Assembly: GCA_951406725.2 (NCBI GenBank)
Contig: OX597821.1
Span: forward strand, 54,436,001-54,500,000
Length of the DNA: 64,000 nt
Source of the DNA: Octopus vulgaris
Lineage: Eukaryota
Reading direction: 5' to 3'
This document shows positions 1 through 64,000 of the stretch, piece by piece. The first letter of the stretch is position 1, and every line of letters starts with the position of its first letter. The notes beneath the pieces are model-generated. The model was not told the DNA's origin. It saw nothing but the letters and a program-made list of their open reading frames with translations, and did no database searches. A program made the translations under genes and the position numbers.

Positions 1-230
1 AAAATAATAATAATCTTTTCTACTCTAGGCAAAAGGCCCGAAATGTTTGGGGAGGGGGCCAGTCAATTAGATCGACTGCAGTACCTAACTGATACCTAAT
101 TTATCAACCCTGAAAGGATGAAAGGCAAAGTTAACCTCGGCGAAATTTAAACTCAGAACATCAAGACAGACGAAATACTGCTAAGCATTTTGCCCAGCAC
201 GCTAACAATCCTGCCAGCACACTGCCTTAC
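1..230 (-). mobile_element. tRNA-derived SINE with Deu/Nin-like central domain (family A)
   Basis: Minus strand has a tRNA-like head (ggcaggattgttagc..., B-box gagtttaaattt) followed by 'ttaactttgcctttcatcctttcagggttgataaattaggtatcag'. Homologous to copies at 4413-4620, 18831-19060 and 43105-43320. Confidence 0.75.
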
Positions 231-2309
231 TAAAATAATAATAATACAACTGAAGTGAAGACCAGATAAGTAGAGCATGTGTTTAATTGGCAAAATATGA
301 AACATCCCCTAGTATAGCAATATCTGTTTCAACACACATCAACCATCTTGCAAAACAAATACATTTTACTATTCTTATATTTTGGAACGGTAATGTTTTT
401 TCTTGCCATATAAACACACACACACACTATATATTCATTTTTTGCTTGTTATTATTGTTCTTATTTTGTGTCCTTTGTCTGGAAATCTTTCATCACACGT
501 CCTGTGACCTCTTCAGCAACTCTTCCAGCCTACATGTCTCCTCCTTTTCTATTTAGTCCATTGTCTTGCTATGATGTTGATACCTTGTCTGTGCATGTGT
601 TTGCATCTGTATCTGTGTGTGTGTGTGTGCGTGCGTGTGTGTATGCATGTTTATGTGTTTTTATGTGTTTTGTGTGTGTATTTATGGGTTTGCTTACTAT
701 ACTGCTTGTAGCTGTACCCTCTATACAGTTTTGTTTTTCCTTCATTTCCTTATTTATCTCTGTATGTATACATATATATATATATAGAAAGAGAGAGAGG
801 GGGAGATAGATAGAGAGAGAGAGAGAGAGTGTGTGTGTATGAGTATGAAAGAGGAAGAAACATGATAGTTTATTGAACAAACATGATTTACATAAACACT
901 TTCCTTCTCAAAAACAAAATATACTCACAAAGAGAAAGAGGAAGTGGGGGAACGGATTACTGGAACATTAAAACCAGAGAAACATAAAAATGTCTCACAT
1001 CAAATAAGTAAACATTGAATCAGCAATATCAAATAGGCAGTACTAAAATAAGCTTTGCTAAAATGTCTTACACCTTCATGTCTCACACCCTCAATGGTTG
1101 CTTTTGGCTTTTGGTCTGTGAAGAAATTTTGGTTTGTTTCTTTTTTTAGTTGACATACATATATAGCTTTTGCAGCATTCACTACTGGGATCTTTTGACA
1201 AATTTTCCTATTGGAACTATTTCAATATGTGAACCTTTGCTAACCTCTTTGTCTCTTTTTTTTGACATCTCTGACATGAGGCTCCCATTCACAGCTCAGA
1301 ACATAAGACTACCTTAGAATGTCTGACACATTACACACATTTCTTTTCTCTATTCAATGACCTAGTGTTTAGGATGTTCGACTCCTGATCGTAAGATCAT
1401 GGGTTCAAGTAGATCTGGCCATGCCCGTTAACAAGGGCAAAACCCAGATTTAAAACACTGGATGATGATGATGATGATGATGATGATTACTCCCAGTATA
1501 CTCAGTTGTAATGAGCAGCCAGCTGATTGCTAGTGTAGCTCTCTTTTCCTCCAGCTGTGACATTCTGGATGTTTCATTTGTTCAAAAGCAGGGGAACCAA
1601 AGGAGTATCTCTGTCTACTTGTACATATTATCAAGCTATGTTCACTCACAAGTTATGGCTGACTGTACTCTATGTACTTCAGTTTCCCATAGATTTACAT
1701 TTGTTGAAATATGAAGTATTAGTCTAATAAACAGTGAATATTTTAATCAAAGCAATATTTTTATAATAAATGTATTTTAAATTTTATTAAAGAATTATAA
1801 AATTAGTTCAGAATTAGTAGATGTTTTCAATTTCAAAAGAATAAATGAACGCACAAAAATTGAATACAAAATATTCTTTAATATTTCTTTGATAACTTAA
1901 ATAATTTCAATAACCTTGAATATGTTATAACATTCCTTCATTGAACAATAAATACATTATTTACAAAATCTCTAACCATTGGATTAGGCAGGTTTTATTA
2001 TTTAGTTATTGATTGCAATGAAGAGTTGTGTACATAGATGATATAGCATACACTGTTTACATAAAAATTGAGAGTTTGTTTGATTTAATTAGTTCTATAG
2101 TTGACTTCAGCTATCGCAGTCATGGTTAGACTGAGGCACTATTATTGAAAGTATATTTTTAATTCATTTTAATTTAAGATTGAGTACTCTCTGCAAACAT
2201 GCATTCAGATTATCAAAATTAATTATACTAGACATTAAGATGCTTACTCTACAACTATGTGGGACTGAGTTCAGTCCCATTCGTTTATGCAAATGCAAGA
2301 ATATGTATT

Positions 2310-2735
2310 CTTTTATTCATCTATTTTTTTACATGTTTCAGTCATTTTGGCTGTAGCCATGTTGGAGCACTGTCTTAAAGGGATTTTAGTCAAAGAAATT
2401 AACCCCAGGACTTATTCTTTGCTAGAGCCTAGTACTTATTCTCTTGGTCTCTTTTGTCAAACCTTTAAGTTACAGGATGTAAACGCATCAACATGGTTTG
2501 TCAAGCAATGGTGGGGGGACAAATGCAGACACAAGGACAGACACACAAAAATAAATACATAGATATATATACATATATATACAACAGTCTTGACAGTTTC
2601 CATCAACCAAATCTACACACAAGGTTTTTGTTAGCTTCAGGCTACAGTAGAAGACACTTGTTCAAGGCGCTATGCAGTGAGACTGAACCCAGAACCATGT
2701 GGCTAGGAAGCAAGCTTCTTGCCACACATCCATGC
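2310..2735 (-). mobile_element. tRNA-derived SINE family B (CORE/V-like 'ccttgggcaagtgtcttctactatagc' domain, internal microsatellite, 'ccagcatggctgcagtcaaatgactgaaac' tail)
   Basis: Reverse complement matches the copies at 17890-18342, 24170-24310 and 55965-56110. Confidence 0.7.
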
Positions 2736-4412
2736 CTGTATGTGTGTATATTTTTGTATAAATATGTATGTGTGTATTTGTGTGGAAGCCCACACAGGTA
2801 TGGCTGTCTCTTTATGCTAATGCACACCAGTGAGGAATATACATATCAATAGGAAAACTGAAAAACTGGTGTTCTTTCATGTAAAGTCTTTTGTGATCTT
2901 TGTTCTACACTGAGTTATAGACACTCCTTAGTCTGTCAGAAATCAGAAATATAATGAACCTGTGATTAGTCCATTGAATACTACTAACCAATAATGATAT
3001 TGTTCCTCATTTGTGAAATAACATCCATAGATAACTTAAACTGTCAATAGCATAACCTAACCCACACACAAAAACATAATGCGTACTCACACAATCAGAT
3101 ATACAAACACATAAATACACATACCCCTGCTTGGCTGAAAGGTAACGTTGACCTCACCAGGATATGAATTCAGAACGTAAAGAACTAAAAGAAATACTGC
3201 TAAGCATTTTGTCTGCTGCTCTAAACAATTCTGCTGATTGACAACAACAACAACAACAACATAAACAGCTTTACTACAACTACTACTACTACTACTACTG
3301 TTACTAACGATAATTCAGTAAGCTTTATCTTATTTTAAACTCAACTTTCACTTTCAATAAACAAATAGTAACGACTGAAATAGAAGATAAATAACTTAGA
3401 AATATAATCTTAATCTTTAAGCTGGTTATTTTCAAATATCAGATTATATTTTTGCGAAATATAGTTTTAAGATGATAAAAATTAACCTGTTCAGAAAAAA
3501 AGTTCTAAAATTAAAATGTTATAAACTTATATGATTCAAAAACTTAGATTTTGCAACAAATATGTATTTGTTCATTATTAGAAAGGTTGTGATTTGGGGT
3601 TTTAAAAAATTTTATATTCCACTCAGTCTGTTATTTAAATTGTATATATAATAACACAGCCAATGTGTGAATTTCTATGTGGTCACTTAATCCACTAAAA
3701 ATAACAAGTAAATCTTCCTCAAATTACACTCATTTGTCTTAAACCTTTAACCATGAAATTAAATTTCATGGTTATCCCAGTGAGATGTGAAATATCTACC
3801 AAAAAATAAAAATGGTATTTTCTGCAAGTCACATTGCCTCAATAAACCTGACATATCTCAAAAACAAAAAACAAAAAAAGAAATTGTTCCAGACATGACA
3901 TTCCTCAACAAAAGGTGGATTAATATACAAAACTGCTTTCCACAGTTAAATGTAATCTAAATTTGTGTGGATAAGTCTGATTTCTACAGTAAAAAAGTTA
4001 AATATGGAAAGGCACATTAAACAATATAGTCTTAAAGATCCTTAAAGAAGGGAATGGTCATGGCTGGAATATTTTTGATCATAGATCTCTTGATTAAAGT
4101 TTGATCGGGGTTAAACACAGCAATTACTGTAACAAATCTGTTTCAGTATTTAATGCAATAAAGTTAGAGAAAGATAATTAATAGACAAACAAAGAATTTT
4201 GTCCTGGGATTGATTTCTTTGACTAAAAACCCTTTAAGGCAGTGCTCCAGCATGGCTGCAGCCAAAATGACTGAAACATGTAAAAGAATAAACGAATAAA
4301 AAAAGAATACATATTCTTGCATTAACATAAATGAGTGGGACTGAACTCAGGCCCACATGGTGGTAGAGTAAGCATCTTAACGTCTAGTATAATTAATTTT
4401 AATAATATTAAT

Positions 4413-4620
4413 GCCGCAAGCTAGCAGAATCATTAGCACACCGGCCAAAATGCTTAGTGGCATTTCGTCCATCCTTATATTCTGAGTTCAAATTCTGCCA
4501 AGGTTGATTTTGCTTTTCTTCCTTTCAGGGTCAATAAATTAAGCACCAGTTGAGCATTGGGGTCAATGTAATTGACTTACCCCTCCCCGAAAATGCTGGC
4601 CTTGTACCAAAATTTGAAAC
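4413..4620 (+). mobile_element. SINE family A
   Basis: A-box-like 'tagcagaatcattagc', B-box 'gagttcaaattc', then 'gattttgcttttcttcctttcagggtcaataaattaagcacc'. Confidence 0.75.
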
Positions 4621-6034
4621 CTTTATATTTTGGCATCTCCCTTTATGTTCTTGTTCCAATGTAAAAGTTCATTACTCAGTGAGAGGCCACAGGGGCAATG
4701 TCCATAAACTTTACCAGTCTTAATCATGTGAGGTTGACTGATGTTCAGTTTAAACATATTTTTGCTTGATGCCGGTAAAGAATATATGGATCTGTAGGGA
4801 GGAGTCTAAAAGTTGAAATTGTGAGGAGAAAGGATTGGAGAAAGAAGCTGTTTAGTACTGTGTGTATGAATGTGAAACAGTAAGGACCTTAAGAGCTGAA
4901 TGTAGATGTGTCTATAGATTACAATGTTCTTTTACACAGCTTCTGTCTACTAAATTCTATTCACAAGGCATTGGTCAACATGAAACTATAGAAGAAGATA
5001 CTTATCAAAAATGCAATACAATGGTATTGAACTGAGAACCATATAACTGCAAAGCAAACCTCATAACCACATTGCCATGCCTTTACCAGTGAGTTACTTG
5101 CAAACTGCTCTACTACTGGTTTTGTATTTCACGACCCTTTAAAATGGATTAACTGCAATCATTTGATCCAACAAACATTATTTATCAACTCAACACATTT
5201 TCAACTTCATAATTGACTAAACAAATGTTTTTATAAGTGGGTTGCAATTCTCAATAGATTCTTGCCAGAAATGACAAGTTCATTCTTGGTTTTCTCTTAA
5301 GAATTCCACTTCTTGTTAAAGTTGACACTTAAATACTTTTCAGATTGTTGATAATTCAATAATGTGAATGTTTAGAATGTACTGCGATAATAAATTATTG
5401 TAATAAAGATTAATGGCAGAATATTAATAAAAGTAAGACAATTGCTAATTGTGTGTTCAGATTATTTAATATTGAAAAGAAAATGTGATAAACACTAGAG
5501 TAGTGAGACAACAGACATTATGGTGTCTGCTATTTTCACAATCTATGTATTCTAATTAGGTGAAAATAGATAATGTGATACTTGTGACTTTATGATATAT
5601 GTGTACTAACATGGAGGACTAATTATGAAGTTTTAGAAAAGTGTATTTAATGTTTGACTGGTGATGGTGTCGGTATACCTCATTTACTGATGCTATTGTG
5701 AATAATCTCTTTGTTTCACTAGATGCAAGATATATCACAAGTGATTAGATTGTCACAAGAAAGAATCACAAGATAGATTCTTCAAGCTGGGCCTGTGGGT
5801 TTGGGAACTGAGGGGTAGACCAAGAATGAGATGGTTGCCTAATAGCCATAGCCTCAGTTGGCCATGCTTGAGAATCCAGCTGGAAAATCTAATGGTAGTT
5901 ACTTCGGATATGACCCAATGGAGGAAGTGCCTCTAGACTTTGCACCCACAATCCTCCTAGGAATATTGGGTGGAGAAAATGGATAGATATATAAATACAC
6001 ATATATGTGTATACATATATATATGAATAGACAT

Positions 6035-6395
6035 ACAAGGTGCAGTGAATAAACTGTCGTCTAAATTACGCAAGAATGAAATTAACACTCACATCTCATT
6101 TTAACAGATATATTTACCAAAATTACAGAAAAATATCTCGAAATATTAAAGTAAATTTATTCATTAAAATTGCCACAGCCTCCAGACAACTTTGGAATCT
6201 CCTGCAACTCTTCTAGACAGTTGCCTTGTTTAAGCTGGTGAACGCTGCCATAATCCTTGCCTTCAGTTCATCTTTGGTGTTACAAGGAGTTTTGCTGGTC
6301 TCTTGCTCAACTGTGCCCCATACATAATAATTAAGGGGTTTGGAGTCTAGGAAGTTAAGGTGTAAGGGGTGATGTGCTTACAGAAATTGTCTACA
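6035..6395 (-). mobile_element. Tc1/mariner-superfamily transposon 3' relic (DD37D/maT-like)
   Basis: Minus strand reads ...PNFLDS/NPLNYYVWGTVEQETSKTPCNTKDELKARIMAAF.SLNK..V.KSCRRF..CLEAV, a decayed SPDLNPLDY transposase C-terminus. The terminus 'ta-caaggtgcagtgaataaa' is at about 6035. Confidence 0.7.
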
Positions 6396-6412
6396 GTGTG
6401 TGTGTGTGTGTA

Positions 6413-6528
6413 TCACTATGTAATGGCTACAGAATATAGTTTAGTATTGGGACATATAAGCCCTTGACAGAAAAAGCAAGGTTTATAAGCCCCAATATTA
6501 GACTGTTTCTTTAGTCATTACACAGTGA
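6413..6528. repeat. Imperfect fold-back inverted repeat (MITE-like), arms of about 53 bp
   Basis: tcactatgtaatggcta...tattgggacatataagcccttg pairs with caaggtttataagccccaatat...tagtcattacacagtga. Confidence 0.65.
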
Positions 6529-6679
6529 TTGCTTATAAGCTTTAAGCTTATAAAATATTATTATTATTGCTTCCCCAAAAGAAACCATCACATATATATA
6601 CATATATATATATATATATAAATATGTATGTGTGTATGTATGTAGCCTGGATCTTATCTTCTCTATTCCTTAACTCTTG

Positions 6680-6714
<35 letters not shown>

Positions 6715-6715
<1 letters not shown>

Positions 6716-7036
6716 CTGGCACTCTGTTGCTTATGACGACGAGTGTTCCAGTTGATCTGATCAATGGAACTACCTGATTGTGAAATTAATGTGCAGGTGG
6801 CTGAGTACTCTACAGACACACATATCCTTAATGTAGTTCTGAGGGATATTCAGTATGACACAGAATGTGATAATGCTGGTCCTTTGAAATACAGGTACTA
6901 CTCAACTTTTGGCAGCTGAGTGAACTGGAGTTACATGAAATTAAGTGTCTTGTTCAAGGACATAATGTGCCACCAGGAATTGAACTCCCAACCTTATGAT
7001 CATGAGTAGAATACCCTAACCACTAAGATGCCTTCA
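6715..7036 (-). mobile_element. tRNA-derived SINE family C
   Basis: Minus strand has 'cttagtggttagggtattc...gagttcaattcctgg...ccttgaacaagacactt...ctccagttcactcagctg'. The same head occurs at 45945-46075 and 46290-46430. Confidence 0.65.
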
Positions 7037-7110
7037 CACACACATATATATATATGTGTGTGTGTTTGTGTGTATCTATATATCCATATGAGTATGATTG
7101 TATGTGTATG

Positions 7111-7145
<35 letters not shown>

Positions 7146-7185
7146 ATCTATATATCTATATGAGTATGATTGTATGAGTATGATT

Positions 7186-7340
7186 GAAATTTATAGAAAA
7201 ACAAAAGATGAAGACAAGTGTATGAACAAGAACCATGTGTATTAGTTTGACGCTTGGGAAAATGAAAAAGCCATTTACGTTTCAAGCCTACACTCTTCAA
7301 CAGAGAGGAATAAGAGAAAATAAAAAAAGAGGGAGTCTAT
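7186..7340 (-). mobile_element. Short PLE-end-like repeat with CUGUNGA hammerhead-like motif, copy 1
   Basis: Homologous to 9260-9446 and 17651-17820 ('aaaacaaaagacgaagacaggtg...acgtttcgagcctacgctcttcnacagaaagg'). Confidence 0.6.
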
Positions 7341-7455
7341 ACATATATATATATATACACACACATATATATATATACATATAAACTTATATATAAGCAA
7401 TAAAAAGTCAGGAGGTATGAGTGAGGAAAATACTTATTCGACCTCTTGACATCTT

Positions 7456-7616
7456 TAGGATTATAGCTGTTTCATAGCATTCTTCATGTAGTAATAATTT
7501 CAGTGTAGAATAGAATTATGTTTACATGGTTGCATTAATATGCATACTATGCATTATGCAAAGAACTGCATATTAACAAATCAATGCAGATAAACAAAGC
7601 TAGGTCATCAGATCAC
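7456..7616 (-). ncRNA. Hammerhead ribozyme-like motif with about 130-nt stem II insert (slightly decayed)
   Basis: Minus strand: gat-CTGATGA-cc-tagc...gcta-t-GAAA-cagcta-TA-atc. Stem I is gat/atc. Stem III is a one-mismatch version of the cagctg palindrome seen at 30120 and 33348. Confidence 0.5.
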
Positions 7617-7782
7617 CAAAACATCATGGTTACACCAATAATTCAACTCTAAAATAGATACAGTATCTGCTGAATCCATATCATAAACCATGCATGTATG
7701 CACACATACACACATACATATATACATGTATGCATGCATACATACATGAATACATACATACATACATACATACATACATACA

Positions 7783-7814
<32 letters not shown>

Positions 7815-7877
7815 ATCATCAGCAAATCATAAATCCAAGTCAAAAACACACTCTAAGTTATAGAGCAGAAGAGTTTT

Positions 7878-8172
7878 TAGATAAAGATAGTTATGGCCAG
7901 TTTACAGGATTACTCAGGGTTCTGTGTATATAAAGTGCTTGTCATTACATATGTCTCATCAGACCTTAATGACCAGTAGCCTATAACCTCTCTTCAAAGT
8001 GGAGGAAGAAAAGACCTTCAAAAGTTGGCCACAGAGCCTTTTTTCCTTCCCCTTCAAAGAGAGGTTATAGGCCACTAGCCATTAATATTTGATGGCATGT
8101 ATGTAAAGCCAAGCACTTTATGGACGTGAAAACCTTGTTAATCCTATGAACCATCCATAACTATCTTTAACT
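7878..8172. repeat. About 295-bp fold-back element adjoining (TA)n
   Basis: Outer arms taaagatagttatgg/ccataactatcttta; middle arms taaagtgcttg/caagcacttta; inner arms cctataacctctctt/aagagaggttatagg. Confidence 0.75.
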
Positions 8173-8261
8173 AAATAAATAAATATATATAAATACATAT
8201 ATATGTGTTTATATATATATATATATATATATTTATATGCATATACTATATACATATATAT

Positions 8262-8306
<45 letters not shown>

Positions 8307-8379
8307 CATATACTATATACATATATATATACTATACATACATACATACAAATATATATATATATACATACATATATAT

Positions 8380-8915
8380 GAACGGCTGACTATGCTGCCC
8401 AGGTAGACAAACTTGTCTACCACATTCACAATTGTTCTTTCAACCAGGATAGCTGGTTTCATATATGGATTAACTGGTGCAGACTGGAACATTACAACAG
8501 TCTTGTCCAGGCTAATGGTGAGCCCAAATGCCTTGCAAGAAACAGAAATACGATTCGTAAGTATTTTCATGTCATCCACTGTATGAATGACTAAATCACA
8601 GTCATCTGCATAAAGGAGGACACGAATAAGAGACTGGAAAACTTTTGAATTGGCAGCAAAACAATGCAGATTAAAGAGGCCGCCAGGAAATCGATATCTG
8701 ATATATATTCCCAGAGATCTAACCTTAGCAAAAGCATGAGTAAAAGCAGCAGCAAAATACAAAGAAAAGAGAGCTGGGGAAAAGATGTCACCCTGCTTGA
8801 CACCATTCTCTACATTGACCAACATTGACCCAAGCCTCCATCCCATCATAAAAGGATTTAATTATAGATACAAAGTGATCTGGACATCCAAGTTTGCCAA
8901 ATATTTTCCATAGAA
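8380..8915 (-). mobile_element. RTE-clade (BovB-like) LINE reverse transcriptase fragment, pseudogenic
   Basis: ORF 8313-8849: [48 protein letters not shown]. Upstream: LWKIFGKLGCPDHFVSIIKSFYDGM. Confidence 0.9.
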
Positions 8916-8917
8916 AG

Positions 8918-9252
8918 GCCCTAAGACCTGTGATATGCAGGAGACTAACTGAAAGAACAATGCCTGTCATCGCCACAGATAGAGGATGCAGGTGAAGGAG
9001 GGGGTCAACACTTTTGAGACTGCACGTATTCAGCATGAAGAACTTAAGTGTACTGCTTGAAAGTGCACTTCTGGAGTAGTGAATGAGGAAAGCTTGGTCT
9101 GCAATGTTTGCAGTTGTGTATGCTTGTCAAGAGCATGGCTCATTAACCACCAACGGAGGTGCAAATGCAAAATATAAGTTAGTCATAGAGTGCACAATAT
9201 TCCTGAAGATCAGCAATGGTCTTCCTCAGTCATGAGTGGATGTCCATCATGT
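8918..9252 (+). mobile_element. RTE LINE 3' end (ORF C-terminus with zinc finger, and 3' UTR)
   Basis: Plus strand reads (with stops) KTCDMQETN*KNNACHRHR*RMQVKEGVNTFETARIQH...LVCNVCSCVCLSRAWLINHQRRC, then a tail ending at (TA)n. Confidence 0.7.
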
Positions 9253-9259
9253 ATATATA

Positions 9260-9446
9260 TAGGGAGAATTCACGGAAAAAAACAAAAGACGAAGACAGGT
9301 GGTATAGAAAATAAACGCTCAGAATTGAAAAAGTCTTTAATGTTTTGAGCCTACGCTCTTCCACAGAAAGGAACACAAAGAAACAAGGAGGGAAAAAAAA
9401 GGAGAGAGAAAAATTGTGTATAGTGGCTACCGATCTATCATGGCGT
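9260..9446 (-). mobile_element. Short PLE-end-like repeat with CUGUNGA hammerhead-like motif, copy 2
   Basis: Homologous to 7186-7340 and 17651-17820; flanked by (TA)n on both sides. Confidence 0.6.
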
Positions 9447-9451
9447 ATATA

Positions 9452-9497
<46 letters not shown>

Positions 9498-9501
9498 TAT
9501 A

Positions 9502-10758
9502 TTGATAAAACGGTAAGAGACGTTTCCTTAGATCTTAATAAGAATATTTATAAGCCTTATAGGAAGCCCAATGATAGACTAAGTTATATTAATGTAGGTT
9601 CATGCCATCCCTCGATAGTATTCAAAAATTTAGTTAAAAATATTAGTAAGAGGATTTCTAGCCTCTCCTCTGATGAGGACATCTTCAATAGCGTTGCCCC
9701 AGTTTATAATAAGGCTTTAAAAGATAGTGGTTTTAGCGAAAAAATAAAATATACACCTATCACTAGCCCAACAGTAAGGAAAAGGAATAATAGAAATAGG
9801 AAGGTCATCTGGTTTACACCCCCTTACTCACCCGAGGTGGTCTTCAATATAGGTAAATATTTCCTAGCACTGATAGATAGACATTTTCCAGTTAACCATA
9901 CTTATAGGAAACTCTTCAATAGACACATTTAAAAATTAGTTTTAGTTCAACTACCAATTTGAAAAACATAATCAAACATAACATACAAAAAACACAACAA
10001 GAAAACAGCTGTTCATGCAGGAATAAAGAATTGTGCCCGCTAAATGGAGCTTGCATGTCCAAGACCATCATATATGAAGCTACCGTAAACTCTATAACCA
10101 CTAAAGACACTGTTTCGACGAAGAAATACGTGGGCCTTACAAAGAGTAATTTCAAGGCCAGGTTCAATAACCACACTTTGAGCTTTAGGCACTGGAACAA
10201 AAGAAAAGCGACACAATTATCTAATCATATTTGGTCTTTAAGAGATAAAGGTGTTGATTATAACATACAATGGAAGATTTTGGCCAGATGTAAGCCCTAT
10301 ACCAATGGCAGCGGAAGGTGCAGTCTATGCGACATGGAGAGATGGCTTATCTGGAAAAGCAGCTTAGACCCTACTACATGTCTAAATACAAGGACAGAGC
10401 TTTTCGGATCATGCCCACATGTGACTAAATTTCTGTTACGTTTTTGGTCCCCTAAAGAAAACAGATAGAACATGCTTTCTATGTTATGTCCCAAGAAGAA
10501 TTTATATATTTTTATATATTTTTATATATTTTTTATGTATTTTTATATAATTTTTATGACGAAAAATGCGAGTGATGTATAAGTACGCAGGCAAGCAGAG
10601 TTATAACACAGTAATTTCCCTTTATTTAACGGTATTTTTTCATAGCGTTTTCAAATAGCCAGATAACCGAAGAGATGGTGTTGTGGATTTCCACTTCTGC
10701 ATCTGAAAGTCAGTTTTATCTTGACTACCGAGTAATGTAACATATTATTGTATAGATA
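9502..10758 (+). mobile_element. 5'-truncated Penelope-like retroelement (Naiad-like), copy 1: RT C-terminus, Cys linker, GIY-YIG endonuclease, 3' UTR with hammerhead
   Basis: DVSLDLNKNIYKPYRKPND, VIWFTPPYS, CSCRNKELCPLNGAC, IIYEA...YVGLT...FKARFNNH, RCSLCDME, LNTRTE, CPH. A 1-bp frameshift lies near 9928 relative to copy 2. (TA)n on both flanks. Near-identical to 22954-24085. Confidence 0.92.
10661..10721 (+). ncRNA. Variant hammerhead ribozyme in PLE 3' UTR (stem III damaged)
   Basis: agataa-CCGAAGA-gatg...catc-t-GAAA-gtcag-TT-ttatct. Confidence 0.5.
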
Positions 10759-10829
10759 TATATATATAAAGAGTTTTCTCAATGTGGACCCAACATGAAC
10801 CCAAAAAAGGGACAAGCTATTCTCTTTGA

Positions 10830-11050
10830 CAGCAGTTTAATATACTATGCAATTAAGTCTATGCGGAGAGGAAAAGACCCTGATTTGCCAAGAATCACCT
10901 TGGAGATGCTTAAAGTGTCAGCGGTTTAGATTATGGCCAATTCACCAGCATAGTCAATCATGACATACTATTGTAATTAGAATAAGTCATACTGGATAAT
11001 GTTCTACTAGATTATGCATGAAAAAAGTTGAGAAGATCATGTTTCAAACA
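10830..11050 (+). mobile_element. Decayed RTE LINE fragment
   Basis: AIKSMRRGKDPDLPRITLEMLKVS resembles the pre-RT 'AIKxMKxGKAPGxxGIxAEMLK' motif. Confidence 0.5.
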
Positions 11051-11125
11051 CCTTTAACCATAGACCAGCTCAGCTCACTGAGCACAGAAATGAGACTAAA
11101 CAAAAACAATAACAATTACGACTAA

Positions 11126-11340
11126 GAGTGGGTGCTGAAAAGTTCCTGGCTTTGGGTAAAAGAAAATACAGGAGGATCAGTGAATTATGATTTTATTAAA
11201 CACATTCTCATCTCAGATCCTCACACATATTGAAGCAGTCCCTCAGTTTTTCCAAGCCTTGTAACAGAACTCAGAAGTTTGGGCTTCTAACCAGACTTTT
11301 CGTGATACTCTTAAAGCTGGGAACTTTTCAGAACACCCTC
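11126..11340. mobile_element. Mariner-type MITE
   Basis: Imperfect TIRs gagtgggtgctgaaaagttcctggcttt / aaagctgggaacttttcagaacaccctc. Confidence 0.7.
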
Positions 11341-12009
11341 AATTTACTAGTGGAAACAAGCTTCAGAGAAATCACTTATGTAATAGACAAATGGAATTAT
11401 TTAGCAATTCTTGTTATTTTTAGATCGAAATTAAGAAAATAACATCGTTTTCTCCGCTCAAAAACTAGGCATTGTAGAAGTGGAACAGGAAAAAGAATAT
11501 CAACTGCAAAATACAACCAATAGCAAAAACAATCATTGAGATTTAAACGAACACAGATAATTGTAAAGAGAAATACAATTACCATGACAGCTACGAAAAC
11601 TTTATCCACTTAAAAATTCTAAGCTAATATATTTAAATGAAGGATGTACTGAACTTCTCAGCAAATATTTCCAGGTCTGCTGTCTACTGTAGATCCTTAG
11701 AAATTTCGATTCCAGTACCAAATCTAATTGAATTTTTTCTACTTCATTTTCCCCACTTTACATTCTATGCCTATACAAATGTTGCTTTCCATATCATTCA
11801 ATACTCAATAAAAGCTCAATCGTTCTAATTGAATACACAAATATATATCTTTTATTCACTACCAAACCAACATAAAAGGATACTTAGGAGTTGGCAACTC
11901 TTTACTCTCACCTACCTCTTCCTCTTAATCTCTTTTTATATATCTGTGTGATGTATAATATGTGCATAGATACATAGACACATTATGCATATAAATATAT
12001 TAACTATAC

Positions 12010-12090
12010 ATATGTGTTTGTGTGTGTGTATACGTACACACACACACATATATATACATATATATACATACATACATACATATATATACA

Positions 12091-12124
<34 letters not shown>

Positions 12125-12219
12125 CATACATATATATATATACATACATACATATATACATACATATATACATACATACATATACATACATACATATATA
12201 TACATATATACACACACAC

Positions 12220-12298
<79 letters not shown>

Positions 12299-12306
12299 TA
12301 TATATA
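12010..12306. repeat. Compound (CA)/(TACA)/(TA)n microsatellite
   Basis: Directly visible. Confidence 0.95.
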
Positions 12307-12599
12307 TCATCTTTTATATGTGATAAAGTGATAAATAAAGTAAAAATATCTTTTAAGAAAATGGTACTCAATACAAAACTATAGAGCAATGTATTCATTC
12401 ATATTTGGAAAGCAATATATAAAAATATGGCACCAGAGTTAGCGTATCAGCACAAAATCTCTGCTAACCTAGTTTCATATTTCTTACCATCATATTATTT
12501 TCTTTCTTTCTTTCTCTTTTTTTCTTTTTTTCTAATTGCATGTATGTATGTATGTATGTATATGTGTCTAGATAGATAGAAAACTGCTACGATCAATGG

Positions 12600-12830
12600 G
12601 AAAATGAATCCCAACCAACTTTTGTGTGCACAATTTGTGACAGACCATGCCTTTATTTTGCTGGGCTCAAATCTCACCTGTAGACCCATGAAAAGCAAAC
12701 TTCCACCCACTATTCTGCTTATTGATCTGTACATATCTGTCAATGCCATGTATGCCAAAAGGTCTACAAATCTAATGGAGGCCTCAAAAGACATTTTAAG
12801 ATCCACAAAGATCAGAACTTAACTGCAGTT
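12600..12830 (+). pseudogene. Two decayed C2H2 zinc fingers, probably an RTE LINE ORF C-terminus
   Basis: FVCTICDRPCFILLGxKSHL.TH (frameshifted) and CHVCQKVYKSNGGLKRHFKIH. Confidence 0.55.
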
Positions 12831-13044
12831 CTTGTGGTCCAAAAACAGGCCAAATCAGACTGGAGTCTAGTGCAGCCTTCCTACTTGCCAGCCCTAATCA
12901 AACTGTCCAACCCATGCTAGTATGGACAATGAATGTTAAAGGATGATAATGATGATGATGATGATGATATATACACATGTCTGTCTGCGGGGAGGGGGGT
13001 ATGCATGTATGTATGTATGCACATACACACATACATACATACAT

Positions 13045-14345
13045 CTAGATGAGATGCAGTTTGGTTTTGTGCCAAGTAGAAGCACTACTGATGTTATATT
13101 TCTGGCAAGGCAACTGCAGAAGCATTACCTAGCCAAAGATAACCCTCTGTACTTGGCTTTAGTTGACTTGGAGAAAGCTTGTGACAGGGTCCTCCAATCC
13201 CTTATCTGGTGGTCAATGCAGAAACTAGGGATAGGCGAGTAGTTGGTGAGAGCCATATGAGCCTTGTACAGAGACGCTATCAGTAAGGTGAGGGTGGGTA
13301 ACAAGTACAACGAATAATTTAGGGTACAAGTAGGGGTTCAGCAAGTATCGGTGCTCAACCCCCTCTTGTTCATCATAGTCTCCAGGCAATAACAGAGGAA
13401 TTTGAGACAGGGAGCTCCTGTATGCTGATGACCATTCTCTTACAGCAGAATCACTACCTGAACTAGAGAAGAAGTTCCAGATATCGAAGCAAGGTCTAGA
13501 ATCAAAGAGCTTTCAAGTCAAACTAGCAAAAACCAAGGTTTTAGTAGGAAGGCAGATAAATCACAAATCCCCTCAGATAGATGGCTCTGCTTAATCTGTA
13601 GAAAAGGTGTAGGCAGAATCTTCATAAGATTCAACCTTTGTGCGCTTTGGACTCATAAAAGGTGCAGTAACATCAGAGGAAGGTTAACAGGGAAACTAAC
13701 TTTTGTATGTGGAAGGTGCACAGGTACAATACATGCTGAAAATGGGCAGAAAATAGACTCCATCAACTACCAGGTGGGTAAGCTGAAGGTAGTAAATAGC
13801 TTCTGTTATCTAGATGACCAAATTAGTAGTGGAGGTGGATACTCCAAGAGTTCAACTGTGAGAATAAGATTAGGCTGGGCAAAGTTCAGAGAGCTCATAC
13901 TCCTGCTAGCAACAAAGGGCGTCTCTCTGAGTGAAAGGTACATTGTTTGATGCCTGTGTGTGAACGGCTATGCTGATGGCAGGGAAACTTGGGCTGAGGA
14001 CAGGTGAGGACATCCGTAGGCTTGAAAGAAATGAAACCAGTATGCTTCGCTGGATGTGCAGTGTCAGTGTGCATGTTTGACAGAGTGTAAGCATCTTGAG
14101 AGAAAAGTTAAGAATAATTGCATCAGATGTGGTACTGGTATTGTCATGTGATACATATGGACAAGGACAGCTGTGTAAAGAAGTGCTGATCTCTAACTGT
14201 AATCAGAACCTGTGGTAGAGGTTGACAAGGAAGACATGGGATGAGGTGGTGAAACATGATCTTTGAACTTTGGGCCTCACAGAGGCAATGACTGGTGATC
14301 GAAACTTTTGGCAAAGTGCTGTTCTTGAGAGAACCCATCAAGTCA
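13045..14345 (+). mobile_element. Decayed RTE-clade LINE (RT to 3' end) with internal Cys-rich finger
   Basis: LDEMQFGFVPSRSTTDVIFLARQLQ...LYLALVDLEKA.DRV, VGVQQ.SVLNPLLF, LLYADD, CLICRKGVG...LWTHKRCS...FVCGRC, FCYL, GWAKFREL, with stops and frameshifts. Confidence 0.88.
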
Positions 14346-14559
14346 AGTACACCCATGCTGGTGGTATGTAATGAACATCTTTTGAACATTGGGCCTCATA
14401 GAGGCAAGGTGGCTGAGTTCCTTTCGAGTGTTGAGCCTCATAAAGCAATGACGAAGACCTTTGACATTAAGTCATGCTTGAGAAGAAGAGCCATGAAGCC
14501 AAGCAAAATTGCAATTGTGACAGATACCAGTATCACGCAAATGGCACCCATACTGATGG

Positions 14560-14810
14560 CATGTAAGCACACCCCGGTGTCATGAAAATGGCACCCATGC
14601 AGGTGGTACATAAAGGCACCCATTACATTCTTGGAGCGGTTGGCATCAGGAAGGGCATCCAGCTGTAGAAAACCATGCCAAATCAGCTTGGAGTCTGGTG
14701 CAGCCTTCTAGCATGCCAGCCCAGTCAAACTGTCCAACCCATGCCAGCATGGACAATGGATGTTAAATGATGATGATGATGATGATGATGACGATGATGA
14801 TGATGATGAT
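14560..14810 (+). mobile_element. Repeat family D (3' end with 'ggcatcaggaagggcatccagctgtagaaa' domain and (GAT)n tail)
   Basis: The same sequence occurs at 12845-12968(+), 19365-19560(-), 24490-24660(-), 27400-27570(-), 35340-35475(+), 39895-40190(-) and 56115-56490(-). Confidence 0.7.
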
Positions 14811-16111
14811 TATACACACTCACCAACATATTCTTTTATAAATATTGAAATAGCTTCAAAAGTATACTTTAAGTTAAAGATTTTTTTTCTTTCTTTCAAT
14901 ATTAAAATACAGAAATTTTTATTTCCATAAATATCATATTTATTTGAACCTCCTCCTCTCTCTTTTTAAAATGTTCATTATTTAGGTTTCAATAGAAAGT
15001 TTTCTTTTTAAAGTGTTTCACAAATTTCATAATAAGTTAACAAAAGAAAAAAAATATGAAACCAATTTCTCACTCAAGTCACAAAGAACAGGGAAGAACT
15101 TTTTCCAATGTGTGCAAGATTGTTTACCTCTTAAGTAGAAAACAGTAAGCTTTATGCGATAAGAGCAGTCTAATAATGGTATCCGTACTGAAATATTTTA
15201 AAGAATTATAAAAGAGAATCACAAAAAGCTGTGTACATACACTCCACACCCACCCACTCACACACATACACATATGCACACATGCACACACACAATTACA
15301 TGAATACATATGTGTGTTTTGATGTGCAAGTGTGTGAGCATATGTATGTGGACATGTGTGAGTATGTGTGCTTATATCTGTGTGTGTGTGAAGTAAAGTA
15401 TGAAATTTGGTATTTTATGCCACTGAGCAAAGATTTTCCTGGTGATTCAGACTGAATCCTTTATCAGAAAGAGAAAATTTGTTCTCAGTACTGTCCCACA
15501 AAGTGTGATATACAAACAGATAGCAATTGAGCAATGAAGTTAAGAAACTTGCTTCATAATCACATGGTCACAGGTTCAGTCCCATTGCATGTCACTTTGC
15601 ACAACTTTCATTTATGTTGCCCACAGGCCACCTAAAACTTTGTGAGCATTCGGTAGCCAGAAACTGAAAGAAGCTTGTTATTCATACATAAATCCAAAAC
15701 ACACATGCGCGTGCGTGCATGCAAACACATGCACACTTACATACTACATGCACATACGCACTCATATATTTAAATTTGTATCTGTAAGTATGTATGTTTA
15801 TGTCTCCTTGACTTGACATGATACGCTAATTGTAAACAAACATCACCATCATACCAGTGGTGTTGTTTGTTTGTTTGTTTGTAATGTTCTATGAAGCCAA
15901 TGTGCTGTTCATGTTTGAAGTACTAGGGGAAATATTACCTTCCATGTGTACAGGTGTGGATTGGTGACAAAATCCACTTTGATGAATTTTATCAGACACC
16001 TGCAAGTATGGAAAAGTAGATGTTAAAATGATGATGATATGATGATGATGATGTGAGGTGAAGAGGAGACAGAGCATGTCGTGCATCAAAGATAGTACCT
16101 TCTATTAGATA

Positions 16112-16624
16112 CTAGCAGTATCGCCCAGCGTTGCTCGGGTTTGTAAGGGAAATAACTATATAAGCATTTTTAGAGAGTTACTTCCCTTATAGATGCCAAT
16201 TCGGGCTTTCTTAGCCATTTCTGTTTCGGTGTCTTCAAGCCATGAAGTCGTTGTTCTAAAAGAACGCCGGTCTCCTTGACAACACTTTACGACGTTGATT
16301 TCCTTACACTCCCTTCCCCACAGCTTCACGAGGGAGGGAAGAAGGGGGAGAAGCAAACAGGTGCAGGTGTGACCATGGACGCCAACTCCGCCGCCATCGA
16401 CACACGAAAAATTATGCATTAAAATGGAATAAAAAATTATGTTAAATTATTTTTAAAATAGTAGACTCATCGTAGACATGCGCTAATACTCAGACGGGCT
16501 CGATATGAATCACGACTATAAGATACCCAAATTTGGTTAAACTGCACCGCAAAATGTGGGAGTAGTTAGGAATCTAAATCGAAGGGGACAGACACTCACA
16601 CAACTACAGTTTTATATATATAGA
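16112..16624 (-). mobile_element. Non-autonomous Helitron, copy 1
   Basis: Minus strand begins TCTATATATATAAAACTG and ends ...CCCGAGCAACGCTGGG-CGATACTG-CTAG. It has a subterminal hairpin, is inserted between A and T, and has no TSD. Near-identical to 61522-62040. Confidence 0.85.
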
Positions 16625-17472
16625 TATCTGTTTCATATGTGATGGACACAATGCGATGTGTACCTGTAAGTATCCAGGGCTCAATATAATGAAATAAAAT
16701 TGTTAAAAGAAGTACCCCAGCATGGCCAGAGTTCATCTTCTAAAACTGATACCAGAATAAAATGAGGAAATTATAGAGTTATTTTCTCAGCGATCATGAT
16801 AAATTTCTATTTTAGCAGAACACTTCTAAGTGGAAATATTTCCTGGAGGTTTATAAAATGAAAAATTACAATTTAGTACTTAAGAGCAATCATATTTCAT
16901 AATTTCGCACTCACACACACACACACACACCATTTTATAGGCTGCAATTATGATAGATGAAATGACACACACACACACATATAGTGAGAGCGGAGGGAGA
17001 CACTAAGAGAAAGCGAGTCAAACATACACATGCAATACATATGCATATGTATATGCCTGTTTCTATCTCCTTCCCATTATTTTTATCTCCTACCCATTTT
17101 ACATGTGTATGTGTGTATACACACACATACACACACACGTTACAAATACATGTATCTGTGTACGTTTTGAATATTTCAGTCTATACAGCTATACAGGCAC
17201 CAGGTGTATGAGTCTTCAACAGCAAAGTTCTAAATGTGATGACTTGTACTGCTAAAAAAAAAATTGTATATATATATATATACATCAAAAATGCTAACTT
17301 TGCAAATATTTTCATTTAAAATACTGCAATAAATATTCCTATTAGTCAACCTATTTTATATATTTACAACATATAGATATATAAACATTCATATTATATA
17401 TGCCTGCATTCATACATATTTATAGATGCACACTCTCTATCTATCTATTTATCTCTCTCTCTCTCTCCCTCT

Positions 17473-17527
<55 letters not shown>

Positions 17528-17650
17528 TATACATACATATACATATACATACATATATATACATACATACATACATATATACATATATATATACATACAT
17601 ACATATACATATACATACATACATATACATACATACATATATATATAGAG

Positions 17651-17820
17651 AGGGAGAGTTTACGAAAAAAACAAAAGACGAAGACAGGTGGTGTACAAAA
17701 CAAACAGATGTATTAGTATAACGTTCAGGAATAGAAAGTCTTTTACGTTTTGAGCCTACGCTCTTCTACAGAAAGGGACACAGAAAAAAACAAGGAGAGA
17801 AAAAATGTGTGTACTGGCTA
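17651..17820 (-). mobile_element. Short PLE-end-like repeat with CUGUNGA hammerhead-like motif, copy 3
   Basis: Homologous to 7186-7340 and 9260-9446; next to (TA)n/(TACA)n. Confidence 0.6.
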
Positions 17821-17889
17821 ATATAAATATATTGAAGGTTGTTAAAAGGGAATCATGGTACTTATACATACATATATGCATAAGTACCA

Positions 17890-18342
17890 GGCGTGGCTGC
17901 ATGGTAAGAAGCTTGCTTCCCAGCCACATGATTGCAGATTCAGTTCCACAATATATCACCTTGGGCAAGTGTCTTCTACTATAGCCACGGGTCAACCAAA
18001 GCCTTGTGAGTGGATTTAGTAGACGGAAACTGTAAGAAGACAGTCGTATATATATATACATACATATACAAACACACACACACACAAATACACATATATA
18101 TATGTTAATGTGTGTGTGTCTTTGTCTTGTGTCTGTGTTTCTCCCTACCATCGCTTGGCAACCGATGTTGGGGTGTTTACATCCCCATAACTTAGGAGTT
18201 CAGAAAAAGAGACAAATAGAATAAGTACCAGGCTTATAAAGAATAAGTCTTAAGGTCAATTTTCTGACTAAAAACCCTTTTAGGCAGTGCTCCAGCCTAG
18301 CTGCAGTCAAATGTCTGAAACAAGTAGAAGAGTAAAAGAATA
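17890..18342 (+). mobile_element. SINE family B, near full length
   Basis: ggcgtggctgcatggtaagaagcttgcttcc head, ccttgggcaagtgtcttctactatagc core, internal microsatellite, ...ctgaaacaagtagaagagtaaaagaataa tail. Confidence 0.75.
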
Positions 18343-18386
18343 AAATAATATATATATATATATAGATAGATAGATAGATAGATAGA

Positions 18387-19329
18387 TACAAGGGTGTGTC
18401 AAAAGTTATATGCACTCTTGTTTTTTCAATGTATTCACACAAATGCTGGGGATAAATAAGTGCAATATTTTTCTATATAGTCTTCTTCCTTTCCGATGCA
18501 CTTGCTCCAGTGGTTCACAAGCTTGTGTATTCCCTCCAAGATGAAGGTTTCCGATTGGGTGTGCAACTATTTATGCACTGCTTCCTTCACATCTTCATCC
18601 ATAGGAAATTGACAACTTTGTAAACCATCTTTGAGCAGTCCAAAGGTATGGTAGTTGGAAGGGATGAGATCTGGGCTGTAGGCTGGGAGTTCCAGCACCT
18701 CCAAACCCTATTAGTTAATGGTTTCAAGGGTCTGGGCAACCATGTGTGGGCGTGCATTGTCATGCAACAACAAAACGTTCTTTGACAATAAACTTCAGCA
18801 TTTGGTGTGAATTGCAGGCTTCAGTTTGTTATTTCTTTATTGCCCACAAGGGGCTAAACATAGAGGGACAAACAAGGACAGACAAAAGAATTAAGCCGAT
18901 TATATCGACCCCAGTGCGTAACTGGTACTTAATTTATTGACCCCAAAAGGATGAAAGGCAAAGTCGACCTCGACGGAATTTGAACTCAGAATGTAACGGC
19001 AGACGAAATACTGCTAAGCATTTTGCCTGGCATGCTAACGTTTCTGCCAACTTGCTGCCTTTGCAGGCTTCAGTTTGTTGGCCAGCAAAGCACATCACGC
19101 ACTGTTGATCATATAATTTTGATTGGATCACTGCTCTTTGTTCTTCTTTGGTGTACATTGCTTATGAAGCAGCTATGCTTACACTGTAAAGCCAGAAATA
19201 AAAATGGCATGATCACTTCAATCATGTGACCACAATATTCCCAACTATAAGCATGCATGCACAGAAGGCAGTGTGACAATAATAAACATATGTTATGGCG
19301 ACCGTGTGGATAAGTTTTGACTTCCCTTC

Positions 19330-19330
<1 letters not shown>
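18387..19330 (-). mobile_element. Internally deleted mariner transposon, interrupted by a SINE
   Basis: TIR-like ends tacaagggtgtgtcaaaagttatatgcac / gtgtggataagttttgacttcccttca. Minus strand reads MYTKEEQRAVI (N-terminus) and ...PAYSPDLIPSNYHTFGLLKDGL...EGIHKLVNHWSKCIGKEEDYIEK. Confidence 0.85.
18831..19060 (-). mobile_element. SINE family A with perfect 19-bp TSD
   Basis: TSD ttgcaggcttcagtttgtt at 18812-18830 and 19061-19079; tRNA-like A/B boxes; gtcgactttgcctttcatccttttggggtcaataaattaagtacc core. Confidence 0.9.
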
Positions 19331-19360
<30 letters not shown>

Positions 19361-19884
19361 GAGATATCATCATCATCATCCTTTAATGTCCATTCTCCAT
19401 GCTGGCATGGGTTGGACAGTTTGACCAGAGCTGGTGATCTAGAGATCTGCACCAAGTTTTAGTCTGATTTGGGTTAGTTTCTACAGTATGATAACCTTCC
19501 TGATGCCAATCACTTTACAGTGTGCGTTGGGTGCTTTTAACATGGCACCACATGATTGCTCTTACATGGCACTGGCACACAACTCTTGCAAGCCAATCGC
19601 CTTCACCAGGGTGAGTGGCCTTAACACTTCTGTTATATATATATATATATATATTTCTATAACAATATAGGGTAAAATTAATTAATTAATTAATAATTTT
19701 ACCAAGTAGTTCAGTATGTTAAAAGAACCATTATAGGTAAACTTAAACAAAATTTTTTATAATTATGGGTATAATTATAATTAGGGCTCAGCAAAAAATT
19801 TGTTTCACCACATACCGAAAATTTAGAAATAGCAGTTAAAACTAGCTTTTTCTCTACTATAAGAAAATCTCCCAAACAAATATA

Positions 19885-20260
19885 TATTTTTGTATTTAGG
19901 AATGGTCATTTTGCCAGTTTAGCTAATAAAAACACACGCACTATATATTTGGTGTTACATTCAATAGAAAAACAAAATGGCTGATGGTTAGTAAGGAAAG
20001 ACACACAAATAAGAAAGAAGAAAGCAAAGGTCCACTGATGCGGTCACAGGAGTGTGACGAAAGAACTCTGGCTGAAATAAGATTAAGATTAATGTAAAAA
20101 ATAAACAACGCTGAAGCAAAGTAACACCAAATTTATAGTGCGTGTGTTTTTATAGGCTAAACTGGCAAAATGACCATTCCTAAATACAACAATATCTGTT
20201 TCAACACACGATTTCACATAAAAAATCTTGCACAACAAATATATAAACGTAAAAATATAT
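19885..20260 (+). mobile_element. Fold-back PLE-end element with central hammerhead-like motif
   Basis: Arms of about 70 bp (19890-19960 / 20121-20190). At 20032-20071: cca-CTGATGC-g-gtcaca-ggag-tgtgac-GAAA-gaac-TC-tgg. The right arm is similar to 275-360 and to 50680-50760, the latter downstream of a GIY-YIG relic. Confidence 0.7.
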
Positions 20261-21259
20261 ATTTCTATTTAATCTAACATCTGAACTTCTTTAACTGGAA
20301 TTATGCAAATAATAGTAATCAGTTAAACGCCTGAAAAAAATTGTGAATATGAATGATTTGTGTGAGAGGATATTGATAATGCTTTCCATATTAAAGTAGA
20401 AAGATAACTGTTCCTCTTAGTAGTTTAAAATATGTATGTGTGTATGCATGAGCACTATAGAAGTATGTGTGGAAAGAGGATACGTGTGTGAGTGCTATAT
20501 GTGTATGTGAGAGAAACTGTGTGTGTGAGTGTATGTGTGTGTGTTTAAAATTCTATTGAAACAATAGTGAAAATTTGAAATGTAAATATTATAAAAATTG
20601 AAATGAATTGTATGTAAAAGTTCTATTTGAATATTTTCAAGACTTCTAGACTTGATAAAAAGAAGTCAAAAGAATGAAATTAGAATAGCGAGAAAAATTT
20701 AAACTGTAACTATTAACAAAATATTTATGATACTTGGCATGTATTATCTTTCAAGTCAAAACAAATCAAGAACGTGAAAGGCCAATGGTGATTATGCAGA
20801 AACCATGACAAATGTCAACAACAATAAAACAAACTGTGTGCTAAAGGTATCTTTGTGAGAAAAGACAGAGAAAGAGCGAGAGAGAAAAAGAGTCTGCATG
20901 TGTGCAAGAGTGTGTATATGTGTGTGTGTTTGTGTGAGTGTGTGTACTGTATGGATGTATGAAAGAGACAGTGTATGTGAGTGTGGATATTGTATGTTTG
21001 TGAGAAGAAGATAGACCACATGTGTGTGACTGGGAGGACACCATGTTGGTTTTGCTCATGAATTTATATGAAAACATTTCTATTTGAATATTTTCAATAC
21101 GACAGACTTGATAAGAATCCTCTAAAGTTTTTACCACAACAGAATTTGTAATTAAGAAAATATATATGAAACCAATACTAGTATTGGCTAGACAGCTTCA
21201 ACTATGATCCAGGTACAACCAAACATCCTTTAGACTTTTGCTATAATTCACATACATAC

Positions 21260-21366
<107 letters not shown>

Positions 21367-21710
21367 CACATATATATATGTGTTTAAAAATAGGATAAAA
21401 TCTTTATCAGAATTTATCAAGCAGTCCATGTGAAAAACCTCATAAGGAAAATTCTTTTAATTATTCCCTTTAAATATATTTATTCATATAAGAGCATTAC
21501 TATACATAAATGCCTGATGATATGAGAGACTCTTAAAGTCAAAACTACCATAATAAATACAGTGTACTGAACACGAGGGAAATGCAACTATTGAAGCGAC
21601 CTCCTTAAAAACAGATTCAGCTGCAGATCATATGATAAATGTATATATATATATATATATATATACACATACACACATATATATATATATACACACACAC
21701 ACACATATAT

Positions 21711-21742
<32 letters not shown>

Positions 21743-22290
21743 TGTGAAGTATATTTGCTACCTAAATGTGGTGGACCCATAGGGTACGATACTACTGTTG
21801 TTTATAGCCCCAGGAGGACATCACTTCCAGCTGGCTAACGACACACTGTCTGTGTCTAATTAGTATTTGTGAAGGAAAATCATCATTCCCATCTCTAGCC
21901 TTAAGTGATATGCACAGACCCGGGTTTCTGGGTAGTAACCCATCATCAGTGTGTGATAATCACCAGCTAGTGATGAAAACTCATTCCAAACGCAAAATAC
22001 TATCTGCTTTTTCCAGTGACAAACTGTCGCTGATCTTGAAAAAGGAGAAACAAGTAATAATAAATCTCTGAGCGAAATGTAAACAGTAGCAGCACGGAAT
22101 CATAAATTCCCTTCGCAAATACTAATTGGAGACAGCGTGTCATTAGCCAGCTGGAGGAGATGTCCTCCTGGGGCTATAAATAACAGTAGCACTCCTCCCC
22201 CCTATGGGTCTGCCACATTTAGGTGGCAAATATACTTCCCGATTCCGTGCTGCTACTGTTTACATCTCGCTCAGAGATTTATTATTGGTA
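21743..22290 (-). mobile_element. Non-coding PLE-end (pLTR-like) element with internal inversions
   Basis: 21746-21880 is a diverged inverted copy of about 22106-22240. 22056-22101 is an inverted copy of 22241-22286 with one mismatch. Contains an intact HHR. Flanked by (TA)n/(TACA)n. Confidence 0.7.
21913..21953 (-). ncRNA. Canonical minimal type I hammerhead ribozyme
   Basis: Minus strand: caca-CTGATGA-tgggt-tact-accca-GAAA-cccggg-TC-tgtg. All core bases are intact, the cleavage triplet is GUC, and stem III is palindromic. Confidence 0.9.
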
Positions 22291-22303
22291 CATACATACA
22301 TAC

Positions 22304-22347
<44 letters not shown>

Positions 22348-22443
22348 ATAAAACGGTAAGATAACAAAAGAAAGAAAGAGACCTCAATATTATGTAAATA
22401 GAGGAAATTTATCTATACAATATGTTACATTACTCGGTAGTCA

Positions 22444-22506
22444 AGATAAAACTCTGAGTTTCAGATGCCGAAGTGGAAATCCACAACACCATCTCATCGG
22501 TTATCT
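22444..22506 (-). ncRNA. Variant hammerhead ribozyme (CCGAUGA core) in inverted pLTR
   Basis: Minus strand: agataa-CCGATGA-gatg-gtgtt-gtgga-tt-tccac-ttcgg-catc-t-GAAA-ctc-a-gag-TT-ttatct; 6-bp stem I. Confidence 0.7.
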
Positions 22507-24024
22507 GGCTATTTGAAAACGTTATGAAAAAATATACCGTTAAAAATGAAGGGAAATTACTCTGTTATAACTCTGCTTTGCCTGCGTACTTATACATCGC
22601 TCGCATTTTTCGTCATAAAAATTATATAAAAATACATAAAAATATATAAAAATATATAAAAATATATAAAATCTTCTTGGGACATAACACAGAAAGCATG
22701 TTCATGTACCAATAATAAATCTCTGAGCGAGATGTAAACAGTAGCAGCACGGAATCGGGAAGTATATTTGCCACCTAAATGTGGCAGACCCATAGGGGGG
22801 AGGAGTGCTACTGTTATTTATAGCCCCAGGGGGACATCTCCTCCAGCTGGCTAATGACACGCTGTCTCCAATTAGTATTTGCGAAGGGAATTTATGATTC
22901 CGTGCTGCTACTGTTTACATTTCGCTCAGAGATTTATTATTACTTGTTATTACTAGGTTCATGCCATCCCCCTATAGTATTCAAAAATTTAGTTAAAAAT
23001 ATTAGTAAGAGGATTTCTAGCCTCTCATCTAATGAGGACATCTTCAATAGCGTTGCCCCAGTTTATAATAAAGCTTTAAAAGATAGTGGTTTTAGCGAAA
23101 AAATAAAATATACACCTATCACCAGCCCAACAATAAGGAAAAGGAATAATAGAAATAGGAAGGTCATCTGGTTTACGCCCCCTTACTCACCCGAGGTGGC
23201 CTTCAATATAGGTAAATATTTCCTAGCACTGATAGATAGACATTTTCCAGTTAACCATGCTTATAGGAAACTCTTCAATAGACACAATTTAAAAATTAGT
23301 TTTAGTTCAACTACCAATTTTAAAAACATAATCAATCATAACATACAAAAAACACAAGAAGAAAACAGCTGTTCATGCAGGAATAAAGAATTGTGCCCGC
23401 TAAATGGAGCTTGCATGTCCAAGACCATCATATATGAAGCTACCGTAAACTCTATAACCACTAAAGACACCGTTTCGACGAAAAAATACGTGGGCCTGAC
23501 AGAGGGTAACTTCAAGGCCAGGTTCAATAACCACACTTTGAGCTTTAGGCACTGGAACAAAAGAAAAGCGACACAATTATCCAATCATATTTGGTCTTTA
23601 AGAGATAAAGGTGTCGATTATAACATACAATGGAAGATTTTGGCCAGATGTAAGCCCTATACTAACGGCAGCGGAAGGTGCGGTTTATGCGACATGGAGA
23701 GATGGCTTATCTGGAAAAGCAGCTTAGACCCTACCACATGTCTAAATACAAGGACAGAACTTTTCGGATCATGCCCACATGTGACTAAATTTCTGTTACG
23801 TTTTTGGTCCCCTAAAGAAAACGGATAGAACATGCTTTCTGTGTTATGTCCCAAGAAGATTTTATATATTTTTATATATTTTTATATATTTTTATGTATT
23901 TTTATATAATTTTTATGACGAAAAATGCGTGCGATGTATAAGTACGCAGGCAAAGCAGAGTTATAACAGAGTAATTTCCCTTCATTTTTAACGGTATATT
24001 TTTTCATAACGTTTTCAAATAGCC

Positions 24025-24078
24025 AGATAACCGATGAGATGGTGTTGTGGATTTCCACTTCGGCATCTGAAACTCAGA

Positions 24079-24085
<7 letters not shown>
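24025..24085 (+). ncRNA. Variant hammerhead ribozyme at the 3' terminus of PLE copy 2
   Basis: Same sequence as 22444-22506, but it runs into (TA)n right after the GUU triplet (24079-24081). Confidence 0.65.
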
Positions 24086-24121
<36 letters not shown>

Positions 24122-24169
24122 GTATGTATGTATGTACACACAAATATATATATATGCATATATATGTAT

Positions 24170-24310
24170 GTAGCTGTGTGATAAGAAGCTTGCTTCCCAA
24201 CCACATGAATATGGGTTCAGTCCCACAGCATGGCACCTGGGGCAAGTGTCTTCTACTATCACCTCAGGTCAATCAAAGCCTTGCAAGTGGATTTGTCAGC
24301 TTGAAATGAA
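24170..24310 (+). mobile_element. SINE family B head
   Basis: aagaagcttgcttcccaaccacatg...gggttcagtccc...ggcaagtgtcttctactatc. Confidence 0.7.
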
Positions 24311-24340
24311 AGTTCATCGTATATATAAATGTGTGTGTGC

Positions 24341-24414
<74 letters not shown>

Positions 24415-24445
24415 GTGTGTATATATATGTGTATATATGTATATA

Positions 24446-24489
<44 letters not shown>

Positions 24490-25239
24490 TCAACATTTAA
24501 AACCCATCTTCCATGCTGGCATGGGTTTGACAGTTTAACAGGGGATAATTAATCAACCTCTACAGTCTACTTTGGCATAGTTATTTACAGTTAGATGCCC
24601 TTCCTAACACCAGTCTCATTACAGAGTGCATCGGGTGGTTTTTATGTGGCATCAACACCCTTGAAAATTGCAAAACAAAGATATCTACCCTCGACAGAGA
24701 TGTGGTTGGGTATTGTGGGAGGTCGCTTTGTCCAGCTGATGAGAAGTTAGAGTATGACAGAGGAAAAGAAACAGTTTTTTGCTGTAGATGATATATGGGG
24801 TTACCCAAGTAGTAAGGAGAGAGAGAAAGTGGGAGGAAGAGTAGGAGAGATTGAGAGTAAGAACCAAGAGAGGATGAGAGAGAGATGGTGGCTGGACATA
24901 ACCTCAATGTACAAGATTGTGGCAATAATTGGAATGGTAGAGGACTGCCCAGGGTGCATGAGCAGAGAGTTCATGAAAGGCAAAAGGGAAAAGGGGAGAA
25001 AAAGGGGAAATGCAGTGAGAGGGAAAACACAAGTATATGGGATTGCATGCACACAAGATAGCAATGTTACAGTTGGCAGGGTGAGGACAGGAAAGAGATG
25101 ACAGAGTGGTCTTGGGCTGCAGAAGTGGAGAGGGCGAGATAAGCATAGTGTATGAATAAGAGGTGTAGTTTAGTTCATTGGGGTAGGTTGTGTAAATAGA
25201 TATTATATGTGGGTGGAATACCCAGTATTTCCAGAACTC

Positions 25240-26080
25240 AGTTTTACTGAGATGGGCAGGTTCTCTCAAGAACCTCACATTGCCAAACATCTCAGTCCAT
25301 TGTCATCCCTTTTGTGAAGCCCAGCATCTTAAGATCAGCCCTCACTACCTCATCTCGTGTCTTCCTGGGTGTCATCTTCCACACGTGCCATCCACTTTAA
25401 GCAATTGGCACTTCTTTATTCAACTGCCTTCATTCATACACATCACATGTCTAAACCAATGTAGTCTTCTCTCTTGCTTGCTGCATCTGATTCCTCTTAT
25501 GCCCAACTTTTCTCTCAGGACACATTTACACTTTGTCATGCATGAACATTGATGTTGCACATCTGTCGGAGCATATAATCTTCATTCCTCTCCAGTCTAT
25601 GCATCTTATCTTCATTCAGGGCCCATGTCTAACTACAATGGAGCATCACCATTTGAACACAAGCATCATGCAATCTGCCTTTTTCCTCTGGAGAGAGGCC
25701 TTTTGCTACTAAAAGAGATAATAACTCTCTGAACATCCTCCATCCTACTCTTATTCTAACAACAATCCTTTCAGAACAACCTCCACCACTGTTAGTATGG
25801 TCACCTGGGTAACAGAACCTATTTGCAGCCTCAAAGGAACATTCTGGGGATTTGAGAGAGTCTGATTCCCATGTGTTCTTCCTGCTTATTATTCTTGCAC
25901 ATTTGCCACATACAAAGATGACCTTCTCTGTTAACCCACCTGTGATTCCACTACACCTATTATGTGTCCATAGCTTGCACTGGGTGCAACAAATGAAATT
26001 CCTTCCAACACCTTTCCTATATGATGGGTAGGGCTATTTACCTATTACAAAGAGAGACTTATCCACTTCCTTGCTAACAA
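25240..26080 (-). mobile_element. Decayed RTE LINE 3' part, same family as 13045-14345
   Basis: Minus strand: RKGVGRNFICCTQCKLWTHNRCSGITGGLTEKVIFVCGKC, FCYPGD, RIRVG*RMFREL. Confidence 0.8.
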
Positions 26081-26576
26081 CAATGTATTAATTTAATACT
26101 GCTTCAACTGGTCTATTCTGGATTTTCTTCAGTTGAGCAGCTATTCACAACGTCAGTGAATGATTAATTCACTGTTTCCTATTCTTGAGGTGATGATTTC
26201 TCATGCAAGCATGTGGTTTGTTGCAAGTACAAGTCATTGAAAAGGACTGAAAGAGTCAAAGTGCATCTGGTGTTCTCACTGGCTGCTGCTGGAGTGCTTT
26301 TTTGTATCACTATAATATTTATTGCTTTTAACACAGCATGTCCATAAGAAATGTAATCTTAAGAATACCATAGTAACCAGCCTATCAATTGTGTATATAC
26401 ATTAAGTATGATACATTAGTGGCTATTTTATGTATATAGATTTACATACATAATCATGTGTATAAGTGAATATACATACATACATATATTTATATAAATA
26501 TATTATACATACACACATGTACACTGATTTTATACGTATATGCATATATATATACATACATATACATATAATACAT

Positions 26577-26633
<57 letters not shown>

Positions 26634-28479
26634 AAAACATACACTTTTGTGTTCACATGTTTTCTATGCATCTATATATGTTATGATTGTGTGTATGGAT
26701 GAGTGTGTGTATATATTTTATGTTAGTGAATGTGCACAAGACTGGTTATTTTAATTGACTTAGAAATCTGTCTGTTGAGATTTCCTTTGTTAACACTGAA
26801 TGTTGTAATTTAAATAATTATTGATCCGTTACTGATTTTTTGCTTTCTTTTTATATACCATTTATTTTACAGCGTAATATGGTTTTCTTTCCAAATATTT
26901 TTCTCATTGTTGTACATATTATTCATGAACACAGATCTCTCTGCACCATCCTCAGTCTCCACTGTTAACATCTGTAAAATATCAATTCTATACAGTTTTG
27001 AACTTCTCTGCTGAAAATTGAATTAGGAAAATTGCATTGGGTATATTCAATAATGCCGTTTGTACATCAGATGTTCCTGCCTTTCATGTGTTTTTAGATT
27101 ATTGTAGAAATCTTGAATTAGTTTAGCATTTATACTTCATTCTTCGAATGTTTTTTTATCAGTAAGTAAAACTGAATTACACATGTGTGTGTGTATGTAT
27201 GTATATGTATATATGTTTGTATATACATGCATACATATATATACACACATATATAAACAAATGTATATGTGCATACACATGTGTGTGTGAGTATGCATTC
27301 ATATTCATAGACATCTCGCCTGCATTATGAAAGCTTTGCACTTCATACAGTCTTGCCATAATGTGCAGTTCTAAAACTGATTTTCTCATTGAGTTTCATA
27401 TTCCATACTATCATGGGTTGGATGGTCTAACAGGATTCATCGGGTCTATGACTTCATCATGTACTAAATATCTGCTTTTGTCATGGTTTTGATGGATGGA
27501 TGTCTTTCCTAATGCCAACAGCTATACAGCAAGTACTGGGTGCTTTTTTCATGGAACCAGCACAAGTGAGGCTGCCATGCAGCCTGCAAAACTAAAATCC
27601 CTTTTAAATGAATGGCACTACTGTAGAGAGACCAGCAGCCTTATGCTAGAAGATGAGGATTTTAAAGTGAGAGAGGAGGGGCCAAAATAGGTTTGTTACA
27701 TAGTTATTCACATTATAAAGGAGAGGGTGGGCATGGCAACGATGGCTCTGAAAGATGATGAAAAGTAGACTCTCAAGACACAAGGTGAGTAGAAGTGAAT
27801 GGAGAAAAGAAAATAGAAAGTGTAGGTGGATTGAGTGGGAGATGGTTGGGGACAGGGAATGAATGAAAGGGTGATTATTATGATGTGTTTGAGGGGGGAT
27901 AAGTAGGGAAGGTAGGAGAGTCAGTTGATTTGATGAGAATTGTAGGATTGTGGGGAGTAAGAGGTAAGTTTGAGAGTTGGGAGAGAGGAAGTGACTGACA
28001 GTACAGAAAACAGTGTGTGGTGGTGCTGAGAGAGCAGCAGCAGGATAGTGATAATAAAAATGACATAGTGGACAAGGAAATAAAGAGTATGGATGGGCAG
28101 AAGGAGGAGAGGAAGGTGACATGTGCTAGATAGGTTGTAAGAGTGTGGGAAGACGGAGTGAATGGAGAAAGGAGAAACATATAGTGGTGAAGGAGAGGCA
28201 GTTTGGCTGTTCAGGAGAATGATCAACGTAAAATGTAGTTAGAGAATAGAGTATTATGAATGAAAAATAAATAACAGTGAAACGGTTTCATGTAAGAGGA
28301 ACAAATGATATCAAGGTATGCAATTCTGTTCACACTTAATTTCAGTAGCAGAAAGGTGCAGTTAGAGAAATATAGGCATATCTTGAGAAGAAAATTTGGG
28401 TGGGTATTGTTATGCATACACATATTGTGCTTCCAGAATCTCACTTTCTCTGATTAGAATTTCCTCTTTAATTCTCTTA

Positions 28480-28955
28480 TAGATTCATGTATGGAAACTA
28501 GATCATCAGCATATAGGTGTTCCCTTGAACAGACCGTTTTGCACTCCTCTGTGATGGCTTATATGACTATGTTAAATAGAAGAGAACTGAGGACTGAAGC
28601 TTGATAAACACCCTTCCTCATTACCAAACTTGCCACTGAAATCGCTTTTGATGCTAACTATACTTACTGTATATTTGTACATGGCTTGTATAGCTTTCAC
28701 AAGACATTCTTCTACTCCAAGTCTCCTTAGTGACCACTAAATTACTGAATGTGTTACCCTGTCAAATGCCTTCTTTAAAGCAATGATTTCTAGGAATAGT
28801 GGTTGTCCTAAGCTAAGTAGTTCTCATGTAATTACTTCAAAAGGAAGAATGAATCCATAGTACTTCTGGATATGAACCCAAACTGCATATCATCTAGGGC
28901 TTCTCTGTCATGAATCATGGATCAATTGTGTTGTGACTCCCTCCATGACCTTCAA
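28480..28955 (-). mobile_element. Decayed RTE RT fragment
   Basis: Minus strand: DDMQFGF, KAFDRV, SLRRLGVEECLVKAIQAMY, GVYQASVLSSLLF, HLYADDL. Confidence 0.75.
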
Positions 28956-28961
28956 AACATA

Positions 28962-29836
28962 CATGAGGAGGTAATCCAAAGTAACCAGAAAAGTTCTCTG
29001 TGGGACAAGCCTGTTGTAGGTCAGGCTTCTACTGCCAAAAGCCACTTGATGCAACCCTTAGGCATCAATCTACTGACTGGCTGCATCCAGTAGAGTCGCA
29101 CTGTCACATGGTGTGTCTTTGTTTTACAATGCTTCTTCCCTGTTCATCAATTTTTTGATGGCTGAAACAAAGGAACAGTGTGCATCCATGAAATTCTGTT
29201 TTCTGCTGGGGAAAATGGCAGGTAAAACAGTTGTCATGCTTCAAACAGCTTACAAGGACGCTGCCATGAGTAAATACCAGTTTACAAGTGGTTTTTATGC
29301 TTTAAAAAGGTCATTTGTTGTTTGTCGACTAACCTCATTCAGGTTGACTGTTGACCTCTTGAACAAATGAAAACATCACACAAACTCATGAACTGATCTT
29401 GGAGGACCATCATTGAACTATTGATAAATTTGTTAATGTGACTGATGTGTCCTGAAACTCCTGCCACCAAATTTTGAGTGAGGAATAGCAAATGAAAAAT
29501 TTGTGCTTTGCTTGCTCATGGAAGATCAAAAGGAGTCACAACTGAATGTGTGTTGTGAACTGAAAGGGAAGCTGGAAGGTGATCCGAACCTTGTTTCAAA
29601 GGTCATTACTGGTAATGAAAGCTGGTGCTGCAGAATTTGCAAATGTGAAAGAGGTGAAGAAAAAGACAGTGGATGCATTAAAAGGCATCACTCCACAAGA
29701 GTTCCAAGACTGCTTCAAACAGTGTCTGGACCGATGCATTGCTTCAAATGGAGAATTCTTTGAAGGGGATAAAAGTGTAAACATGTAAAACTAAGTGAAT
29801 AAAATAATATTGCAAAATACCAGTCACCTCCTCGTA
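28962..29836 (+). mobile_element. Internally deleted mariner transposon
   Basis: EQCASMKFCFLLGKMAGKTVVMLQTAYKDAAMSK, VITGNESW, ALKGITPQEFQDCFKQ..RCIASNGEFFEGD. Ends catgaggaggt / acctcctcgta. Confidence 0.85.
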
Positions 29837-29859
29837 TATATATATATAATCCATATTTA

Positions 29860-30200
29860 AAATAAGAGAAGAAAATGGAGATTTTAGTGGTTTAGATATA
29901 ATTAATGAATTGATAATCATTTCTTCCTACAACTATTTCCATTTATACACATTTAATAGATTTCAAATTTATGCATTAAATTTGCCTTTATAAGTTATGA
30001 GCAAAATATTGAACAGATAGGTCAGCATGTAATTTTTAATATCTAACTTTTCCCTGATGATATTTTGTTCATAACTTAATGCATAAATTTGTAATTTATT
30101 AAATGACTATAAATGGAAACAGCTGTAGGAAGAAATGATCATCAATTCATTGATAAATAGTTATTGAACACGAATTCTCCATTTTCTTCTCTTAATTTAA
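29860..30200 (+). mobile_element. Fold-back PLE-end-like element carrying a hammerhead
   Basis: Arms aagagaagaaaatggaga/tctccattttcttctctt, atttcttcctaca/tgtaggaagaaat, aaatttatgcattaa/ttaatgcataaattt; (TA)n on the left. Confidence 0.75.
30048..30133 (+). ncRNA. Type I hammerhead ribozyme with extended stem II
   Basis: ttttcc-CTGATGA-[55 nt]-GAAA-cagctg-TA-ggaaga. Core intact, GUA triplet, palindromic stem III. Confidence 0.75.
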
Positions 30201-30330
30201 TACAGATTATATAATTAATATATACCTATTGATGTAGGGAATATTCATTTCTCAAAAACATAAGGTATCGAACCAAATGTTTTCTCGGATGTAATCATCC
30301 CTTTAAGAAGTTAATATATCCTCTAATTAA

Positions 30331-30367
<37 letters not shown>

Positions 30368-30506
30368 AAGCACACTTGTATGTCCATCTATCTAGCTAGA
30401 TAGACACACAAATGTTCATGCACACACACAGTCACACACATACACAGAAGTTAATTAGAAGATACATACCTACCTACCTACTTTCCTACCTCTCTCTCTC
30501 TCTCTC

Positions 30507-30550
<44 letters not shown>

Positions 30551-30689
30551 TGCATACATATACATCTGTGAAAGCTCCTGGTCAGTAAGCAGTCACCACT
30601 GAGATTCTTAAAATAATTGATTGAATAGGATATGGACAAGTGACTCAATAGTTAATCAGGTTACAGAGGAACATGTCATATGCAGCAAC

Positions 30690-30940
30690 AGAGTCAACTC
30701 AACTGTTACAAGACTAAAGGAGTTGCCTTAAGCTTAGGGAATAATAGAAGAATTAAACTGCTGGAGCTGCTCATGAAAGCTACAGAAAATGCTTGAGAAA
30801 ATACTACAGCTCACTTCATTAAAGAAGCATGTAACTTAGATGAGACGCAGTTTGGTTTCTCATTAGGAAGAAGTACTATGGATACCATTTTCCTAGTGAA
30901 ACAACTGCAAGATAAGTACTTAGCTAATTTAAATAAGACA
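30690..30940 (+). mobile_element. Decayed RTE RT fragment
   Basis: NNRRIKLLELLMK, LDETQFGFSLGRSTMDTIFLVKQLQDKYLA. Confidence 0.7.
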
Positions 30941-31497
30941 CTGACTTTTGCTGGAAAAGTTTTTTATTTAGCAGACAGAGATATAATCATAATTTTAGCA
31001 ATGCAGAGTGTGTTTATCTTAATCAGTGATAATTACTGTACTATCTAATCCATATCCAATAATTATATCATATGCATTCATCTGATTTGGCTCCAGTAAC
31101 TAACCTTATAGGATTATTGCTCTTATGTGGATTGCATAAAGATTTCCTGGACTAAGGGAATGATGATTTTGTTTTTGTAAATGCAAATTATTCTTTATCT
31201 GAACTGGAGAGACTTAGGCAATCCTTCCCCTAATTTTTCAAGAACAATTTATTTTTAACTTTTGTAAAGAATTTTAAAATTGTAACTTCTTGAAATAATT
31301 CTTAATTTAAATTCTTATCATAATTATCCCTCTCATAAAACTCATTAAATGTTACCTTATATAAATAAAGACAAAAACTAACCAATCTAAATTTATAATA
31401 AACAGTCTCGTCAGAAATATTTAAATTAGAATTTCATACCTTTCAGCTAATGAAAGAAATGTCAGTGATAATTTGTCCTATTACAATGATGCTTTAA

Positions 31498-31716
31498 CCC
31501 TTTAGTATTTAAACCGGCCATATCCGGCCAAAATATTTAATCTGTTTTTTGTTCAAACTGACCAGATCCAGGCTCTCACACCTACCCTACAATGTTATTT
31601 TACATTAAGTAATTACACCATCAAGATCTTGAAGATATGAGATAATGCATGATTAATTCAAATCAATGGGAATCAATAAGCGTTATGTTTGATAGAATAA
31701 TCTGAACACTAAAGGG
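31498..31716. mobile_element. piggyBac-type MITE (TTAA TSD)
   Basis: ttaa|ccctttag ... ctaaaggg|ttaa. A diverged second copy in opposite orientation lies at about 60456-60662. Confidence 0.75.
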
Positions 31717-31721
31717 TTAAA

Positions 31722-31952
31722 GTAGTGATTCTCAACCATTTTGTATGTATCTCTATTGAACCCTATAGCCATTCAATGTTTAAAAAATCCTATTGCATTT
31801 TTATAACTAAATATTATTTGGAATTGTATGAAAAAATTGTTAAAATATTTTGTTTATTGTAGAAATATAATCAATATAATGCAAATAAATTTTAACAACA
31901 AAATCTGATGTGGACCCCCTGGGCCATATGGAACCCAAATGAGAATCACTGC
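31722..31952. mobile_element. hAT-like MITE
   Basis: TIRs gtagtgattctca / tgagaatcactgc resemble CAGTGGTTCTCAA ends. Confidence 0.55.
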
Positions 31953-33019
31953 TTTAAAGCAAAGTGAGGATGAGGAAAAAATATATATTTATAATACTAA
32001 ATTCAATATTGATTATCCTAAAAATACTAGTACAACTTCTAATGATAAAATCATGAATTCTAAAAACAAAATCAGGTTAACAATCTCAATTATTATAGTT
32101 AATCAGTTTAATTATAATTCTCCAATTAAGTGTTTGATAAAACATTTTCTAATAATCTCAATAATATTAGTCCTTTGCTCTAATTAAATGTTCTAAATAT
32201 TAAACTGCCTATTTATAAAAATATACACTTCATCAATTAGTGCCTCAAATGTTACTAATAATTATTCTAAATATAGAAATGAAAATAATTTTCAGCGAGC
32301 ACTCATAACATCAGCAATAACCATAATTCTAATACAAAAAGAATTTATCTGAAAATTGAAAATACTAATATTGATAGAGTAATTAGTGATAACAGCAATG
32401 ACTAGATCTTTTAATCTAATAATGTTGCTGGATTAACAACTAATATTAACTTATCTTCTAAATTAAAGGTGCTTGTTGTACTTAACCTAATGGTGCTCTA
32501 GTAAGATTAGGAAAAGTAGCAAAAGAAATATTACATGGTGTAACATTGTCTCTCCCTCAAATAAAAGCAGCAGTGCCATGAATATTTTTTTTAAATTCTC
32601 AAGGATAATTTTCCAACTGAACATAAATATTAACAAACTTTTAATAAGTCAACTGCTAACTACCTTATTCTACAACTAAAAACTTAGCATCTGTTAAGGT
32701 GAGATGTTATCACCATAAGTTAAATAATAATAATAATAATGATGACGATGACGAGGAGGAGGGGAGGGGAAGAAGAAGAAGAGGAGGAGGATGAAGAAGA
32801 GGAGGGGAGAGGGAAGAAGAAGAAGAAGAAGAGAAGGAGGAAGAGGAGGGAGATGAGGAGGAGGGGAGGAGGGGAGGAAGAAGAAGAAGAAGAAGAAGAG
32901 GATGCTATAGGTACAAGGCCTGAAATTTTGGGCGAGGGTACTTGTCAACTACATCAACCCCAAATGCTTAACCAATACTTATTTTATTGACCCCAAAACC
33001 ACAAAAGGCAAAGTCAACC

Positions 33020-33430
33020 TTGTAGAATCCGATAGGAGTTCATATTTTGTTACTACGTATGAACTCCTATCGGATTCTACAAACCATGGACAAGAAGCAT
33101 TTCTACCCATACTACACAGCACTTTCCTTGGATAACGAAACTGCAACTGTAACATCCTACATATATTTTTATCTTTATTTTTATTCTCTTATTTCCCTTT
33201 ATACTTCCTATATCCACCCTTTTCCAAAATAACTTCTTATATTGAACTCTACTATTTGCCTCTAGTTAACTCTCTCATATCTAATATTTCCCTCTATTTA
33301 ACTATCTCACATCGTCGCTGAAGAAGAGATATTCCTAATATCCCAGAAACAGCTGTAAGACTACCTTTCTCTTTATAAAATTCCTATAAATTCCACACAG
33401 CCTTGGCTTTGTTGTCTCATTTTATTTAAC
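33020..33430 (+). mobile_element. Short PLE-end-like insertion with 5' hairpin and hammerhead, truncating a SINE A copy
   Basis: Perfect 25-bp inverted repeat 33020-33044/33058-33082. HHR-like motif at 33314-33361: gtcg-CTGAAGA-a-gagatatt-cct-aatatccc-a-GAAA-cagctg-TA-agac. Confidence 0.65.
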
Positions 33431-34614
33431 ACACACACTTGCACACACACACACACACACACACATACACACACACACACACACATACACACACACACAC
33501 ACACAGCTTCATGACAAAGTATGTTACTGCTTTTCAACCATGTAGTTTTTGGTACTGTCCCACGGCATGACACAGCCACACCTTTGCAAATGTCCTCTAT
33601 GATAGGCTGACCAAAGCCTTGTAATTAGATTCACTAGACTGAAGCTGAAAGATTGTGTGTGCGTATGTGTGTGTGTGTGTGTGTGCATGTTTGTGTGTGC
33701 ATGCATGTGTGTGCACGCATGTGTGTGTATATGTTTGTATGTGGGTGCTTGTATCTCCTCTCCAAGTCCTGACATCATATATACATGCATATACATGCAT
33801 ACACATTCCTATGTATCCACACAGATATTTACATGTATATAAATATGTACAAATCAACGTACACACATGTACACATATACAGTCAAAATACTTTAATTTT
33901 TTGGAAGTACACGCACATATGAGGGAGAGTCAGAAAGTAATGTCATTTTTACTTGCAATACTTTCTGACCAACTCTCGTTTATATAGATTTATATTCTGA
34001 TATAGATGACTACACAAGCAATGAATTTATGAGAAACTTCTTATATAAATTAAAATAAAATAAAAGATAAAATGTAATACGTCAAAGTGATAGATTAAAA
34101 TGATAGATTTAAGTGGTAGATTAAAATATTACAAGATGAAATGAGAATAGATTATTTATAAAGGAAGAATACATAATATTGTGAGTAATTAGATTACATG
34201 TAGGTAGAGACAGGTATAGCATAGTCACAAAAAGATGTAAAAATATCATATATGGATAATCATGCACACATATTTATTTACTTACAGAACTCTTATATAT
34301 ATGTGTATATATACAAATGAAAAGGAATGTGGCAACATCTTATAAGCATAATTTACATTCTCATCAGTAAAGTAGATATAAGAAGATTGTTTCTTTGCCT
34401 TTATTCAAAGAAGATAACCTTTTCTTTTACCAGGCTTGCATTAGTGACAAAAATTATAGGGGATCATATTTATTACCTATAAGAATGAATAGTCCTCTAT
34501 GCCAACATGTTTATATTCAATATCATGATATGTATGAATGAATGAATGAATGCATGTGTGTGTGTGTGTGTGCATGCATGCAAGCATGTATGTGCGTGTA
34601 TGTATGTATGTATG

Positions 34615-35160
34615 TCGGGGTCACTTTCGAGTGCTACTGGTAACATGTAACCCAGTACAACCCGTTGCATGGTCAGGTCGTCGGTGACTAAACCTGCAAA
34701 CCCACCAAACTTGCTTAGTGAGAAGGGTGTTTATTGGGCACCCTGTGGGATGAAAAACAAAACCCGTCAAAGGGTGGAGGAACACTTGAGAGTCAACGGC
34801 CATCCAATAAATGTCTTAAGGCTGTATCATGCGCGGGGACATAGAAATAATCGGACTGAATACCCGATCACATCGTTAAACCATTGGGAGTGAAGGACTC
34901 CTAGCCTTTGTTAGGGCATCCTTCTGGAGAAGGTAACTCAGGTAACTGGGATAACTCTGACATAAAACCTACGGCTCAGTGGTTACCGATGATGTTGACT
35001 TGTTCTTCTTTTCGGATTATGGCTGCTGTTGCTTAGTGAGTGGGTTTGACTCAGTGCATAGCCTTTCCTCACTTTAAAAGAAATCTTCTTGCACAGGCAT
35101 TGCATGATGATAACATTGATTAAGCTTCGTGCAATGGCCATACTCGATAACGAGGGGGCA
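34615..35160 (+). mobile_element. GC-richer insertion within (ATGT)n; unclassified, possibly a non-autonomous RTE-type retroelement
   Basis: Sharp compositional boundaries and (tatg)n on both sides. 'aaaacccgtcaaagggtggaggaac' resembles RTE 5' UTR motifs from memory only. Confidence 0.4.
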
Positions 35161-36003
35161 GCCACCATATGTATGTATGTATTATGTATGTATATATGTA
35201 TGTATGCATGTATGCATGCATGTATGCATGTTTGTGTTTCTGTCTTGATATTATGTGTGTGCTGCAAATGAATATTACCAAGACACAGGCTATGTTCTCC
35301 ATTTCCATTCTTCCACAAACACATATCCATCCTTGTCTGTTATCAGGTGAATGTTGGCAACAAGAAGGGCATCCAGGCATAAGAAAATCTTGCCTCAATA
35401 AATTCCATCAGACCCATGCAAGCAAGGAAAAGCAGGTGGTGTGGTGGTTATGATGATGATGATGATGATGATGAGGATGATGATGAAGATGACGACAACG
35501 ATGATGATGTTGATAATGATGATATGCTTTGAGAGAAAGATATACATATATAATTTAGGTATTTACTTTATAAGTAGCCAGAACATTTTTAAATTGTAGC
35601 TCCTGGCTGTACAAGTAAATAATTTAAGCAATCCTGAGACATACCTTATAAGTTGGTGAAGATGAGGTGAAACTAGTCAAGTTATTTTCCAATATATTCA
35701 GGTTTACATTTTGTGCTTCACATTTAATACAATTATCCTTTTCGTAACAACCCCTTGAAAAAAATATTACACAATTACAACTATCATATTTATCCCTTCT
35801 CTTTGATCTTCACATCCTCCTTCTTTTATTTTCCCACTCACCATTCATCATCGCTTAGTAAAGAAACAACTGACGCTTTATAAGTTCCCTTTAAAACAAC
35901 ATACATTACACCATAAATCCTTTCTCTTTAAACTCTTTATCTATCTTAAACACACACTCTCACTCTCTCACGCTCTCACTCTTTCACTCTCACTCTTTCA
36001 TTC

Positions 36004-36041
<38 letters not shown>

Positions 36042-38069
36042 TTTTCTGTTTCTTTCTCCATTCATCTTTCAATCACATAAAAAGAAACTATTTACTTTTG
36101 AATTTATAAATTTATTGGCATTTAAATCAATCATGTTTTCTCTTTCTCTGACCTTTACCTTACCTTCTTTCTAACTTCCTTCCCTTTTCCTCCCTTTTCT
36201 TCCTATTCTTCATTTATATATATATATTTTCTTTTTTATTCTGATTTATCTTTCTACCCTTTATCCTTCAGCTATCTTGGTTCATATACAGAACTGTTTT
36301 ACCAGCTCTTACTCTATTGATTTCCAGCACCCAATCAAAGTATTAATTCACTTTCAAATATTTTATGACTTTCCAGTGGAACATAAATCATATGTAGATA
36401 AATACATTTTCTTTTTTAAATCACTACCTCATGGTGGAATAGGCAGATGTTTTACGAAAGATTCAGCTTCTACTATATATTATATGTATGTGTGTTATAG
36501 TTCCATGTTCTTCCATATCCCACTACTTTTGAAAATCATGAAATTGTGAAACCAGTCAAGTTCAAGTTAATAAATTCTCTTAAAGACTCCAAGTGCATTT
36601 TCAAATACATTTCATTACATTTCTACTAGTGCAAAAAAAATAAATCATTTTCCTGAATGTGTATATGTGTGAGTAAATGTGTGTGTGTGTGTGTAAGAAA
36701 ATATAGATGCAATTTAACTATTCTTGGTATACTGCCAGTTTCCAAGCATTATATAATAGCTGTTTGTTAGACCTCCATCTTTGTTTATAACCAAAATAAA
36801 AGTTGTTACAGATTGAAGGTTGTAATTTATCTCTTCATTGATTTGTTTAAGGTTATCTGCTATATTTTGTGTCAAATATGTTGGCCCATTATTTAAGAAA
36901 TAATCGTACATTGGCACCACTACAGCTAATATGTCCAGCTACGTACTTCCTTATACAGGGATATAAAGTGGCTTCTAACATTTGTATAATGCATATGTGT
37001 TGCAGTTATGCCTATATTCATGCATAAGCTGTGCACATGTACAGACATAGCTGCTCAAGTAGATGGTATCAATTAGAACAATCAAACATACAAATATATA
37101 CACTCGGTTGTATATCATCTATACAAACACAGATTCACTAACACATTTATGTAAACCTCTAGGTATCCATGCATAAGTATCCACAAACAAATATCACCAT
37201 CATTATCATCATTTTAACGTTCTCTATTCCAAGTTTGTTGTCAGATGGAATTCAGTGAAACATATTTCTTACATCCTGTTTTGAAACAAAGTAATATTTT
37301 CTCATAGTCAGCCAAGCCATGATTTATCAGAAGACTAGAAAGGAAGGATAATTCTTGCATAGCAAATTGTATGCATGATAAATAGCAGCCGATCGTCCAT
37401 CTGTATCTATGAGGTGATCAGACACACATATGACTCTCTGTTTAAGAGATGGACAAGTACATATACACAGGTGGGCTTATAGCAAACATTTATAAATTAT
37501 ATTAGACTGTCCACACACAGTCTTCCATATATGCACTGGCATATGTGAGCACTCTTGCAGTCTTTTGAAAGGGAGTTATTTATAGTGAGGGTGGAAAAGA
37601 TTGAGCATTTGGTGGAGAAATAGTGTGGAGAGATCAGGCAAACATGGAGACAGGGAAAAGGAGGGAAGAGAAAAATTGGTACAGGAAAAGAAGATAAGTG
37701 AGAAAAGAAGGCAAGTTAGTGTTTTGTTATAGAAAGGTCGTATAGTGTGAGGTTGTCTTTGTTGAGTTCTGAATTAGTCTATGTGGTGTAATTTTGTCTC
37801 AGGCCTGGTGGAGGCAGTGAAGATGATGGTGATAGGTTCAAGTATCAAACTAGATGTTTGCTGATAGGATCAATGGAATAAGTAGAAGATTTCAAAAATA
37901 AATACTAGGGTCAATCTGTTTGACTAAACCCTTCAAAGTGGTGCCCTAACATGACTGTAGCTCAATGAGAGATGAAAGAAATAAGAAAAAAAAAAATGAA
38001 AGAAAGAAAGAAAGAAGGAAAGAAGGAAAGACAGATAGACCGACAAACAGATAGCTAGACAGAGAGATA

Positions 38070-38106
38070 GAGAGATAGATAGATAGCTACATAGATAGGT
38101 AGGTAA

Positions 38107-38166
<60 letters not shown>

Positions 38167-38259
38167 GTAGGTAGGTAGGTAGGTAGGTAGGTAGGTAGGT
38201 AGGTAGGTAGGTAGGTTGGTAGAGAGAGAGGGATAGATAGATAGATAGATAGATAGATT

Positions 38260-38296
<37 letters not shown>

Positions 38297-38297
38297 G

Positions 38298-38358
<61 letters not shown>

Positions 38359-38383
38359 TAGATAGATAGATAGATAGATAGAT
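38070..38383. repeat. (TAGA)n/(TAGG)n microsatellite
   Basis: Directly visible. Confidence 0.95.
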
Positions 38384-38399
38384 GGACAGTTATGTAAGG

Positions 38400-38860
38400 C
38401 ACAGGCATGTTGACAGAGGAAGGAATGCATGTGGCAGATGCACAAGAGAGATTAGCAGCAAGCACAATCATACGTAAAATGTATTCCTTCAAATGCCCAC
38501 AAGGTTTTCTAGAAGGAGTTGACAGCTTCTATTACCTAGGTGACCTGATCAGTAATAGGATTGGGTATTCTGAGAGTAAAGCAGCCTGAATAAGAAAAAT
38601 AACTGAAAATGTTCAGAGACTGTGACTTCTGCTGGTAACAATGGGTTTCTCTCTCCAAGTGAAGAATAAATTCAGTGATGTTTATATACAAAGTGTGATA
38701 ATGGATGGTTATGAGACATGGACATTGAATGTAGAAATTAGTGGAAAGTTGGAAACAAGTGTGGCAAGATATAAAATGTGAACAACAAAATATAAATAAG
38801 TTGAAAGAAAACTGGGTGCAAAAGGAATTGACTGAACTGTGTGAGTCTGGGGCCTTAATT
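38400..38860 (+). mobile_element. Decayed RTE LINE fragment
   Basis: KCPQGFLEGVDSFYYLGDLIS, and later GYETWTL. Confidence 0.7.
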
Positions 38861-38939
38861 ATATGGACGTATAATGTATGGCAAGGATTACGATATTGGG
38901 AGAATATCGCCTTCCTCCATTATCTCTTTTTGTTTTTCA

Positions 38940-39319
38940 TGTAGTTCAGGCTCTGGCAGACGAAGAGAGAAGACTTCAAGCACAAATGCAATTTACAACT
39001 GGTTTATTTACAGGTTCTCAGGATTGGTGAAGTTCGGTGCTCTCAGCAACCATCTTTAGCTGTGTGCATTGTGTAGGTGCATTGCCTCTGGAGGTACAAC
39101 ATACAGACAGGCCCAGCCAAGTGCTGCTGCTAAGAGGCGGAAAGAAAAAAGGCTGAATCTGTTTCTGTCTTGCCCCTATATGTAGTTTGCCATCACGAGC
39201 CTTGTTGTGATCTCACGCATGGTAAATGGATGCAAGTGGGGTCTCGCTCCAGTCTTGGAGATAGCAAGGGCTGCCACGAGATCTCATCCAATATGGTGCT
39301 GACCGCTTGTGCCACTACA
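38940..39319 (-). mobile_element. Possible solo LTR
   Basis: Bounded by TGTAGT...ACTACA inverted termini, GC-richer, AATAAA on the minus strand near 39003-39008. No matching TSD was found. Confidence 0.4.
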
Positions 39320-40294
39320 GAAGTGTAATGTATATTAAAGATGGAAGTTATGTAAAGAAATGCTAAGTGATCCAAATGACTAGAACAAGAAGACATGGGG
39401 GGAAAAAAAGGGATAAAAGCTGAACTGAGGATATTGTACCACTAGTGGGAAGGAGGGGGAGTAAAAACAAGGCAGATGTAAAAAAACAGTAGTGGTGGTG
39501 GTGGTGGTGGTGGTAGTGGTGGTGGTGGTGGTGGTGGTGATGACAACAATGACAGCAGTGACAATGATGAGGAAGAAGAGGACAACGACAACAACAATAA
39601 TGAAGAGGAGGAGGATTACATACAACAAAGAAGCCTAAGCCTACTATTACAGAATTGTACTGAATTATTATAAGAAATGCTTAGATTTAAACAGATTTTC
39701 GTAGACAAAATGTCAAGATAAAAATGAAAAGACAAAAAAAAAAAGCTAAGAAGACACACAAATGCAAAATAATATTAAGTATTATTTAATATTATTGCTG
39801 TCAATTTTTACTGCAAAAAAATGCATTTATATTCCTGTTTATTGTGTTTGTTGCGATGGTTACAATTTTTGTAGAGTTTGATGTTATGCTTTCACATCAT
39901 CATCATCATCATCATTGTCGTCATCATTTATCTTCTGCTTTCCATGCTGGCATGGGTTGGACGGTTTGATTGAGGACTGGCAAGTTAGAAGGATGTACCA
40001 GGCTCCAATCTGATCTGGTAAAGTTTCTACAGCTGGATGCCCTTCCTAATGCCAACCTCTCCAAGAATGTAGTGGGTACTTTTTACATGTCACTGGCACA
40101 AGGGCCAGTCAGGCGGTACTGGCATTAACTACTCTTGAATAGTGCTTTTTATGTGCCACTGGCATGGGAGCCAGTCAAGTGGCACTGGTATTTTACAAAT
40201 ATAACAATAAAAAGATGTAATATAAACATATTAATACCTGTCAGTGGTGTTTCTTCATTAATGATAATGTTTCCAAGGTTTCTAAAAAGTTGGG

Positions 40295-40665
40295 AAATTA
40301 TTTACATTATTTACAATTAATGGATATTTCTCCTCATCTTGTTTGTTGTTAACACAACGTTTCAGTTGGTGACTTCAGGAAATTCCATCAGGTGACTTGG
40401 GGAAATTTCAAACCTGGGTTCTTATTCCTAAGGTATTTTTTGATGTTGTTGTTATTATTATTGTGATTATTCAGGTCACTACTTGGAATCGAACTCGAAT
40501 TCTTGGGGTTAGTAGCCCAAGCTCTTAACCACTACACCATATGCTGATGAAGGCTGGAGGGTATATCAACCAAAACGTTGTGTTAACAACAAACGAGTAT
40601 AAATATCTGTCAATTGTAAATAGTGTAAGTAATGTACATAATTCCTCATCTCTTAAATATAGAAC
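40295..40665 (+). mobile_element. Fold-back PLE-end element with decayed hammerhead and central tRNA-like segment
   Basis: Arms gtttgttgttaacacaacgttt / aaacgttgtgttaacaacaaac. At 40544: CTGATGA-aggctg...caacc-AAAA-cg-TT-gtg; the left arm keeps GAAAC on the minus strand. Confidence 0.65.
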
Positions 40666-42169
40666 TGTATTTGTTAATCAGTTTAATTAAAATGGAGAAA
40701 GAATCATTAGTTCTGTCCCCTCAGTGCTTAATGTTCAAAGTCCTGGTATCTATGGCAAAACCACATTAAGACATGAATGAAGAGCCTATATAATTCAACA
40801 ACATGACCGATAGAATAAGTACTATGTTTTAAAAAATGTCCTGGGGTCGATTTATTCAACTAAAATCCTTCAAGAAAGTACTCCAGCATGGCTGTAATTA
40901 AATGACTGAAACAAGTGAAAGAAAAGAATAAAGACGGGACACAAGAAAATTGCATGTTTCTTCCTGGCTAAAGAACAATCTTCATGAGAAAGGATCATAG
41001 ATTATCATTAATTATACAAACACACACATACACACACAGAGATTCACAAGTACACACACACACACGCGCGCGCGCGCACACACACACACAGATTTACAAA
41101 CGCATACACACATCCATATAGATTCACATCAGCACATATTCCACACTCTATATTCACAAATATATGCGCGTACTCACACACAATTCACAAATGCATGTAC
41201 ATATGCATATACATGCATAAATGCAAGCATATACACTCACATGCAAATTCCCAAATATCCTGTGGCAGGTGAAGTGACACACCTGTCAGTGTACACTGAC
41301 ATCACATCAACAGTATCTTCTGGTAAGTGTGTGCATGTATATGATGCGCGCACACATACACAAATACTCATTCTCTCTCTTTTCCAATCTCTAAAACAGA
41401 CTCCATCAAAAAGAGAAACCAAAATGAAGTGAGCATGTGTGTGCACACACAGACATACATACACATACACACACAAATAAATGTACTTTCACATGCACAC
41501 ATAATGCCAAATATATGTACAAACACATTCAGAAATACACATGCACATATTCACGCACTTACATACTTACGCACTTACATACACAAATAAACGCACAAAT
41601 ATTAGCAGTTACTCTCACACTTTCACAGACAAGCAGGCACCTTTATAACACACAATTACACACATACTGACAAAGACACACAGACATGTGTATGTGTGTG
41701 TGTGTGAAATTTCCTGATTTGACAGAGTTGACAGAATTAAAGGGAGATTACAACAAAAGTATTTTAAGTGTCCACATTTCTGTCACAAAAAGCTTTCAGC
41801 TGTTGTTTTCTTTTTCTCTAATTATTCTAGACAGAATCAAATATTCACATGTTTTGCTTTGTTTAACAGTCATATTTATTTATTTTTTTTTTTTTTGTTT
41901 TGACAATTTCCTTTTTCCTTTCTTTTTTCACTATGTATTAATGTTTTTATGTGACAGTGACAGAAAGATCTTCATCCAATTGTTATAGGATATTTAAGTT
42001 CTGGGGTTTCTTTTAAATATTATTGTCTTGTTCAAATCCTGCCAATAACATAGATAAGCCAGCAACAACATGCTGAGGCTTCTTGTAGTAGCAGATCAAA
42101 TTGGCTGGTCGGATGTAGCTCAGCTGATTCTGCAAAAAGCTTACTTTGTATATAAAGCAATTTATCTTT

Positions 42170-42850
42170 ATCTTTTGCCTATTACAGTCATTAGACTGCA
42201 GCCTTATTGGGACACTGCCTTGAATTTTTAGTCAAAAACAATCAAACCCAGCACTTATATTATAAGCCTGGTACTTATTCTGTCTCTTTTGCCCTAAATT
42301 ATGGGGACATAAACACATCAACACTGGTTATCAAGTGGTGATGGGGGGGACAAACCCAGACACACACACACACATAGATATATCACCGTGATCACCGTGA
42401 CTGACCAGGCTATTAAATGTTGCTACACATCACTGGTCACAATGCACTTCACATTGTTTTAGCCTTCAAATGACGCCAACCCGCTGGCTAAGCGAGCAGG
42501 CCAACAGAAGAAAGAGTGAGAGAAAGTTGTGGTGAAAGAGTACAGCAGGGATCACCACCACCCCTTGCCAGAGCATCATGGAGCCTTAGGCATTTTCGCT
42601 CAATAAACACTCACAATGCCCAGTCTGGGAATCAAAACCACGATCCTACAACCGTGAGTCCGCTGCCCTAACCACTGAGTCATTGCGCCTCCACACATAG
42701 ATATATATATATACATATATATATATGATAGGCTTCTTTCAGTTTCTGTCTACGAAATCCAATCACAAGGCTTTGGTCAGCCAGCGGTTATAGTAGAAGA
42801 CACTTACCCAAAGTGCCAAGCAGTGGGACTGAACCCAGAACCATGTCCTT
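42170..42850 (-). mobile_element. SINE family B interrupted by another tRNA-SINE (about 42383-42695)
   Basis: Family B tail and head flank an inner element whose minus strand starts ggaggcgcaatgactcagtggttagggcagcggactc. Confidence 0.65.
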
Positions 42851-43104
42851 GGATGTATTAGTAACTATTAATAACTATATTTTTTGAGAAGCTGTGATAT
42901 TCAGGGTATCTCTGAAAACAGATATGATTATGAATTAGGAAAGAACATGTAATTTTAATTCAAGGTCAGTAAGAATTTTTTTCAAGGTACATGATTTCAA
43001 AAGCATAGGACAGTATAAACATCAGCTAATAATGTTACCAATTTTCTAAAGGAATTTAACATCTTTGTTAAAAATAAAATTCTTCATTTCTAATATATGA
43101 TTAA

Positions 43105-43320
43105 AGCAGCGAGTTGGCAGAATTGTTACCACACTGGGGAAAATGCTTAGCAGCATTTTATCCATCTTTACATTCTGAGCACAAATTCCACCAAGGTTGA
43201 TTTTGCCTTTCATCTTTTCGGGGTCAATAAAATAAGTACCAGTTGAGTGCTGGAATTTATGCAATTGACTTACACCTTCCCCTGAAATTGCTGGCCTTGT
43301 GCCAAAATCTGAAACCAATA
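43105..43320 (+). mobile_element. SINE family A
   Basis: gcagcgagttggcagaattgttacc...gattttgcctttcatcttttcggggtcaataaaataagtaccag. Confidence 0.8.
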
Positions 43321-44262
43321 TCTAATATATTATTGCAAACCTGTGGGTAAATACATGTGTTAATGTAATTAGATGTATATATGTGCATAAACATGCTTGC
43401 ACATGCATGTGTATGTGTGTGTGTGTGCATGTGATGTTTTAAAGACAAACATATGTCCTTATGAATCTATGTATATGCTGGTGTTAATATCTGTGTAGCT
43501 GCTTGTAATAATGACAATAGCTTCTTATCACATGACTCTAACAGGTGGAACACAGCATATCTTGGTCATACTCTTCAAGGGATGGTGAGACATCACACAT
43601 ATTACTTATACTCATCCTTGAGGTAACATTCTGACTGAATGTACTCATTAATAAGCCGCTTCAAAAAATAACGATGTTGGAAGAAAAGAAAGAACAAGGA
43701 AACAGTGATTTCAAACAAAAATACCCAGTGGTATTAATTCTGTCTGAGCCATACAAACACTCCCTTGATATCCTTTCCATCATAAATTGTAGCGATCCAG
43801 TGATTGCTAATTGAAACACTGGCTAATTGCAGAATGGATGTTTACAACTATATTCTAATGCTTAATTTGCACTTAGTGGGATTTTAAAGTTGAGATATAA
43901 TGATTTAGAACAGATAGCACATACAACATATCCTATCTGATATCCTCACTATGTCAGCAATCCATTACCCAGGACTGATACTTCATTTTATCAACCTTGA
44001 AAGGAGGAACAACAAAGCTACCCTATATGAGATTTGGAACAAATTCTTCATTGCTTTATATTCTGCCAAATGACGACCTGTTATTAGTATTTCTCTAGCT
44101 TATATATCAAACAGGAGAGAGAGGGAAGAGCAAATTCAATAACAGTTGCATCAGATCTACGAATGTAAGATCATCTTATATATTTATAAGGTGTAGGATA
44201 GAAGAATCAGTAGATCATCGAAAAGAAAGCCTTATGATATATAATTATATAATTATATATAT

Positions 44263-44830
44263 ATGCGGTGTCTTCGACGGATCCTTGGCATCTCCTGGAA
44301 GGACCGAGTACCTAACAGAGTCATCTTAGAACAGACTAATATGCCAAGCATGCATGCCCTCCTCATGCGGAGACGACTGTGCTGGCTCGGACACATCTGC
44401 CGCATGCAGGACGGTCGCATGCCTAAAGACATCCTGTACAGCGAACTCACCACGGGATCCCGACCCAAGGGACGTCCACAGCTATGATACAGGGATGTGT
44501 GCAAGCACGACCTAAGGACTGCCAACATCTGTGTGGACACGTGGGAGGTAACAGCTGCTGACCGCTCTGCCTGGCGTCGGACAGTGAGGAAAGGCGTTTC
44601 CATGGCCGAGGAAAGGAGAGCACAGCTGTGGTCGGACAGGCGGGACAGGAGGAGGACAACTGCAGCAACACCCCACACGTACCCATCGATGTTCGTGTGC
44701 AGCAACTGTACCAGGGACTGCCACTCTAGAATTGGACTGTTCAGTCACAGCAGACGCTGCTCATCATCAAAGTAGGCCCCACCCTTGGCGCGACCCATTG
44801 TCTATCAAGACAGACGGGGAGAAGAAGATG
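44263..44830 (+). mobile_element. Young RTE-BovB-like LINE 3' end inserted in (TA)n
   Basis: MRCLRRILGISWKDRVPNRVIL...RRLCWLGHICRMQDGRMPKDILYSEL..GSRPKGRPQL*YRDVCKHDL...FVCSNCTRDCHSRIGLFSHSRRC, with only one stop; GC-rich. Confidence 0.93.
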
Positions 44831-45772
44831 TATATATATATATATATATATCCCATTTGAAATCCTGCTTTGAGTTTCATCATCCTGAGGTCAGTCAAAA
44901 AAAAAAAAAGTACCAGCTATTTGCTGTAAGAGTGATTTAATTAAATATATCTATGAAGTTTATATATTTGTAAAAAATGGATATTATCATAATTTGCATA
45001 AAATATCTTCACTCTAATTTTTCCTTTTAATATCTGTGTATGAATATATGCATGTGTATATGTGTCTGCATGTATATAAGTGTGTAAAGGCAAATGTATG
45101 TGTATATTCACAAATGTAAGTTGTTTATGCCTATACAAATATATTGTATGAATGCACATGGTTATATGTGCACATGTGAACATACCTGAAGGCATATTTG
45201 TAAAAGTATATGCTTGTAAGTCTGTGGGTATATACATGTATTAATGTACATTGATGTATATATGTGTATGAACATGCTTGCACATGTACGTGTGTGCATG
45301 TAATGTATTCAGTGTAAATGTATGTCTCTGCATGCATGTGTGTATATGTGCCAATATGTATGCATGTGTGTGTGTTGTTTTAAACACTTCCTTTCTTCTT
45401 TCTTAATTTTTTCTATCATAATATCTTGGCAGCGATGACACATAACAACAAGTGTGAAAGTTCTAATGTCTTTTTTTATGGTTATGCTTTATGGATTACC
45501 ATAATTTTGATGGGATTAAATCAACAAAGATGCTTAAAAAATTCCAACAGTGATCAAGTATTTTCACTTATTTCTACTAATCCAAGATGTAGACTTAATC
45601 TACATTCAGTTTACATTTAATCTTTCAGAAAACGTATTTTATCTTTTATCCCTATTTTATTTTTTAAGCTTTTGTAGTTTTACATAATTTTTTAACCTTT
45701 CAGAAAACTGAAAAATAGAATTGCAGATATTTTACTTGCCTAAGTAATGATTTCCATAATCAATAACATAGT

Positions 45773-45928
45773 GTGGGCAAGCAGCTGAAGTTCCCAAAAT
45801 CACTAAAACTTGATATTCTACTGATTTCAGAAGTGTCCAAGCAGGTGGTTCTGTTGGAGCTCTCAATTCCCCGAGAGGACTTTTTTGAGGAAGCTAACAA
45901 GAGCAAGAGAAAGAAATATGCTGAGTAA
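45773..45928 (+). mobile_element. Restriction-like endonuclease fragment of a Hero/R2-group non-LTR retrotransposon
   Basis: VGKQLKFPKSLKLDILLISEVSKQVVLLELSIPREDFFEEANKSKRKKYAE matches the (R)PD-x-ELxxP-E-E-K-KY signature of REL domains. Confidence 0.7.
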
Positions 45929-46094
45929 TTGAAGTTCAGGAACAACTAACTCATTTTTGTCAGAATAGTGAACTGGAACAACATGAAATAATGTGTGCTG
46001 CTCAAAGACACAAAGTGCCACTGAGAATCAAACTCATGAGCCAAACACCCCTAATCACTAAGCCATGCACCTTCACTGGCAGACACAGACAGGA

Positions 46095-46430
46095 GGAGGA
46101 GACCCTCTTCGGTCCTGAATGACCATGGGACTGCACCTAGAAAGTTACCCTCTGAGGCACAAGACAGGGCAAGACTGTTTGTGGAAGACCAACAGTCACC
46201 CATGCATACCAGCCTCCCCTCTCCACGCCACCGATGTTATCCAAGGGAAAGTCAAAGGCCAATACAGCGTGGCACCAGTGATGTCGCAACTCATTTCTAC
46301 AGCTGAGTTAACTGGAGTAACGTGAAATAAAGTGTCTTGCTCAAGAACACAACACGCAGCCCGGTCCGGGAATCAAAACTCAAAACCTCACGATCATAAG
46401 CTCTATGCTCTAACCACTGAGCCATGCACC
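46095..46430 (-). mobile_element. tRNA-derived SINE (family C-type head)
   Basis: Minus strand starts ggtgcatggctcagtggttagagcatagagc, then tcttgagcaagacactttatttcacg. Confidence 0.7.
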
Positions 46431-46867
46431 TTTACAGAGACACAGCAGACAGATGGAGAAAGAGATAGATGGATACTTGGATGGAAGGAGGGTTGGAGGA
46501 AGGGAGAGATGAACAGATGGACGAATGGACAGAAGGACAGACGGATGGACAAACTGATGGATAAATGGATGGCTAAGTGGGGCAAAATTCTATAGGACAA
46601 AATTTATATTATTTAATCTAAACTGAAGCAAGGCTCTATAACCTCACTACCTTCTGGATAGATGTTTCGGTAGATATACAGAGCAATAGACAGATAAACA
46701 GATACAGTAGCCAAATCCCATCTCAAACCACATCTTACTGTTTTAAAATATTGCTTGACTAAAACATACTCAAGGCAAAGTTCTCACATCTAAGCTCCCT
46801 GTAGAATTTACAAATCTTAATACAACTTGGGTTAAGAGAGTTTGTCATTTCAGGGATTTTGTTTAGC

Positions 46868-47210
46868 AGCTACAACAATAGTATCAACAGCTTCTGTTGG
46901 AACAATCACAACAAGTGAAATAGCCATAAGTTCTCTTGGACCAATCACAACAACAATAGCAACAACAACTTTTGCGGGGTAAATTACAACACGTTCTGTT
47001 GGAGCAATCACAACAGCAACAATAACAACAAATACTTTTGTTGGAGCAATGACAACAACTAAAATAGCAATAACTGTTGGAGCAATTCCAAAAACAACAG
47101 CAACAACTTCTATTTGGGGCAATCACAAAATAGCAACAATAGCAACAAACAGCTTCTGTTGGGACAATCACAATAACAACTTTAATGACAACAACAAGAA
47201 CAACTGCAAT
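46868..47210. repeat. Degenerate minisatellite (about 33-45-bp units)
   Basis: Recurrent (t)tctgttggagcaatcacaacaac(aatagcaac) units. Confidence 0.7.
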
Positions 47211-47969
47211 TGATGATGGGTGATAATGATGATGTCTGATTAATGATGATGGCATCATCATCATCGCCACTACTGCCACCACCATCATCATTGTCATCGT
47301 CATTATCACCACTGCTCTCATCATCATTCTCACAACCTTTATTATCCTCATCTTTATCATGAACGTTATCAACGTCATGATCAACATCACATAAACTTTA
47401 AAAACATATGTCAAGAAATACAAAAATAAAAGAAATAAATTGCAGAAAAAAATAATTCATAAAAATTCTAAAAAAAAACAAAAAAAAACAGTAAAATAAA
47501 ATGAAATAGAAATAAAAATAAAAATAAATAAATACTGACTAAAAAAAATGATGATAAAGATAAATATCAGAAAATGGTAAGTGAAACATTCTGTGTAACT
47601 GATAGAATGATATGATGTGAATATAGAACTGATAGCTATTATTGTTGTTTATATCGATTCTGCTTCTTCACCTCTGTCTTTCCTCATTCTTTCTTTGTTT
47701 GTTTGTCTTGCCAGTTCCAGAGATAAGAAGATGTTTTCTTCTATTTACAATGCAGATTATCTTCCTTGCCTACACTTCCATGCACTTTCATAGACTTTTC
47801 TTACAAAGCAGTCAAGAAGAAGGATATAGAGTAGGGTAGGGTGGTGTGAGGTACCCAATCAATCGATCGATCAAGCCCGATCAATCAATCAGTGGCATGC
47901 CTCATATTTAAAATTGTCGATTGAGATTAAATCAGAATGACTCGAGCTATAACAGCCTGTATCCGACAT

Positions 47970-48081
47970 TAATATGATGATGATGATGATGACGATGATG
48001 ATGATGATGATGATGATGGTGATAATGATGATAATGATGATGACATTGAGGATAGCAATGATGACACTGACAAGGATGATA

Positions 48082-48152
<71 letters not shown>

Positions 48153-48258
48153 AACAGCAATTATAATGACGATGCTGATATTGAATACTTCTCTCACTCA
48201 TTCCTCCCAACTCTGCAATGATAATAATGATAATGATGATAAATGATGATAAATGAAA

Positions 48259-48289
<31 letters not shown>

Positions 48290-48575
48290 CGACGACGATG
48301 ACAACAATGACAATGATGATAAGAATGACAATGATGGTGCTGACAATGAAATGTATGATGCTGATGGTTATGATGATAAAAATAAGGATGAAAATGATGA
48401 TAGTGCTGTTGAGGATGATGACAACAATGTTAATGATGAAAACAATAATGATGCTGATGATGACAATGACGAGGATGACAACGACAATGATGATGATGAT
48501 GATGATGATGATATCAACAACAACAACACTGGGGATGATGATGGATTTCCTCACTCATCCCTCCCAACTCATCAT
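47970..48575. repeat. Degenerate (GAT)n microsatellite block
   Basis: Directly visible; source of the poly-M/D/H/I/S ORFs. Confidence 0.9.
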
Positions 48576-49299
48576 TGAAAGAACATGTCAAACCTCAAAC
48601 ACAGATTACAACAATATCATTATCTTGCACAGCCAGAACAAAGTTGATGTCAAAATTTATAATCTTAAATAAGACACTTTGTACAAATATCTGGAAAACA
48701 ATCTGTTATTGGCTTAATGCATTTTCATTTTCATTTTGTATGGCTTATAAATGTTATTATATAAATACATATGTATATGTATATATAGAGGCTGTCCCAA
48801 ATAGTGTGCATACACAATTTTAGAGCTGATAATGCACTTAATTTTGATTTCTATATTGATTTAACCCTTTACAAACACACACATATGTGTGTATGTATGA
48901 ATGTATGTATGTATGTATACATATATATACATATACACACAGTTGTATTATCTAGCCATATAACCATCAGCAATGTATGAAAACATTCAGATAAACCAAA
49001 TTTTCATTCTTCCTTGCCTTAATTATAGTGTCATCTTGTTTCATTTCAACTGCATGCATAGATCTACTAAAGTTAACATTAAATGCTATTTATCTAAATT
49101 AATTCTTTCCATTAAAATGTGCTGCACTGGCTTTCTTCCATACTATCTTAAATATGGATACGTTATTTTGCTAGTTGTTTGCTTGAGTGATTCATTTTCA
49201 TTTCCATTTTATGAGTTAAATTTTTATTTCAGTAGTTCTCATTCTTAGTTGAATTTTTAGCCAGTTTTCTTATAGTTTGCTGAATATTTTATCTGGCCC

Positions 49300-50760
49300 A
49301 TGCTGCTTGGTCGTTTGCAGAGCAGCCATACTGCTTATGACTATAATTCTGCCAAGCACAACCTTATCAAGGTTATCAAGATAATGAACTTCATATTTGG
49401 TTATTTTAATTTAATAGCAGACTTGATAAGAGTGATGAGAAACATGTACTGAATGTGCAATCCAATGAAATCAGAGAAACACATACAATACTTCATCCAC
49501 CACATGCTGGGTACAACCAAAGGGAGAGGATCAGAGTGTACAAAGGAGGCAGGGAAAAATAGTAGACCATCATAGAGAATGACATTAATGGGACCTGCCT
49601 GCTATGTAGGAGTAAATTCTTGAATACCATAAAAGAACTAGGAAGAAGATAGGTAAGGCCAAAAAATGCAAGAATGCCATGTTTGTCGTGGCTACCACTT
49701 GAGGTGCTGGCATATCCTTTTAGGAAAACCTTAGATAAGATGAATCTATGACTTACAGTAGTAGAAAGTCCAGGGAACTGCATAAAATCCCTGGTCTGCA
49801 GAACATACCTGTTTGAAAGAAACCCCTGTATGAACAGGAACTCTATAGTGTGTAGAATAAACTCACAGATAAATTGTAAAACTAGGAACGCAGTCTATAG
49901 TAAAAGGTGTACTTAGGGATAGTGCAGAAACAAAACAATGGCCTATATTGGAGAGACAATACATAGCATAGGTGAGCAGGTAAGTGAACATTGGCTCGAG
50001 CTCAAGGTTGGGAAAATCTTGTCAGTGATCTACAAACATGCTAAATTAGAACATGGAGGCTTAGTTGATAATATAGATGTTAGGAACTTACTAACACATA
50101 GAACAGACACAGAACTCAGACAGATTATAGAGCCCATACACATAGCAGAAGATAGACTAAATTGCAACAGTAAACATGAATAAAGTAATAACACATCCCC
50201 CCACTCCACCACACTACACAAACCTGACAACTAAAGAAAGAATGAGGAAAAATAAATATATGACACAGGTACTAACAGTATAATATACAAACTTTTATAC
50301 ATGCACACAAGGCACACATACACATATTAAAGACAGAATGAGAAAATAAAGAAAGAAAGAAGTAAAAGACATGAGTACAAAAAACAGTGCAATATACAAA
50401 CCCATATACATGAACACATGAGACACATGATAAACATATGGACACACACACACATGCACATATTCACAGGCATAAACACATACACAGATAGAGATACACA
50501 CCACAAAAAGACAAAATGGAATAGGCAGGGTAAGAGGAAACACATGGGACAGAGTTGTTAAAGAGATCACAGAATGTGTAAGGACAGAACTTTGACACAC
50601 AAGTAAACTAAGAGAAATAATATTAATAAAACTAAAATGAAGATCAAATAAAAAAAAATAGAAGATCAAATAAATAAATAGGCAGAAGATGGCCATACCC
50701 GAGTATAGCAATATCTTGTTTCAACATTTTCACATCCAGAATTTTACAAAACAAATACAT
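49300..50760 (+). mobile_element. Old Penelope-like element relic (different family): GIY-YIG and 3' end
   Basis: NCKTRNAVY...C...AYIGETIHSIGEQVSEH...SVIYKHAKLEHG...RQIIEPIHI...LN. Confidence 0.7.
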
Positions 50761-50902
50761 AAACATATATTTACATGCATACACATATGCATGCATGTGT
50801 GTGTGTGTGTGTTTATTTGTGTTGCCAGATTCTTGATGTGAAATGTATACACACACACATACACACACACACATATACATACATGTATATACGTATATAG
50901 TC

Positions 50903-50943
<41 letters not shown>

Positions 50944-50955
50944 TTACATACATAC

Positions 50956-51056
<101 letters not shown>

Positions 51057-51060
51057 ACAC

Positions 51061-51177
<117 letters not shown>

Positions 51178-52534
51178 TTATATATATTAGTAGAACATAC
51201 AGAAGCAGAAATTGATACATGTGTTTCAAAAGTTTAGTAACATTCTGTCTCTTCCAGTTCAAAGTAATATCTAGTATGTATATGATAATATATCTGTATA
51301 TGTTCGCTCTCACATACAGAATAACATCCACAGACACTCACACTCATATATACATGTGCTTGCATGAAAATAGATGTATGTACATGTGTGTGTGTGTGTG
51401 TGTACGTGCACATGCGTGTCTGTGTGTTATCATTATTTGTCACTCTTATTTCTAGATTGTATATGCAACTATTTTGGTTGCTGGCATCTTAGCCTCTTAA
51501 CTTAGAGGTCAGGCTATCTTCAATATTCTTTAATTCGATTTCATACCTTATAATTTCAGTCTGAACTTAAATAGTTTACCATGAACCTTGCTCTATTTGA
51601 GATTTTATTCTTCAGATTTCACATTATTTGGCAGTCAAGCATTAAGCTTAGCTTAGCAAAGATCAGTTTATTTAAATACTAATGGGTTTGTTTGGGAACA
51701 ACAAACATACATTCACCTAAGTTTAAAACACTCTTTTCACTCTTGTTAACCCTTAATTCCTCCCTCTTGGAAATGGATGTATATTTAGCATTTAAACTGA
51801 ATAGAATCATGAGTTGTGCCAAAGATAAAAACAGGATTAGCTGTATAAACTTGTCAGTAATGTATGTACTTGTGAATGTGTTTGCTCGTATATACATACA
51901 AACACATACATACATAATACATACACACACACATATTATCTTTTACTTGTTTCAGGCATTAAACTATGGCCATGCTTGAGCACCACTTAGGAGAATTTTT
52001 TAATCAAACAAACCAACCCTCGTGCTTACTTCTTTTAAGCTTGATAAGTTGTGCAGACATAAGCACACCAGCACCAGCTGTTGAGTGATGGTGGCAGAGA
52101 AACACTCACACACACACACACACACACACACAACGGGCTTCTTTCAGTTTCCGTCTACCAAATCCTCTCACAAGTGGTTGGCCCGAGGCTAGAATAGAAG
52201 ACCCTTGCTCAAGGTGCTATACAATGGGACTGAACTTGAACCATATAGTTGGAAAGCAAGCTTCTTACCACACAGCCACACTTGTATACATGAGTACTCT
52301 TTTTGTCATTGGATTTTTGCCCATGCTGGAGCATTACCACCTTGGAAGGTTTTAGTTGAACAAATCAGCCCCAATTCTCATTTTTATGTCTGGTACTTAT
52401 TCTATCAGTTTCCTCAGCTGAACTGATAATTTACAGGGATGAAAACAAACCAACACTGGTTGTCAAATGGTTGGGGGACAAACATAGACGAAGAGGCAAC
52501 ACACATGTATAATGAACTTTTACAATTTCCATCT

Positions 52535-52850
52535 ACAGATTGAAATAGATGTATATTATAAGCCATACAATTCAAGACAATATTTACTTTTACTTCACAT
52601 CACCCAAAACCATATGAGACTCAATAACCCATACCATCTAGCAGAAAGAATATGCACTAGTGTATTAAATTTTAAAACATCCAAAAGAAAACACTAAACA
52701 AACTAAAAGACATTTCGATTTGAAGGCATTATCTGCTATCATAAAGAATGTAACTGAAAGAGTAGAGGCCAATAATATTAGAGATTTAAGATCAGTAGAA
52801 ATCAAAACAGAAATAAATGTTTTACCAAACATTTCAGGGCCTGGTTTAAA
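52535..52850 (+). mobile_element. Decayed Penelope-like RT thumb fragment
   Basis: IEIDVYYKPYNSRQYLL..SHHP.....PYHLAERICT resembles the PLE 'TDxYxKPTxxxQYLxxxSxHP...IPYxxAxRI' motif. Confidence 0.65.
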
Positions 52851-53502
52851 ACTACAACCTGGCATCTTGGATTCCCTCAGTTGCAAACATTAAAATTAGG
52901 TTTCTGGTTTGAGGATGTCTTTCTTCTTTTAACTAATTTAAATGGCCCTGTAATGGATTTATGGGCACAGCCTTGCCTCATAACAAAAAAAAGATTTTTT
53001 AAATGTACTGTAGTAGCAGCCCTTTACAGACTGAATTGAATTTTCACTGGCTTCAGCTTCACCCAGTTATCATTTTAGGTGAATAAAATAATGCCAGTGA
53101 AGTACCAGAATTGATTTTGGCACATGTGTGGTGGTTTTAAAGTAGGTTCTGGCACTCTGGTGATTTAACTAGCTATAGCCATTACAATGTAATTAAAAAT
53201 AATATCCAAATTTTTTCATATATTGCCTTAATATTTTAATGGATCATTTGAAATAAGATTTCACTGTTGTTTACTGTAATGAATAAACAACATGCAGTAA
53301 ATAAATAGCGTCATAGTTATTCAGACAAAACTAGGTAAGATATTAGCAGCATTTCTTTCTTGCTTAGCCCAGGTTTGTAGCCTCCAGACATACAACTACA
53401 TAGCCACACACACACACCTATTTATATATACATGTACATGTATAGTTATATATACATAAAAATAAGAGCATTGTAGTTTGCTTGAAGCATTTTAGTACAA
53501 AA

Positions 53503-53640
53503 GTAGAAAAGGAAAATATATAAAACCTTCAACAATGCAGAAAGTTTTATATTTCACATGCCTGAGGATGGGCCTTTGCACCTGAAATATAAAAATGTCT
53601 GCATTGTTGGAAGCTTTCTATGTTTTACTTTTCTTTTTAT
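53503..53640 (+). repeat. Short fold-back with decayed hammerhead-like loop
   Basis: Arms caacaatgcaga..ttttatatttca / tgaaatataaaa..tctgcattgttg; centre CTGAGGA-tgggc-cttt-gcacc-t-GAAA-ta-TA. Confidence 0.5.
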
Positions 53641-53989
53641 TCACATAAATATTTATATATGCGTACATATTTATATAAGCATATGTATACATATGTATTA
53701 AATCGCTACTGAAACTCTTGAATATTCTAAAATCTAAATTTCAACCTCAAAATAAATATCACTCTATATTTGACCTGTCCACCATAAAACTTTCCTACTC
53801 TACCACATCTAATCATAGTTAAGCAAGTTTTACTGTGTCATATCTCATAAATGGCATAGCAATGTAATCAATAACTACTGGCAAGATAAAGTACTTGCTC
53901 CTGTAAGAAGTAACTTTGGAAGTATGATGAACAACTAATGAAAGTAGCTGAAAGAAGGTTACTACAATTGATGAGGAAGAGAATACACT

Positions 53990-54300
53990 TAGATGAGACA
54001 CTGCTGAAGTTTTTTCCTGGTCAGAGTACCACTGATGCTTTCTTCATAGACAGACAAATGCAAGAGAGGAGTCAAGCCAAGTATAAGCCTCTATATTAGG
54101 CAGTTTTGATTTAGTGAAGGTCTTTGTTACCATGATCTATAGTCTGGTAGTCACTAAGAAAATTAGGAGTTGAAAACTGGCAGGTGAGAGCACACCATAT
54201 TCAGTAAAGTAAGGATTGATAATGATTTCAGTAAGGAATTTATAATACAAATAGGTGTTCACCAGGGTTTAGTTTTAACCCCTCCTTTTTAGTATAGTCT
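53990..54300 (+). mobile_element. Decayed RTE RT fragment
   Basis: FFPGQSTTDAFFIDRQMQER..AKYKPLY, SLRKLGVENWQVRA, GVHQGLVL. Confidence 0.65.
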
Positions 54301-54723
54301 TCATAACCAGACAATTTCTCTTTCTGAAAATCCCAGTTTATCCAAGTTTTCCTTGAAGCATTTACTAACAAAACCTAATGCTTCTCATATTATTGATATG
54401 AATATAAATTCATAGTCTAGATATAGTAGCTGGAGGTTTCGAAGCAGTTGTCCATAGATGTAGTGTGTATGTACGTATATTTCTGTATGTATGTATGTAT
54501 GTCTGTGTGTGCGTTATGTACATGCATGCATGCATACACACGTGTGTGTGTTCATATTGTAGAATGTAAGAGCTATACATTTTTGGAAAAATGGAAAAAT
54601 TGGCAGCAACATCACACATCAACTGTAAAGCAGACTAAATGTATGTAGACATAAAACATTACATAAATAGTTCTAAGCTTAAGCTATCTTGGTTTTCCCT
54701 TACATCAATCAAATACTGTCCTG

Positions 54724-54762
<39 letters not shown>

Positions 54763-54819
54763 TAGATATAAACAGTGAGAGTGAGGGGAAGAGATAGATA
54801 GATAGATAGATAAATGATG

Positions 54820-55187
54820 ATAATATATATATATATATATATATACATATATATATGCATGTATGTATAAATGTATATTTATATATGTATATATAAATGT
54901 ATATTCATATATATGTGTGTGCGTATGTACACATATATAATGTATTTATATATATATAAATGTGTGTGTGTATATATACACACATATATATATACATATA
55001 TATATATACATATATATATATATACATATATACTTATACATATATACATATACATATATACATATATACATATACATATATACATATACAAATATACATA
55101 TACACATATACATATATACATATACACATATACATATATACATATACACATATATACATATATACATATACACATACATATATATAC

Positions 55188-55236
<49 letters not shown>

Positions 55237-55245
55237 TATATATAC

Positions 55246-55292
<47 letters not shown>
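54820..55292. repeat. Compound (TA)/(TACATA)n microsatellite
   Basis: Directly visible. Confidence 0.95.
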
Positions 55293-55295
<3 letters not shown>

Positions 55296-56114
55296 AAATG
55301 TAAGTCTGCCTGTTCCAAAACTTACTGTTCATAGGCAAACTTCTGATGCATTCCATTTTGTTAATGTAAATATATTAGTTCAACTAGTTTGTCTGCTTTT
55401 GGTTAAACACCAAAGTTAATCCGTTCAATATTCTGACTATCATAAATTTAGTTATCTTAGAACCCCCTCAGGGTCAGAGGAGCTGTTATCTGTGATCTCA
55501 TATTATAAACAGTCTGTTATGTATAATATGTTATGTTACTCTGACCTACAGAGTGAAATAAAGATTTATAGTACATTTTATTAGAATTATTATAAATATT
55601 AGCACATTTTTGTAAAGAAATATATACAAAGTATTTATATCTGAAGAAGAGAGAATATGTTTTGCTATCCTGGAACTTGGAGATATGAAAGAGATCTGAA
55701 ATTATAACAACCCACTTCCTGATCCTGTGATTTTGACTAGATATGATTTTAACACCAAAAATAATAGCAATAATAAAAAAGAAAATAGAAAAACATATTC
55801 GTTGTAAGACTAGGTATGTTTGCAGACACCATCTGCATTGTATAATTAATCTTCTGATAAAATGAAATTTGATGTCGTAGTTAGTGTCAAAGTTTGATAA
55901 TTCTCGCCAATAATTTTTTTTTTAATGAACCAATGTAAAAAAAAAACTGAAATACAAGAAATAACTGTGTGGTAAGAAGCTTGCTTCCCAATCACATGCT
56001 TCTGGGTTCAGTTCCACTGCATAGTAACTTGAGCAGGTGTCTCCTACTAAAACTTTGGGCCAACCAAAGCCTTGTGAGTGGATTTGGTAGATGGAAACTG
56101 AAAGAAGCCTGTTT

Positions 56115-56485
56115 TCATCATCATTTAACGTCCGCTTTCCGTGCTAGCATGGGTTGGACGATTTGACTGAGGACTGGCAAACCAGATGGCTGCACCAGGC
56201 TCCAATCTGATCTGGCAGAGTTTCTACAGCTGGATGCCCTTCCTAATGCCAACCACTCCGAGAGTGTAGTGGGTGCTTTTACATGCCACCAGTACGAGGG
56301 CCAGTCTGGCGGTACTGGCAATGGCCATGCTCAAATGCTATCTTTTACATGACACCTGCACAGGAGTCAGTCCAGCTGCACTGGCAACGACCTTGCTCGA
56401 ATATTTTGTTCACGTGCCACTGGCACAAGTGCCAGCAAGGTGACGCTGGTAACGATCACACTCAAATGGTGCTTTTTACATGCCA

Positions 56486-56490
<5 letters not shown>
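56115..56490 (-). mobile_element. Repeat family D, well preserved, with internal repeated 'gcttttacatgccac' units
   Basis: Matches 39895-40190 and 14560-14810. Confidence 0.7.
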
Positions 56491-56520
<30 letters not shown>

Positions 56521-57875
56521 TTTGGGTATGGTAGATGAGTTCAGCAAAAATTTAGATTCAGATGAATATGGTACTTAGTTGAGGCACCACAATTTAGTAC
56601 AGTATTATCCGTACAATTTCAAAATAAGCAGTTTGGTGAAAGATCGATAAAATAAGTACTACGCTTAATAAAAATGTTCTGGGGTCACTTCGTTTAATTA
56701 AAACCTTTCAAGGAGGTGCCCTAGCATGCCCACACTCAAATAACTGAAGCAAGCAAAAGATAAACTAAAATGTTTCTTTGCTCTATGTTTTTTTTTAACC
56801 TAATTTGAGGATTATCAAAGAGAAAATCAAAGTTGAAATGAAACAATCTGAAATCAGAGTAAATCTTTTAGATTTCTATTTTTTACTTCTAAATGAAGTT
56901 CTTTAAAATAATCTAAAAGTCCAATGGAATATAAAATCTATCAATTGAGAAACTGCCACATTTGTATAGTTCAGAGAAAATATGAGTACGTCTAAGGCTT
57001 TTGTGGTTATGAATTTTGCTTCACAACAGTATGGACCCAACTTCATTTCCACAGTGGAACAATTTGAGAAAGTGCTTTCTACCATAGCCGCAGGCCAACT
57101 GATGCATTGAAAGCACAATTTAATTGCTGGAAACTGCAGAGAAACCCATTATGTGTGTGTAGGCGTGTCTAGATGTGTCCATCTACTTGTGTAAACAAGT
57201 GTTACTACTAACAGTCAAGAGGACACCTTAGCATTTAGATAAAAAGCAATGAAATGAGTAAGAAGCCGAAATATACCATTACTATTTTGTTAAACTGTCA
57301 TATGTCCAAATTTGGCCAAATGCGTTTTTTCAATATTTATTTTTGCCTGCAAAAGCCAGTTCTTTTGGTCAAACTATTGTATATCCAGCTGCTTCAGAGG
57401 TCAAGATATCAAAAATTATCAAAGTGTAGTACAACAGTTTTGCTATGTAATGGTGAAATTATGCTTTCGCTTTCTGAAAAAGCAACATTTTAGACTTACA
57501 ACACTTTTCCGTAATAGCAACAATATACTGGAGTTGATATGACTGACTGAGACCCTTGGAAGTGGTGCCCCAGAATAGCCTGAAATCAGTAACAGGATAG
57601 GAGAAGAAAATATTAAATTCATATTGCATGTGATTGGAATTATAACAATTTAAGATTATACAGAAACTGTTCAAATATATTGTAAGATAATGATATATCT
57701 AGTTCTAAAAATTCCGAAGAAATATTCTGCTATAGATATTTTGGGACGAAGTAATCTATAGATCAGAAAAATATGATTATTTTGATATTATTTATCTCTT
57801 GGATATCAATATATATATATATATATATATACATATATACATATATACATACATATATATATATATATGTATGTA

Positions 57876-57927
<52 letters not shown>

Positions 57928-58089
57928 CATATATACATATATATACATATACATATACATACATACATGTACATACATACATATACATACATACATATAT
58001 ATATATACATACATATATATACATACACATATATATACATACGTATATATACTTATATACATGCGTACACACACACATGCCCACACATG

Positions 58090-58127
<38 letters not shown>

Positions 58128-58963
58128 ATTGGTAGCTTATTTTAGATCATTTCACATTACATTATTTACATCTTATACACAGTTTGCGCTGTGGAATATT
58201 TCTTCCGTAAGCTGTTTACTGGTGATTTCTTATATGATGCTACCAAGAAACTGTTTTTTCTTTTTTAAATGCCATTTTAAGCATGTTTATTATTTAGAAT
58301 CTCCTCCTGCACCAAAACTAGTGGTGTGGCTATAACCACTGCAACTATACAGACATTATTCTGTTTCATCTAGTACTACCCTGAGGTCAGCTAAGGTTAT
58401 TTATCAGGGGGCTTGTCATTATTTAAGAAGAAAATATTGAATTATAACAAAACACAATTTAATCATTCATCCATGATAGTGGGTGAATATATTCTTATGG
58501 TCAACTTTTAGTTACTTGCAAGCAGTTCTAGGTTTCCTCATTAAATCTGTTCTTGACCAAACTGAAGGTAGTTTTTTAGCAATGATGGTCCAGTCCTAAG
58601 CTACATTTTCAGATGAAATAATATAATAATGACATAACAATAAAACCTCTCTCATAAAAGAGGATTAAAACACCCCCCCTTACTCTCAGAAAAAAAAAGA
58701 TTTTTTTTCTGCTTTCTTTTTTCTTTTCTATCCTCCTTTGTTTACTTCTCTCTCTTGCTCTTTCCTCTGCTCTTTCTTCTTTTATCTTTCTCTTTTTTTA
58801 CATATACTCACATATAGATAACAAAACAAAACAAAAAAAAAACAACCTCTTTCTGATTTGTAGAAAAGGCAATGAAATTTTCTGTAAAACTTATGTGATG
58901 GGTCTCAATGAATAAGATGAAAATGCTAATAAAGAATTATCCAAAATTCTAATTACTTCCAGT

Positions 58964-59012
<49 letters not shown>

Positions 59013-59013
<1 letters not shown>

Positions 59014-59914
59014 TAGGCCATCCCATAAATAATGCAGGTTTTTTTATACTTCTTTTATTTTTCAAAATTAAGATAAACATAGTTCTTTTTAATCTAAAAT
59101 ATACTCTCCTTCATTTTCTACAATGCTGTTCCTTCTATCTAGTAGACTTACAAGGCCCCTCTTCCAAAATCCACTTGTCCATGATGAAAAATACTCCTTC
59201 AGTGCTGTTCTAACCTCATCTACAGAATTCATATTTTTTCTGTTAGATGATTTTGAAGATTTCAGAATAAATAATAATCAGATGGGGCAATATCTGGTGA
59301 ATATGGTGGGTGTGGCATCATTTCCCATTCAAACTGTTCCAGCCTTTGGAATGTCATCCTCGCTGTATGTAGCTGAGCATTATCCTGATGGAAGGTCACC
59401 TTTTGTTTTGAAACCTAAGATAGTAGTTTTTCTTCTAGCACTGGTGTTGCTGAATGGTTGAATGACCAAATCCAAGCTTCTCTGCTAGTTTCTCAACAGT
59501 TACAATGGGATTTTGTTCCACCAGGTTTTGCAGGACATCCTTGTTGAGCTCTACAGATCTTCCAGGATGTGGCTTGTCTTCTAGACTGTAGTTTCTGGCT
59601 TGGAATTTATGGAACCACTATTGACACTGGCTTGTGCTTATTATCCAATCCCCATATACTGCATTAATATTCCTCACACTTTCCATTGCATTGCTGCCTT
59701 TATGGAACTCATAAAGCAAAATATGCCAAATATGCTCCTTTGTCACTTCCATTATAGCTTTGAAAACATAACTGTTAAAATTGAACTACGAATAAGCAAA
59801 AGGTAAAACTACTATCAGCTTTTATAGGAAGTTGATGCAGGTAGTTTATCCTGTCCCCCTCTGACTTTTAGTTCATGCAATTAGAAAAACCACATTATTT
59901 ATAGGATGACCCAA
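59013..59914 (-). mobile_element. Internally deleted mariner transposon
   Basis: TIRs ttaggccatcccataaataatg / cattatttataggatgacccaa. Minus strand reads HQDNAQLH and PHPPYSPDIAPSDYYLF. Confidence 0.88.
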
Positions 59915-61002
59915 TATATATACATAAGTATGTATGTATGTGTATGTGTGTGTGTATGTGTGTGTGTGTGCGTGTGTGTGTGTTTGGCCCCCCAAATATT
60001 GCTTGATAACCGATGCTGGTGTGTTTATGTCCGTGTAATTTAAGCGGTTCAGCAAAAAAAAAAAACCCTATAAAATAAGTACTAAGTTTACAAAGAATAA
60101 GTCCTGGAGTCAATTTTTTTGACTAATACCCTTTAAGGCAGTGCTCCAGTACAACCACAGTCAAATGACTGAAACAAGTAAAAGAATAAAAGAATCCTCC
60201 TGAAAACTTTATTAGACTGATTTAAAACATTATTTTTCCATTATTGAATATGTACCTAGTTTTGATTAATATACAAATATAACATATATGTGTATTTGTT
60301 TTGATATTAAGAGTGAAAAAAAAAATGACATTGTTCATAAAAAACTGTTGATCTGGGTTTGTACTCACTACTCAAATTTTGTTTTGGGGGTTATAATCTC
60401 CACTATGTCTAAAAAACCAAAACTGGCTCAATGATCATGACTGGAATGCTTTTAATCTTTAGCATTCAGATTAATTTATCAAATACAATGCTTATCTATC
60501 AACTCTTTCAATAATTAATCATGTAGCTTCAAGATTTTGAAGATGTGAGAATTTATTTTTAGAATGACATTGTAGGATAGGTGGGAGAGGGTGGATCAGC
60601 CATTTCAAACATAAAACAGGTAGACTATCGGGGCCAGAAATAACTGGTTTAAATGCTAAGAGTTAACTATATATTTGCTGGAACAGGACTAGTCAAATCA
60701 ACAACAGAACTTTATAAGTCTCACACCAGTTAATTTCTTCTGCACAATATTTCATGATATTAAATAAATGCTATATAAATATCAATTTAATTAGTTGTTA
60801 TAGAAATGCTGTATTTTTTTTTTATCATGATAAATATTTTCTTAACAATATTAATTAATTTGTAATCTATCAATATAATTAATTTTACAAATGTTACTTT
60901 ATTTGAACAAATATTTTTTCCCAATATATTTTTAAGTATTCTTTATCAATTGAGTGCTACACACACACTCTCCCTCTCTCTCTGTCTCACACGCACGTGT
61001 TT

Positions 61003-61048
<46 letters not shown>

Positions 61049-61232
61049 ACATACACCACGTTATGTTTATATGCAAATATAGGATTGGGTTGAATGAATG
61101 ATGTGTGTGTGAGTTGATGGAACAGTGGTATGAAGCTCAAGTCATGATATAAGCATTCAGTTTCAACAAGATGTGTGTGTGTGTGTATGTGTGTGTGAGT
61201 GTATGTGTGTGTGTGCACACATATGTGCATAC

Positions 61233-61268
<36 letters not shown>

Positions 61269-61521
61269 ACACACATACATACATACTTACATACATACAT
61301 ACACATATATACTTTTATTAAAGCTGAAAAATCTTCATAAACTGTTACTCAGAGCTTTATATGACCATTTGTCTGATTACTGTGATCATATACATTTATA
61401 TGTATATATATAGACATAGATTGAGGGGATGATCATAATCCTGAGATTATCACCTTGCAAGACTAAGATGCTTCTCAACTGAGTGGGACTAAAATAGAGA
61501 GGAAGACAGTTTTATATTAGA

Positions 61522-62040
61522 CTAGCAGTATCGCCCGGTGTTGCTCAGGGTTTGTAAGGGAAATAACTATATAAGCATTTTTAGAGAGTTACTTCCCTTA
61601 TAGATGCCAATTCGGGCTTTCTTAGCCATTTCTGTTTTGGTGTTTTCAAGCCATGAAGTCGTTGTTCTAAAAGAACGCTGGTCTCCTTGACAACGCATTA
61701 CGACGTTGATTTCCTTAAACTCCCTTCCCCACAGCTTCACGAGGGAGGGAAGAAGGGGAGAAGCAAACACAGGTGCAGGTGTTTGAGCGTGGACGCCAAC
61801 TCTGCCGCTATCGACACACGAAAAATTATGCATTAAAATGGAATAAAAAATGATGTTAAATTATTTTTAAAACCGTAGACTCATCGTAGACATGCGCTAA
61901 TAGCCAGACGGGCTTGATATGAATCACGACTATAAGATACCCGAATTTGGTTAAACTGCACCGCAAAATGTGGGAGGAGTTAGGAATCTAAATCGTAGGA
62001 GACAGACACTCACACAACTACAGTTTTATATATATATAGA
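61522..62040 (-). mobile_element. Non-autonomous Helitron, copy 2
   Basis: 5' TC, 3' hairpin plus CTAG, A|T insertion site; near-identical to 16112-16624. Confidence 0.85.
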
Positions 62041-62809
62041 TGTTGAGAGGTTAAAGTCTCAAAGAACAGGTAGGAACAGACTTCTTACTGCAGAGGAGTT
62101 ACATGCCTACTTTGCATTCTATGAGTGGCTGGCAGTAAATGGGTTAGAGCTCAAAAGAGAAAAGAAGGTGGTGTTAGGCAGATGGCAAAGTGAGCCCTCA
62201 AGATGTAAGAAGGTGAATAGAAGAGAGTGGGGGTGGGGGGCAGAAAAACAAGAATGTTTTGTGCATCAAGTTTGCAAAGTTGGAAGAATGTATTGGGAGA
62301 GTGAGTGATGGTAAGACATGAAGTTGGTCCACTAAGCAGAATTGATGGTTAACAAGTGATTCATTATTGAGTTAGACATCAAGGATAATAAGCAGTTTAG
62401 ACAGTATATGAGGCTGATTGAGATGCAAGAAAACTGGTTTGTGATATAAGAAGTCTAACTGTTAAGACTGGTATGGGTAGTGGTGTTAGTAAAAGTGGTC
62501 ATCTGAGGCAGTGAGTGCAGAATCAGGAAAAAGAGATCTGTTGACCGAGAGGGATGGATTAAGAACTGGAAACCAGTAAGTCATGCATATTGCAGCCACC
62601 CTTAAATGGGGTGGGAGATGAACCAGTAAGGTGGCGAATAATGAGCTTGGATTAGAGAAGTCAGAAGTGTTGTATGATGAAGAAATAAGTTAGCGTGAGA
62701 GTAAAGGAAAGGAAAAGCATGGTGATTAGTTATAAGGCAGAGGCAAGAGGAAAGGGCTTCATGTAGTCAACTGCCTTGGTGATCTCATTCTTGCTGACAA
62801 CATCATAAG

Positions 62810-63130
62810 CGGAAAGTGTAATCTCACGAAAGAGCTGTTCTTCACTCTTGCTCCAGAGCATCGGCTGCGGGGTCACTCCAAAAAGCTCTATTTGCGACGA
62901 TTTCATCTCAATCGAAGGAGAGGGGCTTTCTCTGTCCGGGTTGCGGATCCGTGGAATAAGCTGCTGGACGAGATAGTGAAGATGCCGATGACCGCTTGGT
63001 TCAAAGTTTCTCTTGACCAGAAATGGCCTGAACTCTTTGCATGAACACCCTCCCTGTACATAACTCCATGTCCTCCTACATGGCCTTGCTTTTTGCTTTT
63101 TGAGCCAAAAAATTAACTTAACTTCACTTA
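62810..63130 (+). mobile_element. CR1/L2-group LINE 3' end
   Basis: HRLRGHSKKLYLRRFHLNRRRGAFSVRVADPWNKLLDEIV...FKVSLD, followed by a short UTR and (aactt)n tail. Confidence 0.8.
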
Positions 63131-64000
63131 TGGGTGTGAATGGGAGCAGTTTGGACTTAGATAGTGGAAGGGGTATTCATATTATGTAAGGTATTGGAAC
63201 ATACATTGATACTGGGTTTTCAAATTATAATTATGGCTTCAGGGCTGAAGTAAAGGAAAGAATTGATAACAAGTAATAGTGTGAAGAGGGATAAATGGAG
63301 GAAGGTCATGGTAGGAGTAAGATTGAGTTGGGTCATAGAATCATAGATGATGACACACCACCAACCACTTATACCTTTTCCATCTCTGTCTTCCACAAAC
63401 ATAAGTGGTAATGATGGTGTTATGTGTATGTGTGAGGTATACCATTACTAGCTATAATGAAAATATATAAAATGAAATTTAAGCAGAAATAAAGATAAAG
63501 TTATTAAAGTAATACATTTCTTGTATCTTTACACACAACAACAAGCACTTAAACATAAATCTATGTGTACATAGTCACCTGTCAACATTTAGACTACACA
63601 ACATAAATTAGTTGACACATACCAACAACATCATCACCATTTGCAATCTCACCTACAGTAAAAACCACTTTCTTCCTTCCTCACTTCCACTGAGACTCTA
63701 AAAGATTATATTCTAAATGTGCAAAGATTAATTCATCTACTTTTTCTTTTACATTTTTTTTCCTTTCGTGTCTTTTTCTTTGTCTTACTTTTCCAATGAA
63801 GGATAAATAAGACCTAAACAACAAACATTTCTTTCCTTTATTTCTTCCATATGAATCTAATATAATTTCTATTGAGAAATTTATTGTCTGTGGTGCTGTT
63901 ATAAATTTGAATATATTCTTCTTCGTCCTGATGCTTGGAGAAGAGTATACTGAAACCAACTTGTATCCCCATTAATCTACTTTCAGGATAACTACCTCAG

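What the first reader, a model, noticed from the sequence alone, without database searches (positions are those of the whole stretch)
22049..22954. PLE insertion that captured an inverted 245-bp copy of its own upstream flank
Seen: 22704-22948 is the reverse complement of 22049-22293, with one mismatch noticed. It sits between the inverted pLTR (22345-22703) and the truncated body (from 22954), joined by a 5-nt filler (attac). Copy 1 lacks it. Inference: during integration the polymerase switched from element template to nearby target DNA and back, leaving a record of PLE template jumping. The result is a nested palindrome, and the ORF track's 324-aa ORF gets a chimeric N-terminus from flank DNA.
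Basis: partly seen in the sequence, partly recalled or inferred. Interest (0 to 1): 0.72.

Follow-up and report, generated by a model that had tools for sequence, protein, structure and literature searches.

The report
Penelope insertion patched with neighbouring hairpin
A young Penelope-like jumping gene holds, where its two mirror-image halves meet, a reversed 245-base copy of the DNA just beside it, likely a repair patch made while the insertion was being closed, a kind of scar already described for other retrotransposons.

Summary
In detail: 22704-22948 is the reverse complement of 22049-22293 (244/245), between the inverted pLTR and the truncated body of a Hydra-type Penelope-like element, with a 5-nt filler. 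Other family copies join stub to body without it (copy 1; 8 of 15 listed contig joints), and it shares rare variants with the local copy, so it was copied from this locus.

Corrections: the "flank" is not unique DNA but the fold-back end of an earlier 356-nt hammerhead repeat; the two large inverted repeats are interleaved, not nested; the chimeric ORF is probably incidental; nothing identifies the reverse transcriptase as the copier. Best reading: a templated patch made while the two cDNAs were joined head to head, likely by host repair.

Such patches are published for L1 and R2, and this scan noted them at Penelope junctions several times on other DNA. Two oddities remain: the copied tract is a 46-bp hairpin plus exactly 7 nt on each side, and the right flank mirrors the left over 21 non-TA bases. 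Neither junction was seen in public contigs or reads (the runs appear to be other individuals), and the empty allele is unknown.

The parts
22049..22293 (+). F: source tract of the copy; a 46-bp hairpin (22056-22286) with 7-nt overhangs on both sides; near end 52 nt from the insertion point
22704..22948 (-). F': inverted copy of F (244/245); shares the rare G at 22758 with F; private G at 22831
22949..22953 (+). filler ATTAC; with 2 nt before and 1 nt after, it repeats an 8-nt word lying 12 nt upstream in the copied tract
   Evidence: 12 of 576 possible fillers reach 8 nt; composition-weighted P 0.035
22346..22703 (-). P': inverted pLTR stub of the Penelope-like element (358 nt, with 100-nt tail absent from the forward copy); hammerhead-like core at 22500
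   Evidence: family terminus near 22350 in loose ends
22954..23828 (+). 5'-truncated body: end of ORF with CxCx5C linker, GIY-YIG nuclease, CxxC and CxH motifs (Hydra type)
   Evidence: compared with text of PMC8557442
23828..24085 (+). P: forward pLTR, 100 nt shorter than P'; hammerhead-like core at 24031
22288..22345 (.). left target microsatellite (TACA repeat plus TA tract)
24083..24137 (.). right target microsatellite; mirror image of the left one, including 21 non-TA bases
   Evidence: longest match among 2415 flank pairs of 35 TA tracts
21746..22101 (-). neighbouring element, forward piece: one 356-nt unit with a minimal type I hammerhead motif at about 21953-21913
22102..22288 (+). neighbouring element, inverted stub with 48-nt tail; its terminus is a high-copy repeat end with varied flanks
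22854..23828 (+). 324-aa ORF whose first ~33 codons come from the copy and filler; likely incidental
9503..10761 (+). copy 1 of the same family: 16-nt inverted stub joined directly to the body, no captured DNA (control)

Best explanation
The 245-base piece is a reversed copy of the DNA beside the insertion site, likely made by host repair synthesis while the two halves of a Penelope-like insertion were being joined. Shown: the element sits in a TA microsatellite as an inverted stub plus a truncated forward body, and the copy lies exactly between them. Inferred steps: (1) both strands were nicked in the TA tract and each primed a cDNA from the element's 3' end; (2) the left end was resected, leaving single-stranded top strand; (3) the 3' end of the stub cDNA landed on its own strand 410 nt back, just outside a pre-existing 46-bp hairpin, and was extended through it; (4) once both arms were copied, template and new strand could each refold, leaving 7 paired bases and ejecting the end; (5) the end re-primed on 2 nt, added the filler and was joined to the body cDNA with 1 nt of overlap. 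The mirror-image route (body cDNA copying the bottom strand toward the break) gives the same sequence and is not excluded.
For: Position at the head-to-head junction and orientation. Local origin: F and F' share G at 22758 where the repeat family has T in 99.7% (X1) and 99.8% (X15) of summed contig depth, and F' contains the neighbour's own fold-back junction, which lies elsewhere in other copies (joints 22754-22922, 22790-22905, 22860-22923) plus 5 nt of microsatellite. Not a family feature: copy 1, and 8 of 15 listed joints (10 more not shown) join stub to body directly. Similar age: 1/245 and 1/258 mismatches in the two arm pairs (95% intervals both about 0.01-2.2%). Filler fits the loop-out pattern of synthesis-dependent end joining (PMC5728401 passages). 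A PLE protein cleaves and extends both strands in vitro (PMC11167929). L1 templated insertions are typically under 250 bp and close to the site (10.1101/2024.08.27.596794); R2 cDNA ends snap back on nearby target DNA (PMC11371274).
Against: No exact microhomology at the stub-to-copy junction (0 nt), which a repair polymerase would usually need and which suits reverse-transcriptase jumping or ligation better. 245 nt and a 410-nt loop far exceed the 30-nt range reported for SD-MMEJ. The source begins 52 nt from the insertion point, against 'within 15 bp' for most L1 cases. The age intervals are wide. Neither junction was bridged in the 32 pieces listed of 527. The mirrored right flank is not explained by this model. 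The filler statistic is modest and was chosen after seeing the filler.
Confidence: 0.5

Rival explanations
1. Same timing and template, but the element's own reverse transcriptase jumped from the RNA 5' end onto local single-stranded DNA and copied it.
For: Zero microhomology at 22703/22704; the stub ends right at the ORF stop codon, a plausible RNA end; L1 ORF2p is discussed as a possible DNA-templated copier (PMC11702581). Homology-free jumping by R2-type enzymes is recalled, not checked here.
Against: No PLE enzyme is shown to copy DNA in the parts I read; the filler shows slip-and-reprime synthesis typical of repair; the far end is a join to an opposite cDNA, not a return to RNA.
Confidence: 0.2
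2. The piece was cut out rather than copied: the displaced bottom strand folded into the hairpin, was clipped 7 nt outside each arm, was ligated to the stub cDNA, and the gap was refilled from the top strand.
For: Bottom strand 22293 to 22049 reads exactly as F'; symmetric 7-nt overhangs; blunt first junction; capture of cleaved single-stranded fragments is proposed for L1 (PMC11702581 supplement, Fig. S10 legend).
Against: Needs two cuts and an untemplated ligation; the filler still needs templated synthesis.
Confidence: 0.1
3. The element inserted normally; a later break at the fragile inverted-repeat centre was patched with neighbouring DNA.
For: Any deletion-plus-patch covering the old junction would give the same layout; arm divergences cannot separate the events; a scan note describes post-insertion changes around a PLE palindrome (e1-8666025, not tested).
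Against: Needs a second event within a short time; both arm pairs show one mismatch.
Confidence: 0.12
4. Assembly or library artefact (fold-back chimera).
For: Neither junction seen in four public contig sets or in two raw-read runs.
Against: Each arm pair differs by a substitution in which one copy keeps the ancestral base; there is a templated filler; the piece sits at the family's natural junction. The runs hold at most 0.71 of the sampled words and appear to be other individuals; contigs show presence, not absence.
Confidence: 0.05
5. RNA chimera: the reverse transcriptase switched from the PLE RNA to an RNA of the neighbouring hammerhead-repeat family, starting at that family's normal 3' end.
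For: F' begins 5 nt from that family's terminus (22709-22710), where loose ends of many contigs lie.
Against: F' carries locus-specific variants, the locus-specific fold-back junction and 5 nt of local microsatellite; only a transcript of this very locus would do.
Confidence: 0.03

Closest known systems
Inverted-pLTR insertions of C-terminal-endonuclease Penelope-like elements, Hydra clade (PMC8557442: passages, section 11, supplement search; PMC3846280: passages)
   Same: Inverted 5'-truncated copy next to the forward copy, one-sided tail, TA target, CxCx5C linker, CxxC and CxH motifs around the nuclease.
   Different: A copy of local DNA between the halves is not described in the passages read; tail difference here is 100 nt against 30-40; not the listed family Hydra-1_Obim (different hammerhead; two peptides not found in the held supplement).
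L1 templated insertions and inverted duplications of target DNA (10.1101/2024.08.27.596794 passages; PMC11702581 passages and supplement legends S9, S10)
   Same: Local genomic tract of about 250 bp or less duplicated inside a new retrotransposon insertion; inverted duplication next to an insertion.
   Different: Germline PLE with both halves primed from the element's 3' end; source starts 52 nt away; tract bounded by a hairpin.
R2 snap-back 5' junctions (PMC11371274 passages)
   Same: cDNA 3' end primes extra DNA synthesis on itself or nearby target DNA before the junction closes.
   Different: Engineered single-primed insertions; there the template is mostly the cDNA itself.
Synthesis-dependent MMEJ in Drosophila (PMC5728401 passages)
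   Same: Filler forms a direct repeat of primer, insert and microhomology near the junction.
   Different: Reported range is within about 30 nt; it can account for the filler but not by itself for the 245-nt tract.
Animal non-LTR retrozymes and minimal PLE hammerheads (PMC7229834 passages), for the neighbouring element
   Same: About 350-nt unit with a type I hammerhead motif with palindromic stem III.
   Different: Here one unit plus an inverted stub with tail, in PLE layout; cleavage, circular RNA and lack of a coding master not tested.

Membership tests
Endonuclease-bearing Penelope-like elements | C-terminal GIY-YIG endonuclease | tested here: met
   Pfam GIY-YIG weak (E 0.022, below cut-off); motif IY...YVG...R...H; Atlas hits 0.96-0.97 including GIY-YIG clusters
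Endonuclease-bearing Penelope-like elements | Telomerase-like reverse transcriptase in the same ORF | not testable with these tools
   Both window copies are truncated downstream of the RT core; no genome held
Endonuclease-bearing Penelope-like elements | Inverted 5'-truncated copy with one-sided tail | tested here: met
   Both window copies and 8 of 15 listed joints
Endonuclease-bearing Penelope-like elements | Hammerhead motif in the pLTR | tested here: inconclusive
   Relaxed core pattern found at 24031, 22500 and 10667; no Rfam hammerhead hit in 21600-24400
Hydra clade | CxCx5C linker, CxxC before E, CxH after N, TA target | tested here: met
   against section 11 of PMC8557442
Hydra clade | RWK and DKT motifs; placement in RT tree | not testable with these tools
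   RT not present in the window
Templated insertion at a retrotransposon junction | Insert is a duplicate of local genomic DNA, source still in place | tested here: met
Templated insertion at a retrotransposon junction | Formed during integration | tested here: inconclusive
   Equal arm divergence with wide intervals; no empty or intermediate allele seen
Polymerase theta / SD-MMEJ junction | Filler lies in a repeat motif within 30 nt | tested here: met
   8-nt repeat, P 0.035
Polymerase theta / SD-MMEJ junction | Primer microhomology at the start of synthesis; short tract | tested here: not met
   0 nt at 22703/22704; tract 245 nt
Non-LTR retrozyme (neighbouring element) | 150-450 nt unit with type I hammerhead motif | tested here: met
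   356-nt unit, stems I-III and GUC site readable; minimum-energy fold did not give the ribozyme shape
Non-LTR retrozyme (neighbouring element) | Self-cleavage, circular RNA, tandem arrays, non-autonomy | not tested
   No RNA data used

The most novel reading that the evidence does not exclude
Fold-back scars left by earlier Penelope-type insertions act as ready-made cassettes for later ones: the hairpin sets where copying starts and stops (or where the strand is cut), so repeated targeting of the same TA tract builds interleaved, multi-family palindromes and fuses ribozyme-repeat ends into new retroelement copies.
Probability: 0.25. Interest if true: 0.55.

Novelty: new variant of a known kind. 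Interest (0 to 1): 0.3.

Why it matters
How Penelope-like elements close their head-to-head junction is unresolved. Patches of local DNA at that junction suggest that each host end primes its own cDNA and that the free cDNA ends are joined like a DNA break, with resected flank available as template. One locus adds little beyond what L1 and R2 already show and what this scan has noted elsewhere; a rule linking tract ends to hairpins would be new and can be tested by counting.

Tried and rejected
Whole-genome survey: no genome held, so the frequency of such patches in this family was not measured.

MITE reading of the source tract (46-bp terminal repeats, local hop): rejected, because the copy includes 7 nt beyond each arm, the inner arm is preceded by family-internal sequence (X15 loose end), and the element has a hammerhead unit in PLE layout.

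Rfam over 21600-24400: 44 matches, all below gathering score, mostly miRNA models on microsatellites; no hammerhead.

Read support: raw runs X20 and X21 gave 1 and 70 reads, none over the copy. At 100% identity no listed piece bridged a junction (32 of 527 shown) and 22805-22826 was uncovered in 4 of 4 runs; a hole is no evidence of absence. X1 pieces over source-specific sites had depth 51-62, near the depth of single joints (37-86), which fits one copy rather than two, but depth is no copy number. A bridging contig in X1 was considered from bin depths and found unnecessary. Only 22346-23827 and 22673-23002 were laid, so the empty allele and outer junctions are untested.

Literature: three searches for local flank copies inside PLE insertions listed no such report; most subscription papers are not in the library. 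PMC2895639 gave no passage for my terms. listing was not followed up. Scan look-ups by sequence and by nearby place found nothing.

Full report
Observation. The inverted duplicate is real: 22704-22948 matches the reverse complement of 22049-22293 at 244 of 245 bases, with sharp ends. I call the source F and the copy F'. F' lies between an inverted pLTR (P', 22346-22703) and a truncated body (from 22954) that ends in a forward pLTR (P, 23828-24085; 257 of 258 bases mirror P'). A 5-nt filler separates F' from the body. The order F, P', F', P means the two inverted repeats cross; they are not nested. The ORF claim is arithmetically right (324 aa from 22854), but nothing suggests it is used.

The host element. 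The body encodes a GIY-YIG-like nuclease (weak Pfam hit below cut-off; Atlas neighbours at 0.96-0.97) with CxCx5C, CxxC and CxH motifs. These match the description of the Hydra clade in PMC8557442 (passages and section 11). It is not the listed Hydra-1_Obim. The RT is absent, so clade membership rests on the nuclease end and the TA target. An octopus host is suggested by earlier scan notes and by my recall of such microsatellite-rich genomes; I did not test it.

Not a family feature. Copy 1 (9503-10761) has a 16-nt stub joined to the body and continues in element sequence across the position of F'. In contigs of two public runs, 8 of the 15 listed joints (10 more not shown) join stubs ending at 22399-22575 to bodies starting at 22995-23785, skipping F'.

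What was copied. F is not unique DNA. Contig depth over F' is high, and many contigs end at 22710-22713 with unrelated flanks. F is the right end of an earlier insertion at 21746-22288: a 356-nt unit on the minus strand with a minimal type I hammerhead motif, plus an inverted stub with a 48-nt tail, which is the PLE layout. This makes local origin something to prove, and three facts do. F and F' share G at 22758, where the family has T in 99.7% and 99.8% of summed depth. F' contains the neighbour's own fold-back junction, which lies elsewhere in other copies and was spanned by a 70-nt contig of depth 51 in X1. F' also starts with 5 nt of the local microsatellite. At the one mismatch the neighbour's other arm agrees with F, so F' is the derived copy.

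Junctions. Stub to F': no exact microhomology. F' to body: the filler with 2 nt before and 1 nt after repeats an 8-nt word 12 nt upstream; 12 of 576 possible fillers do as well (weighted P 0.035). This fits loop-out synthesis as described in PMC5728401 (passages), but that model works within about 30 nt and does not cover a 245-nt tract.

Mechanism. A PLE protein cleaves and extends both target strands and has two start sites on its RNA (PMC11167929, parts 1-2 of 4). I infer that P' and the body are two cDNAs primed from the two host ends, whose 3' ends had to be joined. F' reads as an extension of the P' end on its own strand 410 nt back, which needs the left flank to be single-stranded. The mirror route from the body end gives the same product. 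The step 'back to the element' is therefore a join to the other cDNA. The sequence cannot name the polymerase: the filler points to host repair, the blunt first junction to the RT or to ligation. Both arm pairs have one mismatch, which fits a single event, but the intervals are wide.

Two oddities. First, F is a 46-bp hairpin (22056-22286) plus exactly 7 nt on each side. Under simple uniform models both ends fall within 7 nt of the hairpin base with probability 0.0001-0.002, a figure computed after noticing the pattern. Refolding of template and new strand would eject the polymerase just past the second arm, or a nuclease could clip the hairpin. Second, the right flank mirrors the left over 21 non-TA bases, the longest match among 2415 flank pairs of the 35 TA tracts in the window (next 16; longest mirror around any single tract 8). 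This mirror and F' overlap by 6 nt and together form a continuous inverted copy of 22049-22345. A similar right-flank motif occurs at 51048-51069, so the right side may be native and the left a fold-back scar of the earlier insertion; this is inference, and only the empty allele can decide.

Independent support. None of the listed runs holds more than 0.71 of the sampled words. No listed piece bridges either junction (32 of 527 shown), and none of four runs covers 22805-22826 at full identity. Raw-read runs gave no reads over F'. This neither confirms nor refutes the assembly. The substitutions, the filler and the position at the natural junction make an artefact unlikely.

Comparison with what is known. 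L1 templated insertions (22 cases, typically under 250 bp and within 15 bp of the site; 10.1101/2024.08.27.596794, passages; its supplementary figure 4d was not visible to me), inverted duplications beside L1 insertions (PMC11702581, passages and supplement legends) and R2 snap-back junctions (PMC11371274, passages) cover the phenomenon. For PLEs, capture of host DNA between pLTRs and template jumps were proposed in PMC3846280 (passages), but three searches listed no paper on inverted local copies at the PLE junction. Earlier notes of this scan describe the same thing in this and other genomes; they are unchecked and are not counted as support.

Verdict. A real and clean case of a known kind of junction scar in a less studied element class. 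Interest 0.3; the hairpin-bounded tract is the part worth a genome-wide count.

Noticed in passing
window 21746-22288: The neighbour's two arms are only 84% alike (147 columns) while its tail and the matching internal piece agree at 45 of 46 (P 0.003 at the arm rate); the two halves may come from different RNA templates or units.
   Followed up: partly
window 22288-22345 and 24083-24137: Flanks of the insertion are mirror images over 21 non-TA bases; origin unresolved.
   Followed up: partly
window 24085, 10761, 22346: Family 3' ends differ: the forward copies stop 100 nt and 61 nt short of the long tail end, more than the 30-40 nt tail reported for PLEs.
   Followed up: no
window 22703 / 23828: The inverted stub ends exactly at the last base of the ORF stop codon, possibly the 5' end of a short RNA.
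   Followed up: no
window 24031 (+), 22500 (-), 10667 (+): Hammerhead-like core with C in place of U (CCGAUGA or CCGAAGA) and a long stem II; no Rfam hit in the stretch scanned.
   Followed up: partly
window 24173-24295, with matches at 2608-2728, 17896-18017, 42755-42852, 52159-52276, 55965-56086: A dispersed repeat of about 120 nt, 75-82% alike, just right of the insertion; looks SINE-like (recalled, not tested).
   Followed up: no
window 8313-8861 (-), 13462-13950 (+): Stop-to-stop frames resembling decayed LINE reverse-transcriptase regions (resemblance recalled, not searched).
   Followed up: no
runs X20 and X21: Same species label and study, same amount read, but 1 versus 70 reads laid on the element, far fewer than the contig depths of X1 suggest; the label may cover different lineages.
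   Followed up: no
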